A stretch of 64,000 bases of DNA from Candidatus Lustribacter sp. (GCA_965277805.1 OZ255842.1:3104001-3168000), one strand, 5' to 3'. Counted from the stretch's first letter, positions 1 to 64,000 are shown. Notes: a model not told the origin generated them from the sequence alone. A program made the numbers and translations.

Positions 1-516
1 CGGCGCCCGGCCAAGATCGTTCGGCGTAGTAGATCGTCGTGCGCGCTTCGTGGATCCAGTCGCGAGCCGCGGTACCATCGAGGATCCCGCGGCGAAGGGC
101 GAGCCACGCAACGTAGCGGACGTTCACCGACGGAACGCTCAAGGGGGCGTGCGTTTGCGGATGCATCGCGACCGCGACCTCGTCGTCGCCGTCGATCGCA
201 CCGCTTTCGTACCAGCGCGCGATCGCGCCCAGCGCAACGGCGCCGTAGGGACGGCATTCAACGGCGCGTAGCGCGCCCATACTGGCAGCACCGTAGAGCC
301 GCACGCGGCGCGCTGCGGCGAGAACTTCTTTCGGCGTCGGCGCGAGTTCGTGGTGAAAGACGCCATCCAGCAGCAAAACGGCACCGAACGTTTCGGCCGC
401 ACGCGCGACGTCACCGCGCGCTGCCGGCGGCGCGTACGTGACTCCGGGAAGCATGAGCCGGTCGGCGGGCGGCAACGACGGGCCAGCAAAAACACAGATG
501 CGTTCTAGAAACGCAT
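1..516 (-). CDS. tfuA: TfuA-like protein (YcaO partner in thioamidation); 3' end beyond the window; start ambiguous
   Basis: Manual translation of a minus frame absent from the ORF track: ICVFAGPSLPP...YAPPAARGDV...LLDGVFHHELAPTPKEVLAA...LYGAASMGALRAVECRPYG...WYESGAIDGDDEVAV...LSVPSVNVR...IYYAERSW, matching TfuA core motifs. The frame is open to position 1. The ATG at 516 is one base out of frame. Confidence 0.85.
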
Positions 517-700
517 CGTCGGCGTCTTCGTCGAAAGCTCTGATTTCGATGCGTCCGGTGTTCTCGCGCTCCGCTGGATCGCCTTCATGCTTTGGGCCGC
601 CGCAGCACCGAAAGATTCGCCCTTATCAGCCGCCGCCGGCCCGGCTACGATGGGATCGAGAGACAGCGTATCTCTCTGTCTTTTCCAAGAAAGCAAGACC

Positions 701-1027
701 ATGCAGAAGTACATTTTTGCGGTCGCACTCGCAGCCGCCGTTGGGGCGCCGGCCATTGCCTCCGCGCAGACCGCCCCGGTGAGCGTGACGACGATCGTCT
801 GCCGCACGCCGAACGCGGGCGAAACGGCGACCGCGAACATCCAAAACGCGCCGGTTGTGTGCCACGTAATCAATGTGGAGAAAATCCGTACGGCGATGAA
901 CGCCGTGATGAATTCGAACCTGAGCACCGATCAAAAGGCGAAAATGCAAACGGCGATGACGGTCCTTAGAGACGAACTGCAGCTCGAACCGACATATCCG
1001 GGCTTCAACGGCAACCCGAATAACTGA
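701..1027 (+). CDS. Small secreted hypothetical protein
   Basis: ATG at 701, Sec-type signal peptide (MQKYIFAVALAAAVGAPAIASA), two Cys in the mature part. Confidence 0.75.
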   Translation: MQKYIFAVALAAAVGAPAIASAQTAPVSVTTIVCRTPNAGETATANIQNAPVVCHVINVEKIRTAMNAVMNSNLSTDQKAKMQTAMTVLRDELQLEPTYPGFNGNPNN

Positions 1028-1076
1028 CGCAGCCCGCGCGCACAAGCGAGCAGCGGCCCCCGAGGGTGACCGCTGC

Positions 1077-2069
1077 TTATTTGCCGCCGGGATTCGTGAT
1101 CAGTGAGGCAATCGAGACGGTGACGGCGCCGGTGCGTGCTAACGCGCGGCCCGTGAATTGCGTGGCCGAGGTTAGCGTGACCGAATCCAACGCGAGAACA
1201 TTGCCGGAGAACGACTGGGCGCCGAGGATTGCCGAACTGCCGACTTGCCAGTAGATGTTGCACGCGTTGGCGCCGTTGATCAGGTTCACGTTGCCGCTGT
1301 TCGTTCCGTTGAGCGTCGTGGTGAGCGTGCTCCCGGCTTGAAAAATGAAGACGCTCTGCGCGTTGCCGCCGCCGTCGAGCGTCAGATTTCCGGCCAAGAT
1401 GCTCATCGATGAAGCCGACTTATAAACGCCCGGAGGTAACGTGCCGGTCGGGTGGCCGGGCACGCTGGCCTGCGAAAGATCTTGTCCGCCGGGGAACGTC
1501 ACGGTCGACGCCACGCCGGCAAAGTTGTTATACGCGACGGTCAAGGCGCTTTGGGCCGCGAGCGTGACGGCCGGCTGATTGCTGTATCCGGCGCCGATAG
1601 CGTAGATGGCGGCGGGACCGTCGGCATCCGTACCCGGCGGATAGAATCCAACCACGGCAGTCCCGGGCGACACGCCGATCAGATCGTCATTCAAACTTCC
1701 GGTGGTCGCACCGGGCGCATACGTCACATTGGTCAAGCCGGTGTTCGTAATCGTCGAACCGGCTAGCAATGCGAACGGCGTCAGCGCCGTTCCGAGCGCC
1801 AACGCTCCGGCGCCTTGACTGCACGCAACGGCGGGAACAAACGGTACGGTTGTGGGTACCGTCGTCGGAGCCGTCGTCGGCACACCGCCCGGCCCCGTCG
1901 TTGGAAATGTCGTCGGAGCGGTCGTGGGAACTCCGACGGGACCCGCCGCTGCGCCGGCGGTAAAGCCGGGGACGTTGCAGTTACACGCGCCGCACGCGGC
2001 CAGCGACAAGACGGAAGCGAGCGCTGCGAACCGCTGCGGTTTTTTGAACATGTTGCTCATCCTCATCAC
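1077..2069 (-). CDS. DUF3494 ice-binding-like lipoprotein
   Basis: Lipobox LAAC and Pro/Thr linker, then FALLAGSTITNTG, GVSPGTA, TLPPGVYK, LTLDGGGN..SVFIFQ, NIYWQVGSSA, F.GNVLA, GRALA: the typical DUF3494 beta-solenoid motifs. Exact start Met uncertain (2069-2051). Confidence 0.9.
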   Translation of the reverse strand: MMRMSNMFKKPQRFAALASVLSLAACGACNCNVPGFTAGAAAGPVGVPTTAPTTFPTTGPGGVPTTAPTTVPTTVPFVPAVACSQGAGALALGTALTPFALLAGSTITNTGLTNVTYAPGATTGSLNDDLIGVSPGTAVVGFYPPGTDADGPAAIYAIGAGYSNQPAVTLAAQSALTVAYNNFAGVASTVTFPGGQDLSQASVPGHPTGTLPPGVYKSASSMSILAGNLTLDGGGNAQSVFIFQAGSTLTTTLNGTNSGNVNLINGANACNIYWQVGSSAILGAQSFSGNVLALDSVTLTSATQFTGRALARTGAVTVSIASLITNPGGK

Positions 2070-2071
2070 GG

Positions 2072-3366
2072 CTAGATCTTCACGCCGAGACCGATATACG
2101 GGCCGTCATGGATCTGACCAATCGGTGCGTTTTTGGTCGCGGCGTAATGATCGCCGCTGAATCCGCCAAAGAGATAGACCGGCGAGTGCGCGATGACGAG
2201 CGCGACGCCGATATCGTATTTGATGATTTGATACTGCTGTTGATAGCTGGTGCCGGCGTTGGGGCTCGCCGCATTGCTGACGGTATACGTGCCCGAGGCA
2301 CTCGGATAATAGAATGCGGAACCGTAGAAGCTCAGCCCGGGCCGTAGATCCGGTAGCTTTTCGAGCCCAACGCCGACCGCGTTCAAGTTCGGATAGCCGT
2401 AGTTGTTGGCGTCGTGAAGGTAGGCTACGCCGGCGTAGATGCGCGGCTTCAGGACTTGATATTCCAGCCGGATGTCGAGGCTGGTTTGGCGCGCCATGAA
2501 CACCGGTGTGAATGCCGTTCCGCCGTCGATGGTCGCAAATTGCGTGTAGTGATTGCCGATTCCATCAACGGCGTTGCTGCTCGTGACGTAGGCGTCTTGC
2601 CGGAAATCGGCTTTGAGCGCGATGGGTGAATTCTGCGGCGCGAAGGCGGCGTTGAAGATGAACGTATCGCAATACGTTCCGGCCACGAACTCGTTGTAAT
2701 TCTTCGGCGTCGAGTACGCGGCTTGGAGGAAGGCCGTATACGAGGGTTCGAGCGGCACGGGAGTAGGCGGCACGGCGATCGCGACGGGCAGCGTAACGGC
2801 CGCGGACGGCTTCGGTGTGACGACCGGAGTCGCGGTGGGTACGACGACCGGCGGCGCGCTCGGAGGCGGCGGCGCGGGCAACGCGATGTAGCGTACGACG
2901 ACGACGCGCCGCTCCGGGACCCATTGCACGTAGGCGCCCATCGCTTCGGAAATCACGCGCACCGGAACGAGAACCACGCCCTTGTAGAGCATCGGCGGCA
3001 CGTCGAGCGCGCGCGACTCGCCGTTGATGATGACTTCGTTTTTGCCTAACGTGACCGAGACGCTCGACCCCGGCTTCGCTGCGGTGATGGTTTTGCCGTC
3101 CGCCGAAACCGAGACGCTTGCGCCCATCTGTTCGAACATGCTACGTAACGGCACGTAAATCTCGCCGTCTTTAACGAGCGCGGCCAGCACGCGCGCCTGC
3201 TCGAGCAAGTCGGGCTTGGCATAGACGGTGTGGTCGTTGAAGAGGATCGGAACTTCAGCGGCCGGCGGGCTACCGAAGTCGGCCGCTCGCGCGCCGGCGC
3301 CGCTTAAGAGCAGCGCAGCAAAAGAGACGCTTACCGCAACGAATTGCGTGAGAGCCGTGCTCGCAT
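2072..3366 (-). CDS. Copper amine oxidase N-terminal (stalk) domain plus C-terminal outer-membrane beta-barrel-like protein; apparent 1-nt frameshift just after the start
   Basis: YVPLRSMFEQMGA and LVPVRVISEAMGAYVQW stalk-domain motifs, Pro-rich linker, amphipathic beta strands ending GPYIGLGVKI. The frame stays open upstream of the called TTG (3208) through a signal-peptide-like stretch. The ATG with an RBS (GGAAGG) at 3366 is out of frame by one base. Confidence 0.8.
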
Positions 3367-3473
3367 AGCAGAAGCCTTCCCATAGAGCAAAGGCCCTACG
3401 ATTTGGATGGACGGGCTAGCGGTACGGCAGTACTGCGTCCGTTATAGTACCAAATTACCCGGGAAAGCCATAC

Positions 3474-4427
3474 CTAAACGGCACTATACATTATATCGGA
3501 CGCCGGGAACGGCGCGAACTTCGCGTACTTTGCCGTCACGTCGATCCACGGTTGGAGTTCGGCCGCGATCAGCCGGTCCGAAAAATAGGTCCGGTTGGAT
3601 TGCGCGATGACGGCCGGATCGCCGTGCAGGTCCTTCGCCAGAATCGGTATCGTCTTCGCCGGATTCGCGTTGGCCCAACGTCCGGCATCGCGCATCGCCG
3701 AGACAAAACGCGCGACGAGATCGGGATGCGCTTTGGCCCAGGGGGCGGTGGCGAACCAGACCGTCGCGAGATAACTCGTCCCCAGTGCGTCGTCCGGATA
3801 CACGAACGAGCGAACCGTTCCCGACTTCAGCGCGGTCGTTAAAAACGGTTCGACCATGTACGCCGCGTCCACGCGGCCCGAGGTGAGCGCGTCGGCCTCG
3901 AGCGGAAACGGAATCTCGACGAACTTCACCGTCGATGAATCGCCGCCGTGTTTATCCATCCACGCGCGCGGCAGGAACTCGCCGATCGTTCCGAGCCCCG
4001 GCGTCGCAAACGTCTTGCCGTTGAAATCCGCCGCTGTTTTCGCGGTCGAAGTGTTCGCGACCATGATGCTGCCGACAATTTTTCCCGGTTGCCAGCCGGC
4101 GCCGGGCGCGATGCAGACGAACGGCAAGCCGCGCACGTGCGCGACGGCGATCGTCGAGATGTTTGCGAACGCCGCGATGTCGTAGGTGCCGGCCGCGACG
4201 GCAGCGACGATCGCGGGCGTCGATGCGTTTTGCGTGATCTCGACGTTCAAGCCGGCCTTGCTGAAGTAGCCGTTTTCGCTGGCATAATAGATCAATGCGG
4301 CAGGCTCGTTCGGAATCATCGCCGCGTGAACAAGCGGCATCGTCTGCGCTTGCGCCGGCGCGGCGCACCACGGGAACGCAGCTGTCGCGGCCAAGCCCTG
4401 AACGACGCGTAAGCGGGTGACTGCCAT
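3474..4427 (-). CDS. ABC transporter substrate-binding protein, SsuA/THI5 (NitT/TauT) family
   Basis: Signal peptide, GYFSKAGLNVE, DFNGKTFATPG, VKFVEIPFP, GRVDAA motifs; RBS GGAGG. Confidence 0.9.
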   Translation of the reverse strand: MAVTRLRVVQGLAATAAFPWCAAPAQAQTMPLVHAAMIPNEPAALIYYASENGYFSKAGLNVEITQNASTPAIVAAVAAGTYDIAAFANISTIAVAHVRGLPFVCIAPGAGWQPGKIVGSIMVANTSTAKTAADFNGKTFATPGLGTIGEFLPRAWMDKHGGDSSTVKFVEIPFPLEADALTSGRVDAAYMVEPFLTTALKSGTVRSFVYPDDALGTSYLATVWFATAPWAKAHPDLVARFVSAMRDAGRWANANPAKTIPILAKDLHGDPAVIAQSNRTYFSDRLIAAELQPWIDVTAKYAKFAPFPASDIMYSAV

Positions 4428-4511
4428 AACATCGCCTCCTGCGGCATTGCACCGAGAGTGCGCGCGTTGGCCAAGTGGGTATACGCGCCCTGCAGAGAGG
4501 GAGGATCGTTT

Positions 4512-4904
4512 ATGTCATGGTCGGTGGGAACAGTTGGGCACTTCGGACTCGCCGTGCGCGATCCGAAGAAGAGCGCGCGCTGGTGGATCAAGAACTTGGG
4601 CTTTAAACAAGCGTTCGCGTTTGAGGGCGGCGTCGCAATCGAAAACGACGCCATCACGATCGTGCTCAAGAAGGGTACGCCGCGGCCGAGCACGATCGGC
4701 CACATGTCGTTTCATCTTCGCTCGATGCGCGCTTTACGCGAGGCGCTGGCCGATTTGCGCAAGCGCCGCGTCGAATTAGAAGATCCGGGGGATGAGATCG
4801 GGCCGGAAGCCCCCGGCTCGCCGCATTGCGGGCTGTGGTTCCATGACCCCGACGGCTATCGCTGGGAACTCTCGGTTCAGAACGCCCTCAAGCGCCGCAC
4901 GTAG
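4512..4904 (+). CDS. VOC/glyoxalase family protein
   Basis: GHFGLAVRD...GHMSF...WFHDPDGYRWEL; RBS GAGGA before ATG 4512. Confidence 0.9.
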   Translation: MSWSVGTVGHFGLAVRDPKKSARWWIKNLGFKQAFAFEGGVAIENDAITIVLKKGTPRPSTIGHMSFHLRSMRALREALADLRKRRVELEDPGDEIGPEAPGSPHCGLWFHDPDGYRWELSVQNALKRRT

Positions 4905-4942
4905 CGCAACGCCCGCACGCGCAGCCGGTTTATGCGAACGTT

Positions 4943-6166
4943 ATGTCCGCGATAAGCCGGCGCTTTGCACCATCGGTTTCACATGCGGTGGCCGGCGCAG
5001 GACTTTCGCCGGCGCTGACGTTCGTCTTCGCGCTTGCCGCGGGGGCGCTCGTCGCCAATGTGTACTACGCGCAGGCGCTGATCACGGTGATCAGCCCCGC
5101 GCTCGGGATACCGCTGCACTTTGCGGGTGCGATCGTCACGGTGACGCAGCTCGGGTACGCTGCGGGACTGATCTTCCTCGTCTCGCTAGCCGACCTGATC
5201 GAGAATCGCCGGCTCATTCTCCTCTGCGTTGCCGGAACCGTGGCCGGCCTCATCGGCACGATGCTTGCGCAAAATGCGGTATCGTTCATGATCGCCTCGG
5301 CCGTGGCCGGCGTGTGCTCGGTCGGCGCGCAGATCATTATCCCGTTCGCGGCAACGATGGCGAAAGACGAGCAGCGCGGGAGCGTGATCGGCAACGTCAT
5401 GGGCGGTTTGATCGCCGGCATCATGCTCGCGCGGCCCGCGGCAAACTTCATCGCCTCGGCCTTCGGCTGGCGAGCGGTGTTCGGTACCGCGGCCGCGCTC
5501 GCCGTCGTAATCTTCGCCGTGCTGTGGCTGTGGCTGCCGCGCCGGATTCCACTCTCGGAATTGAGCTACGGCGGCATCTTGAAATCATCGCTTGCAATGC
5601 TGCGCGTTCATCCGGCGCTGCGCCGGCGCGCGCTCTATCAGAGCGTGATGTTCGGCATCTTCAGTTTGTTCTGGACTGCGGTACCCTTCGTGCTCACGCA
5701 ACGCTTCGGCTTCGATCAGCGCGGGATCGCGTTGTTCGCGCTGGCCGGTGCGGGCGGTGCGCTCTCGGCACCGATCGCAGGACGGCTCGCCGACCGCGGC
5801 TTCACGCGCGTCGCCACGGCCGGAGCGATTTCGACCGCGGTCGTCGCGTTTCTCATCGCCGGCTGGGCCGGCGTGGCCGGCGCGGTCGTCATCCTGGCGC
5901 TTGCAGCGATCGTGCTCGACGCGGCCGCCCAAGCCAATCAGATCATTAGTCAGCGCGTGATCTACAACCTCGACCCGCACGCGCGCGGCCGCATCAACGC
6001 GATCTACATGACGTGCCTTTTCATCGCCGCGGCCATCGGTTCGCTGCTGGCCGGTGCAACCTACGCGGGCGGCGGCTGGATCGCGACCACGCTTACCGGC
6101 GCCGGACTCGCCGCCGCCGTGCTCGCGGCATTCGCAACCGAACGCGTTGAAGGACCCGGACCGTAA
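4943..6166 (+). CDS. MFS transporter
   Basis: About 12 hydrophobic segments; ANVYYAQ, LADLIENRR and GRLADRG loop motifs. Confidence 0.9.
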   Translation: MSAISRRFAPSVSHAVAGAGLSPALTFVFALAAGALVANVYYAQALITVISPALGIPLHFAGAIVTVTQLGYAAGLIFLVSLADLIENRRLILLCVAGTVAGLIGTMLAQNAVSFMIASAVAGVCSVGAQIIIPFAATMAKDEQRGSVIGNVMGGLIAGIMLARPAANFIASAFGWRAVFGTAAALAVVIFAVLWLWLPRRIPLSELSYGGILKSSLAMLRVHPALRRRALYQSVMFGIFSLFWTAVPFVLTQRFGFDQRGIALFALAGAGGALSAPIAGRLADRGFTRVATAGAISTAVVAFLIAGWAGVAGAVVILALAAIVLDAAAQANQIISQRVIYNLDPHARGRINAIYMTCLFIAAAIGSLLAGATYAGGGWIATTLTGAGLAAAVLAAFATERVEGPGP

Positions 6167-6231
6167 GCGTTTCAATTTAAGCGTGATTGCTTGAACGCGA
6201 CGCTCTGCGAACGTCGGCTGGGAGAAAACAC

Positions 6232-7128
6232 ATGTCCATGCAGCACCCGGGACGCCGGCTGCGCGAACTGATCGCACAGCCCAACATCACGTTGATGCCG
6301 GGTGCGTACGACGCTCTCTCGGCACGCATCATCGTCAAGCACGGCTTCGAAGTCATGGTGGCCGGCGGTTACGCCGCAACGGGCACCTTGCTCGGCGAAC
6401 CGGACGTCGGGCAGATGACGATGCACGACTACGTGGATCAGTACGGGCGCATCGCGCAGGCCGTCGAGGTTCCCGTCTTCACCGACGCCGACACCGGCTT
6501 CGGTGGACCGAATAACGTACGCCGCACGGTACGCGCGTTCGAGCGCGCCGGCATCGCGGGCATGTTCGTCGAGGATCAGCAGTCGCCGAAGCGCTGCGGG
6601 TACTTGCCCGGCAAGACGCTCATTCCGGCCGAGCAGATGATTGCGAAGATCAAAGCCGCACTCGATGCGCGCATCGACGACGACTTCTTTTTCGTCGCGC
6701 GCACCGACGCCGCGGCCATCTACGGTCTCGATGAAGCGATCGACCGCGCTCAGCGCTACATGGAGGCGGGCGCCGATATGGTGCTCTTGCAAGGCGCCGA
6801 CGAACCCGACGATTTCCGGCGCGTGATGCGTGAGGTCCCCGGACCGCGCTTTGCCAACATGTCGAATGCGCGCGGCAAGGTCGCGACGACGATCGCCGAG
6901 CTGGAAAAGCTCGGCGCGTCGGTCGTGTCGTTTCCCTCACTCCCGCTCTACGCGGCCGCAACCGCGGTCGACCGGGCGATGGAAGCGCTCGCGCGCATGC
7001 GCTCGCTCACCGGCATCGTGGACGATCTCATGACGGTCGACGACTACAACAAGATCGTCGGGCTCGACGAGCACAACGAACGCGAGCGCCGCTACGACGA
7101 GGCCGCCGCGTTGCTCGCGAAAGCGTGA
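6232..7128 (+). CDS. Isocitrate lyase/PEP mutase superfamily enzyme (PrpB/oxaloacetate decarboxylase-like)
   Basis: PGAYDALSAR, DADTGFG, EDQ..PKRCGY, ARTDA motifs. Confidence 0.9.
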   Translation: MSMQHPGRRLRELIAQPNITLMPGAYDALSARIIVKHGFEVMVAGGYAATGTLLGEPDVGQMTMHDYVDQYGRIAQAVEVPVFTDADTGFGGPNNVRRTVRAFERAGIAGMFVEDQQSPKRCGYLPGKTLIPAEQMIAKIKAALDARIDDDFFFVARTDAAAIYGLDEAIDRAQRYMEAGADMVLLQGADEPDDFRRVMREVPGPRFANMSNARGKVATTIAELEKLGASVVSFPSLPLYAAATAVDRAMEALARMRSLTGIVDDLMTVDDYNKIVGLDEHNERERRYDEAAALLAKA

Positions 7129-8246
7129 GCATCGGCGTCACCGGCCTCCGCAAGTCGTTCGGCGACGTTTCCGTCGTCCATGGAATCGACTTGCACGTCG
7201 ATGACGGCAAGATGCTGGTGCTGCTCGGACCGTCGGGATGCGGGAAGACGACGACGATGCGCTGCATCGCCGGCTTGGATACGCCCGAGGCCGGCCGTAT
7301 CTCGATCGGCGACAAGGTCGTCTTCGATAGCGCGACGGGCGTGAACGTTTCCGCCGACAAGCGCAATGTCGGAATGGTCTTCCAGTCCTACGCGATTTGG
7401 CCGCACATGACCGTCTACCAGAACGTCGCCTTTTCGCTCGACATCGCGCGCACGCCGCGCGCCGAAACGAAAGCCCGGGTTGAGGCGATGCTCGAGCTGG
7501 TCGGGCTGCGCGATTTGGGCGCGCGCGGCGCGAGCCAGTTGAGCGGCGGCCAGATGCAGCGCGTCGCGCTCGCGCGCAGCCTCGTGACCAACCCGTCGGT
7601 GCTGCTGCTCGACGAACCGCTGAGCAACCTCGACGCGCGATTGCGCGACTACCTGCGCGTACAGCTGCGCGAGATTCAGACGAGCCTCAAGATCACCGCC
7701 CTTTACGTCACGCACGATCAGCATGAGGCGCTCGCGCTGGCCGACGACATCGTGGTGCTGGAAGCCGGCGAAGTACTGCAGCGCGGCGCGCCGATGGAGA
7801 TGTACTATGCGCCGAGCAGCAGCGCCGTCGCGCAGTTTCTGGGCTACAGCAACATCTTCGATGCGACCGTCCGCCGGCGCGAAGGTTCGGCCTGCGATAC
7901 GGTGCTCGATACGTGCGGCTTACCGGTGAAGGGCACCAGCGGAACGTCCGTGGCGCCGGAGAGCGCCGCCGTGTGCGTGCGGCCCAACGATATCCGCTTG
8001 ACGCCGGTTCCGTCGAATACGGCGGCGAGCGACTTGCCGGAAAACACGTATCTGGCCGAGGTCATCTTCTCGAGTTTCGAGGGAACCCAGGTCCACTACC
8101 GCGCCCGTACCGACGGCGGCACGATCTGGGACATCGTGAGCCCCGACGTTGCGGGAACGATCGTCATGGGCACGCAGGCGCTCGTGCACGTCGCTGCGGA
8201 CCGCGTCTTGGTCTTACCGCGCACGCGCAGCGACACAGCCGGATAA
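7125..8246 (+). CDS. ABC transporter ATP-binding protein (FbpC/PotA type)
   Basis: Walker A GPSGCGKT, LSGGQ signature, LLLDEP, C-terminal TOBE-like region; GTGA overlap with the upstream stop. Confidence 0.95.
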   Translation: MSIGVTGLRKSFGDVSVVHGIDLHVDDGKMLVLLGPSGCGKTTTMRCIAGLDTPEAGRISIGDKVVFDSATGVNVSADKRNVGMVFQSYAIWPHMTVYQNVAFSLDIARTPRAETKARVEAMLELVGLRDLGARGASQLSGGQMQRVALARSLVTNPSVLLLDEPLSNLDARLRDYLRVQLREIQTSLKITALYVTHDQHEALALADDIVVLEAGEVLQRGAPMEMYYAPSSSAVAQFLGYSNIFDATVRRREGSACDTVLDTCGLPVKGTSGTSVAPESAAVCVRPNDIRLTPVPSNTAASDLPENTYLAEVIFSSFEGTQVHYRARTDGGTIWDIVSPDVAGTIVMGTQALVHVAADRVLVLPRTRSDTAG

Positions 8247-9931
8247 TGCGGGCTACCCTCGCAAAGTTCACGGTTCCGGCGGTGCTCTACGTCGTGCTCG
8301 GCGTGCTCGTCGTCATCCCGATCGTGATGATCCTGGCCGCATCGTTCTTGAACGTGCCGCCCTTCAGCGGAGCCGGCGCACTCGCGGTGACGGCCGCCAA
8401 TTACGGACAGCTTTGGAACGCCAGCATCGGCATGGCCGCGTTCAACACGTTCACGATCGCGCTCGGCGGATCGGCGCTCGCGCTCGTCATCGGCTGCGGT
8501 CTCGCCTGGCTTGCCGCACGCACGGATGTCGCCGCACCGTCGTTCGTCTATCTCGCCGGGATCATGCCGCTCTTCGTGTCGGTCCTCGTCGCGGCAGCAG
8601 CGTGGTCGTCGCTGGCATCGGGGCACTCCGGCTACATCAACCTGTTGCTCACCGGCATGGGCATCCCATGGCACGTCGACGTTGAATCGCGCACCGGCAT
8701 CGCGTTCATCTTCGGTTTGTATTATGCGCCGTATCCGTTTCTCTTTATGTACGGTGCGCTGACGCTGGTCCACTCCGATATGGAGGAGGCGGCAGCGCTC
8801 GGCGGCGCATCGATCGTCACGACGTTGCGGAAGATCACGTTCCCGCTCGTCAAGCCCGCGCTGCTCGGAGCGATGCTGCTCGTCTTCGCGCTCATGGCCG
8901 AGGACTTTCCGGTGCCGGAATTACTCGGGCAGCCGGTCGGGATCCAAACGCTCTCGGTTGCCATCTACAACCTGATGACGCACACCCCGACGCAGCAAAA
9001 TGCGGCGAGCGCGTTGAGCGTGCTGTTGATGTGCGTGACGGCGGTGTTCGTCTTCATGCAGCGCCGCCTGCTCGGCGGCAACGACTACCGCACCGTAACG
9101 GGCAAAGGCATGCAAACGCGCCGCTTCCGGCTCGGCTGGGCACGCAATTTCGCGTTCGCCGGCGTGATCGTGTACGTGGTCGTCGCGATGGTACTGCCCG
9201 GGTTCGCCTTGCTCGAGGGCACGTTCCGCACGAATTTGTACATCGCGGATGTCGGCGCGCTGTTTTCACCCGCCGGCCTCAGCTTCGCCCCGCTCGTCGC
9301 GGCCGTAACCGACCCGGTCGTCCTGAGCGGCGCACTCAACAGCTTCGGCTCCGGGCTCGGTGCGGCGCTCGTGGGCACCGCGATCTTCTTCAGCATCGCC
9401 TACGTCGTGCATCGTACGAAGTTGCCGGGCCGCGCCCCGCTCGAATATCTGGCCACAATCCCGGTCGCGATTCCCGCGCTGGTGCTCGGCATCGGCATCT
9501 TGTGGACGTGGCTCGCCTCGCCGTTGCCCGTCTACGGCACCCTGACGCTGCTCTCGATCGGCTACATCGCGCGCTTTCTGCCGCAAGGCTATCGGGCGGT
9601 TGCCTCGAGCATGATGCAAGTCCACGACGACCTCGAACACGCAGCGCAGATCGGCGGCGCGAGCCGTCCGCAGATCCTCTGGCACATCATGCTGCCCCTG
9701 ATCCGTGACGGCGTCGCCTCATCGATTTTCATCGTGTTCATTCTTTCGCTGCGCGAACTCACGGCGTCGCTCTTCCTCTACACGACGAACACGCGCACCC
9801 TCGCGATCGTCATCTACGAGAAGTACATCTCCGGCAGCTGGTCGCAGGTTGCGTCGATCAGCGTCCTCTTTACCATCGCGCTGGCGCTGGTGACGCTGGG
9901 CGGCCGGCGCTGGCTTCAGAACCGGGTCTAA
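8246..9931 (+). CDS. ABC transporter permease, fused two-domain (FbpB/AfuB type)
   Basis: TAATG overlap at 8244-8248; two EAA loops (MEEAAALGGAS, LEHAAQIGGAS). Confidence 0.92.
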   Translation: MRATLAKFTVPAVLYVVLGVLVVIPIVMILAASFLNVPPFSGAGALAVTAANYGQLWNASIGMAAFNTFTIALGGSALALVIGCGLAWLAARTDVAAPSFVYLAGIMPLFVSVLVAAAAWSSLASGHSGYINLLLTGMGIPWHVDVESRTGIAFIFGLYYAPYPFLFMYGALTLVHSDMEEAAALGGASIVTTLRKITFPLVKPALLGAMLLVFALMAEDFPVPELLGQPVGIQTLSVAIYNLMTHTPTQQNAASALSVLLMCVTAVFVFMQRRLLGGNDYRTVTGKGMQTRRFRLGWARNFAFAGVIVYVVVAMVLPGFALLEGTFRTNLYIADVGALFSPAGLSFAPLVAAVTDPVVLSGALNSFGSGLGAALVGTAIFFSIAYVVHRTKLPGRAPLEYLATIPVAIPALVLGIGILWTWLASPLPVYGTLTLLSIGYIARFLPQGYRAVASSMMQVHDDLEHAAQIGGASRPQILWHIMLPLIRDGVASSIFIVFILSLRELTASLFLYTTNTRTLAIVIYEKYISGSWSQVASISVLFTIALALVTLGGRRWLQNRV

Positions 9932-9948
9932 GAACGGGGAGTGCCACC

Positions 9949-11013
9949 TTGACGAGAGTTCGTGCCCGTCTGCTGGGCGCGTGTTTGTGCGCTTTCGCAT
10001 TGCTATCGGGCCCGAGCACGGTCTCGGCCGCATCCGGCGGTCTCGTCTTCGACGGCGTACAGATTGCCGACGCTCCGCTCCTCGATGCGGCGAAGAAGGA
10101 AGGCAAACTGCTCCTGTATGCCACGTTCGAGACGCACGGCATGGCGGAACTCGTTGCGAAGTTCCAAGCCGATACCGGATTATCGGTCGACGTCATCCGT
10201 TTGCCGTCGGCCGAAATGTTTGCCCGGGCCACGAGCGAATTTGCCGCGCATCGTTTGTCTGCCGACTACGTCGATACGACGGACCTGACCCTCACGCAGC
10301 AGCTGGCGGATCGCGGCATCCTAACCGCCTACAAAGTGCCGGATTTCAGCACACTGGAGCCGGCACTGCGCGAGAGCAACGGCAAGTGGTATACGCTGTG
10401 GCGTTCGATGATGGCGATCGGGGTGAATACCGCACAGGTGAAACCCGCCGATCTGCCCTCGCAGTGGACCGACATACTGGATCCGAAGTGGAAGGGCAAA
10501 ATCGAACTCGAGAACATCGACGCCGGCGGCAGCTCGTTCAGCTTCTGGTTCTTCTTCCGCCAGCGCTACGGCCTCGACGCCTGGCGCAAGGCCGCAGCGC
10601 AGAACCCGCGCATCGGATATGCGGCGCAGCCCGTCGCGATCGACCTTGCCCGTGGCGAAGCGGCGATCGTGGTCACCCCGGTTGAGTCGATCATGACGCA
10701 AATCGCCGCGGGTGCTCCGCTCAAGGTGATTCTGCCGCCGGGCGGTCCGGCGTTCGGGATCTCGGGCGGCATCACGAGCGTCGCGCCGCATCCGCATGCG
10801 GCGCAAGTGTGGATGAACTGGATGACCAGCAAGCACGCGAGCGCGGTATTGGCCGCGGCCGGCGCCTATTCGCTCCGGCGCGGCGCCTCAACGCCATCGG
10901 TTCCCGGCGTAGCGATGCCTCCGGCAAGCAGTGTCTACAATATTCGCGTCTCCGACTACTTGAAATCGTATGTTCCACAAGTCAAGGAATGGCACGGAAT
11001 CTTCGCGCACTGA
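9949..11013 (+). CDS. ABC extracellular solute-binding protein (AfuA/FbpA-like), copy 1
   Basis: Signal peptide, AAKKEGKLLLY, WTDILDPKWKGKI, APHPHAAQVWMNW. Confidence 0.9.
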   Translation: MTRVRARLLGACLCAFALLSGPSTVSAASGGLVFDGVQIADAPLLDAAKKEGKLLLYATFETHGMAELVAKFQADTGLSVDVIRLPSAEMFARATSEFAAHRLSADYVDTTDLTLTQQLADRGILTAYKVPDFSTLEPALRESNGKWYTLWRSMMAIGVNTAQVKPADLPSQWTDILDPKWKGKIELENIDAGGSSFSFWFFFRQRYGLDAWRKAAAQNPRIGYAAQPVAIDLARGEAAIVVTPVESIMTQIAAGAPLKVILPPGGPAFGISGGITSVAPHPHAAQVWMNWMTSKHASAVLAAAGAYSLRRGASTPSVPGVAMPPASSVYNIRVSDYLKSYVPQVKEWHGIFAH

Positions 11014-11019
11014 TAACAG

Positions 11020-12081
11020 ATGAATAGACGTCATGCGATTCGTGTAGCTTCGTTGTTGTGCGCAGCCGCGCCGCTGCTCTCACCGGGGCAAGCCTCGGCC
11101 GCCGGCGGACTAGCGATTGACGGGGATCAGATTGCCGACGCGTCCCTGTTCGATGCGGCGAAAAAAGAAGGCAAGCTCCTGCTGTATGCAACCTACGAGG
11201 CGCACGGCATGGGACTGATCGTCGACAAGTTCAAGGCCGATACGGGCCTCGCCGTCGACGTCATTCGCCTGCCGTCGGCCGAGATGTTCGACCGCGCGAC
11301 GGCCGAATTTTCGACGCATCGTTTGGCCGCCGACTACGTCGACACGACCGACGTCACGTTGACGCAAAAACTCGCTGATCGCGGAATTCTAACCGGCTAC
11401 AAAGTACCGGAGTTCGGCAACCTCGAGCCGGTGCTGCGCGACGGCGGCGGCAAGTGGTACAACATCCTGCGCTCGGTGATGTCGATCGGCGTCAACACGG
11501 CGCTGGTGAAGCCGGCCGACATGCCGTCCAAGTGGACCGACATCCTCGATCCGAAATGGAAAGAGAAGATCAGCTTCGCCAACATCGACGCCGGCGGAAC
11601 GTCCTTCAGCTTCTGGTTCTTTCTGCGTCAGCGCTACGGACTCGACGCGTGGCGCAAGGCAGCGGCGCAAAACCCGCGCATCGGCTATTCCGCGCAGCCC
11701 GTTGCGACCGACCTCGCGCGCGGCGAATCCGCAATCGTCGTCGACCCGATCGAATCGATGATCGCCGGCATCGCTGCCGGCTCACCGATCAAGATCGTGC
11801 TGCCCACCGGCGGACCGGCGTACGGCATCTTCGGCGGCATCACGAGCGTTGCACCGCATCCACACGCCGCCCAAGTGTGGATGAACTGGATTACCAGCAA
11901 ACGCGGCGCCACGGTGCTATCATCGATCGGTTCGTACTCGATTCGCCGCGACGCACCGGCCGCGGTCGTTCCCGGCGTCGCGATGCCGCCATCGAGCAGC
12001 CTGTATAACATTCGCTCGTCCGACTACGCGAAATCGTACGTGCCATTCGTCAAAGACTGGCACGCGATGTTCAACCACTAG
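11020..12081 (+). CDS. ABC extracellular solute-binding protein (AfuA/FbpA-like), copy 2 (tandem paralog)
   Basis: Colinear with 9949..11013, with long identical blocks (VDVIRLPSAEMF, RQRYGLDAWRKAAAQNPRIGY, GGITSVAPHPHAAQVWMNW). Confidence 0.9.
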   Translation: MNRRHAIRVASLLCAAAPLLSPGQASAAGGLAIDGDQIADASLFDAAKKEGKLLLYATYEAHGMGLIVDKFKADTGLAVDVIRLPSAEMFDRATAEFSTHRLAADYVDTTDVTLTQKLADRGILTGYKVPEFGNLEPVLRDGGGKWYNILRSVMSIGVNTALVKPADMPSKWTDILDPKWKEKISFANIDAGGTSFSFWFFLRQRYGLDAWRKAAAQNPRIGYSAQPVATDLARGESAIVVDPIESMIAGIAAGSPIKIVLPTGGPAYGIFGGITSVAPHPHAAQVWMNWITSKRGATVLSSIGSYSIRRDAPAAVVPGVAMPPSSSLYNIRSSDYAKSYVPFVKDWHAMFNH

Positions 12082-12097
12082 ACGAGCGTAGCGCGGT

Positions 12098-13057
12098 TCA
12101 GCCTTTCCAGATGAGATCGGTCGCGGGAACGGGCTTCGGGATCAAGCCGTAGCGCGATCCGAGGCTGAGAACCGGCGTCAGCATCGATGCGTCGAGCGTC
12201 GTTCCGTAGACCGCACGAACGATTTTGCTCGCAATTTCGGCCGGCATCTTCGTGTGGCTGGAGAGCATCGCGGCGCTTTCGGCTTGGTGACCGTTGGCCC
12301 ACTCCGATGCTTGCCGCATGATCTCGACGAATTTCTTGGCGGTCGCGCCGTTCTTCGCCAGCCAGTCTTCGGATGCGAACCATCCGAGCAGCAAGAAGCG
12401 CGGCCCGACACCGTCGAACGCGTTACCGATCACCTTGCCGACGTTCGTATCCGACGTACTGAACGGCTCGGTCGGAAAGATGATGTCGACGCGCTTCTCT
12501 TGGAGCGCTCCACCCATCGCGGGGAACGGGACTTCGACGAACTTGACCGTGTTCGAGTCGCCGCCGAATTTGTCGACGTAGCCGCGCGCTTCGATCTCCT
12601 GCAGATCTTTCAAGCCGTTGATCGCGATCAGCTTGCCGTTCATCCCGGCACCCGGCGTAATCGCGGAATCTTGCAAGACCATCACGACGTCGGTCGGTTT
12701 TTGACCAGGGTTCACGACGGCCGCCGGGGCGATCACGCGAAACGGAAGCCCGCGCAAGCGCGCGTTTCCGAGCGTGGCCACATTCGAGATACCGATATCG
12801 ATCGCGCCGCCGGCAACCGCTTGCGCCAGCACCGGTCCGCTGGCCATCACTTGGAATTCAACGGCGAAACCGGCCTTCGTGAACAGGCCGAGGTCTTGCG
12901 CGTAGTACGCGTTGGCCGCAACGTCGACCGGGATGATCCCGATCTTGAGCGGCGTGAGCGACTGACTTCGTACGATCGCCGGAAACCCGGTAACGAGCGC
13001 GGGCGCCGCAACGGCGCCGGCGATAATGCTCATGGCACGTGAACGGTTCATAACCAT
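12098..13057 (-). CDS. ABC substrate-binding protein, SsuA/THI5 family
   Basis: Signal peptide, GLFTKAG, MNGKLIAIN, VKFVEVPFP, RVD. Confidence 0.9.
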   Translation of the reverse strand: MVMNRSRAMSIIAGAVAAPALVTGFPAIVRSQSLTPLKIGIIPVDVAANAYYAQDLGLFTKAGFAVEFQVMASGPVLAQAVAGGAIDIGISNVATLGNARLRGLPFRVIAPAAVVNPGQKPTDVVMVLQDSAITPGAGMNGKLIAINGLKDLQEIEARGYVDKFGGDSNTVKFVEVPFPAMGGALQEKRVDIIFPTEPFSTSDTNVGKVIGNAFDGVGPRFLLLGWFASEDWLAKNGATAKKFVEIMRQASEWANGHQAESAAMLSSHTKMPAEIASKIVRAVYGTTLDASMLTPVLSLGSRYGLIPKPVPATDLIWKG

Positions 13058-13167
13058 AACGGCTCCCTGTCGAGCATGGTGGAATCGGTTGTCCGAGCAA
13101 TGCAGCCGGTTGGTCGCACGTTCCTTCTCTACATGGTTCGACCACGCGAGACGGCGAACGACCGCGC

Positions 13168-13893
13168 ATGCATACCGATCGCTTCACCGAGCGCGCACGC
13201 GCCTACGCCGCGACGCGGCCGGCGCATCCGCCGGCGGCGATCGACTACGTCCTCGACGGCTTCGGCGACCCGGCCGCCATCAATCTGGCCGATCTCGGGT
13301 CCGGTACGGGGCTCTCATCGCGTCCCTTCGCCGACGCCGGCGCAACGGTGTGGGCCGTCGAGCCGAACGACGGCATGCGCGATGTCGCCGAGCCGCATCC
13401 GCGGATCGTTTCGGTGAACGCTTCGGCCGAGCACACGACGCTCGACGCCGCGTCGATCGATATCGTGACGGCGTGTACGGCGTGGCACTGGTTCGATCAC
13501 GGCGTTGTGGTCGACGAAGTGCGGCGCATTCTCAAACCGCGCGGCCGGCTCGCGATCCTCGAGATCTATTTCGACGAGACCGACGCGTTAACCAAAGCAT
13601 GGCGCGACACGTACTGGCGGTTCGCAACGCGCACGCCGCAGATGCCGGGCAACTTAACCGATCACGCCCTCGCGCTCAATCCGAATGCGGTGACGCGGGC
13701 GGCCTTTCCATTCGCGCAACCGCTCGACCGCGCGGCCCTGCACGTCTACACCGACAGCAACTCGTTCACGCCGACCGATCCGGCTCTTTACAATGCACTG
13801 CACGCCGCGATCGACGCGCTGCTCGACGATCTCGGCTCGCCCGAGCGCGTCGCGCTTCACCGCGTCAGCGACGTTACGCGCATCGAGCGCTGA
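13168..13893 (+). CDS. Class I SAM-dependent methyltransferase
   Basis: RFTERARAYAATRP, ADLGSGTG, VEPN, AWHWFD, RILKPRG. Confidence 0.9.
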   Translation: MHTDRFTERARAYAATRPAHPPAAIDYVLDGFGDPAAINLADLGSGTGLSSRPFADAGATVWAVEPNDGMRDVAEPHPRIVSVNASAEHTTLDAASIDIVTACTAWHWFDHGVVVDEVRRILKPRGRLAILEIYFDETDALTKAWRDTYWRFATRTPQMPGNLTDHALALNPNAVTRAAFPFAQPLDRAALHVYTDSNSFTPTDPALYNALHAAIDALLDDLGSPERVALHRVSDVTRIER

Positions 13894-14063
13894 GCACGTA
13901 CGGAGGAGCTAAGAATTTTGTTTAAGTAGTGGTACGACTGGGCAATCGTTACCGGCTGGTGCCGCAGTGGCAGTAGCTGTGCGTGCGTTGGCGTACGCAG
14001 CCTAACAGCACGCAGCTATTCCTCGCGTCCGCATCTAATAGGTCCCGCATGGAGGCTCGGTTC

Positions 14064-14498
14064 ATGGCATCCCATGATCCGATTGGTTCGGACGGCCACG
14101 GCTTTCACATTTCGCTGCCGAACACGGCTGCAGCGGCGTCGCACGCTCGAAGGCAGTTCATCCGTTTCATCGAGCATTTTCGTGTAAGCGCGGACCTCGT
14201 TGCGGACATCGAGGCGGTCGTCGGCGAAGCGCTTGCAAATGCCGCCGAGCACGGCCACAAAAACCACGGTACGATCCGCGTCGAGGGCACTCTCACCAAA
14301 GGGTACCTTGAAGCATCGATCTCGGACGATGGCCCCGGATTCTTCTTACGCGGCCCGGTTTCGGCAGATCATCCGCCGGCGCACTCACCGCGCGGCTACG
14401 GCCTCTTCCTGATCCGGACGTTGGTGGATGAGTTGGAGTTCAGAAATGATGGTCGGACGGTCTGGTTTCGAAAGCGTCTAGAAACGGGTAGCGAGTAG
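14064..14498 (+). CDS. RsbW-like anti-sigma factor / HATPase_c_2 protein
   Basis: EALANAAEHG (N box), ISDDGPGF (G1), RGYGLFLIRTLVD (G2); RBS GGAGG before ATG 14064. Confidence 0.88.
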   Translation: MASHDPIGSDGHGFHISLPNTAAAASHARRQFIRFIEHFRVSADLVADIEAVVGEALANAAEHGHKNHGTIRVEGTLTKGYLEASISDDGPGFFLRGPVSADHPPAHSPRGYGLFLIRTLVDELEFRNDGRTVWFRKRLETGSE

Positions 14499-14504
14499 GC
14501 AAGA

Positions 14505-14783
14505 ATGAGCCAAGAAGACGATCCGGGGTCTCAAAGCAACCCCGCCTCAAACAAGAAAACTGAAGCGATTTATTCGCTACGCGAGGCTGCTGAAGCCAAG
14601 GCCCTCGCTGAAGTGAAAGCTGAGGCAAATCCAACGCCCGCGGCACGCGATGCGCTTCTCGAGGCGCGGCTCGAACTCGAAGCCAAGACTCAGGATGCAG
14701 TCGAGGCTTGCCACGAATGCGGTCACACCCATGCGGCGGATGCACCACACTACGTCGATAACGTTGTTCCCTTTAAGAAATAA
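14505..14783 (+). CDS. Small hypothetical protein with C-terminal CxxCxHxH motif
   Basis: Starts 6 nt after the anti-sigma stop; helical body followed by CHECGHTH. Confidence 0.65.
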   Translation: MSQEDDPGSQSNPASNKKTEAIYSLREAAEAKALAEVKAEANPTPAARDALLEARLELEAKTQDAVEACHECGHTHAADAPHYVDNVVPFKK

Positions 14784-14796
14784 CGGATAGCGGCCG

Positions 14797-15750
14797 CTAG
14801 AATCGCGCGATGAGGTCTTGCGCTCGCAGGGGCTTTTGAATCGCGCCGTATTTCACCGCGACGTCGATGATGGGCTGCAGGTCGCTGACGCGCAGTGCAT
14901 CACCGTAGAACGGCGGGGCCACTAACGATTGCGCGATCGCCGGCGGAAGCTTAAGCGAATCGACGAGAATCCGTTCCGTTCCGGCTCGATTCGCGTTCGC
15001 CCAGACCGCGGCATCGTGCATGGCTGCCGCAAGCTGCACGGCTGCGGCGCGATTCTTGCCCACCCAATCCGTCGTTGAAAACCAGCCGTTCAGCATGAAC
15101 GTCGGAGCGATGCCCGATTTGGTAAATCTGACGACCCGCATGTCGCCCCGCGCGACAGCCATCGCGAAGATCGGTTCACCGGCAACCGCGGCCGCAACCG
15201 TCCCCTGCGCAACCGCAACCGGCATCTGCGGAAGCGGCGCCTCAATGAACTTCACCGTCTTCGAATCGCCCCCATTAGCATCGATCCACACCTGCGCTTC
15301 AAGGCTCGATATCGAATTGAGCGCGTTGACGGCGACCACTTGCCCGTTCAAAGCCTTCGCCGTTTGCAGTTGCGAATCGGACTTGACGATCAATCCGCCT
15401 TGCGAGAACGCCGGCGTATTGAGGATGCCCGCGGCGATGTATTCGAACGGCAAGCCGCGCGAGCGCGCGTTGGCAATGCTGATGACATCGGAGAACCCGG
15501 CGTCGAGCGAACCGCCGGCGACCGCTTCGGCGATCGCGGAGCCGCTATTCATCGGTACGAGTTCGACCTTCAAGTTGTGTTTTTCAAAATAGCCCTGCTG
15601 TTGGGCAATGTAACCTAGGGCGGCGCCGATCGACGGAATGACGCCCAGGCGCACGGCCGCAGGCGGAGCGGCCTGCGAATAGCCCGGACTGCTCGCCCCA
15701 AGAGCGGCGCCGATGAGCGCAAACAAGACAATGGTTCGGATAGCGGACAT
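14797..15750 (-). CDS. ABC substrate-binding protein, SsuA/THI5 family
   Basis: Signal peptide, GYFEKHNLKVE, LNGQVVAVN, VKFIEAP; RBS GGAGG. Confidence 0.9.
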   Translation of the reverse strand: MSAIRTIVLFALIGAALGASSPGYSQAAPPAAVRLGVIPSIGAALGYIAQQQGYFEKHNLKVELVPMNSGSAIAEAVAGGSLDAGFSDVISIANARSRGLPFEYIAAGILNTPAFSQGGLIVKSDSQLQTAKALNGQVVAVNALNSISSLEAQVWIDANGGDSKTVKFIEAPLPQMPVAVAQGTVAAAVAGEPIFAMAVARGDMRVVRFTKSGIAPTFMLNGWFSTTDWVGKNRAAAVQLAAAMHDAAVWANANRAGTERILVDSLKLPPAIAQSLVAPPFYGDALRVSDLQPIIDVAVKYGAIQKPLRAQDLIARF

Positions 15751-15783
15751 GATGCCTCCGGAACTTGATTCAGAGAGCGAGGT

Positions 15784-16290
15784 CTAGGCGGTTAATTCGC
15801 GCAACCGAAGCGCGTGTGCGTTATCGCGAATGGAAATCAGGAAGTCGCGGACAAAGTCCACGTCCTTTTTGGACTTGCCCGCAAGCACGGCGTCATGCTG
15901 CTCGGCCGAATACGCTAAGATGATCGGGCGCAGCGCACACCCCTTCTCCGTCAGGAAAACGTTGATGCGCCGCCGATCTTCCGTGCTGCGGACGCGAACG
16001 ACAAAGTCGCGCTCCTCCATCGCGTCCAACACGATCGTTAACGCCGGGCCCATCACGCTCACGCGGTCGCTGATCTCACGCTGCGTCAGCCCGTCATCTT
16101 GCCAGAGTTCGCGGAGAATGAAGTACTGGCCGAGCGTCAGCTGGTGCTTTTCGATGCGTTGCTGGAAAGCCGACATTACCGCTTTCGATGCGTCGCGCAG
16201 CAAGTAGAAGAGGCTGCCCTTGGGGTCGAGGCTGAAGCCCAAACCGTGAATCGGCGGCGCCGTCGAGCTACGTTTTTGGCGATTTCGCAA
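15784..16290 (-). CDS. MarR family transcriptional regulator
   Basis: LTLGQYFILRELW.DGLTQREIS, DRRRINVFLTEKG; divergent from the Rieske operon. Confidence 0.9.
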   Translation of the reverse strand: MRNRQKRSSTAPPIHGLGFSLDPKGSLFYLLRDASKAVMSAFQQRIEKHQLTLGQYFILRELWQDDGLTQREISDRVSVMGPALTIVLDAMEERDFVVRVRSTEDRRRINVFLTEKGCALRPIILAYSAEQHDAVLAGKSKKDVDFVRDFLISIRDNAHALRLRELTA

Positions 16291-16308
16291 GCAGGAACCT
16301 CGATTCGA

Positions 16309-16326
16309 TAATACTATTAACTATTA
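16309..16326. promoter_or_regulatory. Candidate MarR operator / divergent promoter element
   Basis: AT-rich palindrome TAATAcTATTA (16309-16319) overlapping the direct repeat ACTATTA-ACTATTA in the short MarR/Rieske intergenic gap. Confidence 0.4.
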
Positions 16327-16374
16327 CTGGCATTCACGGTTTCCGTGAAGAATCCCGCTCGCAGGGAGATCCAC

Positions 16375-17652
16375 TTGAAAGAAACGTTCCTGACGCGCCC
16401 CTATGGCGCGTATCACTACAACCGCATCGCGCCGCAGAGCGACCTCGAGCTCGTGCAAACGGGCCCCGGCACGCCGTGTGGTGAGTATCTACGAACGGCG
16501 TGGCAGCCCGTCGCGCTTGCGAGCGACCTCACCGACATCCCCAAGCGCATCCGCATTCTGGGTGAGGACTTGGTGATCTTCAGAGACCGAAGCGGCGATG
16601 TCGGACTTCTTCAGATGGCGTGCAGCCATCGCGGAACGTCGCTCGAATTCGGAATCATCGCGGACCACGGCATTCGCTGCTGCTATCACGGCTGGCACTA
16701 CGCCGTCGACGGGACCATCCTCGATATTCCAAGCGAACCCGAAGGGACACTGAAGAATCGCTTATGCCACGGGGCGTATCCAACGCACGAGTTCCGCGGG
16801 CTGATCTTCGCCTACATGGGACCGCCCGAGAAAAAGCCGGAATTCGCGATGTTGGATACCTGGAACATGCCCGGCTACACGTCGGTGCCCGGACCGCGCC
16901 ACTACCTGCCTTGCAATTGGCTCCAGGTGCGCGAGAACAACATGGATCCGGTTCACACCGCGTTTCTCCACACGATCGTTAGCGGCGCGCAGTTCACCGA
17001 GCAGTTCGGCGTCGTCCCGGAGTTGGATTTTCAGGAAACGCCCGTCGGGATGATCTATTCGGCAACGCGGCGGGTCGGCGAGATGGCGTGGGTGCGGATC
17101 ACCGAGATCATTCTGCCGAACATGAATCAAACGCCGCCCTACTGGGAAACGGCCGATGAGGAAAAGAGCGGCGTACCGCCGATGCTGACGGCCTGGATCG
17201 TGCCCGTCGACGATACGAACACGGTTCGTTTCATCTTGCTCCACAATAAGGAAGGTCATGGCCCCGGCGCAGAACGCGTAACCGCAACGCTGAACTTTGA
17301 GGTCGACGAGAGCCGGACGCCGGAAGATCGGCAACGCGTGCCCGGGGATTACGAGGCCCAAGTCGGGCAAGGCGCCATCGCCAATCACGATCGCGAGCAC
17401 CTCGTTGCATCCGACCGCGGCGTCATCATGTACCGTAAGCTCGTCCGGCACGGAATTCGTGCGTTGGAAAGCGGACACGTTCCATCGACGTGGGCGACGC
17501 AAACGCAGACCCCGATTCCGACGTACTCCCGCGACACCGTGCTCCGCGTCGCCGCCGGTAAGGACGGCCAAGCCGATCGTGAAGTGTTACGGGCCGCCGC
17601 GAAGGACGTCTTTCAAAGCCCCCTCACGCGTGCACTCCACACGGTCTCATAG
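16375..17652 (+). CDS. Rieske non-heme iron oxygenase alpha subunit (phthalate 4,5-dioxygenase/LigX-like group)
   Basis: TGPGTPCGEYLR N-terminus, CSH...CCYH Rieske motif, ENNMDPVHTAFLH mononuclear Fe motif, SDRGVIMYR; TTG start with an AGGGAG RBS. Confidence 0.92.
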   Translation: MKETFLTRPYGAYHYNRIAPQSDLELVQTGPGTPCGEYLRTAWQPVALASDLTDIPKRIRILGEDLVIFRDRSGDVGLLQMACSHRGTSLEFGIIADHGIRCCYHGWHYAVDGTILDIPSEPEGTLKNRLCHGAYPTHEFRGLIFAYMGPPEKKPEFAMLDTWNMPGYTSVPGPRHYLPCNWLQVRENNMDPVHTAFLHTIVSGAQFTEQFGVVPELDFQETPVGMIYSATRRVGEMAWVRITEIILPNMNQTPPYWETADEEKSGVPPMLTAWIVPVDDTNTVRFILLHNKEGHGPGAERVTATLNFEVDESRTPEDRQRVPGDYEAQVGQGAIANHDREHLVASDRGVIMYRKLVRHGIRALESGHVPSTWATQTQTPIPTYSRDTVLRVAAGKDGQADREVLRAAAKDVFQSPLTRALHTVS

Positions 17653-17672
17653 CCGCAAGGCTGCCGCGCATC

Positions 17673-18836
17673 ATGCCTCGTTTGCAGGACGCGATCACGA
17701 TCGATGATCTCAAGATCTTGGCACAGCGGCGATTGCCGCGCGTCCTTTGGGACTACCTCGAAGGCGGCGCCGAGGAGGAGCAAACGCTGCGGGCCAACCG
17801 CCGGGCGTTTGACCGCTACGCGTTCACACCGCGCGCGGCGACCGGCGAGGGCAAGCAAGACATCGGCATCGAGCTCTACGGCCACAAGTTGGCCGCGCCG
17901 TTCTTCGTCGGTCCGACCGGGCTCAACGGCATTTTCCAGCCCGACGGCGACCTTCAACTCACGCGAGCGTGCGATGAGGCCGGCATCGGCATGGCCCTCG
18001 CAACAGCTTCCAACAACTCCATCGAGGAAGTCGCAGCCGTCGCTACGCGTGGCACATTCCGGATGTTCCAGCTCTATCCGTGGGGCGGTCGCGAGTTGCA
18101 TTCGCATCTCGCAGATCGCGCTGCGGCTGCAGGATTCGGCGCGCTCATCGTGACCGTCGACTCGCTCTTTCCCGGTAATCGCCTGCGCGATCGGCGCAAT
18201 GGCTTTGCTCATTCGCTGCACATGACGCCGCGGACGGTCGTCGATGGCTTGCTGCACCCGGGCTGGCTCTTCTCCACCTGGCTTCCACGCGGAATGCCGA
18301 GCCTCAAGAATATCGCACCGTTACTGCCACCCGGGACGAGCGCGTTCGAACTTGCGGACTACACGCGGCGCCAGCGCAACACATACTATAACTGGGACGA
18401 TATCGCGTGGCTGCGCAGGACGTGGAACCGGCCGCTCATCGTCAAGGGTTTGTTGAATCCCGCAGACGTGCACCGAGCCCGGCAGGAAGGCCTAGACGGC
18501 GTCATCGTGTCTAATCACGGCGGTCGCGCTCTCGATGGCGCGCCGGCGACGTTGGACATTTTGCCGGCCATGCTGGAAGCCGCCGGCGACATGCCGGTCA
18601 TGATCGACAGCGGCTTTCGCCGGGGAGCGGACATCGTGAAGGCGCTTGCGCTCGGAGCCCGCTGCGTTCTGATCGGACGCGCTACGCTCTACGGACTTGC
18701 TGCGGGAGGCCAGGCGGGCGTCACGCGCGCTATCCAAATCTTGGCAGACGAAACCGAACGGGTTCTCGCACTTCTAGGCGTGGGCTCGGTGAACCAACTC
18801 AGTCCGAATCACGTCCAACAAACCCACGTGTTTTAA
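17673..18836 (+). CDS. FMN-dependent alpha-hydroxy acid dehydrogenase (mandelate/lactate dehydrogenase family)
   Basis: DYLEGGA, SNHGGR, DSGFRRGADIVKALALGA, GRATLYGL. Confidence 0.93.
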   Translation: MPRLQDAITIDDLKILAQRRLPRVLWDYLEGGAEEEQTLRANRRAFDRYAFTPRAATGEGKQDIGIELYGHKLAAPFFVGPTGLNGIFQPDGDLQLTRACDEAGIGMALATASNNSIEEVAAVATRGTFRMFQLYPWGGRELHSHLADRAAAAGFGALIVTVDSLFPGNRLRDRRNGFAHSLHMTPRTVVDGLLHPGWLFSTWLPRGMPSLKNIAPLLPPGTSAFELADYTRRQRNTYYNWDDIAWLRRTWNRPLIVKGLLNPADVHRARQEGLDGVIVSNHGGRALDGAPATLDILPAMLEAAGDMPVMIDSGFRRGADIVKALALGARCVLIGRATLYGLAAGGQAGVTRAIQILADETERVLALLGVGSVNQLSPNHVQQTHVF

Positions 18837-18846
18837 GGGGTCATCC

Positions 18847-19578
18847 ATGCGCGAGATCAAGGTTGCATATGAAGTCAACGGCCGGCCGCACGAGGGAAGC
18901 GTCGTCTACGATGAGACCCTCGAGCGTCCGCGACCCGCGCTCTACATGCAGCCGAATTGGTACGGCGTCTGCGAAAAGAACAGCGCACAAGCGGCGAGCA
19001 TCGCGGGGCGAGACTACGTCGTTCTCCTGGCCGACATGTTCGGCGCCGGCCACTTCGAAAAGGCCCTCACTCCGCCGGAGCGTTTGGAGCAAGTGAAGCA
19101 CCTCCACACGAACGTTGACGGCTTCACGCTTCCATGTTCGAATACCGCATTCGACGCGTTGATGGCGGAGGCGGTCAAGCAGGGCTGTGTCGACGCGTCG
19201 AAGCCTGCGTTTGGAGTCGGCTTCTGCGCCGGGGCGGGCGTGATGCTCGATCAGATGCGTAACGGTCTGAGCCTCGAAGCGTGTGCGCTCTTCCATTCCA
19301 CATTGCCCAACTCGGCGCGGCCGCCGGCCGAAAACAAACTGCGCGCGCGCTGTTTGATCCTGCACGGAGCAAACGACCCGGTTACATCCAAGGCCGACAT
19401 CGACACGCTCCAAACGGAGCTAACTGCCGCCGGAGTCGATTGGCAAACCGTGATGTTTGCGAATGGCCTCCATTCTTTCACCGAGCCCTACTGCAAGCCA
19501 AGTCCCGCCGAACGCTATGACGAGCATGCCACGTTGAAGGGCTACGATCTCATGAGGGATTTCTTCCTCAACTGGTAA
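18847..19578 (+). CDS. Dienelactone hydrolase family protein
   Basis: GFCAG nucleophile elbow, HGANDP, HSFT. Confidence 0.88.
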   Translation: MREIKVAYEVNGRPHEGSVVYDETLERPRPALYMQPNWYGVCEKNSAQAASIAGRDYVVLLADMFGAGHFEKALTPPERLEQVKHLHTNVDGFTLPCSNTAFDALMAEAVKQGCVDASKPAFGVGFCAGAGVMLDQMRNGLSLEACALFHSTLPNSARPPAENKLRARCLILHGANDPVTSKADIDTLQTELTAAGVDWQTVMFANGLHSFTEPYCKPSPAERYDEHATLKGYDLMRDFFLNW

Positions 19579-19604
19579 CGCGAAACGCTGCCGGATCTCG
19601 ATAC

Positions 19605-20693
19605 TTAAAACTCGTGCATGTGCGGTAGCACTTTGGATCCGAACAATTCGATCGAGCGCATCGTGCGTTCGCCGAGCTGAACGCCCACGGGCAGGTCAAT
19701 GAGGCCGGCGCCGAGTTCGTCGTGTATCCGCCGCACTTGTTTCAAGACGGTCTCCGGACTGCCGACGACGAGTTGCCCCAGTTCGATACGCTCGGCCAAC
19801 TGTCGCGTTGCGTTGCGCGTCGTCTGCCCCTTATAATCGCTGCCGAAGTATCCCGATTTGGTGACGGCTTCCGAAAGCGCTTTGTTCTGGTTGGTCAAGC
19901 TCACCCGCGGCGGCAGCGTGGCCATATCCGCGAAGGCTTGCTCGTCCGTCTCCGCCACGTGGAATGCGGCGCGGTAGATCACGTTCTCGGCAGTTGGTTC
20001 CCACCCGGCGGCGCGAGCGCACTCTCGATAATGCGTGACCGACTTTTTCGCGAGCGGAACCGTGGTGAAGGCGAATCCGGCGCCGATGTGGTTGTTGGCA
20101 GCGAATTCCGCCGCTTCCGGGCTCGACGTCGACATGAACATCGGCGGATGCGGATTCTGCACCGGCCTGGGCCAAATGGAGACCGTCCGGTTCTGGAAAT
20201 ATTTCCCTTCCCAGCCGAAGGGCTCCATCTCCGTCCAGCAGCGCCGGATCAAAGCCACGGCCTCGGCAAAACGCTCGCGCGATTCAGACGGATTGATGTT
20301 GTAGGTGACATACTCGTTGCCCGTGCCGCGCATCATTCCGGCCACGAGCCGGCCATTGGACATGACGTCGATCATCGCAAATTCTTCCGCCACGCGAATG
20401 GGGTTGAGGATCGGAATGGTGGGTCCGAGGACAGCGATCTTTGCTCTTTTCACGATTTGGCACAGCGCGCCGGCCATGACCATAGGGTTCGGCGTCAACG
20501 ACATCGGCGAAAAGTGGTGCTCGGCGCACGTGACCCAATCGAAACCGTATTCGTCGGCGAGACGAAACTGATCGAATGTCGTCTGCATCGAATGCACCGC
20601 GACGTCCGGCTCATAGAACGTTCCCGGCAAAGGCCAGACATCATCAGGTACCGTCGCCGCATAGCGGGCGCTGCAAAACAGTGAAGCCTTCAT
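19605..20693 (-). CDS. Luciferase-like (LLM) flavin-dependent monooxygenase
   Basis: AEHHF, PIRVAEEFAMIDVMSNGRL, WPRPVQNPHPP, IELFGSKVLP. Confidence 0.92.
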   Translation of the reverse strand: MKASLFCSARYAATVPDDVWPLPGTFYEPDVAVHSMQTTFDQFRLADEYGFDWVTCAEHHFSPMSLTPNPMVMAGALCQIVKRAKIAVLGPTIPILNPIRVAEEFAMIDVMSNGRLVAGMMRGTGNEYVTYNINPSESRERFAEAVALIRRCWTEMEPFGWEGKYFQNRTVSIWPRPVQNPHPPMFMSTSSPEAAEFAANNHIGAGFAFTTVPLAKKSVTHYRECARAAGWEPTAENVIYRAAFHVAETDEQAFADMATLPPRVSLTNQNKALSEAVTKSGYFGSDYKGQTTRNATRQLAERIELGQLVVGSPETVLKQVRRIHDELGAGLIDLPVGVQLGERTMRSIELFGSKVLPHMHEF

Positions 20694-21325
20694 TACGATC
20701 TTTCAGGGTGAACGAGAGCGCGCGTCTCGCGGACGACAAATTGTTCCTTGCGGGTCAAGAAATCTCCGACCACCGATGCGAATGCCTCAGGTTGGTCGGC
20801 ATCGATCGCTTGAGCTGCGCCGTAAACGAACACGACGTGGCAGCTCCGCAAGACCTGACGGTAGAGGCGCGCGCCCTCCGGCGCTACCTTGTCGTCGGCG
20901 CCGAAAAGGATCAGCACCGGTTGCGCCAGCTCGGCGACGCGCTTCTCAAATGATTCGTCGGGCGGCGACGCGGCCGGGGCGCTCAAGACGATCGTTTCCA
21001 CCGATTCCGGCTGAAGGATCGCCATCCACAACGCGACCGTCGATCCGAGCGCGGTCCCCACGACGCTGTACCGCTCGATGCCGAGCGCAGCAGCCGCAGC
21101 ATTCACGTGGCGAGCAAGATCCTCGATGGAGGCCGAGCCTCGATTCTCCGGCAGCTCCAAAGCGATGACGCGAAAGGTTTGCGCCAGTAATTCGCGGCTG
21201 GGTGAGCGTTGCAGACTGCCGGCTTCGTGCAGATAGATGATCGGGTGGCCATGCCCCGCCTGAACCCACCGGACGCGAAAACCGCCGGCTTCGACGAACC
21301 CCTCTGTAGAGGACTCACTGATCAT
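20693..21325 (-). CDS. Alpha/beta hydrolase-fold protein with a degenerate catalytic triad
   Basis: Hydrolase-fold layout, but GTALG replaces GxSxG and GAAQA sits where the catalytic His is expected; stop overlaps the LLM start (TAATG). Confidence 0.75.
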   Translation of the reverse strand: MISESSTEGFVEAGGFRVRWVQAGHGHPIIYLHEAGSLQRSPSRELLAQTFRVIALELPENRGSASIEDLARHVNAAAAALGIERYSVVGTALGSTVALWMAILQPESVETIVLSAPAASPPDESFEKRVAELAQPVLILFGADDKVAPEGARLYRQVLRSCHVVFVYGAAQAIDADQPEAFASVVGDFLTRKEQFVVRETRALVHPERS

Positions 21326-21367
21326 GGGTAGCCGTCTTCCGTGCTCGCGGCCGATTCGCATGCAATG

Positions 21368-21395
21368 AAAAAACCCCGATTTCTCGGGGTTTAAA
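21368..21395 (-). terminator. Rho-independent terminator
   Basis: Minus strand CCCCGA-GAAA-TCGGGG followed by TTTTTT, downstream of the hemerythrin gene and a tRNA 3' fragment. Confidence 0.8.
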
Positions 21396-21412
21396 CTGGA
21401 GCCGGCGGCGGA
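21374..21412 (-). repeat. Degenerate copy of tRNA-Thr 3' end plus hairpin (att-like scar 1)
   Basis: + strand CCCCGATTTCTCGGGGTTTAAACTGGAGCCGGCGGCGGA versus CGGTTTCTCGGGTTTGAACTGGAGCCGACGAGCGGA at 31132-31167. Confidence 0.8.
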
Positions 21413-21417
21413 TCTGC

Positions 21418-21903
21418 TCAGGCAGCCTTTTTTCGCGTGGGCGGCACTTTGGCGGGGTCGGCAGGGAGCTGCTGACGCGCCTTTTCCCATTTCTTACCAA
21501 GATCGTCAAGCTCAGCCTGCGTGAGCAACTTCTTCGCAAGCGAGAAAATTGTCGATTCCTCTTCCTGCACATGGTGTTTGATACTTTCGCCGAGAACCTG
21601 GAGCTCGGCCTTGAAGCGCTCGTCGCGCTTACGCCGCGATTTCAGCATTGCGATCAAATGCGAAGCGACTTCGTGTTCCGTGTAGGCTTCGAAAACGTCG
21701 ACGCGCTCATCTTGCTCTTCCGCTCGCTTACGCAATTGGGCATAGAAAAGCCGCTCCTCGATTTCCACGTGCGTCGTGAGCGCGTGCTCGATGCGCTTTG
21801 CCAGGTCAGCCAATTGCGCGTCGTCGGGTTCGAGTTTTTCCGCTTCGTCCAACATTGCCGCCGCGTCGCGATGCTCTTTTTTGATGATGTCGAGGATGCT
21901 CAC
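21418..21903 (-). CDS. Hemerythrin (HHE) domain protein
   Basis: KKEH, HVEIEERLFY, EHEVA, HHVQEEESTIF; GTG start with an AAAGGA RBS. Confidence 0.9.
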   Translation of the reverse strand: MSILDIIKKEHRDAAAMLDEAEKLEPDDAQLADLAKRIEHALTTHVEIEERLFYAQLRKRAEEQDERVDVFEAYTEHEVASHLIAMLKSRRKRDERFKAELQVLGESIKHHVQEEESTIFSLAKKLLTQAELDDLGKKWEKARQQLPADPAKVPPTRKKAA

Positions 21904-21993
21904 GGGTACGTCCTTTCTGACATATTGCGCGGCCGGATGGCAGCTACATGAACGTTCATACCCACAGCGCCATGGCGGTTAACCCCGTTCAAT

Positions 21994-22036
21994 CCCCCGA
22001 TTTCTCGGGGGTTTGGAACTGGGCCGGCGAGCGGAC
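21994..22036 (-). repeat. Degenerate copy of tRNA-Thr 3' end plus hairpin (att-like scar 2)
   Basis: + strand CCCCCGATTTCTCGGGGGTTTGGAACTGGGCCGGCGAGCGGAC, colinear with 31132-31168 and 21374-21412. Confidence 0.8.
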
Positions 22037-22095
22037 CGGCGCCGGGGCGGCGAAGGCCGTTCCGCGGCACGTGCTCGCCGTCGAGCGGTGCTGCG

Positions 22096-22123
22096 TTGAC
22101 GATCCCAAACCGATCCGTATACT
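22096..22123 (+). promoter_or_regulatory. Candidate sigma70 promoter of the Rieske oxygenase gene
   Basis: TTGACG-16 nt-TATACT, 36 nt upstream of ATG 22160. Confidence 0.5.
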
Positions 22124-22159
22124 GTTTAAAGCTTATTCTTGTGAATTCGAGGCCTTGCC

Positions 22160-23386
22160 ATGGCGCTAGCTCCCGACGTCAATAAGTTGCTGACGCAAGT
22201 CGGCCCAGGGACCCCCGGCGGCGCGCTGTTGCGGCGTTACTGGATGCCGATCGCACCGGTGGCGGCGCTGGACGCCGGCCCCAAGATGCGTGTCCGAATC
22301 TTGGGCGAGAATCTCGTGCTCTTCCGCGACGGTACCGGCAGCTACGGCCTCATTCCCGAGGCCTGCCCGCACCGCCATGCCTCACTCTATAACGGCTTTG
22401 TCGAAAGTGACGGACTGCGCTGTCCGTACCATGGCTGGAAGTTCAGCGCCGGCGGCGCCTGTATCGATCAACCATTCGAACCGGCAGACTCGAAGCTGCG
22501 CGCCCTTGCCGCTCGCACGGCCTATCCGGTACAGAAGCTAGCAGGCCTCCTGTTCGCGTATCTGGGGCCCGCGCCGGCGCCGCTGCTGCCGCGCTGGGAG
22601 TATCTCGTGCGCGACGATGGAACGCGCTCGATCGTCGTGCTGCCGGAGCATCACTGCAACTGGCTGCAGAGCCAAGAGAATTCGAACGATCCGGTGCACA
22701 CCTACCATCTGCACGGCCGCATGATGCAAGAGCAGGGTCAAGCCGAAGTTGAGCGCGCCGCGATCGCGTACTTCCTGCGGCCGATTGAGAACTACAGCTT
22801 CGAGCTGTGTCACGAGCCGGCATGGAGCGGCATTCGCAAAGTGCGGGCCTTCGGCGGCGATCGGCCGGAAGTCGAAAGCGGTCATCCGGCCATTTTCCCC
22901 AACATTCTCGTCGCGCCGCAGGGCCGTGAGATCACGATGCATTGGCGGGTACCGATTGACGACGAGCACACGCGAATCTTCTGGTCCGAGTTCACGCCGG
23001 CGGAGCACAGCGTGACCCAGCGCGATGAGGATATCCCGGTGACGTATCTTCCGCATCCGCTGCGCCCCGACGGCGAATACGATCTGACAACGTTTCCGAA
23101 TCAGGATCTTATGGCGTGGGAGACGCAAGGCCCCATCGTCGACCGATCGACGGAATTGCTCGGTGCGTCCGACAAGGGCATCTTGATGTACCGTAAATTG
23201 CTGCGCGAACAGATCGAACTGGTGCAGAACGGCGGGGAACCGGCCGGGGTCATTCGCGATGCCGAACTCAATCGGATCATCGAGCTCTCGGTACACCGCG
23301 GACTCGCGAACATAACGAACGAGCTACAGCCGGATGACGGCACGGCCGGGTCGCGATCGGTGTTCGCCTCAGCTAATGGCGACTAG
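22160..23386 (+). CDS. Rieske oxygenase alpha subunit (phthalate 4,5-dioxygenase/LigX-like group), paralog A
   Basis: VGPGTPGGALLRRYW, CPH...CPYH, ENSNDPVHTYHLH, SDKGILMYR. Confidence 0.92.
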   Translation: MALAPDVNKLLTQVGPGTPGGALLRRYWMPIAPVAALDAGPKMRVRILGENLVLFRDGTGSYGLIPEACPHRHASLYNGFVESDGLRCPYHGWKFSAGGACIDQPFEPADSKLRALAARTAYPVQKLAGLLFAYLGPAPAPLLPRWEYLVRDDGTRSIVVLPEHHCNWLQSQENSNDPVHTYHLHGRMMQEQGQAEVERAAIAYFLRPIENYSFELCHEPAWSGIRKVRAFGGDRPEVESGHPAIFPNILVAPQGREITMHWRVPIDDEHTRIFWSEFTPAEHSVTQRDEDIPVTYLPHPLRPDGEYDLTTFPNQDLMAWETQGPIVDRSTELLGASDKGILMYRKLLREQIELVQNGGEPAGVIRDAELNRIIELSVHRGLANITNELQPDDGTAGSRSVFASANGD

Positions 23387-23776
23387 TCCGGCACGCGCGA
23401 CGATTTCGTCCTCATGCGAGGGCCGGCCCGAAACCCCGATGCCTCCGACGCATTCGTCCTTATAGATGATCGGCAGCCCACCCTGAACTTGCAACAGATT
23501 CGCCGGATTGAGAAAATTTACGAAGCCGGGCCGGTCTTTCATGCGTTCTTCCAGCTCTTTTGTCGGACGTTTTGTGAGCGCGGCCGCGCGGGCCTTAGCG
23601 AGCGCCACTTCGCCTCCCGGAACACCCGGCTCGCCAACGATCTCGACGTGGATAACATTGCCGCTGTCGTTGACGATTGCAATCGAAACGTTCCAGCCGT
23701 TTTTCTGCGCCTCGGCTTTGGCGTGCGCGATGATGTTCGCGATATCGGAGGTTTCGAGGATCGGTCGGGTTCGCAT
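23369..23776 (-). CDS. GlcG/HbpS family heme-binding protein
   Basis: VSIAIVNDSG, ALAKARAAA, GGLPI..CVGGIGVSG...DEIVARAG. Confidence 0.88.
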   Translation of the reverse strand: MRTRPILETSDIANIIAHAKAEAQKNGWNVSIAIVNDSGNVIHVEIVGEPGVPGGEVALAKARAAALTKRPTKELEERMKDRPGFVNFLNPANLLQVQGGLPIIYKDECVGGIGVSGRPSHEDEIVARAGLVAIS

Positions 23777-23813
23777 CGTTACACGTTCCTTTGCTCATGA
23801 AAGCTGATCGTCT

Positions 23814-24995
23814 ATGTTAGCACGCATCTTTCGTATCGCACTCGTGGCGCTACTGCTCGTCCCGGCGACCCCGAACTGCGCCGGAGCAGCCGCTACGTCG
23901 GGTACCCCGATCGAAATCCACGCCATCGCCTCGCTGACGGGGTACGCCGCATTTCTCGGAGCCGGTACCGCTCAAGCGATCACGGCGGCCGAAACAGCGC
24001 TAAATGCTGAGGGCGGCATCAACGGGCGTCCGATCAAGTTCGTCGTTCACGACGACCAGTCGCAAGCGCAGCAAGACGTGCAGATCCTCAACGATCTCAT
24101 CACGCGGAATGTGCCGGTCATCGTGGGGCCGGGTCTGGTATCCGCATGCGGCGCGATGTTACCGCTGCTTTCGAATGGCCCGGTCGATCTGTGCTTTTCA
24201 ACCGGTGCGCATCCCCCAGCCGGCAGTTATCAGTTCGTCATGGGTGTTCCGAGTCAGGATCAAATCGCAGCGTCACTGCGCTATCTGCGCGCGCGGGGCT
24301 TGCGGAAATTCGCACTCATCATCCCGAACGATGCGACCGGTCAGGACGCCGGCCGCGTCATCGATTCGGTGATGGCGCTGCCGGAGAATAAGGAACTCAC
24401 GATTGTCGATCGTCAGTTTTTCTCCCCCGCTGACACGAGCGTCAGCGCACAGATAGCGCGCATTCGCAGCAGCGGCGCGCAAGCGCTGATCGCTTGGGCC
24501 ACGGGCGCCCCGTTCGGCACGGTCCTGCACGGCATCCAAGACGCGGGTCTGGATATACCGGTTCTCGGCGGCGCCGGCAACGTTACCTACGCGACTCTGG
24601 CCGCGTACGCTTCGATCCTGCCGCCGAACACCTTTTTCCCGACCTATCCCGCGCTCGTCGTGCCCGAAAGCATCCAAGATCCCGGCGTTCGCCGCGCGGT
24701 CGCGGCGCTGCGCGCAGCTTACACGTCCTTGGGCACGGAGCCCGATCTCGCTGCGATTCCGTGGGATGCCGCCCACATCATTGTGGCAGCGTACCGCAAA
24801 TATGGCGCCGGCATGACGTCCGCACAGATGCGCGACTTTATGTCCGCCCTCAAATATGCCGGGGCGTTCGGATCGTTCGATTACCAGGCGCACGTGCAAG
24901 GCGGCCTCGACACGAGTACCGCGCTCGTCGTCCGCTACAATAAAGATAAGAAGGCGTTCGAAGCGGTGAGCAAAATGGGCGGCGAACCGCGGTAG
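23814..24995 (+). CDS. ABC substrate-binding protein, LivJ/branched-chain amino acid type (often binds aromatic acids)
   Basis: Signal peptide, SLTGYAAFLG, NAEGGINGRPIKFVVHDDQS. Confidence 0.88.
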   Translation: MLARIFRIALVALLLVPATPNCAGAAATSGTPIEIHAIASLTGYAAFLGAGTAQAITAAETALNAEGGINGRPIKFVVHDDQSQAQQDVQILNDLITRNVPVIVGPGLVSACGAMLPLLSNGPVDLCFSTGAHPPAGSYQFVMGVPSQDQIAASLRYLRARGLRKFALIIPNDATGQDAGRVIDSVMALPENKELTIVDRQFFSPADTSVSAQIARIRSSGAQALIAWATGAPFGTVLHGIQDAGLDIPVLGGAGNVTYATLAAYASILPPNTFFPTYPALVVPESIQDPGVRRAVAALRAAYTSLGTEPDLAAIPWDAAHIIVAAYRKYGAGMTSAQMRDFMSALKYAGAFGSFDYQAHVQGGLDTSTALVVRYNKDKKAFEAVSKMGGEPR

Positions 24996-25031
24996 TCCTC
25001 ACGCACCGCCGGCCGCGAAAACCCGAGCTTA

Positions 25032-25436
25032 TTAGCTCGGCGAGCCGATAACGATACGGCCAGCCTCTATCACGACCGGGATCGGCGGGAGTCTCTCGCC
25101 CGCGCAAACACCATCGTCGCATATGCCGTCGTCGAATCGAAAGCGAGCGTAGTGATGATCGCACAAGATGTAGGCACCGATCGTGCGCACGTTCTTCTGG
25201 AGGTTTAGCGTGATGGATTCGTGCGGGCAGAGGTTCTCATAAGCGAAGATGCCTTCTGCGCTGCGTACGATGATTACGCGCCCGAAGAGGCGGGCGGTTC
25301 CGACTGGCACGTCGGTAACGCCGCAGAGATCGGTACCCGGCGGCGGTACTAAACCCAACGCCCTAAGTACACGGCCGGCGATTTCTCGTGCGGCGCGACG
25401 TCCGCAAAGAGCGTGATGCCGAATTCCATGCTCCAC
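25032..25436 (-). CDS. Small Rieske [2Fe-2S] ferredoxin
   Basis: AYENLCPH...ILCDHHYARF..DDGIC..G.C; true start may lie downstream of 25436. Confidence 0.8.
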   Translation of the reverse strand: MEHGIRHHALCGRRAAREIAGRVLRALGLVPPPGTDLCGVTDVPVGTARLFGRVIIVRSAEGIFAYENLCPHESITLNLQKNVRTIGAYILCDHHYARFRFDDGICDDGVCAGERLPPIPVVIEAGRIVIGSPS

Positions 25437-25495
25437 TGTATTCGGCGCGGGTCGGCTTAGTCAATTGCCTTGCATGCCCAAAGATTAAGTTGCTG

Positions 25496-26248
25496 CTACC
25501 CAGACTGAGTCAGCGTCGTGTAGTAGCGCCAAGTAGCTTTTGCACGCCCGCCCGGCTTGCCGGCGCCGGCGGACGAATACTGCGGGCTCTCCCGCTCAGC
25601 GCGAAAGACGGCCTGATCCTGCTCGGAAATCGGTTCTGGATCGCCGAGCAAGTGCGCCTCGTAGTTCATCGTCGCGAGGGTGTTCAGAGTGATCGCATCC
25701 AGCGCCGCTTCTTCAACGCTCTGATTAGCCGTTGTGATTCCGTGTCCGCGCATCAGACACACGCGCTTCGAGCCGATCGCACGCACTAAATCGCCTCCAA
25801 GCTCCGGCGTGTTAATCGTAACGCTGCGTTCGTACGTGGGTATTCCATCGAGTACCAGCTTGGCACCGGAAGGGTCGTACGCACCGAAGAGCGGGAGCAG
25901 CGGTTTTCTGCAGATCGTAAACAGCACGACGGTTGCCGGATGGATGTGGACAACGGCGTTGACTTCCGGTCGCGCGCGATAGAGCGCCGTGTGAATGAAG
26001 ACCTCGGAGGGCGCAACAAGTCCAGGCCGGTTACCGATGGCGTGCCCGTCGAGATCGATCTCGATGACCTCGTCCGGCGTGGTATAGCGAACGCCGAGTT
26101 CGTCTTGTCCGCGTGCGCGGATGAACGCACGCTCTGTTCCGGGGAGGCGCGCGCTTACATGGCCAGTAGCGGCTTTCGTGAGGTTTAGCGTTCCGAGCAC
26201 GCGACACGCCTGCGCGACTCGTTCGCGAATATCGTCTATCTCATTCAT
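25496..26248 (-). CDS. Class II aldolase/adducin family protein, resembling 3,4-dihydroxyphthalate decarboxylase (PhtC)
   Basis: ACRVL, TGHVSAR, PSEVFIH, AVVHIHP, GAYDPSG, RGHG. The RARG..E.G..YT and GAYD blocks recall PhtC (from memory). Confidence 0.8.
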   Translation of the reverse strand: MNEIDDIRERVAQACRVLGTLNLTKAATGHVSARLPGTERAFIRARGQDELGVRYTTPDEVIEIDLDGHAIGNRPGLVAPSEVFIHTALYRARPEVNAVVHIHPATVVLFTICRKPLLPLFGAYDPSGAKLVLDGIPTYERSVTINTPELGGDLVRAIGSKRVCLMRGHGITTANQSVEEAALDAITLNTLATMNYEAHLLGDPEPISEQDQAVFRAERESPQYSSAGAGKPGGRAKATWRYYTTLTQSG

Positions 26249-26418
26249 GTCCGGCGCTTGTTGATGCCCGGTTCCATTCCCCCTTTAGCTCGCCGCCGGA
26301 GCCGAGCTGCAGCTAACGGCCGTTAAGGAAGCGTAGAGTGAACCCGCAATGTCGCTGACTACGCTTCCACCGATGCGAAGCTTTGGAACCGTCCGGGCAC
26401 TCCGCATCGTCAGCGCAA

Positions 26419-27393
26419 TTAGTCACGCTGGCCGCCATTGCGCACCCCCCGCGATTGGGCGAAGATCAATTCCGTGGCGGCGAACGCGCGTGGAATGACA
26501 TGATACTTGGCTGCTGCGTTGATGACCGGTTGAATCATTGCCGGGTCGATGGTCAAAGCAACTTCGGTGTACTGCATGTGCGCGAGTACGTCAACCGGGA
26601 TGTGCGAGAACTGCGAGACCAGCGGGTAGAGTTCGCGGTAGTGGGCGTTGATGTACACCGACGCGCGGTTGTAGGCGTTTGCAAAATCGAACACTGCCTG
26701 GGGGTGCTGCTCGGCCCACGGGCGGTACGCGAAGTCACAGTCGACCAAAAACTTCGGTCCGATCGAATCGTATGGCTTGGCGATCGATCTGGCCCCAATT
26801 GCAAGCGCGGCGCTGAGAAAGGGATCGTACACGCCGGCCGCATCGATCTTTCCAGCCTGCAACGCACTCGCAACCGATGGTGGCGGCATCTCGATGAAGT
26901 GCACGCTCGAGCTATCACCGCCGTCTTGATCGACGATACCCTTGATCGAGACCGTGAAGAGATCGCTCAGCCCGGGTACCGCAACGTTCTTGCCGTTGAG
27001 GTCTTTGGCTCGACGGACCGCCGATCCGGGCGCCGCGACCAGCTGGATGTTTTCGCTAATGGTGCCATCGTAGGTTGAGCCTGGCGTGACGATCGCAACC
27101 GGGACTCCCTTCGCATGCGCCAGGCAGAGCGAGAGCACGTTGCTGTTAGCAATTTGCGCGCTACCACCGATCAGCGCCGCCATGGCGACTGCTCCGGACG
27201 TTTGCGGCTGGATTGTCACGTCGAGCCCAGCTTGGCGAAACCACCCCTGCTGTTGAGCGTAGTACACGCTCGCGTTGTCCGGACCGGATAGCGGGGCCAC
27301 GATGACGGGGGTCGTTGTCTGCGCTGCGACCGGATACGTCGCGGAACCGAGAGCGAGCGCGGCCGAGGTGCCGAGAAACCGTTGGCGGTTCAT
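26419..27393 (-). CDS. ABC substrate-binding protein, SsuA/THI5 family
   Basis: Tat-like N-terminus (NRQRFL), GWFRQAGLDV, DLNGKNVAVPG, GKIDAA. Confidence 0.9.
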   Translation of the reverse strand: MNRQRFLGTSAALALGSATYPVAAQTTTPVIVAPLSGPDNASVYYAQQQGWFRQAGLDVTIQPQTSGAVAMAALIGGSAQIANSNVLSLCLAHAKGVPVAIVTPGSTYDGTISENIQLVAAPGSAVRRAKDLNGKNVAVPGLSDLFTVSIKGIVDQDGGDSSSVHFIEMPPPSVASALQAGKIDAAGVYDPFLSAALAIGARSIAKPYDSIGPKFLVDCDFAYRPWAEQHPQAVFDFANAYNRASVYINAHYRELYPLVSQFSHIPVDVLAHMQYTEVALTIDPAMIQPVINAAAKYHVIPRAFAATELIFAQSRGVRNGGQRD

Positions 27394-28667
27394 GAAGTAC
27401 TCCTGATGGGGGCGGATTCCGGTTCAACTGCGCTGAGCAACTCGGAGTCGTAATCGGAGCGCAGCTCAACTTGGCGATGGAGCGTTACTTCGCGATGCTC
27501 GTGCGCTGACTGGACCAACCCGAGCGTTGCCTCGAGGGTCGCCCGCCCCCAGGCACCGCTGTGATAGGGCGGCAGACCGTCGAAGGCCGCCGCGCGCAGC
27601 TCGGTCAACGCGCCGATCGTTGCGCCGCCCTCGAGATCGCGAGCGCGATGCTCGATCGAGCGCAGATCGATCTCGCGCTTGCCGTTGTCGCTGTAGACGT
27701 ACACGCCGTGTTTGGCGTGACGCAGCACCCCGCGAGTGCAGCTCACTACCGTCATTCCGAGGTCCGTCGGAAACCAGGCAGAGCGGTCGGAATCGGCCAT
27801 GCGTTGGGTTGGATCGAACGCGCCGCCGATGCGGAATGCCTCCTTCTCGCTCTGCTCATTGCGTGTTCCAGCCGCCAACTCGCGCCGAATGCGCAATCGG
27901 TCCTCGTCGTCGTATCGCCAGTTAATCGGTGCGCCTTCGAACAACTCGCCGGCCATGAAATAGCCGTAGCCGTTCAGGACCGTCGTCGCAGACGTCCCGT
28001 TCTCGAATTCAAAGAAGCCGGTAAAGAACCCAGGAACCGCGCGCTCGGGCATCCACTGGCCGGTCGTCCCGGAGACCCGGCGCAACTTGCCGCCGCCAAG
28101 AAGGCGCAGCACATCGACCTGATGCGGTCCCTGGCGGTGAACAATTCCGGCACCGGCTTCGAGCGACAACTCTTCCGGAGTTCGCGCGCGTAACATCCAG
28201 TCCATGAACGACCACATCAATACGTGGCGGAAGCCTTGCAGTTCGTCGCTCAGTGCCAACCGGCGCATGACTCGGATCGGAATGCCGTAGCTCGAGGTGT
28301 GCGCCGCGATTAGCGCGACGCCGTACTTCTCGCTCGCGTCGACCATGCGGTCCGCGTCCTCGATCGTTACCGCCATCGGTTTCTCAACCGCGACGTGCTT
28401 ACCGTTTCGCATCGCCAAGATCGCACCCTCGGCATGGAACTTGTTGGGCGTCGACACCCAGATCGCGTCGAGGTTGGCATCCTTGCAGATGGCCTCTGCA
28501 GATTCGTAGACCGGGCGATCCGGATATCGCCGCTCGAACGCCTCGCGCATGCGGGGATTCACGTCGGCTCCCGCAGCGAGCTGGATCCCGTCCATCGAGT
28601 CAATCGTCGGCATAACATTGGCCGCCCCTTGACCCAAACCAAGAACCCCAATCTTTAGCGTCCGCAT
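27390..28667 (-). CDS. Gfo/Idh/MocA oxidoreductase, phthalate 4,5-cis-dihydrodiol dehydrogenase (OphB/Pht4)-like
   Basis: KIGVLGLG, KHVAVEKPMA, R.PEEL...G.GIVHRQGPHQVDVLRLLGGG, FEFENG, HSGAWGRATLE; start taken at ATG 28667. Confidence 0.85.
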   Translation of the reverse strand: MRTLKIGVLGLGQGAANVMPTIDSMDGIQLAAGADVNPRMREAFERRYPDRPVYESAEAICKDANLDAIWVSTPNKFHAEGAILAMRNGKHVAVEKPMAVTIEDADRMVDASEKYGVALIAAHTSSYGIPIRVMRRLALSDELQGFRHVLMWSFMDWMLRARTPEELSLEAGAGIVHRQGPHQVDVLRLLGGGKLRRVSGTTGQWMPERAVPGFFTGFFEFENGTSATTVLNGYGYFMAGELFEGAPINWRYDDEDRLRIRRELAAGTRNEQSEKEAFRIGGAFDPTQRMADSDRSAWFPTDLGMTVVSCTRGVLRHAKHGVYVYSDNGKREIDLRSIEHRARDLEGGATIGALTELRAAAFDGLPPYHSGAWGRATLEATLGLVQSAHEHREVTLHRQVELRSDYDSELLSAVEPESAPIRSTS

Positions 28668-28913
28668 GCTGATCAGACCGCCGATACACTCGAGCGCGCG
28701 GGGTTCATCAGGACGCGACTTTGACTTGCGGTTCAAGGTACGAGTCGACACAGAACCGCATCTCTCGTTCTTCGCCCTCGCGCTGCGGGGTGCGTTCGGC
28801 TTCGGTCATGGTGTGCCCGATTTGCGGGGCAACGCACAGGTCCTGTGGATGTAACGTGCCGGCAGGGTCGCTGCTCACACGGTCGAACGCGAAGTTTTTG
28901 GAGGGTTCTTCGC

Positions 28914-30107
28914 GTGGCGCTTACTCCTGAGATGAACGATGATTTCACCCGCGTCGGTAAGGGGACGCCGTGCGGCGAGTTGTTCCGCCGCTATTGGCTC
29001 CCGCTGGCGCCCGCGAGTGAGCTTTCCGCGGAACGTCCCAAGAAGCGCGTGCGCATCCTCGGCGAAGACCTCGTGCTTTACCGTGACGCGCACGGCAAGC
29101 TAGGCCTGATTCCGGAGCGTTGCCCACACCGCCACGCCTCGCTCTACTTCGGATTTCTCGGTGAAGAGGGTGGATTGCGCTGCGCATATCACGGCTGGCG
29201 CTTCGACACGGAAGGCAACTGCGTGGAGCAGCCGTTCGAGCCGCCCGACAGCAAGTTGCGCGCGCTGGCCTGCCGGCCGCATTATCAAGTGCAGCAGCTT
29301 GCCGGCATCCTGTGGGGCTACCTTGGGCCAGATCCGGCACCACTCTTGCCGCGTTGGGATTTACTCATCCGCGACGATGGCATGCGCGCGGTCACGGTGC
29401 TGCCGATCCACCACTGCAACTGGTTGCAGGCGCAAGAGAACTCGCACGATCCGGTTCACACGATCTACCTACACGGACGAATGCTCCAAGAGATTCAGCC
29501 GGCAGGCAACGAGGGCGCAATCGCATACTATACTCGCCCGCTCGAGAACTACGACTTCGAGGTCTGCCGCGAGCCGGCGTGGACCGGAATCCGCAAGACC
29601 CGTGAGTTCGGCGGCGACAAACCGCAACGCGAACTCGGCCATCCCGCAATCTTCCCTAATGCACTCGTCAACCCGCAGAGCGATAAAATCGTGATGCACT
29701 TCCGTACGCCCATCGACGACGAGCACACGTATATATTGTGGTCGGAATTCGTTCCGAGCGCAGACGGTTCGCGAGTGGATCAGCCCGATGAAGCAATACC
29801 CGTCAGCTACCTACCGCATCCGCGGCGACCCGACGGCGAGTACGACCTCATGACCTTCGTCAATCACGATATCATGGCGTGGGAGACGCAGGGTGCGGTC
29901 TATGATCGCTCGACCGAACTGCTCGGAGCATCGGACCGCGGGATCACGCTCTTCCGCAAGATGCTGCGCGAAGAGATCGAGAAGGTTCAAGCCGGTGAAG
30001 ATCCCGCAGGCGTGATTCGCGATCCGGCACTCAACGAATCGATTCCGGTTGGGAAAGCAGCCGCAGACCAGTTTCGCCTACGGGTCGAGTTCCAAGCCGC
30101 GCAATAA
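28914..30107 (+). CDS. Rieske oxygenase alpha subunit, paralog B (close to 22160..23386)
   Basis: GTG start with a GGAGGG RBS; CPH...CAYH, ENSHDPVHTIYLH; shares blocks with paralog A (HHCNWLQ, YLPHP.RPDGEYDL, MAWETQG, DRSTELLGASD). Confidence 0.92.
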   Translation: MALTPEMNDDFTRVGKGTPCGELFRRYWLPLAPASELSAERPKKRVRILGEDLVLYRDAHGKLGLIPERCPHRHASLYFGFLGEEGGLRCAYHGWRFDTEGNCVEQPFEPPDSKLRALACRPHYQVQQLAGILWGYLGPDPAPLLPRWDLLIRDDGMRAVTVLPIHHCNWLQAQENSHDPVHTIYLHGRMLQEIQPAGNEGAIAYYTRPLENYDFEVCREPAWTGIRKTREFGGDKPQRELGHPAIFPNALVNPQSDKIVMHFRTPIDDEHTYILWSEFVPSADGSRVDQPDEAIPVSYLPHPRRPDGEYDLMTFVNHDIMAWETQGAVYDRSTELLGASDRGITLFRKMLREEIEKVQAGEDPAGVIRDPALNESIPVGKAAADQFRLRVEFQAAQ

Positions 30108-31070
30108 CTACTGGGGTTTGAAGATCAAATCGGTAGCGGGGAACGCGGGGAAATTTTCGTAGCGCGCCACGACGTTGATCTCGGGCTGAACCATCGCGGG
30201 CGTCGTACGCTGCGCAAACGTGGCTAGCGACGCCGTTGATAGCGATGACGGAGCTTGTCCGAATGTCCGCGTAATGATTTCAACGGACTTTGCGGGGTTC
30301 TTCTCGCAAAAAGCAGCCGATTCGCGCATGGCGGACGCAAACCGGGAAACGAGATCTGCGTGCGCCGTCGCCCACGAGCTCATCGCAAACCATGCGGTCA
30401 CTACGAACGACGGAGCCACCGCCGCCGACATCGCGCCCGTTAGCGGACGCGCAACCTTGCGCGCATCGCTCAAAAACGGTTCTCCGAGCTCCGCCGCATC
30501 GATGCGGCCGGCAGCAAAGGCGGAAGCCATCTGCGAAAACGGCATTTCAACAAACTTCAACGTCGATGAGTCGCCGCCGTGGGCGTCGACCCATGCGCGT
30601 ACGGCATAGACGCCCATCGTTGCGAGGCCGGGCGTACCAATCGTTTTGCCGTTCATATCCTTGGCGGTTCGAATTGATGTTTGATTGCCGACCATGAGGT
30701 ACGCGATCGGCGGCACGGTGCTGGCCGAGTAAAGTGCAGCGCCCGCAACGATGACGAAGGGAACGTTCTTGTGCCGCGCTTGCGCGAGCGTCGCGACGGT
30801 TGCGATGCCGATGTCGACGGCACCCGCCGCGACGGCCCCGGCAAGCGCCGAACCGTAGGCGATCTGCTGCAACTCCGCCGCGATGCCCGCTTTGGTAAAG
30901 AACCCCATTTCTTGGGCGAACAGCACCTGAGCGCTATATTGAAACGGCAGATACGCGATCCGCAGCGTATCAAGGCTCTGCGCACGCGCAGGCACCGGTG
31001 TCGCTAGCGCAAGCGAAGCGCCGGACGCGAGGCTTCCTGCGAGCGCAATTCGCCGAGAGAAATTAGGCAT
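30108..31070 (-). CDS. ABC substrate-binding protein, SsuA/THI5 family
   Basis: SRR Tat-like signal, DMNGKTIGTPGLATMG, LKFVEMPFSQM; close paralog of 35595..36551. Confidence 0.9.
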   Translation of the reverse strand: MPNFSRRIALAGSLASGASLALATPVPARAQSLDTLRIAYLPFQYSAQVLFAQEMGFFTKAGIAAELQQIAYGSALAGAVAAGAVDIGIATVATLAQARHKNVPFVIVAGAALYSASTVPPIAYLMVGNQTSIRTAKDMNGKTIGTPGLATMGVYAVRAWVDAHGGDSSTLKFVEMPFSQMASAFAAGRIDAAELGEPFLSDARKVARPLTGAMSAAVAPSFVVTAWFAMSSWATAHADLVSRFASAMRESAAFCEKNPAKSVEIITRTFGQAPSSLSTASLATFAQRTTPAMVQPEINVVARYENFPAFPATDLIFKPQ

Positions 31071-31150
31071 CGCGCGTTTTTCGCGCTAGGTAAGAACCTT
31101 CCGCCCTGCGAGCTGCACGCTTGCCGGCGTTCGGTTTCTCGGGTTTGAAC

Positions 31151-31226
31151 TGGAGCCGACGAGCGGACTTGAACCGCTGACCTGCTGATTACGAATCAGC
31201 TGCTCTACCAACTGAGCTACGTCGGC
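31151..31226 (-). tRNA. tRNA-Thr (anticodon CGT)
   Basis: Minus strand GCCGACGTAGCTCAGTTGGTAGAGCAGCTGATTCGTAATCAGCAGGTCAGCGGTTCAAGTCCGCTCGTCGGCTCCA: 76 nt cloverleaf, anticodon loop TT-CGT-AA, encoded CCA. Confidence 0.97.
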
Positions 31227-31285
31227 ATCATCGGTCTTGCGACCGCAGCCTACCCCAATTCGGTGGAGAGGCCCTCGCCCTCCCC

Positions 31286-31696
31286 CTACGACATTTCCGT
31301 CAGCCGATCGAGCACGCGCGCGAAGGCGGCCAGGTCTGAGGCCGGGCAGCCGCGTAGGGCCGCCGCCTCGATTTCCCGGAGCGCCTCATAGATCCGAGCG
31401 CTCAGCGTCCGTCCGGCGGCTGTCAAGAACACGACCACCGAGCGCCGGTTGCTTGGATCAGCCTCACGCTTGATTGCCCCGCGGGTTTCGAGCCGGTCCA
31501 GGACGCTCGTCAGCGTCGAGCGGCGATGGCCGAACTCAGCATGGATATCGTTGATTCGCGCGTCACCATGCATGTGAAGATACGCCAGCACGTGCGCTTC
31601 GGCTTGATTAACGTCGAGATCGGCTCGTCCGGCGAGATAGAGGGCTACCGCGTGCGTGATGCGCTCGATCTTAGGAATCGCGACTAGACGTTTCAC
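31286..31696 (-). CDS. MarR family transcriptional regulator
   Basis: EAHVLAYL, STLTSVLDRLE.RG, NRRSVVVFLTAAG; GTGA overlap with the upstream gene. Confidence 0.9.
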   Translation of the reverse strand: MKRLVAIPKIERITHAVALYLAGRADLDVNQAEAHVLAYLHMHGDARINDIHAEFGHRRSTLTSVLDRLETRGAIKREADPSNRRSVVVFLTAAGRTLSARIYEALREIEAAALRGCPASDLAAFARVLDRLTEMS

Positions 31697-32130
31697 GAAC
31701 CCGGATGCGAGGCGAGGTAGGCCGCGATCGCCGACTGCATCTCAGCCGACATCTCATGCGCGTGCAACCGGATCTGCTCGGCGTGCGCCGCACCGGCATC
31801 GTTAAGGGGTACGACATCGTAGGTCATCGTTGCGTCGCTGCCGGCGGAAGCGCTGACGACATCGATCGTGAGCGTAACGACGAACGTCTGCGGCTCGAAA
31901 ATCACGTATTGCACGACGCCCTTCGAAGGATCGAATTCGCGCAAGAGCCAGACCCTCGACCCGGTGGTGAACACCGCACCGGCGGCTTGCAGCGGTTCGG
32001 GCTGCGCGATGAACTTCGGCTTGAAGTCCGGCTCCCAAACGGACTCGCTGACCGGCCCGAATGCGGCCGTTACCGCCGGCCGGGGTGAGGTAAAATGCAT
32101 GAGCAGCGTGACGATGACGTGCGCTAACAT
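31693..32130 (-). CDS. Hypothetical protein, possibly SRPBCC/START-like fold
   Basis: FGPVSESVWEPDF...GAVFTT...W...VVQY pattern and C-terminal helix; co-transcribed with MarR. Confidence 0.6.
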   Translation of the reverse strand: MLAHVIVTLLMHFTSPRPAVTAAFGPVSESVWEPDFKPKFIAQPEPLQAAGAVFTTGSRVWLLREFDPSKGVVQYVIFEPQTFVVTLTIDVVSASAGSDATMTYDVVPLNDAGAAHAEQIRLHAHEMSAEMQSAIAAYLASHPGS

Positions 32131-32136
32131 GCCGAT

Positions 32137-32166
32137 ATCGTATAATACGACATCGTATTATGTCAA
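32137..32166 (-). promoter_or_regulatory. Sigma70 promoter with an overlapping perfect inverted repeat (probable MarR operator); likely leaderless
   Basis: Minus strand TTGACA-18 nt-TACGAT-6 nt-ATG; ATAATACGA-ca-TCGTATTAT at 32142-32161. Confidence 0.7.
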
Positions 32167-32183
32167 GCGGTCTGCGGTTGGCC

Positions 32184-32951
32184 TTATTCGGAGCGCCAGC
32201 GGCTGAAGTGCAACTCGAGCCGGCGAGTCAGTTCGTTCACGCCGATGGCGATTGCGGCGAGAACCGTAATCAGACAGAAAAGATCGGTGGGGTCGAATTT
32301 CTCTGAAAAGAGCTGGGTGAAATAACCGATTCCGGTGGTCGAGACGTAGAGTTCCGCCAGGACCACGCCGAGCAGCGTAACGGCCATCGCCAGACGCATT
32401 CCGACGAAAATGCTCGGCACCAGTTGCGGCAAGATGACTCTGCGGAGGATCTGCATCTTCGTTGCGCCCATCGTACGCGCGCTGAGCACGTGAATCGGAC
32501 GCACACCCTTCATCCCGGCGACGACGTTGAGGATAATTGGGAAGACACCGTGACTCGCTCCGAACGCGATCTTCGAAGCAGCACCAAGGCCGAAGAACAG
32601 AATGAACATCGGCAAAACGGTGACCTGCGGGATGGCATACAGCAGCAGCACGATCGGGAACACGCTGCGGTAGTTGAACGGGGTCGCTCCGACGGCAAGG
32701 CCGACGATCAACCCCGCGACGACGGCAATCGCAAACGCAACGGCCAGTTCTAGGAAGAACGAGCCGACGGCAGCGCCGACCTTCGGGTCGGCAAACAGAT
32801 GCCCGAAGCCGGTGACCACGGCCGAGGGGGGACTGGCGAACGCCGGGTCGATGAACCATCGCGCCGCAATCTCCCAAAGCACCAGCAGCACCGCGATGCT
32901 GAGGATGCGCAGCCGCAGCGGGCCGTACTTGCCGCGAAACGCCGTCTTCAT
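32184..32951 (-). CDS. NitT/TauT family ABC permease
   Basis: ASPPSAV, YAIPQV, ARTMGA, AEL...TGIG; start ATG 32951 overlaps the upstream stop. Confidence 0.9.
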   Translation of the reverse strand: MKTAFRGKYGPLRLRILSIAVLLVLWEIAARWFIDPAFASPPSAVVTGFGHLFADPKVGAAVGSFFLELAVAFAIAVVAGLIVGLAVGATPFNYRSVFPIVLLLYAIPQVTVLPMFILFFGLGAASKIAFGASHGVFPIILNVVAGMKGVRPIHVLSARTMGATKMQILRRVILPQLVPSIFVGMRLAMAVTLLGVVLAELYVSTTGIGYFTQLFSEKFDPTDLFCLITVLAAIAIGVNELTRRLELHFSRWRSE

Positions 32952-33709
32952 GCGGTCGTCCGTGCCCGCCGGGACTCCCATGTCGAGAGCAGCAGGTTGA
33001 ACAGCGCGGCGATGATGATGACGAGGAGGACGTAGGCGAACATCCGCGCCGTCTCCATCATCTGAGCGTTTTGCGAGATCTGATGGCCGAGGCCGGAATC
33101 CGACGCGATGATCTCACCCGCAAGGACCGACGCGAAACAGGGAATGAAGGCCACGCGCAAACCCGTCAGGATGATCGGAAACGCGCCCGGCAACAGCACG
33201 CGGCGCAGCATCTGCAAGCGCGAGGCACCGAACGACATCGCCGCCGTGCGCAGATTGAGATCGACGCTGTTGAAGCCGGCAATCGTATTGAGCGCGATCG
33301 GAAAAAACGCGGCCAGGCACCCCAGCGCCATCTTCGACTTCACGCCGGTCCCGAAGAATAAGATGAACGTCGGAAAGAAAATCAACAGCGGCACCGTGTA
33401 GAAGGCAGCCAGCATCGGCTCGTACGTCCGGGTGAAGAGGCGCGACGTGCTCACTACGTAGCCGACGCCAATGCCGAGCACGATCGCGATGATGTAGGCC
33501 GTGCCGAACGTCGACATCGTCGTCCAGATGTCGGTCAACGTCGCGGGGGAGGTAACGACGTTGAGGAAGTTCTTCGCAACGTCGCCGATACGCGGGAACA
33601 AAATCGGGTTGATCAGGTGCATCGCCGACTCGATCGACCACGCTCCCAACAGCACGACGAAGAACGCCGCCTGAACGAGCCGCGTAGCGAGCCGATCGTC
33701 TTTAACCAT
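32948..33709 (-). CDS. NitT/TauT family ABC permease
   Basis: YTVPLL, AAMSFGAS, GEIIASDSGLG; start taken at ATG 33709. Confidence 0.9.
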   Translation of the reverse strand: MVKDDRLATRLVQAAFFVVLLGAWSIESAMHLINPILFPRIGDVAKNFLNVVTSPATLTDIWTTMSTFGTAYIIAIVLGIGVGYVVSTSRLFTRTYEPMLAAFYTVPLLIFFPTFILFFGTGVKSKMALGCLAAFFPIALNTIAGFNSVDLNLRTAAMSFGASRLQMLRRVLLPGAFPIILTGLRVAFIPCFASVLAGEIIASDSGLGHQISQNAQMMETARMFAYVLLVIIIAALFNLLLSTWESRRARTTA

Positions 33710-34526
33710 TGCCGCGTTTGCGGATCTGCTGCGCCGAATCCACGCTACGGCGAATTTCATCGTGCAACAGTTCGTAGAGCTCGCTGCGGATCGCCGCGAA
33801 TTGCTCCGAGATCACGAAGTCGGGCGTGCGCGGATGCTCCTTCTTCACCTCGACGACGGCCTTGATCTTGCCCGGGCGCGACGTCATGACGAAAATTCGG
33901 TCCGATAAGAACACGGCTTCGCTCAAACTGTGGGTGACCATCACGATCGTCTTGCCGGTCTCAGCCAGCAGCACGGAGAGGTCTTCACCGAAGACCATCC
34001 GCGTCTGCTCGTCGAGCGCCGCAAACGGTTCGTCCATCAAAAGAATGTCGGTTTGCAAGCTCAGTCCGCGCGCGAGCGCAACGCGCTGTTTCATGCCCCC
34101 GGAAAGCTGCGCCGGATAAAAGGCGGCGAACTCCGACATATGCACGGCTTCGAGCGCAGCGGCCGCGCGCGGAGTCCGCTCGGCCGCCGGCACGCCTTGG
34201 AATTCGAGCGCGACCAGCAAATTTTCGAGCACGGTGTTCCACGGAAAAAGCGCGTTCTCTTGAAACACGAACGACATCTTGTGCGGCATGATGCCGCTCA
34301 ACGCCGCACCGTCGAGCCGCACGCTGCCGGCGTTCGGCGGCAGCAGACCGCCGATGATGTTCAGGAGCGTGCTCTTGCCGCAACCGCTGGGACCCAGCAG
34401 CGACACCATCTCGCCCGCCCGGATCGCTAACGAAACGTCACTCAACACCGCGAGCGGCGCCGAGCCTTGCGAAAACGCGTGCGACACGTCCTGGGCTTCA
34501 ATCGCGATGGCGGGTTGCACGCTCAA
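33702..34526 (-). CDS. NitT/TauT family ABC ATP-binding protein
   Basis: GPSGCGKS, LSGGMKQR, LMDEPFAALD, VTHS..EAV; TTG start with an AGAGGA RBS. Confidence 0.93.
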   Translation of the reverse strand: MSVQPAIAIEAQDVSHAFSQGSAPLAVLSDVSLAIRAGEMVSLLGPSGCGKSTLLNIIGGLLPPNAGSVRLDGAALSGIMPHKMSFVFQENALFPWNTVLENLLVALEFQGVPAAERTPRAAAALEAVHMSEFAAFYPAQLSGGMKQRVALARGLSLQTDILLMDEPFAALDEQTRMVFGEDLSVLLAETGKTIVMVTHSLSEAVFLSDRIFVMTSRPGKIKAVVEVKKEHPRTPDFVISEQFAAIRSELYELLHDEIRRSVDSAQQIRKRGNG

Positions 34527-34608
34527 GCTGCATCCTCTTCGATGATTGCCTGGCCTTCGACGGGCCGCGTCGTAGGCTCCCCCGGTGCCACGGCAGAAGG
34601 GCGCCGTT

Positions 34609-35583
34609 GTGAACATCGTCCGGCCGGCAATCCTTGCCCTCGTCACGCTGCTGGCACTCGCGCCGGCAACGCCGCTGCGGGCGCAGGACCTGCCCGTCGT
34701 GCGCGTCGGCAAGCCCGAAGCTGCGGCCCTCACGTTCATGGCCATCGAAATCGGCGAAAGCGCCGGAATATGGAAGAAAGTCGGCATTAACGTCCAGGGC
34801 GAAGCGCTCAAGGGCGACGCGCAAATTCACCAGGCGCTCACGGCCGGCAGCATCGATATCGGCATCGGATCCGGGCCCGGCCTCGCGTTTCTCGCAAAGG
34901 GCGTGCCGGCACTCGCAGTCGCCGCATTATCGGGACCACCCGATCAAATGAGCCTCATCGTCGGGCCGAACTCGCCGATCAAAACCATTCGCGACGTTCA
35001 GGGAAAGCGCATCGGCGTCACGACCCATGGTGCCGTGACCGAATGGCTGACGCAGCAGATCGCCGTGAAGCAAGGCTGGCCCGTGTCATCGATTACGATC
35101 GTGCCGCTCGGCGATGCGAAGGGCGAGTTGGCCGGTCTCAAGACCGGCGCCGTCGACGGGTTCGTGAGTTCCGTCGATGTGGGCTACGATCTGATCGAGC
35201 ACCATCAAGGATCGATCGTGCTGAATTTCGGGCACGAGATCGTGCAGCATTTCCACAATAACCTGATCTTCGCGCGCACCGAGTTCATTCAAAACCATCC
35301 CGACCTCGTGAAGAGATTTCTGGATGGGTGGTTCCAAACGATCGCCTACATGCAGACCCATCGTCAGCAGACGGTCACGTTCGCCGCGCAAGCCGAAGGC
35401 TTCAGCAACGAAACGATGGCGAAGGCGTACACCGACCTCATGCCGATGATGTCGAAAAACGGAGCCTTCGATCAGTCCGCGCTCAATCTGCTCGCGAAAT
35501 CGTTCACCGACCTCGGCGTCCTCGATCATCCCATCGATCCGAATCAGTACATCACGACGAAATTCGTCCCGGTGCATATCTGA
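34609..35583 (+). CDS. ABC substrate-binding protein, SsuA/THI5 family
   Basis: Signal peptide after GTG 34609, DVQGKRIGVT, GAVDG, HPDLVKRFL; divergent from the NitT/TauT operon. Confidence 0.9.
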   Translation: MNIVRPAILALVTLLALAPATPLRAQDLPVVRVGKPEAAALTFMAIEIGESAGIWKKVGINVQGEALKGDAQIHQALTAGSIDIGIGSGPGLAFLAKGVPALAVAALSGPPDQMSLIVGPNSPIKTIRDVQGKRIGVTTHGAVTEWLTQQIAVKQGWPVSSITIVPLGDAKGELAGLKTGAVDGFVSSVDVGYDLIEHHQGSIVLNFGHEIVQHFHNNLIFARTEFIQNHPDLVKRFLDGWFQTIAYMQTHRQQTVTFAAQAEGFSNETMAKAYTDLMPMMSKNGAFDQSALNLLAKSFTDLGVLDHPIDPNQYITTKFVPVHI

Positions 35584-35594
35584 GGTGCCAAGCG

Positions 35595-36551
35595 ATGTCT
35601 AACCTCACCCGCGGCGCCGCCGTCAAGCTCGTTGCGGCGGCGGCGCTCGTGCCCGCACTCGCGCGGCCGGCGCGCGCGCAAGATCTGCCGTCGATTCGCG
35701 TCGCGTACTTGCCGTTTTCGTACAGCGCGCAGGTGCTCTACGCGCAGGACATGGGCTTCTTCAAGAAAGCCGGCATCAGCGTCGACTTGCAGTCGATCGC
35801 GTACGGCGCCGCGGTTGCGACCGCTGTTGCATCCGGAGCCGTCGACATCGGTATCGCCACGATCACCACGCTCGCGATCGCGCACTCGAAGAACATCCCG
35901 TTCATCATCGTCTCGCCGGCGGCCGAGTACGTCTCCTCGCAGCCGGCAACCGGCTGGCTCTTCGTTGGCAACCAAACGACGATTCAAAAAGGCGTCGACA
36001 TGAACGGCAAGACGGTCGGCACGCCCGGACTCGCGACGATGGGCGAGTATGGCGTGCGCGCCTGGGTCGACGCGAACGGCGGCGATTCGAACACGCTGAA
36101 ATTCGTCGAGATGCCGTTCTCGCAGATGCCGGCCGCATTTACCAACGGACGCATCGATGCGGCGTTCGTCGGCGAGCCGTTCATCACCGAAACGCGCAAA
36201 GTCGCCCGGGTGCTCGCGCGCGAGATGGATACGATCGGGCCGGCGTATGTGATCACGGCGTGGTTTGCCAACGCACCGTGGTTGACTGCCCACCCGGAAC
36301 TTGCGGCCCGCTTCGATGCCGCGATGCGCGACGCCGACGTGTGGGCGGCGAAAAATCCGGCGAAGTGCATCGACATCTTGGCGCAGCACTTCAAGCTCGA
36401 TCCGGCGACGATCTCGCCGGCCGGCTTGCCGACCTTTCCCGCGCGCATGACGCCCGCACTCATCCAATCCGAAATCAACATGACGGCACGGTACGGAAAG
36501 TTTCCCGCATTTCGCGCCGAAGAGTTGATCTACACACCGCCCCGAGGTTAA
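35595..36551 (+). CDS. ABC substrate-binding protein, SsuA/THI5 family
   Basis: RBS GAGG before ATG 35595; DMNGKTVGTPGLATMG, LKFVEMPFSQM; paralog of 30108..31070. Confidence 0.9.
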   Translation: MSNLTRGAAVKLVAAAALVPALARPARAQDLPSIRVAYLPFSYSAQVLYAQDMGFFKKAGISVDLQSIAYGAAVATAVASGAVDIGIATITTLAIAHSKNIPFIIVSPAAEYVSSQPATGWLFVGNQTTIQKGVDMNGKTVGTPGLATMGEYGVRAWVDANGGDSNTLKFVEMPFSQMPAAFTNGRIDAAFVGEPFITETRKVARVLAREMDTIGPAYVITAWFANAPWLTAHPELAARFDAAMRDADVWAAKNPAKCIDILAQHFKLDPATISPAGLPTFPARMTPALIQSEINMTARYGKFPAFRAEELIYTPPRG

Positions 36552-36556
36552 ACGGC

Positions 36557-37549
36557 TTGAGCCTTCTGAATTTGAGTTTTGCGTGCGGCCGCTACGACCG
36601 CACCGAAGCATTGCGCACCGGTGAAGTCCGCGTCGAAGGCGTCGACCTCAACTACATCGCGATCGAATCGCCGCGCGCGATCTTCGATCGGATGGTCGGC
36701 GGACTCGAGTTCGACGTCTCGGAACTTTCCAGCTCCGAGTACATCTGTCTCACCAGCGCACAAAAGAGCCAGTTCGTCGCGATCCCGGTGTTCCCGTCGC
36801 GAATGTTCCGTCACGGCTTCATTTACATCAACAAGAAGTCGGGGATCACGAAGCCCAAAGACCTCGAGGGCAAACGCGTCGGCGTCGCACTCTACACGCA
36901 GACCGCTGCAATCTGGATCCGCGGTCACCTCAAACACGAATACGGCGTCGACTACACCACGTTCGACTGGGTGCAAGGCGGCGTTGAACTCGCCGGCACG
37001 CACGGCAAACCGCACGCGCTGCCGCTGCTCAAGCCCGTCAAGATCAGCGAGAACGAGAGCCCGAACTCGCTCGGGCAACTCTTGGCCAAGGGTGAGATCG
37101 ATGCCCTGATCGGTTCGCGCCAACCCCTGACGCTGGGCAAAGATCCGAACGTTGCGCGGCTGTTTCCGGATTACCGCAACGTCGAGCGCGAATTTTATCA
37201 GAAGACGAGCATCTTCCCGATCATGCACCTCGTGGCGATCCGCAAAGACATCCACGAAAAGCATCCGTGGGTCGCCAACAGCTTCTATCGCGCCTTCGTC
37301 GAGGCGAAGCAGTGGGCGCTGGCGCGGATGAACTTCACCGGCTCGCAAAACACGATGTTCCCCTGGCAAAATCCCGACGTCGATGAGATCAACGAACTCT
37401 TCGGCGGCGATCCCTGGCCCTACGGCGTCGAGCCGAACCGCCCCACGCTCGAAGCGCTGATGACGTACATGGTCGAGCAAGACTTCATCCCGAAGGCGAT
37501 CCCGATCGACGACCTCTTCTACCCGCTGCCCGGCGCCATGGGCTACTAG
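36557..37549 (+). CDS. 4,5-dihydroxyphthalate decarboxylase (OphC/Pht5)-like protein
   Basis: ACGRYDRT, FDVSELS, AIPVFPSRMFRH, YTQTAAIWIRG, IFPIMH, DPWPYGVEPNRPTLE; TTG start at 36557. Confidence 0.88.
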   Translation: MSLLNLSFACGRYDRTEALRTGEVRVEGVDLNYIAIESPRAIFDRMVGGLEFDVSELSSSEYICLTSAQKSQFVAIPVFPSRMFRHGFIYINKKSGITKPKDLEGKRVGVALYTQTAAIWIRGHLKHEYGVDYTTFDWVQGGVELAGTHGKPHALPLLKPVKISENESPNSLGQLLAKGEIDALIGSRQPLTLGKDPNVARLFPDYRNVEREFYQKTSIFPIMHLVAIRKDIHEKHPWVANSFYRAFVEAKQWALARMNFTGSQNTMFPWQNPDVDEINELFGGDPWPYGVEPNRPTLEALMTYMVEQDFIPKAIPIDDLFYPLPGAMGY

Positions 37550-37890
37550 CTGCGCTCGGTGAAGCCCCGATAGATGCGGATGAGCGTTTCTTTCTGATCG
37601 GTCGTTAGCGCCGGATCGAGTTTGATCGCGTCCTCGACCGTGCGGTCGCCGGGCGCGGCGGACTTTTCATCGAGCAAGCCCGCTTGCGAGTACATGGCTT
37701 CGGCCGAAATGCGCAACGCCGAGGCGAGGTTCTTGAGCACGTCCGCTGAGGGCTTGTACATCCCGCGCTCGATCTGTCCCAGGTAGGGGTTCGAGATGTC
37801 GGCCATGTCGGCGAGTTGCCGCAGCGAGAGGTTCGCGAGTTCGCGCTGCGCTTTGATGAATTCGCCGAGGTTCTTCCAGTTATCGTTCAC
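37546..37890 (-). CDS. XRE-family HTH regulator (Rv0474/MLDSR-like)
   Basis: LGEFIKAQR..LSLRQLA...ISNPYLGQIERG..KPSADVL..LA.ALRISAE; GTGA overlap with the phaC stop. Confidence 0.85.
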   Translation of the reverse strand: MNDNWKNLGEFIKAQRELANLSLRQLADMADISNPYLGQIERGMYKPSADVLKNLASALRISAEAMYSQAGLLDEKSAAPGDRTVEDAIKLDPALTTDQKETLIRIYRGFTERS

Positions 37891-39638
37891 GCGCGTTTCT
37901 TCGCGCGCGATTTCCGCGCGGCTGTCTTGCGCTTGAGCGGGTTGTACGGCGGTGCCGTTTCGTTGCGCACGTAGTGGCCGGGCGCCGGTTCGCCGGGCGG
38001 CAAATTCGCGGCCGCCACCAGCGGACCCGCATGCGCATCGGCCCAGATCGCCCAGTCTTCCCACCACGTTCCGGCGTGGCGTTCGGCAGCCGCGCGCCAC
38101 TCATCAGCGCTCGCATCTCTACGCGGGCGATCGAGCGTCCAATGTTCCGACTTGGAACCGCCGGGCGGGTTGACGATCCCGGCGATGTGACCGGAGTTGG
38201 TAAGGGTGAAGCGCACGTCGTCGCTGCCGACGTGCTGAATCGTGCGATACGTAGAACGCCAGGGCGCGATGTGATCGGTTTCGGCGCCGACCACGTAGAG
38301 CGGCGTTTCGATCTTGCCGAGGTCGATCGGCACGCCGTCGACGGCGAACGCCCCGGGTTTGATGATCGCGTTACGCAGATAGCACGTGCGCAGATACTGC
38401 GAGTGCATCTCGGCGGGCATGCGGGTCGAGTCGGCGTTCCAGGCCAGGATGTCGAACGCCGGCGGGTTCTTCCCCTGAAACCAGTTGTTGACGACGTAGC
38501 TCCAGACCAGGTCGTTCGCGCGCATCCAGTTGAACGTGCCGGCCATCTCGGCAGAGTCGAGATAGCCGGTTTCGTGCATCTGCGTTTCGAGCCGCGCGAT
38601 CGACTCCTCATCGGTGAAAATGCCGAGTTCGCCGGGTTCGCTGAAGTCGACCAGCGTGTTCGTCAACGTGGCGCTCGCGATTCGATCGCCTTGGCCGCGT
38701 GCGCTGAGATACGAGAGCATCATCGTCGCGAGCGTCCCGCCCAGGCACAGCGCGGCGAGGTTCGTGCGCCGGCGGCCGGTAATCGCTTCTACGGCGCCGA
38801 GCGCGGCCAGTAGGCCGTGTTTCATGTAGTCTTCGATGCGCAGCGACGCCATCGACGCATCGGGGTTACGGTAGCTGATCGCAAACGTCTGATGACCGTG
38901 GAGCACGGCCCATTCGATGAACGAACGGCCGGGCGCAAGGTCCATCACGTAGTACTTGTTGATCCAGGGCGGACTGCACAGGAGCGGGATCTCGTGCACT
39001 TGCGCGGTCTGCGGTTCGTAGGCGATCAGCTCGATCAAGTCGTTGCGGAACACGACCCGGCCCGGCGTCGCGGCCAGATTGACGCCGAGCTTGAACGGCG
39101 TGGCGTCGACCTGACGCGGCATGCCGCCGTTGTCGCGCACGTCGTCGGCGAAATTCTGCATGCCGCGCACGAGGCTCATGCCGCCGGTGTCCATCGCTTC
39201 GCGCAGCACGGCCGGGTTGAGCCACGGTACGTTGCTCGGCGCGAAGGCGTCGCACATCAGCTGCATCCCGAACTTCGCCTTACGGCGCGTCGCCTCGGGC
39301 AGACGCGAGGAATCGACCAGCGCCATCGCCGCGCGCGCCTGCTCGAGATACGTCTCGGCAAATCCGAGGAAGAACGGGTTGCGCTTCCAGGCCGGATCGG
39401 CGAAGCGCTTGTCCTTGGTGGCAGTTGAGGCTTCGGGCTCGCCGTTGGTGTTGAGACGGCGCAGCAAATTGAGGCCGGCGGTTTGCTGCGCGAGCCCCAT
39501 CTGGGTCATCCACATCGTCATGCTCATCGGATCGCTCATCGCGTCCTTGATCACGGCCTGCACGGCTTCGCCGAGCGCCGCCGGGTCGAGCCCGGCGACA
39601 TCAAAACCGTATTGGAGCTCTTCGGGCGGGATGTTCAC
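37887..39638 (-). CDS. phaC: Polyhydroxyalkanoate synthase (class I/II size)
   Basis: DKRFADPAW, NLAATPGRVVFRN, PPWINKYYVMDL, lipase-box-like ALCLGG, FDILAWNADSTRMP, DHIAPW, SGHIAG. Confidence 0.95.
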   Translation of the reverse strand: MNIPPEELQYGFDVAGLDPAALGEAVQAVIKDAMSDPMSMTMWMTQMGLAQQTAGLNLLRRLNTNGEPEASTATKDKRFADPAWKRNPFFLGFAETYLEQARAAMALVDSSRLPEATRRKAKFGMQLMCDAFAPSNVPWLNPAVLREAMDTGGMSLVRGMQNFADDVRDNGGMPRQVDATPFKLGVNLAATPGRVVFRNDLIELIAYEPQTAQVHEIPLLCSPPWINKYYVMDLAPGRSFIEWAVLHGHQTFAISYRNPDASMASLRIEDYMKHGLLAALGAVEAITGRRRTNLAALCLGGTLATMMLSYLSARGQGDRIASATLTNTLVDFSEPGELGIFTDEESIARLETQMHETGYLDSAEMAGTFNWMRANDLVWSYVVNNWFQGKNPPAFDILAWNADSTRMPAEMHSQYLRTCYLRNAIIKPGAFAVDGVPIDLGKIETPLYVVGAETDHIAPWRSTYRTIQHVGSDDVRFTLTNSGHIAGIVNPPGGSKSEHWTLDRPRRDASADEWRAAAERHAGTWWEDWAIWADAHAGPLVAAANLPPGEPAPGHYVRNETAPPYNPLKRKTAARKSRAKKRA

Positions 39639-40378
39639 ATGTCTAAGCCGCCGTTGACCGTGTACACGGCGCCCGTGATGTAGCTGGAGTCTTCTTCGAG
39701 CAGAAAGCCCACGACGCGAGCAACCTCGTGCGGAGCACCGAGCCGGCGTTGCGGGATCTTCTCGACGATCTTCGCCAGCACGTTCTCCGGAATGGCGGCC
39801 ACCATCTCGGTTTTGATGAAGCCCGGCGCGACGCAGTTGATCGTGATGCCGCGCTGCGACATCTCGAGCGCCAAGCTCTTCGTCAAGCCTACGAGCCCCG
39901 CTTTGGAGGCGGCGTAGTTGGCCTGACCGACGTTGCCGGTCTCACCGATGACGGAGCTGATGTTGACGATGCGGCCGGAGCCGCGCTCGATCATGTGCTC
40001 GATGACGGCTTTGGTCATCGCGAACGCGCCGAACAGGTTGACGCCCAGCACGTTGTGCCAGTCATCGACCGTCATTTTGCGGACCGTCTTGTCGACGGTG
40101 ATGCCGGCGTTGTTGATCAAGAAGTCGATGCGGCCGTGCTGGTCGAGCACTTCTTTGACGACGCGATTGCAGTCCTCGGCGTCATCGACGCGGCCTTGGT
40201 GCAGCGAGACGTTCTTGCCGTCGTTGCCGAGGTCCGATCGTAGTTTGTCGGCAGCCGCGGTATCGCGGCTGTACCCGGCGGCGACTTTGGCGCCGCCTTT
40301 TGCGAGAAGCGAGGTGATGGCGGCACCGATGCCGCGAGTTCCACCGGTAACGATAGCGACTTTTCCGTCGAAAATCAT
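39635..40378 (-). CDS. phaB: Acetoacetyl-CoA reductase (SDR)
   Basis: TGGTRGIG, NNAGIT.D, NISS, GQANYAASKAG, VNGGLDM; overlaps the phaC start. Confidence 0.88.
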   Translation of the reverse strand: MIFDGKVAIVTGGTRGIGAAITSLLAKGGAKVAAGYSRDTAAADKLRSDLGNDGKNVSLHQGRVDDAEDCNRVVKEVLDQHGRIDFLINNAGITVDKTVRKMTVDDWHNVLGVNLFGAFAMTKAVIEHMIERGSGRIVNISSVIGETGNVGQANYAASKAGLVGLTKSLALEMSQRGITINCVAPGFIKTEMVAAIPENVLAKIVEKIPQRRLGAPHEVARVVGFLLEEDSSYITGAVYTVNGGLDM

Positions 40379-40470
40379 TTGCTCCGCCCTTCACGTTTGG
40401 AGGCTCGATCTTTTCCGACGGGATACCACGGACTGCGAGGATTACCTAGCAGTCCGCGGCGCGGTTTGTT

Positions 40471-40743
40471 TTAGACGGCGGCGGGGGTGAAGACGTCGGC
40501 GATTTGCTTGGCGTACGCCTTCTGCTGCGCGACGACTTTGTCGACGAACTGCGTGTTCAGTTCGGTGAGTTCGGCGATCGTCGGGACGCCCGGGATCGTC
40601 GGGAGCTGCGCCGAGGCCGGGAGCTTCTCGACCATTTCTTTGGCGGAGGTCAGCGACTGGAGGTACGCGCTTTGAACGGCCTTGAGCGATTCGAGACCTT
40701 GTTCTTGCATTTGGGCGAGGAGTTCGAGGTAGGTTGCGGGCAT
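40471..40743 (-). CDS. Putative phasin-like PHA granule protein
   Basis: 90 aa, Gln/Ala/Leu-rich amphipathic helices, first gene of the phaB-phaC unit. The function is inferred from context. Confidence 0.6.
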   Translation of the reverse strand: MPATYLELLAQMQEQGLESLKAVQSAYLQSLTSAKEMVEKLPASAQLPTIPGVPTIAELTELNTQFVDKVVAQQKAYAKQIADVFTPAAV

Positions 40744-40785
40744 GGCGTGTCTGCTTTCTGCGGTGCGGCGAGCGGGTTCGGGCTA

Positions 40786-40807
40786 CGTGCTAAGTATACG
40801 CAGCACG
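40786..40807. promoter_or_regulatory. Candidate operator overlapping a -10 element upstream of the phasin-like gene
   Basis: CGTGCT-N10-AGCACG inverted repeat enclosing minus-strand TATACT. Confidence 0.35.
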
Positions 40808-40851
40808 CGCGGGATTTCTCACTGCTTTTGTCGCAGATTGCTTACACCAAG

Positions 40852-41091
40852 CTAGCCCTTGCCGAGTTTGGCGGCTCGCTGTGCGAGCTGCTCGGCAATT
40901 GCTGCCTTGAGCGACTCCGAATCGTGGAGCAGCGAGGCCATGTTGTGCATGGTGGCGAGGATCGCGATCTCTTGCACCCTGGGGTCGATTTGCTCGTACC
41001 GGAAGGCGGTCGGGAGCATGTTCCGCATGGCGGCGTTCCAGGAGAGGAACCAGCTAGACGGATCGGTCGGATCGAAGCGCGGAAGATCCAT
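40852..41091 (-). CDS. Small hypothetical protein
   Basis: 79 aa ORF with natural-looking composition filling the gap between the phasin-like gene and phaZ. Confidence 0.5.
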   Translation of the reverse strand: MDLPRFDPTDPSSWFLSWNAAMRNMLPTAFRYEQIDPRVQEIAILATMHNMASLLHDSESLKAAIAEQLAQRAAKLGKG

Positions 41092-41176
41092 AGCGAAGGA
41101 TAAGCGCTGGAACCAACCGAGGCCTGCGTACGGTAATGGGTAGAGGGTGTCGTCACCTCTGTAGTCTGGAGACCCC

Positions 41177-42367
41177 TTGATCGCGTCCTATACCTCGTAC
41201 GAAAACTCCCAGCTCGCCGCATCCCCGCTCCGCTGGTCGGCCCAAACGACCCGCAGCCTCCTCGCCAACCCGTTCAACCCGTGGCACTACACCCCGATCG
41301 GACGCGCCTTCGAAGCCGCCGCGACTGTCACCGAAGGCCTGCTGCAACCGCACGGCCACCCCGACTGGAACCTCGATGCCGAGATGACCGTCGTGACGGA
41401 ACGCCCGTTCTGCCGTCTCTTACGCTTCTCGTCGGGCGCCGGCGCCGAGCGCCCGCGGGTGTTGCTCGTCGCGCCGCTTTCGGGTCACTTCGCGACGCTG
41501 TTACGACCGACGGTTGCCGCGCTCGTGGGCGCGCACGACGTCTACGTCACCGACTGGAGCAACGCACGCGACGTTCCAATGAGCGCCGGAACGTTCGGCC
41601 TCGACGACTACGTCGACTACATGATCGAAGATATGCGCATGCTCGGACCGGATGCGCACGTGATCGCGGTGTGTCAGCCGTGCCCGCCCGTACTCGCGGC
41701 GATCGCCGTGATGGCCGCGAGCAACGATCCCGCGCAACCGCGCTCGATGACGCTTATGGGCGGTCCGGTCGACACGCGCGTGGCGCCGACGGTGCCGACC
41801 GAACTTGCGGTTTCGCGTCCACTGAGCTGGTTTGCCGACGAACTGATCGCAACGGTGCCGGCACGCTACGCCGGAGCGGGACGCCGCGTCTATCCGGGCT
41901 TCGTCCAAATCGGCGCGTTTCTGAGCATGAACCCCGGCCGGCACATCGATGCGCATGTCGGCATGTTCAACGATCTCGTGCGCGGCAACACCGCTTCAGC
42001 GCACCGCCGCCAAGCATTCTACGATGAGTACCTCGCGGTGATGGACGTGACGGCGGATTATTTCCTCGAAACCGTCGACGCGGTGTTTCAGCGCCATGCG
42101 CTGCCGCTCGGCACCTGGATGCATCGCGGCGAGCGCGTCGATCTGACGGCGATTCGTAAGACCGCACTGCTCACGGTGGAAGGCGAACTCGACGACATCT
42201 CGGCGGTCGGCCAAACCGCCGCCGCGCACGGCCTTACGCCGAATATTCCGGCCGCACGCCACGAATCGCACATCGAACCCGGCGTGGGCCATTACGGGAT
42301 CTTCAGCGGTTCGCACTGGCGTTCGAACGTCGCGCCGCTGATCGCGGACTTCATCCGCCGGACGTAA
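41177..42367 (+). CDS. phaZ: Intracellular PHB depolymerase
   Basis: VAPLSGHFATLLR, VYVTDW, VCQP (Cys nucleophile), MGGPVD, RVYPGF, TVEGELDDIS, GVGHYGIFSG. Confidence 0.95.
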   Translation: MIASYTSYENSQLAASPLRWSAQTTRSLLANPFNPWHYTPIGRAFEAAATVTEGLLQPHGHPDWNLDAEMTVVTERPFCRLLRFSSGAGAERPRVLLVAPLSGHFATLLRPTVAALVGAHDVYVTDWSNARDVPMSAGTFGLDDYVDYMIEDMRMLGPDAHVIAVCQPCPPVLAAIAVMAASNDPAQPRSMTLMGGPVDTRVAPTVPTELAVSRPLSWFADELIATVPARYAGAGRRVYPGFVQIGAFLSMNPGRHIDAHVGMFNDLVRGNTASAHRRQAFYDEYLAVMDVTADYFLETVDAVFQRHALPLGTWMHRGERVDLTAIRKTALLTVEGELDDISAVGQTAAAHGLTPNIPAARHESHIEPGVGHYGIFSGSHWRSNVAPLIADFIRRT

Positions 42368-42369
42368 CC

Positions 42370-43437
42370 GTGAACGTGACGGACGTCGACACGCCGGCGT
42401 TGCTGCTCGACCTCGACCGGGTCGAGCGCAACCTCGACCGCATGGCGGCGCTCGTTGCGGCAACGCCGGTGAAGCTGCGTCCGCACGCCAAAACGCACAA
42501 GACCGCCCGCATCGCGCACATGCAACTCGAGCGCGGCGCGATCGGTGTGTGCAGTGCGAAGCTCGCCGAAGCGGAAGTGCTCGCGGACGGCGGCGTTCCC
42601 GACATCTTGATCACGACCGAAATTATCGGCGCGGCGAAAATCCGGCGGCTGCTCGCGCTCGCCGCGCGCGCCGCGGTGACGATCGTGGTCGATGACGCGC
42701 GAGCGGCAATAGCGCTCGCCGCCGCCGCCGGCGCCGCCGGTCTGCAGCTCGATACGCTGGTCGACGTCGACGTGGGCCAGCATCGCACCGGAACGCTCCC
42801 GGGCGCACCGGCCGTCGCACTCGGTATCGTCGTCAACAAACTGCCGGGACTTCGTCTGCGCGGCCTGCAAGGCTACGAAGGGCACGTTCAGCACATCGCC
42901 GGCATGGATGAACGCCGGGCGGCCAACGCGAGCGCGATGTCACTCTTGTGCGAAACCGCAGCGGCATTTACTGCAGCCGGACTCGCTACCGATATCGTCA
43001 CGACGGGCGGCACGGGAACGGCGCTCTTCTCCGCCGCCTATCCGGCGATCACCGACGTGCAGCCGGGTTCGTATGTCGTGATGGACGCACAATACGGCGA
43101 CGTGGACGGCGTAACGTACGAGTCCGCGCTCACGCTGCTGACGACGGTCTTGAGCGTGCGCGACGGCTGGGCGGTGCTCGACGCCGGCCGCAAGTCGCTC
43201 AGCCACGATGCCGGCCCACCGCGCATCATCGGCCTGGACGCTGCGTTCGAATTCGGCGGCGACGAACACGGCAAACTGCGCTTCACCGGCGCACCCCCGG
43301 TCACGCTCGGCCAAACGTTGCAGATCCTGCCCAGCCACTGCGACACCACCATCAACCTCCACGACGAATACATCATCCACCGCAGCGGCACCGTCATCGA
43401 CCACTGGCCCATCGAAGCCCGCGGCAAAACAACATAA
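42370..43437 (+). CDS. PLP-dependent D-threonine aldolase / D-serine dehydratase (DSD1, alanine racemase fold)
   Basis: TPALLLDL, RPHAKTHK, QGYEGH, GGTGT, QPGSYVVMD, DEHG, PSHCDTT.NL. Confidence 0.9.
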   Translation: MNVTDVDTPALLLDLDRVERNLDRMAALVAATPVKLRPHAKTHKTARIAHMQLERGAIGVCSAKLAEAEVLADGGVPDILITTEIIGAAKIRRLLALAARAAVTIVVDDARAAIALAAAAGAAGLQLDTLVDVDVGQHRTGTLPGAPAVALGIVVNKLPGLRLRGLQGYEGHVQHIAGMDERRAANASAMSLLCETAAAFTAAGLATDIVTTGGTGTALFSAAYPAITDVQPGSYVVMDAQYGDVDGVTYESALTLLTTVLSVRDGWAVLDAGRKSLSHDAGPPRIIGLDAAFEFGGDEHGKLRFTGAPPVTLGQTLQILPSHCDTTINLHDEYIIHRSGTVIDHWPIEARGKTT

Positions 43438-43444
43438 CCGTGAA

Positions 43445-43463
43445 TGTCATGCCGAGCGGAGCG
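43445..43463 (+). repeat. Truncated REP-like intergenic repeat
   Basis: TGTCATGCCGAGCGGAGCG matches TGTCATTCCGAGCGAAGCG at 50576 at 17 of 19 positions; both lie between convergent genes. Confidence 0.5.
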
Positions 43464-43466
43464 CCG

Positions 43467-44501
43467 CTATGTCAGTTGGGGGATTTTTTCGCCGCGGACT
43501 TTGGCTCGGGCTAGGGCGGCGCCGGCGTTCATGGCGCGCAGTTTGGCGAGGGCGATTTTGGTTGGGAGATGGCGCAGGCCGCAATCGGGGTTGACCACGA
43601 TTTGCTCGGGGCCGATGACGGCGAGCGCGCGATCGACACGTGAGGCGACCTGCTGCGGGCTTTCGACCGTCTCGCTCTTCACGTCGATGACGCCGAGGCC
43701 GAGCTTGAACGACGGATGGTACTTCTTGAACAGCGCGACGTCGTCGTAGCCCTTGCGCGCAAACTCGAGCACGAGCTGATCGACCTGCGCATCCATGATC
43801 GCCGGGAAGAGAAAGTCGTAGTGACCTTCCCACGCCGGGCGCGCGTGCCGGTTGCCGTAGCAGATGTGCAGCGCCCACTCGACGTCGACGCCCTCGACGA
43901 CGAGGTTGATCGCCTTGACCGCGAGCGGCACCGCTTCGGGGTAGCCGGCCAAGAACGGCTCGTCGATCTGTAAGAGCGCGGCACCGGCCGCGGCGAGCTC
44001 GCGCGCTTCGCGGTTGAGCATGCGCGCGATGTCGAGCACGAGGCCCTCGGCGTCGGGATAGCCTTCGTTGCGAATGCGCTTGGACAGCGAAAACGGACCG
44101 GTGAACGAGAACTTGATCGGTTTATCGGTCTGCTCGCGCGTGAACTGGAAGTCGGCCGCGAGCCGCAAGCCCGCCGCGTCCTCGGGGTTCGGCAGCGGCG
44201 CGCGCACCGCCGCGTCGTAGTAGTCGTAGTAGTGCACTTTGGCGAGCTTCGGCAGCTCGATGCCGGGCATGCGTTCCAGGAAGTAGTCGATGTCGTTGTC
44301 GCGACGCAGCTCGCCGTCGGAGACGATGTCGACTCCGGCGCGCTCTTGATCTTTGAGCGCGGCTTTGATCGCGGTGTCGTAGATCTCGTTGAGCGAGGTA
44401 CGGCTAATGCGTCCTTCGTGGAAGTCGGTCTTCGCGCGTTCGAGCCATTCCGGCACCGAGTACGAACCGACGACCGTCGTCGGAAGCAGATCCTCGCTCA
44501 T
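43467..44501 (-). CDS. Single-barrel (core) cobalamin-independent methionine synthase family protein
   Basis: PTTVVGSY, DIVSDGELRR, TGPFSL, QIDEP, Zn ligands HICYGN / LEF / NPDCG; 344 aa, so it lacks the N-terminal barrel of full-length MetE. Confidence 0.9.
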   Translation of the reverse strand: MSEDLLPTTVVGSYSVPEWLERAKTDFHEGRISRTSLNEIYDTAIKAALKDQERAGVDIVSDGELRRDNDIDYFLERMPGIELPKLAKVHYYDYYDAAVRAPLPNPEDAAGLRLAADFQFTREQTDKPIKFSFTGPFSLSKRIRNEGYPDAEGLVLDIARMLNREARELAAAGAALLQIDEPFLAGYPEAVPLAVKAINLVVEGVDVEWALHICYGNRHARPAWEGHYDFLFPAIMDAQVDQLVLEFARKGYDDVALFKKYHPSFKLGLGVIDVKSETVESPQQVASRVDRALAVIGPEQIVVNPDCGLRHLPTKIALAKLRAMNAGAALARAKVRGEKIPQLT

Positions 44502-45952
44502 TCACGCACCTCTGCGGTCATCGTGGTAATGTTTGATCCGGTTCGAAACGCAAACTTCCGGAACGCAACGTCGAAGCCGCGGCGGCCGCCCAGCGCCGCG
44601 AGCACGTTGCCGTTTACCCAGTTCACCACCGAGCCTTCGTACTTGCCCGGTCCGCGGAAGGCGTTCGCGTAGCCTTCGAGGTTGGTGACGAAGATATCGT
44701 GACACTCGAGGATCCCGTGCGGATGCAAGAGCGGCAGCGTGTCGACGAAGCTCGCCGCCGCGCCGTTGCTGACGTGCATGCGTACGTCGCCGTGCGCCTC
44801 CATCAACGGCCGCAAAACCTCGCCGTTGATCCCCGGCGCAAACTCGTACTCATCGAGCGGCGGCAACGCCACGTAGCGCTCCTCGAGGCCGATCGCTTCC
44901 CACACGGCGGCCCAAAACCGCACGGCCGCGTGCGCGTCGGCAAAGCGGCGAGGCTCCGTTTCCGCCAGTAGTTCGGGCCCCAGGCGCAGCAAGCGCGCGA
45001 TGAGATCGGGCAATTCGCCGGCGCTCGAGTTGATGCTCGCCGCGATCGCCGCTGCCGGCGCCGCGGCCAGATACGCGCGCGTCTCCACCTGAAAGAGATG
45101 TCCGTCGATGCGCGCGATCTCGTCGGTCGGCAGGTTGTCGTACACGTTGGAGATGTAGACGAAGAACGTCTTGTACTTGAGAAAACCCAGCGTGTTCGAC
45201 GGCTTGGTCGCATCCAGCACGATCGTGCTCGTGCGGTCCTCGTGGTGACGCACTTGCTCGCGCGCAACTTCGAGCAAATGCGGCGAGTAGTCGCCCATCA
45301 AGTAGTGCAGACGCCGGTAGTAATCGCGGCCGGCTTCGCGGTCGATCTCGAGGAACGTGTCGAGCCACACGCGCGCCTGACTGCCGTTACCGACGCCGAT
45401 CTCGAGCACGTGGAGCTGATCGGGCAGCGCGCGCCGTTCGGCGAGCCCATCCCAAATCGCGAACAGGCGCGTGATCGTATCGCGCGCGGCGGCTGAGTTG
45501 CGCGCGTCGCTCTCGCCGCCCGGCAACGCCTGTTCGTAGGGCCGGCCCGACACCGCTTCCCACAAACCGAGCGCCTTCCAGTAGAGCCCGTTGAAACTCC
45601 AGATCATGCTCGCCGTCGTGCGGCTCCAGGGTTCGAGATAGTGGCGGTCCGATTCAGACCGGCGCGCGAGCGCGCGCGTCATTTCGGCGTTCACGTCGTG
45701 CTGCGCGCCCGCCGTGCGCCGCAGGTCGACGCCGATTTCGAGCCGCTCGTGCGCGCTGCCGTTGAGAATCGGCCGAACTTCGACCGCTTCGCGGAAACTG
45801 TTCTTGTACTGCACCCAGTCGCACACAATGCGCAGGCGATCGAGGTCGAGCGATTCGTCACCGACCGCGTGCATGATCGAGCCGAGCACGCTCGCCACGG
45901 CAGCGCCGTTGTCTTTGCGCAAGCGCTCCGTGGGTCGCAGATCAACTAACAT
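44498..45952 (-). CDS. Uncharacterised class I SAM-methyltransferase-fold protein (MidA/NDUFAF7-like core) with an extra N-terminal region
   Basis: VLEIGVGNG motif I, acidic GDYS after beta2, SNVYDNLPTD; overlaps both metF and the core methionine synthase gene. Confidence 0.7.
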   Translation of the reverse strand: MLVDLRPTERLRKDNGAAVASVLGSIMHAVGDESLDLDRLRIVCDWVQYKNSFREAVEVRPILNGSAHERLEIGVDLRRTAGAQHDVNAEMTRALARRSESDRHYLEPWSRTTASMIWSFNGLYWKALGLWEAVSGRPYEQALPGGESDARNSAAARDTITRLFAIWDGLAERRALPDQLHVLEIGVGNGSQARVWLDTFLEIDREAGRDYYRRLHYLMGDYSPHLLEVAREQVRHHEDRTSTIVLDATKPSNTLGFLKYKTFFVYISNVYDNLPTDEIARIDGHLFQVETRAYLAAAPAAAIAASINSSAGELPDLIARLLRLGPELLAETEPRRFADAHAAVRFWAAVWEAIGLEERYVALPPLDEYEFAPGINGEVLRPLMEAHGDVRMHVSNGAAASFVDTLPLLHPHGILECHDIFVTNLEGYANAFRGPGKYEGSVVNWVNGNVLAALGGRRGFDVAFRKFAFRTGSNITTMTAEVRE

Positions 45953-46886
45953 GTTCGTTCACCCGCGCGTGCGCCCGCCGGCCGAGTCCCGCGCGTTCGA
46001 GAATTTCGGGAACCAAGTGCTCTGCGCCGAAGGCCATCACGTGGACGCCGGCGAGATCCGGAATCGCGCGCAGTTCGGTGATGATCTCGGCGCACATCGC
46101 AATGCTCTCGTCGTGCACGCGCTCCGGCGGCACGCCGCGCAACCGCGCTTCGACCGCTTTCGGAACGACGATCCCGGGAATCTGCTGCATGCGCTCGAGC
46201 GCGCGCAGCGAGCGAATCGGCCCGACGCCGGCGAGCACGCCGCAGCGCTGCGTGAGCCCGAGATCGCGTGACGCTTGCATCCACGCCGTAAAGTGCGCGA
46301 CGTCGAACACGTACTGCGTCTGCACGAACTCGGCGCCCGCGGCGATCTTCTTGCCGAGACGTTCGGCCCGAAACGCGAGCGGCGGCGCAAACGGGTTCTC
46401 GACGCCGCCGATCAGCCAGGCCGGCGCCGGCTTCAGCGTTTTTCCCGAGAGCAGCTTCCCCTGATCGCGCATCGTCCGCGCCGTCCACAATAATTGCACG
46501 GAGTCGAGGTCGAACACGCCGCGCGCTTCGGGGTGATCGCCGAACTTCTGATGATCGCCCGTCAAGAGCAACACGTTGGGGATGTTGAGCGCGGCCGCGC
46601 CGAGGAGATCGGATTGCAGCGCGAGCCGGTTGCGATCGCGGCACTGCAGTTGCATCACCGGCTCGACGTCTTCTTCGAGCGCGAGCACGCAGCCGGCCAA
46701 ACTGGAGAGCCGCACCATAGCGCCCTGATTGTCGGTGACGTTGGCAGCATCGACCCAGTCGTGCAGCACGCGCGCGCCCTTGCGGATCGCATCGGGATCG
46801 GCCCCGCGCGGCGGGCTGAGTTCCGCGGTCACGGCGAAACGGCGCTCGCGGATGGCGTCGCGCAGTCGATTGCCGGACGCGGTCAT
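45942..46886 (-). CDS. metF: Methylenetetrahydrofolate reductase, MetVF-type catalytic subunit
   Basis: TAELSPP, NVTDN, CRDRNRLALQSDLLGA, LTGD, FDLDSVQL, KKIAAGAEFVQTQ, GVHVM; start ATG 46886 (ATGA overlap). Confidence 0.93.
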   Translation of the reverse strand: MTASGNRLRDAIRERRFAVTAELSPPRGADPDAIRKGARVLHDWVDAANVTDNQGAMVRLSSLAGCVLALEEDVEPVMQLQCRDRNRLALQSDLLGAAALNIPNVLLLTGDHQKFGDHPEARGVFDLDSVQLLWTARTMRDQGKLLSGKTLKPAPAWLIGGVENPFAPPLAFRAERLGKKIAAGAEFVQTQYVFDVAHFTAWMQASRDLGLTQRCGVLAGVGPIRSLRALERMQQIPGIVVPKAVEARLRGVPPERVHDESIAMCAEIITELRAIPDLAGVHVMAFGAEHLVPEILERAGLGRRAHARVNEHVS

Positions 46887-47428
46887 CGCTGATCGATCGG
46901 CGGCGCGGGCGCGAACGACGTGTCGCTGCTCCACAGTCCGGCGTCACGGTTCTGCCAGTAATTCACCCACGAGCTCAGGCCCCATTGGCGCTGATCGATC
47001 GGCCGCTGCAGGCGGCGCAGATCGGACGTCCGGCCCGCCGACGCGGCGCGTTCGTATGCGACGAGCCACACACAGCGCAGACCGGGATAGACCTCGCAGT
47101 CGCCGTTCGCGCCGACTCCGCCGCAGGGGCCGTTCCGCAGCTCTTTCGGACAGCTCATCGGGCAAGCATAGGCGGTGCTGGGCAGCGCGCACTGCGCGCA
47201 CATCCGGCAGCCGAAGAGCTTGCCCTTGACCGCTTTTTCAACCGCCGTGAACGCACGGTAGGCCCAGGGCGTTGCCTCGAGCCACACGGCGAAGGCGTAA
47301 AACAGGCGTTGGGGCCGGAGCAGCCGGCCGAGCACCAGGGCCAGGGGCAACGAAATGCCCGGCGTCGTCGGCACCGGCCGGTTCGCGACGCGCCCACCCG
47401 CTGCTGAAGCGTGAACGGCATTTTCCAC
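46883..47428 (-). CDS. metV: MTHFR C-terminal domain / MetV-like Cys-rich subunit
   Basis: FGCRMCAQCAL...CPMSCPKELRNGPCGG...CEV....CVW; start uncertain (GTG 47428 or ATG 47452). Confidence 0.85.
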   Translation of the reverse strand: MENAVHASAAGGRVANRPVPTTPGISLPLALVLGRLLRPQRLFYAFAVWLEATPWAYRAFTAVEKAVKGKLFGCRMCAQCALPSTAYACPMSCPKELRNGPCGGVGANGDCEVYPGLRCVWLVAYERAASAGRTSDLRRLQRPIDQRQWGLSSWVNYWQNRDAGLWSSDTSFAPAPPIDQR

Positions 47429-47498
47429 GTGTGGCCCTCGAATTGAGCGCATTCAACGAACTCGGGCTCGTCCACTTCAGCCGCTACGAGGCGTGCGT

Positions 47499-47527
47499 TT
47501 GCACGGTTTGTCACGACATGCTATAAT
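47499..47527 (+). promoter_or_regulatory. Near-consensus sigma70 promoter
   Basis: TTGCAC-17 nt-TATAAT with an extended -10 TG, upstream of ORF 47560. Confidence 0.7.
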
Positions 47528-47559
47528 ACGGTCTTTCCTCTCGTTGACGTGGAGCGAAG

Positions 47560-47817
47560 ATGGAAACCTCGGATACCCAACGACGGCTCGATGCCGTGTT
47601 GCGTGCCGACGCCCAAGAGGTGGCGCGGCGTACGCTTCGCCATAAATTCGGTCGTTTGAGCAATCGGCGGATCCTTGCTACCCTCCGGGCAGCACTTCCC
47701 GCCGACTTGCAGACGGAACTCGCCGATGGCGAACTCCTCGACCGGTGGTTCGCCGAATACGCGACCGCCGTCGACCGTCTGCGCAGCGAAACGCGCTTTA
47801 CCTCACAAGCGTCCTAA
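47560..47817 (+). CDS. Small hypothetical protein
   Basis: 85 aa helical ORF with a GGAG RBS and a consensus promoter. Confidence 0.65.
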   Translation: METSDTQRRLDAVLRADAQEVARRTLRHKFGRLSNRRILATLRAALPADLQTELADGELLDRWFAEYATAVDRLRSETRFTSQAS

Positions 47818-47853
47818 CCCGCAACCTGCCTTAAAGCCAGCCGTAGCAGCGTC

Positions 47854-49041
<1,188 letters not shown>

Positions 49042-49068
49042 CAGCGCCAAGTTGGTCGAAGAGCCCGT

Positions 49069-49821
49069 ATGAACCTCGTAAAAGACGACGTAATTTTGCT
49101 CGCCGGCATCACCGGCCGCATCGGTTCGGCACCGCTGACGACGCTCGTGGCAGAAGGCGCTCGCGTGGTGGTGCTCTCGCGCGATCGCAAGCGAGCCGAG
49201 GCGGCCATTGCGACGGCGCTCGAACCGGGCGTGCGCGAGCGGGCAATGGCGCTCGCGGCCGACCTTTACGATCCGGTCTCCGCGTCGGCGGCGGTTACCG
49301 AATGCGTCAAGACGTTCGGGCGGCTCGATGCCGTGATCAATCTAGCCGGCAGCGGCTGGCGGCGCAAGAAAATAACCGACGCGTCGCTCGGCGATCTGCG
49401 CGAGACGCTGGCCGAAGTCATCGAGACGGCGTCCAACCTCGCACAAGCCGCGCTGCGCGCGATGCTGGCGCAACCGTATCGCGACGGCGCGCGTTCGCGC
49501 GGCCGCATCGTGACCACGACCGCCACGACGGCCAAAGCGCCGAATCCCGGCATGTCGGCTTTCGCGACGGCGAAAGCCGGCGTCAACGCGCTGATGCTCT
49601 CGATCGCGCGCGAACACAAAGCCGACGGCATCGTCGCGAACGCGCTGCTGGTCGGCGGCGTCGCGTTTCCGGGCGCCGATCATTTCCGCTCCGATGAAGC
49701 GCGCAAAACTGCGGTATCGGTGCAAGAGCTCGCAAACACGCTGACGTTTCTCGCCAGCGATCGTTCGAGCGGCATCAACGGCGCATTGCTCGATCTCACC
49801 GCGCGGTTAACCGACCGGTGA
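49069..49821 (+). CDS. SDR family protein, copy 1 (FxxxK instead of YxxxK)
   Basis: [28 protein letters not shown]. Confidence 0.85.
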
Positions 49822-50561
49822 ACCTCGTCGACGGAGACGTCGTGCTCTTGGCCGGTGCGACTGGACGCGTCGGCGGTGCGACGCTCGCTACGCTCGTACG
49901 CGAAGGCGCGCGCGTGGCGGTGCTTTCGCGCGACCGCGCTCGCGCCGCGGCAACGATCGCATCCGTGCTGGAACCGGGCGAGGTCGCAAACGCACTGCCG
50001 CTCGAGGCCGACTTGAACGACGCCGGGTCGGCGGCCGCAGCCGTTACCGCGAGCGTCGCAGCGTTTGGACGCATCGATGCGCTGATCAACTTGGCCGGCA
50101 GCGGCCCGCAACGCGTTCCGCTCGTGCAATCGAAACTCGAAGACTTGCAGCAATCGCTGGCCGGCTACACCGAGACCGCGTACAACCTCGCAATGCCGGC
50201 GCTGCGCGCAATGCTGGCCCAACCGTTTCGCGAGGGAACGCTCTCGCGCGGACGCATCGTCACCGTGACGGCCGGCTCGTCGAAGTCGCCGGCGCCGGGG
50301 CGTGGCGCGTTCGCGGTTGCCAAAGCCGGCGTCAACGCGTTGATGCTCGCGATCGCGCGCGAACACAAAGCCGACGGCATCGTCGCAAACGCGCTGGTCC
50401 TCGGCGGCGTCGCCTTCCCCGGCCGCGAGGGAAAACCCGAAGACATCGAAGCCGCCGCCACTCCGCAAGAAGTCGCCGACGTCCTCACCTTCCTCGCCAG
50501 CGACCGCTCCAGCGGCATCAACGGCGAGCTCGTCGACCTAAACGCAAGAGAAATCGACTAA
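49818..50561 (+). CDS. SDR family protein, copy 2 (FxxxK instead of YxxxK)
   Basis: AGATGRVG, FGRIDALINLAG, AFAVAKAG; tandem paralog with a GTGA overlap. Confidence 0.85.
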   Translation: MNLVDGDVVLLAGATGRVGGATLATLVREGARVAVLSRDRARAAATIASVLEPGEVANALPLEADLNDAGSAAAAVTASVAAFGRIDALINLAGSGPQRVPLVQSKLEDLQQSLAGYTETAYNLAMPALRAMLAQPFREGTLSRGRIVTVTAGSSKSPAPGRGAFAVAKAGVNALMLAIAREHKADGIVANALVLGGVAFPGREGKPEDIEAAATPQEVADVLTFLASDRSSGINGELVDLNAREID

Positions 50562-50575
50562 CCCCCAGCTATCAT

Positions 50576-50615
50576 TGTCATTCCGAGCGAAGCGCGCAGC
50601 GCGTAGACAAGGAAT
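50576..50615 (+). repeat. REP-like palindromic intergenic element
   Basis: TGTCATTCCGAGCGAAGCGCGCAGCGCGTAGACAAGGAAT: ATTCC/GGAAT arms with an inner GCGC-rich hairpin; partial second copy at 43445. Confidence 0.55.
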
Positions 50616-50670
50616 GCGAGAGCATCGTTCGACTTGGAGTGCGACCGCGAAGGCGGGAGCAGTGGATTAT

Positions 50671-51639
50671 TTAATTATTAAGGGCGGCGTTTTCTATTTC
50701 GGGTGGTAGCGTGATGCGGCGTGGGTGGTTGGTGTTTTTTAGCCAGGCGTAGGTGTCGCGGACGGTTTCGGTGAGGGGGCGGAACGTTAGTCCGGCGTTG
50801 AGGGCGCGGTCGATGTTGACTTCCATCAGGCCGTAGTCTTCGGGGTCGAGCCAGAATGGGATGTGGTCCCAGGGGATGACGCCGGCGGATTTCAAGTCGT
50901 CGCTCGGGATGACGAGCGGCGTCGCGCTGCTGCCGGTCGCATCGATGCATGTTTGCGCGACGTCGATCAGGCGGAGCGGACGTTCGGGGCCGGTGGCGTT
51001 GAAGACGCCGGCTGCGCGGCGTTCAGCCATCGCGATCATCCACTGTGCGAGGTCGCGTACGTCGATCATCTGTACGGGCTGCTGCGGATCGCCGGGAACG
51101 ATGAACGGCTGCGGCCGCGCGGCGCGCTCGATCCACTCGTTGAAGCGGTCGCTATAATCGCATGGGCCGACGATGAAGCCCGGCCGCACGATCAAGATGC
51201 TGCTCGCCGGCAAGACTGCTGCCAGTGCAGCCTCACACGCGGCCTTGCGCGCGCCGTAGTTCGCGGTGTCGCGCGCGTCTTCGCGATTGGCATCGGGCGG
51301 AAATTGCGCGACCGGCGCCGACTCGTTGACGCCCGCAGGCATCGGATCCGGATAGACGCTGACCGATGAGGTGTAGATGTAGTGGCCGATGCGGCCCTGC
51401 AACGCTTCGGCGGCGCCGCGCGTGTGGCGCGGCGCCTGGCCGCTCGTGTCGATGGCGACGTCCCAGCTGCGGCGATCCGGCAGCACGAGCGCGTTGCGAT
51501 CGCCGGTGATCTGCTCGACGCCCGCCATCGTGGGGTGGTTGCCGCGATTGAACGCCGACACGGTGTGTCCGCGTGCTTGCGCCGCGTCGACGATCGCGCG
51601 GCCGAGGAACGCGTAACCACCGAGTAAGAGAATGTTCAA
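50671..51639 (-). CDS. NAD-dependent epimerase/dehydratase (isoflavone reductase-like atypical SDR)
   Basis: TTG start overlapping the fdhD stop; LLLGGYAFLG, FNRG, YTSSVSVY, YGARK, RPGFIVGP, IDVRDLA. Confidence 0.88.
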   Translation of the reverse strand: MNILLLGGYAFLGRAIVDAAQARGHTVSAFNRGNHPTMAGVEQITGDRNALVLPDRRSWDVAIDTSGQAPRHTRGAAEALQGRIGHYIYTSSVSVYPDPMPAGVNESAPVAQFPPDANREDARDTANYGARKAACEAALAAVLPASSILIVRPGFIVGPCDYSDRFNEWIERAARPQPFIVPGDPQQPVQMIDVRDLAQWMIAMAERRAAGVFNATGPERPLRLIDVAQTCIDATGSSATPLVIPSDDLKSAGVIPWDHIPFWLDPEDYGLMEVNIDRALNAGLTFRPLTETVRDTYAWLKNTNHPRRITLPPEIENAALNN

Positions 51640-52484
51640 ACGATGCGCCCCGCGCCGGCATACACGTTGAAGCGCGGGCCGCGCACGAAGCCGGCCAGCG
51701 TAACGCCGAACTCGCGCGCCAGATCGACGGCCAGGCTGCTGGGCGCCGAGACCGCGCACACGACGGCAATGCCGGCTGAGATCGCCTTCTGCACGAGTTC
51801 GTAGCTCGCGCGGCCGCTGAGTAGCACCACGTGCGCGCCGAGCGGAAGCCTGCCGTTCATGAGGGCCCAGCCCACGATCTTGTCGAGCGCGTTGTGCCGG
51901 CCGACGTCCTCGCGCACGGCGATCACGTTGCCGCCCGCATCGAACAGCGCCGCGGCATGCAGTCCGCCCGTCGTCGCGAACACGCGCTGCGCTGCCGCGA
52001 GACGTTCGGGCAATGCGGCGATCAATTGCCGTTCGACCCGCAGTTCCGAGCGCACGGGCGCTAAGCCGCGATCGCGCAACGCGTCGATGTTGGCTTTACC
52101 GCAAACCCCGCACGCGCTCGTCATCGTGAAGTGGCGCTCGAGCGCGTCGAGCGGCGGCAGTTCGCTGCCGTGCAGGTCGACGTTGACGATGTTGTAGCGC
52201 TGTTCTTCAGCGACGTCGCGATCGACGCAATAGGTGATCCCACTCAACCGGTCGAGCGATGGCAGCACGCCCTCGTTGAACAGAAAGCCGGCGGCGAGTT
52301 CGAAGTCGGCGCCCGGCGTGCGCATCGTTATCGCGACGGTGCGGGTTTGGCCGCCGGCGCGCATCCGGATCTCGAGCGGTTCTTCCGTTGCGAGCCGATC
52401 GTAGCGCCGCGCGACGGCGTCGCCGTCGTAGCTGATGATCTCCGCCTCGACGGTGGTCCCCGGCCGGTTTTCGCCCGAAATCAT
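51636..52484 (-). CDS. fdhD: Formate dehydrogenase accessory sulfurtransferase
   Basis: EEPLEI, TMRTPG.DFELAAGFL, SACGVCG, TGGLHAA, EDVGRHNALDK, SAPSSLAV. Confidence 0.95.
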   Translation of the reverse strand: MISGENRPGTTVEAEIISYDGDAVARRYDRLATEEPLEIRMRAGGQTRTVAITMRTPGADFELAAGFLFNEGVLPSLDRLSGITYCVDRDVAEEQRYNIVNVDLHGSELPPLDALERHFTMTSACGVCGKANIDALRDRGLAPVRSELRVERQLIAALPERLAAAQRVFATTGGLHAAALFDAGGNVIAVREDVGRHNALDKIVGWALMNGRLPLGAHVVLLSGRASYELVQKAISAGIAVVCAVSAPSSLAVDLAREFGVTLAGFVRGPRFNVYAGAGRIV

Positions 52485-53461
52485 TCCGGCTGACGCGACG
52501 CCGCGCGCGGGTCGTCGGCCGAATTTTTGCCGCCTTCGATGAGCGTTTCGCGCAAGATGTAGCCGCCCGCGAGCGTGAGCGCGCTCGCCAACAACGCCTT
52601 CGTGCGGCCGCCGAACGGCAAGCGGCCGAGCAGCGCCGGCACGATGATGCCGCCGATCTCCGTGAAAGTACGCAGCTTGCGCCCGCGCTCGCCGCCGTAC
52701 ATCGGCGCGCCGGCCTCGCCGGCATGGCGGCGGAACGCTTCGAGCAAGATGAACTCCGCGGTCGATGCGATCAGCTCGAGCCGTTCGAGCTTGCGCCGCG
52801 TGCGCTCGCTACCGATCAGCGCGATGATCGCAGCGTTGAGGGCGCACGCGCCTGCAAAACCCGAGCACACGGAGAACGCGGGAATGAAGATCTTGCCTTT
52901 GCCCCACAGCGGAATCGCGGTAGCGCTGAGGAGCACACCCGTGTAACCGGTCATGAACGCGCCGATGATGCCTTGCAGCACTTTCATCACCGGGCGCGGC
53001 TCCAACGCATCGATCCATTTCGGCAAAATGCCGTCCTGCGAGAGCTGTGCCGCCGCCGCCAGCGTCGCGGGACCGCTGTAGGCGATCAGGCCCCAGACGC
53101 CCATCGACATCACCGACTTGAACTTCACGATGCGCAGCATGTGCAAGAAGCGTTCGGGACGTCCTAAGTGGCTGATCAGCACGAGCGGGCACGCCGCGGC
53201 GAGCGCAAAGGAAACGTAGCGGGCGCTGCGGGCCAGGTCGGCTTCGCGTTCGGGTCGCTCGTCCGCGATCATCACGAGGACGCCCGAGCCGCCCATGATG
53301 CCGCCGAGGAAAAGGTAGGTGATGACCGACCATTCCCAGTGCGGCTTTTTGAGCAGCGGCTGTTCGTAATAGGTCGGCGAAGCGTGCGCCGGCATTCCGT
53401 CGCCGCGCGAGGCGCCGCGATCCGAATCGTTCGGCTGCGGCGGAAGCTGCGCCGTGCTCAA
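52481..53461 (-). CDS. NrfD/PsrC family membrane anchor subunit
   Basis: YLFLGG, LISHLGRPERFLHML, SVMSMGVW, YTGVLLSATAIPLW. Confidence 0.9.
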   Translation of the reverse strand: MSTAQLPPQPNDSDRGASRGDGMPAHASPTYYEQPLLKKPHWEWSVITYLFLGGIMGGSGVLVMIADERPEREADLARSARYVSFALAAACPLVLISHLGRPERFLHMLRIVKFKSVMSMGVWGLIAYSGPATLAAAAQLSQDGILPKWIDALEPRPVMKVLQGIIGAFMTGYTGVLLSATAIPLWGKGKIFIPAFSVCSGFAGACALNAAIIALIGSERTRRKLERLELIASTAEFILLEAFRRHAGEAGAPMYGGERGRKLRTFTEIGGIIVPALLGRLPFGGRTKALLASALTLAGGYILRETLIEGGKNSADDPRAASRQPE

Positions 53462-54303
53462 TCGCCGCTCCGCAAAACGGCCCAGCCGGCGAACGCGAGC
53501 AGGGCTGCGGTTACCGCAGCGGCCGTATAACCCGCACGCTGACGCGTCGACGGCAACACCGGCCGTTCCGGCAAGTTATACGCCTCCGGCGCGTCGGTAA
53601 GCAAGAAGAACGCGTTGAGGTCGCCCACGGTGTTGTTGTCGTCAACGCCGTAGAGATAGGCCTGCACGCCGCGCGCTTGCAGCGTTTCGACGCGCTGTTT
53701 CGCCCGCGCGTGCAATTCCTCGACGTTGCCGAACTGGATCGATTCCGTCGGACAAGCCTTCGCGCACGCCGGGGTGAGGCCGATCTTCTGGCGATCGTAG
53801 CACAGCGTGCACTTACCGGCGATGCCGCCGTGGTGCTGCGTCGCGTCGTCGTGCGTGCGGCCGTCCGAGACGAAGCCGCGGTGCGCATCGTAATCGGCGT
53901 GCGCGATCAGGTCGACGACGCCGAACGGACATGACGGCACGCAGTATCCGCAGCCGTTGCAGACATCGGGCTGAATAAAGACGTCCTCGAACTCGTTGCG
54001 GATGATCGCGCCGGTCGGGCACGCTTCGAGACAGCCGGCGTTCGTGCAGTGCTTGCACACGTCGCTCATCATCAGCCACTTCGTGTCGGCCGCGGGCGCG
54101 TCGGGTGGTGCGGCTTGCTCAACGAATGCGACGTGACGCCAGGTCGTGCCGCCGAGTTCGCGCGTGTTGTCGTACGAGGTTCCCGAGAACTCGTAGCCGT
54201 CGGCCGGCAACTGGTTCCACTGCTTGCACGCAACCTCGCAGGCTTTACAGCCGATGCAGAGCGTCGTGTCGGTAAAGAAGCCGCTAGCCACGGTCACCGC
54301 CAT
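53458..54303 (-). CDS. Formate dehydrogenase iron-sulfur (beta) subunit
   Basis: CIGCKACEVAC, CKHC..AGCLEACP, CNGCGYCVPSCP, KCTLC..R...PACAKACP; C-terminal hydrophobic helix. Confidence 0.93.
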   Translation of the reverse strand: MAVTVASGFFTDTTLCIGCKACEVACKQWNQLPADGYEFSGTSYDNTRELGGTTWRHVAFVEQAAPPDAPAADTKWLMMSDVCKHCTNAGCLEACPTGAIIRNEFEDVFIQPDVCNGCGYCVPSCPFGVVDLIAHADYDAHRGFVSDGRTHDDATQHHGGIAGKCTLCYDRQKIGLTPACAKACPTESIQFGNVEELHARAKQRVETLQARGVQAYLYGVDDNNTVGDLNAFFLLTDAPEAYNLPERPVLPSTRQRAGYTAAAVTAALLAFAGWAVLRSGD

Positions 54304-57300
54304 GATCGATCCCGTGGGCGTGCGACTCGCCGGCCTTGGTGTGCTGCGCGGCGGGCACCGGTGCGTCGACTTCCGTCCCGCCGTACGCCGCGCGGCGCCC
54401 CGGCCGGATGGTGCACGTCAGCGTCTTGGCCTCGTGAATCGAAACGTTCGGGTCCATAGCCAGCGGAATGAGATCCCCCACGACGTCGCCGCTCGTGTAT
54501 CCGAGCGTGCCGTAATTATACGGTATGCCGATCTGATGTACGCGTTGTCCCCGGCCAAGCCGCAGCGGACGCATGCGCCCGCTGACCAGGGCGCGCGCTT
54601 CGATCTCACCGACGCGCGTCTTGATCGTCGCCCAGCCGCCGTTCTTGATGCCCTTCAACACCGCAAGCTCCGGATCGATCTCGACGAAGAGCGCCGGCTG
54701 CAGTTCGGCCAGCCACGGCACGTAACGCGTCATGATCCCCGAGTGCTCGGTCAACCGGTAGGTCGTGAGCACGTAGGGGAACTCCGGGTCCTGCAGAGGG
54801 TTGTAGCGGTTGTCGTTGCGATCGAATTCGCGCAGCGCCGGATTATTTTGCTGGCCGTAGACGTGGTTGCGCACGACGGACTCCAGCGGCTCGTAGTGCG
54901 CCGGCAACGGGCCGTCCTTCAGCGTTCCGGCCGCGAAGAGCTGTATGCGCCCGTCGGGCTGCATGATGAACGGATCGCTGCCGGCATGCGCGTCGATGCC
55001 GGTCGCGCCGGGTTTGCCCGGCGTGCGCGGGTCCTTCTTGAGCGGGAAGTCCGGGACGTCGGGACCAGCCCACTTCTTCGCCTCGTCGTCCCAGTACATG
55101 TACTTCTTGCGTTCGCTCCACGGTTTGCCGTCGGGGTCGGCCGAGGCGCGGTTGTAGAGCATGCGGCGATTGGCCGGCCACGCAAAGCCCCAGCCGAGCG
55201 ACGTCCAATCGTCTTTGACGCGATTGCGCGCGCAGTTTGTTTCTTTGTCGGGACAGACCCCGGAGAAGATCCACGCGCCGCACGCCGTCGAGCCGTCGTC
55301 TTTGAGGTCGGCGAAGCCCGTAACTTGCTCGCACTCATAGCCGCGTTTGCCGGGCTCGACTTTGTAGCCGTTGATCTCTTGCAGCACTTTGACGGCCGAA
55401 GGTTCGCCGCGTTTGCGCTCGTGTTCGTCCTCGTGCGGATACTCCCACGTGAGATCGCGAATCGGCCGGTCTTTCGGATCGGTCGAATTCGCGTACAGCG
55501 TCTTCAGCCGCATGCCGAGCTGATAGATCAAGAACAGATCGGACTTGGCGTCGCCGGCCGGCTCGACGGCCTTGTCGTGGAACTGCAGCATCCGATTGGT
55601 ATTGACCATCGTGCCGTCTTTTTCGAGAACGGTTGCGCACGGCAAGAAGAACGTCTCGGTGCCGATTTTCGCGGGATCGGCGCCCTCGCGCCGCCAGAAC
55701 GACGCGGTCTCCGTTTCGTATGAATCGATGACGACCATCCACTCCAAGCGTTCGAGGGCCGCGCGCGCGAGTTCGGCGTTCTGACCGGACGACGCCGGGT
55801 TCATGCCGATGACGAAGTAGCCTTTGACGTTGCCGTCCTTCATCGAGATCTGCGTCGGCAGCACCGAGTAGTCGCCCGAGATCTGCGGCAGATAGTCATA
55901 GCAGAAATCGTTCTCGGGCGTGGCCGCATCGCCGTAATACGCTTTGAGCAGCGACGTCATGTACTTCGGCGCGTTCGACCACCAGCCGGGTTTGGACGCA
56001 TTCTTGAGATACCCGGCGTACGTCTGTTCATCGCGCAGCGTCGAGGGCATCGGCAGATAGCCCGGCAGCAAGTCATAGAGCGTCGGGATGTCGGTTGCGC
56101 CTTGGATGTTCGCATGCCCGCGCAGCGCCATGATCCCGCCGCCCGGACGGCCCATGTTTCCGAGCAGCGTTTGCAGGATGCCCGCCGTGCGGATATACTG
56201 CACGCCGACCGTGTGCTGCGTCCAGCCGACGGCGTACGCAAAGGCGGTCGTGCGCTCGCGGCCGCTATTATCGGCGAGGATGTTTGCGATTTGCTCCATC
56301 GTTTCGGCCGGCATGCCGCACACGTCTTCGACCATCTGCGGCGTGTAGCGCGAGAAATGTTTGCGCAGCAGGTTGATCACGCAGCGCGGATGGGCGAGCG
56401 TTTCGTCGCGCTTGGGAATCTTGACCGTGCCCTCGCCGTCGAAACGCGGCACGTCTTCCATCTCGAACGTCCACGTCTCGGTGTCGTAGCTGCCGGGCGA
56501 GACCTTCGACTTGCCGTGCTCGGCGGCGCTGCCCTCGTTTCCCTGCGTTCCGTGACCGGCACCGGCGTCGCCCTGCGTTTCGCCGACCCAGCCGGAAAAC
56601 AGACCGTCGAGATCTTCCGTGTCTTGGAAATCTTCCCGCACGAGATACGACGCGTTGGTGAACGCCGTGACGTACTCTTTGAAGTAGCGCTCGTTGGTAA
56701 GCATCCAGTTGATCAGCGCGCCCAGGAACACGATGTCGGTGCCGCTGCGGATCGGCGCGTAGAGATCGGACACGGCCGACGTGCGCGTATAGCGCGGATC
56801 GACGTGGATGATCTTCGCGCCGCGTTCTTTCGCTTTCATGACGAAGCGGAACGCCACCGGATGGCATTCGGCAAAATTCGAACCTTCGATCAAAATGCAA
56901 TCGGCATTGACCAGATCCTGAACGAACGTCGTCGCGCCGCCGCGACCGAACGAGGCACCCAGACCGGGCACCGTCGCGCTATGTCAAATTCGCGCCTGGT
57001 TTTCGATCGAGACGACGCCGGCCGACTTGAAGAGCTTCTGCAGTAAGTAGTTCTCTTCGATCCCGAACGTCGCGCCGCCGAGCGATGCGATGCCGAGCGT
57101 ATGATTGCGGCGTTTGCCGTCGTCGCCGGCGCGCACGAACGTCTCGTCGCGCGCGGCCTTGAATTTTTCCGCGATCCGGTCGAGCGCCCAATCCAAGCTG
57201 ACGTCAACCCACTCGCTGCTATAGGGCGCGCGGTATTTCGGCGTCGTCCAGCGCTGGTCGTTGACCGTCAAGCCGAAGATCGCCGAGCCCTTGGGGCACA

Positions 57301-57565
57301 GATGTCCGCCGCTGACCGGACTATCGGGGTTGCCCTCGACATCGAGCAACTTGCCCTCATCGCTAACGTAGGCCAGCGTGCTGCAGCCGACCGCACAGTA
57401 CGGACAGAGGCTGACCACCGGCTTCGCGCCTTTGACCCGGCCCGCCAGCTCCTGTGTACGCTTGGACTTCACGCTCGGCGTGTTTCCGACGCGCTCGCCC
57501 AGGCGCAGGCCCGAAACGGCACGCGAGATGATCGACGTGAGGTCGATGGTGGGTTTGACGGCCAT
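54284..57565 (-). CDS. Selenocysteine-containing formate dehydrogenase alpha subunit (FdnG/FdoG-like), about 1093 aa
   Basis: The ORFs 56984..57709 and 54284..56971 are in the same frame, joined through TGA at 56984-56986 in ENQARI-U-HSATV. CPYCAVGC...HLCPKG 4Fe-4S motif, LRGHANIQG active-site motif, GGAGG RBS before ATG 57565. Confidence 0.95.
56954..56972 (-). promoter_or_regulatory. Bacterial SECIS element
   Basis: UGA + 11 nt (CAUAGCGCGAC) + hairpin GGUGCCC-GGUCU-GGGUGCC; same spacing and GGUCU loop sequence as the E. coli fdhF SECIS. Confidence 0.85.
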
Positions 57566-57711
57566 GATGTGCCTCCAACGAGTTTGCTTGGCGCTTGTAC
57601 CCCGCAAAAGGAGGTACCTGCACGAGAAAAACCGTAGACCGCGCGTTGCGCCGTCGTCCATCATGGACGCTGGCAATATCAAACAACGCTTACCTTCTGT
57701 GGAGTGCACTC

Positions 57712-58947
57712 ATGCCGACCGAACCGTCGGTTCACTCGCAGTCGACTTCACGGCCCAACGGCCGTGAGAGCGACGTAGCTTCTCCCTACAAGGGATTCGC
57801 TACTCGAGCGATCCGAATCGGACAAGATCCGGATAGCGCGACCGGGTCAACCATTGTCCCCATCTACCAAACCGCGACGTTCACGCAGCAAGCCGTGGGC
57901 GTACACAAGGGCTTCGATTACGCGCGCTCGGGAAACCCGACGCGGCTCGCACTCGAACGCCAGCTCGCCGATCTCGAGAGTGCCCGTTACGGCATCTCGT
58001 TCGGCTCGGGCATGGCGGCTGCGCACGCGGTCACTTCGCTGCTCTCCTCGGGCGATCACATCATCGCCACCAAGGACATCTACGGCGGCGTCCACCGGCT
58101 GCTGACCGTGATCATGCCGAAGTACGGCATCACGACCACGTTCGTCGACATGACCGACGCCGCAGCGGTGCGCGCCGCGGTCACGCCGGCGACGAAGCTG
58201 TTCTGGGTCGAGACGCCGACCAATCCGCTGTTGACCGTGATCGACATCGCCGCGATCTGTGCGATCCGCCAACCCGGCCAAATCGTCGCGGTCGATAACA
58301 CATTCTGCTCGCCGTACCTGCAGCGGCCGATCGAACTCGGCGCCGACATCACCTGGCACTCGACGACGAAGTACATCAACGGCCACAGCGACGTGGTCGG
58401 CGGGATCGTCATCACCGACAACGCCGATATCCACGCGCAGATCGCGTTTCACCAGAACGCGGTCGGCGCGATTCCCGGACCGCAGGATTCGTTCCTGACG
58501 CTCCGCGGCGCGAAGACGCTGGCGGTGCGGATGCGCGAGCACGTGAAGAACGCGCAGATCGTGGCCGAGTGGCTCGCCGGGCGCGACGACGTCTCCGACG
58601 TCTACTACCCGGGGTTGAAAACCCACCCGCAGTACGAACTTGCGCAGCGCCAAATGCACGGTTCGGGCGGCGTGCTCTCGTTCCGCGCACGCGGCGGCGC
58701 CGATCGTGCGCTCGCCATCGCGCGCAGTACGAAGATCTTCAACCTGGCGGCGTCGCTCGGCGGCGTTGAATCGCTGATCTGCATCCCGACCGTGATGACC
58801 CACGGCTCGATGCCGGTGCAAGAAAAGATCGCGCTCGGCGTGACGGACGATCTCCTACGCATCTCGGTCGGCATCGAAGACGTCGAGGATCTCATCGCCG
58901 ATCTCGAAGCCGCGCTCACGCGAAGCCAGGTGTTCTCGGTCGCTTAG
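57712..58947 (+). CDS. Cystathionine gamma-lyase/synthase (Cys/Met metabolism PLP enzyme)
   Basis: PIYQTATF, YARSGNPTR, FGSGMAA, ETPTNP, DNTF, HSTTKYINGHSDV, SLGGVESL, LRISVGIE. Confidence 0.93.
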   Translation: MPTEPSVHSQSTSRPNGRESDVASPYKGFATRAIRIGQDPDSATGSTIVPIYQTATFTQQAVGVHKGFDYARSGNPTRLALERQLADLESARYGISFGSGMAAAHAVTSLLSSGDHIIATKDIYGGVHRLLTVIMPKYGITTTFVDMTDAAAVRAAVTPATKLFWVETPTNPLLTVIDIAAICAIRQPGQIVAVDNTFCSPYLQRPIELGADITWHSTTKYINGHSDVVGGIVITDNADIHAQIAFHQNAVGAIPGPQDSFLTLRGAKTLAVRMREHVKNAQIVAEWLAGRDDVSDVYYPGLKTHPQYELAQRQMHGSGGVLSFRARGGADRALAIARSTKIFNLAASLGGVESLICIPTVMTHGSMPVQEKIALGVTDDLLRISVGIEDVEDLIADLEAALTRSQVFSVA

Positions 58948-59303
58948 AGGCGGTCGGTCCGGCGGCGCCTGAGTTGTGCTTGGAGCGCCGCATGCGTCCG
59001 GCATTGCAACAGCTCCACGTGACCGGTGGGCATCGTGGAATCGACGGCGATGCAGCCGCAGCTGAACACCGCGCTTTGGCGTTCGCGCGTAGCGCCGAGC
59101 GAAAACAGCATGGTCGCACCGTCGGTCCCGGCGGCGAGCGTCTCCGCAACCGAGCGGGCGTCGCCGCGACGGCGGTGGTATTTCCGCCGGTCGCCGGCGC
59201 GCGGATCAAGATCACCCAGCGCGAACTCGACAACGAGGGTACGGTCGCTGCGGCGATCTTCCACGCGACGGTTCAGCTGCTGTTTCACGGTGATGCCAAC
59301 CAT
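58944..59303 (-). CDS. Hypothetical protein with repeated RRxxDRR motifs and a CGC..C..H cluster
   Basis: 119 aa ORF following ppc on the same strand and filling the intergenic gap. Confidence 0.5.
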   Translation of the reverse strand: MVGITVKQQLNRRVEDRRSDRTLVVEFALGDLDPRAGDRRKYHRRRGDARSVAETLAAGTDGATMLFSLGATRERQSAVFSCGCIAVDSTMPTGHVELLQCRTHAALQAQLRRRRTDRL

Positions 59304-59355
59304 TTGAAGAGCTTGTACCCGGGTCCCTTCGCATCGGACACGGCTTGGCTCAGGC

Positions 59356-62010
59356 TTAACCCGTAACGCGCAAACCGGCGGCTACGCCGTTGATCGAGAG
59401 GCGAATGGCGTTAGCGAGCGCCATGTCAGTCTTACCACCGGCGCGATACGCTCGCAGCAGGCGTACCTGCAAAAGCGAGAGCGGATCCACGTACGGATTG
59501 CGCAGGGCGATGCTGCGCTCCAGCGTGGGGTCGTCTTGCAGCAAGCGGGTATGGCCGTAGATGTCGAGCAGCGCCGCGACCGACGCGTCGTGCTCCTCGC
59601 GAATGCGCGTGACGAAGCGCGCGCGCGCCTTTTCGTCGTCGACGAGCTCGCGCGCGTAGCGCTCGAAGATCGCCAGGTCGGCGATCGCAAGCGCGCGTTC
59701 GACATTGCGCACCAGCGTACCGAAGAACGGAAAATCGCGCAGCATCGCGCGTAAGACATCGAGGTTCTCACGTTCCGCCGCGACCGCGCTGCCGAACCCA
59801 TACCAGCCCGGCAGGAGCGCGCGCGTTTGCGCCCAGCCGAACGACCACGGGATCGCGCGCAGATCCTCGATCGAACGCCGCTCGCCGCGCCGCGCCGGCC
59901 GCGAGCTGATTTGCATTTCGCCGATCTCATCGACCGGCGTTGCGGCCGCGAAGAAATCCAGAAAGCCGGGGCTTGCGATCAAGTCCACGTACGCGGTCTG
60001 CGCGCCGGCCGCCATCCGGTCGAGCAGTGCAAACCACTCCGGCGCGAAATTCGCCGGCGCACCGATGCCGCCGAGCACCGACGTCACCACGAGTTCGAGG
60101 TTGCGCCGCGCAAGCGACGGCAGCCCGTAGCGGTCGCTGATCACCTCGCCTTGCTCGGTGACTTTGAAACGGCCCTCACGCACTTGCGGCGGCTGCGCGG
60201 CGATCGCTTCCCGCGCATCGGCCACGCCGCGTCCGGGCGAGCCGCCGCGCCCGTGAAAGAAGCGCAGGGTGACGCCGTGCTTGCCCGCAACGTCGTGCAC
60301 CGCCAGTTGCGCGCGGTAGATCGACCACGAACTGAAGACGATCCCGGCCACCTTCGCGCTGTCGGAATATCCGAGCATGACTTCCCACAAATCGCCGCAC
60401 GCGCGGACGTTCGCGCGGAAGCCGGGGCTTGCCAGGAGTGCTTCGGCGATGTCCGGCCCGTTGGCAACCGACGTTGCGCTCTCGAGCAGCGGCACGACTT
60501 GCAGCGGCCCCGCGTCCAGCGCACCGCACGCGCGCGCCAGTACCAGCAGCGCGAGCAGTTCGAACGGCTCTTCCGAATTGGCCAGGATCATCGAGGCGAC
60601 CGTCTGCGGTCCGCGCCGCGCGCGCAGCGCGGCGACCGATTCGAGCGAGACGATGATGTCGGTGGCCTCGTCGGAAAATGCACGCGTGCGCGGCAGCAGG
60701 GGCCGCGCGGTCGCAAGTTCGCGTTCGATCCAGGCCGCGCGTTCGGCCGGGGGGCGCTGCGAGAGCGGCGGCTGCCCGGGTTCGATCGCGGCGACGATCT
60801 CGTCGAGCGTGCGCACGACCTTGCCGCTCTGCTGCCGCCACTCGAGCGCGCACAGGTGGAAGCCGAACATCGCGACCGCGCGGCGCAAACGCCGCAGCGG
60901 TCGCACGACGCTCGGTCCGCTGCTCGCGCTCACGCTCGCGTCGATCAACGACAGATCGGCGTCGAGCGCGCCGGCGTCCGGGTAGCCGCCGGGCGCATCG
61001 TCGCGCGCGAGCGTCAGCCGGCGGTGAATGAAGGCGAGCTTGCGCCGGTACGGCTCGGCTTCTTGCCGCGGACCGATCGTGTAGCGCACGTCGCTCAGCT
61101 CCTCGCCGTCGCGCTCGAGCGAGGCGATCAGTTCCGGCGCCACGGCCCCGCGCACGACGTCTTGCGAAAAACGCGCCTGCAGTTCTTCCACCGCGAAAAT
61201 CGTCCGCTCCAGCACGAACGCGCGCGCTCGCTCGTGCGCGCCCAAAATCGCATCGGGGGCGACGTTCGAGTTGCCGTCGCGATCCGAACCGATCCAGCTG
61301 CCGAAGCTCAAGAACGACGGCACCGCCGTGGCGAGCTGCGCTTCCAGGCGTTCGAAGAGCAGCGTCGCTTCATCGAAGATCGCTTCGCGAAAGCGCGCCA
61401 TCAAGTTGCGCACTTCGTCGGCGACCGTGGGCGGCGTCGCGTAGAGTTCTTTGCTCTGCCAGAGCAGCACGAGTTGCGCCTGCAGCTCGGTTTCGATGTC
61501 CGCCTCTTCCTCGCGGGTGAGGACGCGCTCGTCGCTCGCGCGCAGCAGCGCGGCGATCGCCGCGAGCTTCTCGCTCGTCGTGCGGCGGCGCACTTCGGTC
61601 GGGTGCGCGGTGTAGACCAAGCGAATCTCGAGCTTGTCCAGCAGCGTGGCGGCTGCGGCGGGAAGCGTTTCGAGCGATCCGCGTAACGGCGCTTCGCCGG
61701 CGATCGCGCGTTCGCGCCGCCGCCGTTCGCGATGCAATTCTTCCGCCAAGTTCACCATCTGGAAGTACAGGGTGAAGGCGCGGATCACGTCGACGGCATC
61801 GTCGATGCTCAGCGCATCGAGGATCGCGTCGATCTCGCCCTCAGCGACGCTGCCCGGCTCGCTGCGCGCCCGCCTGGTGAGCGCGCGCAGGCGCTCGACG
61901 TAGTCGAAGGTGCCCGGTCGCGCATACGCGACCAGCACGTCGCCGACGAGCCGTCCCAGAGCCGTAACGCGCGCTCGTAAGGGCGCGCTTGAATCGCGTT
62001 CGATGGGCAC
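59356..62010 (-). CDS. ppc: Phosphoenolpyruvate carboxylase
   Basis: VYTAHPTE, SWIGSDRDGN, MLGYSDSAK, FHGRGGS.GRG, TEQGE, LRAIPW, RNPYVDPL, GLRVTG. Confidence 0.95.
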   Translation of the reverse strand: MPIERDSSAPLRARVTALGRLVGDVLVAYARPGTFDYVERLRALTRRARSEPGSVAEGEIDAILDALSIDDAVDVIRAFTLYFQMVNLAEELHRERRRRERAIAGEAPLRGSLETLPAAAATLLDKLEIRLVYTAHPTEVRRRTTSEKLAAIAALLRASDERVLTREEEADIETELQAQLVLLWQSKELYATPPTVADEVRNLMARFREAIFDEATLLFERLEAQLATAVPSFLSFGSWIGSDRDGNSNVAPDAILGAHERARAFVLERTIFAVEELQARFSQDVVRGAVAPELIASLERDGEELSDVRYTIGPRQEAEPYRRKLAFIHRRLTLARDDAPGGYPDAGALDADLSLIDASVSASSGPSVVRPLRRLRRAVAMFGFHLCALEWRQQSGKVVRTLDEIVAAIEPGQPPLSQRPPAERAAWIERELATARPLLPRTRAFSDEATDIIVSLESVAALRARRGPQTVASMILANSEEPFELLALLVLARACGALDAGPLQVVPLLESATSVANGPDIAEALLASPGFRANVRACGDLWEVMLGYSDSAKVAGIVFSSWSIYRAQLAVHDVAGKHGVTLRFFHGRGGSPGRGVADAREAIAAQPPQVREGRFKVTEQGEVISDRYGLPSLARRNLELVVTSVLGGIGAPANFAPEWFALLDRMAAGAQTAYVDLIASPGFLDFFAAATPVDEIGEMQISSRPARRGERRSIEDLRAIPWSFGWAQTRALLPGWYGFGSAVAAERENLDVLRAMLRDFPFFGTLVRNVERALAIADLAIFERYARELVDDEKARARFVTRIREEHDASVAALLDIYGHTRLLQDDPTLERSIALRNPYVDPLSLLQVRLLRAYRAGGKTDMALANAIRLSINGVAAGLRVTG

Positions 62011-62049
62011 CGCTTCGTGCGTCGCTGCACCCCGCCTTTGGCCGAAGTG

Positions 62050-62619
62050 CTAACGACGGGAGATGCGTGCGGCGAGTTCGGCTTCGGTGTCGATGTCCTC
62101 GAACGCGCGCGGATCGCCGACGTCGACGATGCGCCGCCGCAAGCCCGCCGCGTCGCGCACGCGATTGAGCCCGTCGCCGTCGGGAAGCGCTGCGATCGCG
62201 CGCCGCGCCACGGGGCCGAAGACCACCGGATGACCGAGCCGCTCGCCCGCTCGCGGCACGACGACGTCAACGTCATCACCGTAGGCAGCGAGCACGCGCG
62301 CGATTGCTGCCGCGTCGCAATCCGGCAGATCGCCGAGCAAGACCGCGATCGGTTCGTCCGGCTCGATCGCCGCGTCGGCCAGCGCGAGCGAACGGTTCAT
62401 CCCGCGTTCGGGCTCGTTGTTGGAAACGATTTGCACGCGTTCGGCAACACCCAGCGCCGCCAATTCCGCCGCCACGGCATCCGATGCCACGACGACCGTC
62501 GGCCACGCCGCCGTGGCGTCGACCGCGCGCCCGATCAAGGAGCGCCCGTCGATGCGCGCGAGCAATTTCTGCCGGCCCATCCGTCGCGACGCGCCCGCCG
62601 CGAGCACGACGATCGTCAG
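62050..62619 (-). CDS. mocA: MocA-like nucleotidyltransferase (molybdenum cofactor cytidylyltransferase)
   Basis: LAAGASRRMG.QKLL, GMNRSL, LGDLP, GHPVVF, DIDT; start uncertain (CTG 62619 overlapping the xdhC stop, or GTG 62607). Confidence 0.82.
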   Translation of the reverse strand: MTIVVLAAGASRRMGRQKLLARIDGRSLIGRAVDATAAWPTVVVASDAVAAELAALGVAERVQIVSNNEPERGMNRSLALADAAIEPDEPIAVLLGDLPDCDAAAIARVLAAYGDDVDVVVPRAGERLGHPVVFGPVARRAIAALPDGDGLNRVRDAAGLRRRIVDVGDPRAFEDIDTEAELAARISRR

Positions 62620-63602
62620 GCCGGAACCATCACCTTGCTGCGAATTGGCCCCGTGCCGTAGCGCAGCGAGGAACCGGCGGCGCCGTGCTGTTCCTTGACG
62701 ATCTCGGCAACGACGGCCAGCGCGATCTCTTCGGGCGAACGTGCCCCGAGATCGAGACCGATCGGTGCGTGGAGCCGGCCCAAGTCGGCGTCGGTGAAAC
62801 CGCGTTCGCGCAGCGCTTCGGCGCGCCGGGCGGTCGTGCCGCGGCTGCCCATTGCGCCGATGTATCCGGCCGGGCTGCGCAGCGCCGCCGCGATGCCGGG
62901 CACGTCGAACTTCGGATCGTGGGCGAGCGAGACGATCGCCGTGCGTGCGTCGATCGCCGCGCCTTCGAGCACTTCATCCGGCCACGCCACCAGCACTTCC
63001 GCGCCGGGAAAGCGCGAGGGCACCGCAAACGGCGCGCGCGGATCGATGATCGTCACCGCAAACCCGAGCGTCTTCGCGTAGGTGAGCAGCGGGCGGGCGA
63101 CGTCGACCGCACCGATGACGTACATGCGCGGCGGCTGGCCGTAGCGCAACACGAACGTGCGTTCATCGCAGCGGTTGATCGCATCGTCGTCGTGCAGCAC
63201 GCGCATCGTGAACGGCGGATCGATCGCAAGCGCGAGCGCAAACGGCTCGCCGGTTTCTTGCGCGGCGACGAATGCTTCGAAAGTGTCGCGGTCGAGTTCG
63301 CGGGTGACGACGTGCAGGGTACCGCCGCAGGTCGGTCCGCCGTCGAAGTCGTCGTCCGGACCGAACGAATTGCGCCGCGGCGGCCCGCCGTCGAAGATCG
63401 AATCGGCAACGTCGACGAGCGTCGACTCGACGCAGCCGCCGCTGATCGCGCCGGCCAAGTCGTGATCGCTCGACACGGCGAACATCGCGCCCGCGTCGCG
63501 CGGCGACGGCCCGTCGGTATCGACCAGTGTGGCGAGCACGACGCGCTTGCCCTCGGCGAACCAGCCCCGGACGCGCTCACTGACTTCGTTCATGCTATCC
63601 AC
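62616..63602 (-). CDS. xdhC: XdhC/CoxI family molybdoenzyme maturation factor
   Basis: GPSPRDAGA, ISGGCVE, CGG, HDPKFD, YIGAMGSR, APIGLDLGARSPEEIALA. Confidence 0.92.
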   Translation of the reverse strand: MDSMNEVSERVRGWFAEGKRVVLATLVDTDGPSPRDAGAMFAVSSDHDLAGAISGGCVESTLVDVADSIFDGGPPRRNSFGPDDDFDGGPTCGGTLHVVTRELDRDTFEAFVAAQETGEPFALALAIDPPFTMRVLHDDDAINRCDERTFVLRYGQPPRMYVIGAVDVARPLLTYAKTLGFAVTIIDPRAPFAVPSRFPGAEVLVAWPDEVLEGAAIDARTAIVSLAHDPKFDVPGIAAALRSPAGYIGAMGSRGTTARRAEALRERGFTDADLGRLHAPIGLDLGARSPEEIALAVVAEIVKEQHGAAGSSLRYGTGPIRSKVMVPA

Positions 63603-63676
63603 TTCGATTAGCCCGAGGCCCCTTCCGGTTGCGCCTGGATGAAGGAAAGCCGGTCAAAAACCGGGGAACGCCCCCA

Positions 63677-64000
63677 ATGACCCCCGGTCCGGACCTGGCG
63701 ATCACCCGGGCGCTGCTCGACGAGAAATTCGGGCGGCTGCGCTCGCGCGACCGGACGCTTTTGCAATCGCTGGTGGCGCTCGACGTGTTCGTCGGCCCCC
63801 AGCTGCTGGCGATGCTGCTCGGCATCTCGCCCGGCGCCGTCAACTCCTCGCTGTCGAAACTCAAGCGCGCCGGCCTCGTGCGCTCGACACCGGAGGGCGA
63901 GGTCGGCATCACCTACCGCGTGCTGCGCGATCTGCTGCCCGAGAGCTGGCGCCTGCCGGGTCCGCTCGAGGCGTTGCGCATGGCGGTACTCCTGATCGAT
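63677..64000 (+). CDS. Winged-helix DNA-binding protein, partial (runs off the window)
   Basis: Manual translation from ATG 63677: ...QLLAMLLGISPGAVNSSLSKLKRAGLV..., open to the window end; not in the ORF track. Confidence 0.6.
   Translation, partial: MTPGPDLAITRALLDEKFGRLRSRDRTLLQSLVALDVFVGPQLLAMLLGISPGAVNSSLSKLKRAGLVRSTPEGEVGITYRVLRDLLPESWRLPGPLEALRMAVLLID

What the first reader, a model, noticed from the sequence alone, without database searches (positions are those of the whole stretch)
43467..47428. metV-metF-unknown methyltransferase-core methionine synthase: candidate undescribed methionine/methyl-transfer system
Seen: four genes with overlapping stops and starts. They encode a Cys-rich MetV, MetF, a 484-aa protein with a SAM-binding fold (VLEIGVGNG, GDYS, SNVYDNLPTD), and a 344-aa single-barrel MetE-type protein with intact Zn ligands (HxC, E, PDCG). 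Known: full-length MetE needs both barrels to use methyl-THF. Described core synthases use corrinoid donors or a partner protein, and split MetE has a separate N-terminal half. No N-terminal half, corrinoid protein or recognisable partner is encoded here, yet the operon makes methyl-THF. Inference: the methyltransferase-fold protein may be the missing link (methyl carrier, folate-binding substitute, SAM-sensing regulator or modifying enzyme), which would define a different folate-linked route. I know of no characterisation, but I cannot search the literature.
Basis: partly seen in the sequence, partly recalled or inferred. Interest (0 to 1): 0.75.

Follow-up and report, generated by a model that had tools for sequence, protein, structure and literature searches.

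The report
Half-size methionine synthase with unknown partner
A half-size methionine synthase gene always sits directly behind an uncharacterised methyltransferase-like gene, usually next to folate and methyl-cycle genes, which points to an undescribed two-protein, vitamin-B12-independent way of making methionine in many soil bacteria.

Summary
Four overlapping minus-strand genes encode MetV (DUF5981), MetF, a 484-aa class-I methyltransferase-fold protein ("X484", MidA/COG1565-like) and a 344-aa single-barrel MetE with all zinc and homocysteine ligands.

The key new result is an apparently obligate X484-then-core-MetE gene pair. It holds in 80 of 80 genome loci found from X484. It holds in 9 of 9 genomes of a divergent X484 subfamily, one of them unpublished. 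Searching from core MetE, 73 of 73 metagenome loci with enough upstream DNA have X484.

The pair sits among MTHFR (two types), MetK, a PfkB-family kinase, AhcY and FTHFS genes. The window's genome has MetH with its own MetF, but no MetE N-terminal domain and no MesX hit.

Best reading (0.55): a two-subunit, B12-independent methionine synthase fed by methyl-THF, with X484 replacing the missing N-terminal barrel. What X484 actually does is unknown, and its intact SAM-type pocket is unexplained.

Five searches of the held paper library returned no description of this pair. The scan noted the same pair before on other DNA (e1-3174818).

The parts
46883..47452 (-). metV: small Cys-rich subunit of a MetVF-type methylene-THF reductase (189-aa ORF from ATG 47452; alternative GTG start at 47428)
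   Evidence: PF12225 DUF5981, 88.8 bits, residues 67-154. Its stop overlaps the internal ATG of metF. Found upstream of X484 in 35 of 63 loci with at least 3 kb upstream.
45942..46934 (-). metF: methylenetetrahydrofolate reductase, MetVF type (330 aa from GTG 46934; probable ATG start at 46886)
   Evidence: PF02219, 106.7 bits. Second MTHFR of the genome; the other (303 bits) follows metH. Overlaps the X484 start by 11 nt.
44498..45952 (-). X484: 484-aa class-I methyltransferase-fold protein, MidA/COG1565-like, proposed obligate partner of the core synthase
   Evidence: AF2 model pLDDT 80.7, pTM 0.81. VIA-align: 5zu0 MidA Z 15.1, rmsd 3.8, 290 residues aligned; 1zkd Z 15.0, rmsd 3.5, 268 aligned. 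Invariant E184/G186/G188/G190, D221, N269-Y271-D272-N273-L274-P275 across both subfamilies. Always directly upstream of core MetE.
43467..44501 (-). core MetE: 344-aa single-barrel Zn-dependent homocysteine methyltransferase (catalytic subunit)
   Evidence: PF01717, 155.6 bits. Invariant S13, E64, D180, H212, C214, E246, C307 in 22 orthologues. Best solved relative is 3rpd (MesD type), 162 bits. Below every NCBIfam cut-off; best is PRK04326, 289 versus 406. ATGA overlap with X484.

Best explanation
The last two genes encode a two-subunit, cobalamin-independent methionine synthase. The 344-aa barrel binds zinc and homocysteine and carries out the methyl transfer. X484, a MidA-like methyltransferase-fold protein made in equal amounts from the overlapping upstream gene, is its obligate partner. 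X484 supplies what the missing N-terminal MetE barrel (or the separate N-half of split MetE, or MesX for MesD) supplies elsewhere: binding, presenting or activating the methyl donor. The donor is most likely 5-methyl-THF, made on the spot by the co-transcribed MetVF reductase. The module works alongside the genome's MetH-MetF pair as its B12-independent route and feeds the SAM cycle. Shown here: the gene identities, the intact catalytic residues, the invariant pairing and the methyl-cycle context. Inferred: physical complex formation, methyl-THF as donor, and the role of X484. Its conserved SAM-type pocket may hold the pterin, or SAM/SAH as an allosteric or relay ligand.
For: (1) Core MetE keeps all zinc ligands and all homocysteine-binding positions named in Price 2021 (section 11 passages). 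S13, E64, D180, H212, C214, E246 and C307 are invariant in 22 sequences. I matched them to the published positions by eye from the alignments.
(2) Pairing from the X484 side: 80 of 80 genome loci have core MetE directly downstream on the same strand, 2 of them cut by contig ends. A 40-44%-identical X484 subfamily shows the same in 9 of 9 genomes, or 8 of 8 without the unpublished G198.
(3) Pairing from the core MetE side: 77 of 80 metagenome loci have X484 directly upstream, and 73 of 73 with at least 300 nt upstream do. The 3 misses have under 210 nt of upstream sequence.
(4) The neighbours shuffle but the pair does not. Among 63 loci with at least 3 kb upstream, 47 have an MTHFR on the same strand (34 MetF type, 13 PF19345 MTHFR_2). 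Among 61 loci with at least 5.5 kb downstream, MetK is present in 43, PfkB kinase in 32, AhcY in 30 and FTHFS in 31. At least one such gene is present in 77 of 80 loci.
(5) The own genome has two MTHFR-plus-synthase modules: metH-metF and this operon.
(6) No Meth_synt_1 over cut-off and no MesX hit (but no control genome rang either) were found in G000. No B12-binding domain lies in the window.
(7) Full MetE is absent from 9 of 11 pair-bearing genomes.
(8) ATGA start/stop overlap. One database protein, P0122 (865 aa), is a complete X484-core MetE fusion with a 2-residue linker.
(9) Complex prediction gave weak support: score 0.56, best of 3 controls 0.00. That mark was reached by 58 of 80 solved complexes and 2 of 110 mismatched pairs. 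At 0.60 or under it was reached by only 7 of those 80 and by both mismatches. The runs agree in at least 92% of contacts and partner pLDDT is at least 90.
(10) All 28 X484-linked core MetE sequences form one clade (SH-aLRT 98) apart from 27 lower-identity representatives.
Against: No experiment exists, and donor, complex and activity are all inferred.
X484 keeps a complete SAM-type nucleotide pocket across 40% identity. That is what a real SAM-dependent enzyme would keep and is not expected of a mere folate-binding cap.
MetH is over cut-off in 8 of 11 pair-bearing genomes and full MetE is present in 2 of 11. No genome examined clearly depends on the pair; only G160, a 3.1-Mb MAG of unknown completeness, showed neither MetH nor MetE.
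No MTHFR was scored on the same strand upstream (tblastn covering at least half the query) in 16 of 63 loci. One of these, L013, has metF in pieces.
The complex score is in the weak band.
The AF2 model of the natural fusion gave pTM 0.57 with a disordered junction, so it shows no confident interface.
The fusion is a single sequence from one 3.8-kb contig and could be an assembly error.
No B12 or SAM riboswitch marks the operon.
The module is rare among the window's relatives: 1 clear hit in 151 genomes of the phylum sample.
Confidence: 0.55

Rival explanations
1. X484 is an ordinary SAM-dependent methyltransferase with an unknown small-molecule or protein substrate and a high methyl demand. 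The surrounding genes, including core MetE, simply regenerate SAM for it. Core MetE works alone or with a donor encoded elsewhere.
For: The class-I fold and intact motif I, acidic motif II residue and motif IV are conserved across both subfamilies. MetK, AhcY, a PfkB kinase and FTHFS are frequent neighbours. From recalled knowledge, such sets accompany high-flux methyltransferases in some biosynthetic clusters.
Against: Linkage is with core MetE specifically (80/80, 9/9 and 73/73), not with MetK (43 of 61) or AhcY (30 of 61). The window's operon has no MetK or AhcY at all. The overlapping start/stop and one fusion point to a subunit relation. This reading also leaves the donor problem of a single-barrel MetE unsolved.
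Confidence: 0.2
2. The pair makes methionine from a non-folate donor, as published core synthases do. X484 would make or carry the methylated donor, for example by using SAM in a SAM-repair or S-methylmethionine-like cycle, or through an unknown methylated metabolite. The MTHFR adjacency would then reflect only a shared methionine/SAM regulon.
For: The closest solved relative is a MesD-type enzyme (3rpd, 162 bits), and MesD does not use methyl-THF (Price 2021, sections 12-14). X484's pocket looks SAM-competent. No MTHFR was scored upstream in 16 of 63 loci.
Against: A SAM-to-homocysteine transfer gives no net methionine. Two different MTHFR types were recruited next to the pair (34 MetF and 13 MTHFR_2 of 63), and FTHFS and PurU are also nearby. 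No corrinoid protein appears among the conserved neighbour clusters or in the window. X484 has no invariant cysteine that could carry a methyl group.
Confidence: 0.12
3. The module runs catabolically. The pair strips methyl groups from a methylated substrate onto THF, and MetVF, FTHFS and PurU then oxidise them.
For: MetF, FTHFS and PurU also occur in methyl-oxidation clusters (recalled knowledge). The genome holds 14 PF01717 matches, which suggests a wider methyl-transfer repertoire.
Against: All homocysteine-binding and zinc residues are invariant. The most frequent neighbours are MetK, AhcY and a PfkB kinase, which belong to the SAM cycle and not to C1 oxidation.
Confidence: 0.05

Closest known systems
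MesD/MesX core methionine synthase (Price, Deutschbauer, Arkin 2021, PMC7857596; outline, sections 6, 10, 13, 14, 19 and passages read)
   Same: A single-barrel MetE-type catalytic protein that needs an unrelated partner encoded next to it. It occurs in aerobic-type bacteria and usually co-exists with MetH. The closest solved structure to the window's protein is a MesD (3rpd).
   Different: The partner is a MidA-like methyltransferase fold, not DUF1852; no PF08908 hit was found in the genome. Similarity to 3rpd is only 162 bits, against the paper's 560-bit family threshold. MesD/MesX is independent of MetF, whereas this pair is typically preceded by an MTHFR gene.
Split MetE of archaea (PF1268/PF1269 type; Price 2021, sections 6 and 19)
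   Same: The catalytic half is encoded next to a separate partner, with a methyl-pterin donor predicted. The nearest curated model is PRK04326 (289 bits), and a true PRK04326 member (P0161, 530 bits) is 39% identical and lies near the clade in the tree. I infer, but did not check, that PRK04326 stands for the split-MetE catalytic half.
   Different: The partner is not a Meth_synt_1 barrel (none in the genome). The catalytic protein scores below the PRK04326 cut-off of 406.
Canonical two-barrel MetE (EC 2.1.1.14)
   Same: Same zinc and homocysteine ligands, the same presumed donor, and the same B12-independent niche. Full MetE is absent from 9 of 11 pair-bearing genomes.
   Different: There is no N-terminal barrel. 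TIGR01371 scores 112 bits against a cut-off of 930. A second polypeptide of another fold is present.
MidA / NDUFAF7 / COG1565 (PF02636) protein arginine methyltransferases
   Same: X484 shares the overall architecture over residues 105-484 (5zu0 Z 15.1, 290 residues aligned; 1zkd Z 15.0, 268 aligned). It has similar motif II and motif IV patterns; the comparison with the NDUFAF7 motifs is recalled, not computed.
   Different: The Pfam score is below gathering (21.2 versus 23.3). No solved relative was found by sequence profile. X484 is always coupled to a methionine synthase gene, a context not described for MidA.

Membership tests
MesD (core methionine synthase needing MesX) | High similarity to characterised MesD (the paper's thresholds are 560 bits by phmmer or 390 bits by BLAST to ACIAD3523) | tested here: not met
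   Tested by proxy only. Against 3rpd, which the paper calls a MesD structure, the score is 162 bits. ACIAD3523 itself was not available.
MesD (core methionine synthase needing MesX) | MesX (DUF1852, PF08908) encoded in the genome, usually adjacent | tested here: not met
   No PF08908 match in G000. The search had no positive control, because none of the 14 control genomes rang. The adjacent gene is X484 instead.
Split MetE | A separate Meth_synt_1 (PF08267) partner protein over the Pfam cut-off | tested here: not met
   The only PF08267 match in G000 scores 20.4 bits (cut-off 27), and it lies on a PF01717 paralogue.
Split MetE | Catalytic half scoring at least 200 bits to PF1269 of Pyrococcus furiosus | not testable with these tools
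   The reference sequence is not held. The proxy PRK04326 gives 289 bits, below its 406 cut-off.
Canonical MetE (TIGR01371) | Two barrels and a score over 929.95 bits | tested here: not met
   112.4 bits, C-terminal half only.
MesA/MesB/MesC (corrinoid-protein-dependent core synthases) | Link to MtrA or CoFeSP corrinoid proteins in strict anaerobes | tested here: inconclusive
   No B12-binding domain in the window and none among the conserved neighbour clusters. The family bit-score thresholds could not be tested, because the reference sequences are not held.
Zn-dependent homocysteine methyltransferase (PF01717 catalytic domain) | HxC...E...C zinc ligands plus Ser/Glu/Asp homocysteine contacts | tested here: met
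   H212, C214, E246, C307, S13, E64 and D180 are invariant in 22 sequences. PF01717 scores 155.6 bits.
Class-I SAM-dependent methyltransferase fold | Rossmann-like seven-strand fold with a GxGxG motif I and an acidic residue after strand 2 | tested here: met
   963 of 1000 chains aligned at Z 8 or more, all of the listed rows being methyltransferases; best is 5egp, Z 16.7. E184-x-G186-x-G188-x-G190 and D221 are invariant. SAM binding itself was not tested.
PF02636 Methyltransf_28 (MidA/NDUFAF7, COG1565) | Pfam gathering score | tested here: not met
   21.2 bits against 23.3. Structural likeness is present, so X484 is a distant relative, not a filed member.
MetVF-type MTHFR | A PF02219 subunit plus a PF12225 small subunit encoded side by side | tested here: met
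   106.7 and 88.8 bits, both over cut-off, in overlapping genes.

The most novel reading that the evidence does not exclude
X484 is a catalytic methyl relay that does without cobalamin. It would hold SAH/SAM (or another adenosyl thioether) as a fixed cofactor in its conserved pocket, load it from 5-methyl-THF and pass the methyl group to zinc-bound homocysteine on the core barrel. That would be a 'MetH without B12', in which a methyltransferase fold runs in the loading direction. Nothing found here excludes it: the pocket is intact, there is no invariant cysteine for a covalent protein intermediate, and the MTHFR link is there. Loading a sulfonium from N5-methyl-THF should be strongly uphill (recalled thermodynamics), which makes it unlikely.
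Probability: 0.07. Interest if true: 0.95.

Novelty: new variant of a known kind. Interest (0 to 1): 0.72.

Why it matters
Single-barrel MetE enzymes are thought unable to use methyl-THF, and their natural donors have been an open question since 1999. Here a specific, highly conserved partner of a new fold is named, together with cultured carriers (Pseudonocardia yunnanensis, P. alaniniphila, Nonomuraea rhizosphaerae). The question therefore becomes directly testable by complementation in E. coli.

The module is widespread in soil Actinomycetota and Chloroflexota and occurs in Eremiobacterota, Binatia and others. Relatives were found in 391 of 185,579 species genomes, and more than 2000 related proteins turned up in the protein search.

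Annotation pipelines call X484 a generic SAM-dependent methyltransferase or a hypothetical protein. Predictions of B12 dependence and methionine biosynthesis for these groups may therefore miss a B12-independent route.

If X484 turns out to use its SAM-type pocket for folate or as a relay, that would be new chemistry for the commonest methyltransferase fold.

Tried and rejected
Riboswitches: none at Rfam gathering score in the window or in 11 related loci, and none at E up to 1 in the 601 nt upstream of metV. A first request with 20 loci exceeded the size limit.

Expression: no RNA holder listed.

AF2 model of the natural fusion P0122 with an unpaired block alignment: mean pLDDT 80.0 but pTM 0.57, with the X484 C-terminus and the junction below pLDDT 50. 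It gives no usable interface.

Sequence-profile search of solved structures with the X484 alignment: only chance-level peroxidase hits, E 0.097 or worse.

MetE-fusion of Phaeocystis (PMC10861871, passages read): a different architecture (PP-binding, MetE, CzcO), so rejected as a relative of this system.

Bmt and MtgBCD papers (PMC12366255, PMC12478193, passages read): not related to this pair.

The 500-aa ORF upstream of the genome's second-closest core MetE paralogue (L002): no Pfam hit and no likeness to X484 (hhalign probability 0.4). It is not a second X484.

The 199-aa protein between MTHFR_2 and X484 in Pseudonocardiaceae-type loci is not MetV-like.

Unnamed 50%-cluster representatives classified by NCBIfam stood in for them. 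For that tree I chose 27 near-full-length representatives (325-393 aa) at or below 40% identity from the 150 listed. Fragments and the closer representatives of unknown context (such as P0136 and P0138) were left out.

Paper supplements are closed. Price 2021's S1 Table, or its list of 40 genomes with an unpartnered split-MetE-like catalytic protein, may already contain members of this family.


Full report
OBSERVATION.
- Pfam identifies gene 1 as DUF5981, the small 'MetV' partner of MTHFR (88.8 bits), and gene 2 as MTHFR (106.7 bits).
- Gene 4 is the catalytic MetE domain PF01717 (155.6 bits); the N-terminal-domain model stays below cut-off.
- Gene 3 ('X484') has only sub-threshold hits to Methyltransf_28 (21.2 versus 23.3 bits) and no NCBIfam model.
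- The junctions show the claimed coupling: ATGA between X484 and core MetE, an 11-nt overlap between metF and X484, and ATGA between metV and metF if metF starts at its internal ATG.

THE CATALYTIC SUBUNIT.
- In an alignment of 22 orthologues, S13, E64, D180, H212, C214, E246 and C307 are invariant.
- I matched these by eye, using the alignments, to the homocysteine contacts and zinc ligands listed for E. coli MetE in Price 2021 (passages).
- The protein scores below every curated model: PRK04326 289/406, PRK09121 195/392, TIGR01371 112/930.
- Its best solved relative is 3rpd, which the paper calls a MesD structure (162 bits), ahead of the C-terminal barrels of canonical MetE (about 101 bits).

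THE PARTNER.
- An AlphaFold model built from a 23-row alignment (pLDDT 80.7, pTM 0.81) is a class-I methyltransferase fold.
- Foldseek's best hits include COG1565 proteins 1zkd and 4g67 and MidA 5zu0 (E about 1e-6, TM 0.40-0.43).
- In VIA-align, many methyltransferases score Z 15-17 on the core. MidA (Z 15.1, rmsd 3.8, 290 residues) and 1zkd (Z 15.0, rmsd 3.5, 268 residues) cover model residues 105-484.
- Residues 1-104 were barely tested.
- Across the main family and a 40-44%-identical subfamily, these positions are invariant: E184, G186, G188, G190 (motif I); D221 (acidic residue after strand 2); N269, Y271, D272, N273, L274, P275 and E278 (motif IV region); and two conserved low-pLDDT loops (LPGGxSD at 143-149, FRGPGK at 432-437).
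- No cysteine is invariant.
- The motif naming rests on recalled knowledge of class-I methyltransferases. Binding of SAM was not tested.

THE PAIR IS RECIPROCALLY INVARIANT.
- Starting from X484, 391 stretches in a 185,579-species genome collection encode a relative.
- In the 80 best loci (53-96% identity; Eremiobacterota-type, Binatia, Chloroflexota, a Proteobacteria MAG and many Actinomycetota, including three cultured strains), core MetE follows directly on the same strand in 80 of 80. Two of these are cut by contig ends.
- A sample of 301 Chloroflexota-type genomes gave 11 carriers. Nine of them hold a divergent X484 subfamily, and all nine have core MetE immediately downstream although the neighbours are rearranged.
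- One of the nine, G198 (locus L101), is unpublished. Without it the count is 8 of 8.
- Starting from core MetE in metagenome contigs, 77 of 80 loci have X484 directly upstream. All 73 loci with at least 300 nt upstream do. The 3 misses have under 210 nt of upstream sequence.
- In a quick maximum-likelihood tree of 56 rows, the 28 X484-linked core MetE sequences form one clade (SH-aLRT 98). The divergent-subfamily partners branch at its base, which mirrors the X484 split.
- A true PRK04326 member (P0161) lies nearby.
- The 27 comparison rows were chosen at 40% identity or less, so the tree shows separation from other families. It does not show that every closer relative is linked.

CONTEXT. 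I clustered the ORFs of the 80 loci and annotated the conserved clusters.
- Among 63 loci with at least 3 kb upstream, 47 have an MTHFR gene upstream on the same strand. Of these, 34 are MetF (35 loci have MetV) and 13 are the mycobacterial type PF19345.
- Among 61 loci with at least 5.5 kb downstream, 43 have MetK, 32 a PfkB-family kinase, 30 AhcY and 31 FTHFS.
- PurU, a YitJ-like homocysteine S-methyltransferase-MTHFR fusion and a PucR regulator also recur.
- 77 of 80 loci hold at least one such gene.
- The database also holds core MetE fused to MetK (5 clusters), to PfkB (5 clusters) and to AhcY (1 cluster).
- The pair therefore occupies the methionine-synthase position in a C1-to-SAM gene set, while the type of MTHFR varies.

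THE GENOME. G000 is a single 5.53-Mb contig (completeness 95%, contamination 5.9%).
- It has a full MetH (1077 bits) followed directly by a canonical MetF (303 bits).
- It has no Meth_synt_1 protein and no MesX hit, although no control genome rang in that search.
- Its four B12-binding matches all lie outside the window.
- It has 14 PF01717 matches.
- Over 11 pair-bearing genomes, MetH is over cut-off in 8. It is in pieces in G159, partial in G005 and not found in G160. A strong MetE N-domain is present in only 2.
- This resembles MesD/MesX, which co-occurs with MetH in 75% of cases (Price 2021, section 10).
- In a 151-genome sample of the window's phylum, only G000 has a clear X484. The module is therefore patchy and probably mobile.

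PHYSICAL COUPLING.
- Besides the overlaps, one protein (P0122, 865 aa, from one 3.8-kb contig) is a complete fusion with a two-residue linker.
- Complex prediction gave weak support: score 0.56, best of 3 controls 0.00. The mark was reached by 58 of 80 solved complexes and 2 of 110 mismatched pairs. At 0.60 or under it was reached by only 7 of those 80 and by both mismatches that passed. The runs agree in at least 92% of contacts and partner pLDDT is at least 90.
- Because the prior from synteny is high, I count this as modest support.

MECHANISM.
- Most likely (0.55): a two-subunit, B12-independent methionine synthase that uses 5-methyl-THF from the adjacent reductase, with X484 replacing the missing second barrel.
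- How X484 does this is open. My rough split: donor-binding or closing subunit, with the conserved pocket perhaps holding the pterin, about 35%; SAM/SAH-sensing or activating subunit, about 20%; true methyl relay, about 10%.
- The intact SAM-type pocket is the main unexplained feature, and it keeps alive the rival that X484 is a conventional SAM-dependent enzyme (0.2).
- A non-folate donor (0.12) and a catabolic direction (0.05) are less likely, for the reasons given under the rivals.

NOVELTY.
- Five searches of the held paper library and reading of Price 2021, Rao 2024, the Phaeobacter Bmt paper and the MtgBCD paper found no description of a methyltransferase-fold partner of a core methionine synthase.
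- Price 2021 notes that 40 of 147 genomes with a split-MetE-like catalytic protein lacked an identifiable partner (section 19). Those may include this family, but the supplements could not be read.
That is agreement between like-minded readers, not independent evidence.
- The kind of system (a core synthase plus an obligate partner) is known. The partner family and the folate link are new.

Noticed in passing
G000 whole genome (outside the window; e.g. C1:560581-561579, 545965-546966, 1696834-1697829, 4449890-4450927, 5400622-5401611): The genome holds 14 matches to the MetE catalytic domain PF01717 (13 over cut-off), most in open frames of 373-481 aa. That is an unusually large set of core-MetE-like paralogues of unknown function.
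   Followed up: no
L002 (G000:C1:3024189-3028178), paralogue at L002:1465-2526 minus strand: The second-closest core MetE paralogue (353 aa, PF01717 103.9 bits) groups with PRK09121-like representatives in the tree. It is preceded by a 500-aa ORF with no Pfam hit and no likeness to X484. That ORF may be spurious in this GC-rich DNA.
   Followed up: partly
L046:4577-5176 and the same position in about 13 Pseudonocardiaceae-type loci: Where the mycobacterial-type MTHFR (PF19345) replaces MetVF, a conserved 199-aa protein sits between it and X484. It has only a sub-threshold 2OG-Fe(II) oxygenase hit (20.8 versus 31.2 bits) and is not similar to MetV.
   Followed up: partly
Proteins P0121, P0123-P0125, P0129 (MetK), P0127, P0128, P0130, P0132, P0133 (PfkB), P0126 (AhcY): Core MetE of this family is found fused to SAM synthetase, to a PfkB-family kinase or to SAH hydrolase in several 90%-identity clusters. 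These may be real fusions or read-through assembly errors.
   Followed up: partly
L020, L023, L025, L026, L028, L030, L067, L078, L086 (upstream of metV, opposite strand): A 631-aa homocysteine S-methyltransferase-MTHFR fusion (YitJ-like) and a PucR-type regulator are encoded divergently from the operon in Chloroflexota and Pseudonocardia loci. The regulator is a candidate controller of the module.
   Followed up: no
window 49069-49821 and 49818-50561, plus strand: Two tandem paralogous ORFs of 250 and 247 aa with similar N-termini overlap by 4 nt. They were not annotated here.
   Followed up: no
window 41177-42367 and 42370-43437, plus strand: A PHB depolymerase C-terminal-domain protein (281.9 bits) is followed by an alanine-racemase-N/D-serine-dehydratase-like protein that converges on the operon's end. 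The same flanks occur in the closest relatives L013 and L017, and partly in L012 and L015, but not in L014 or L018.
   Followed up: partly
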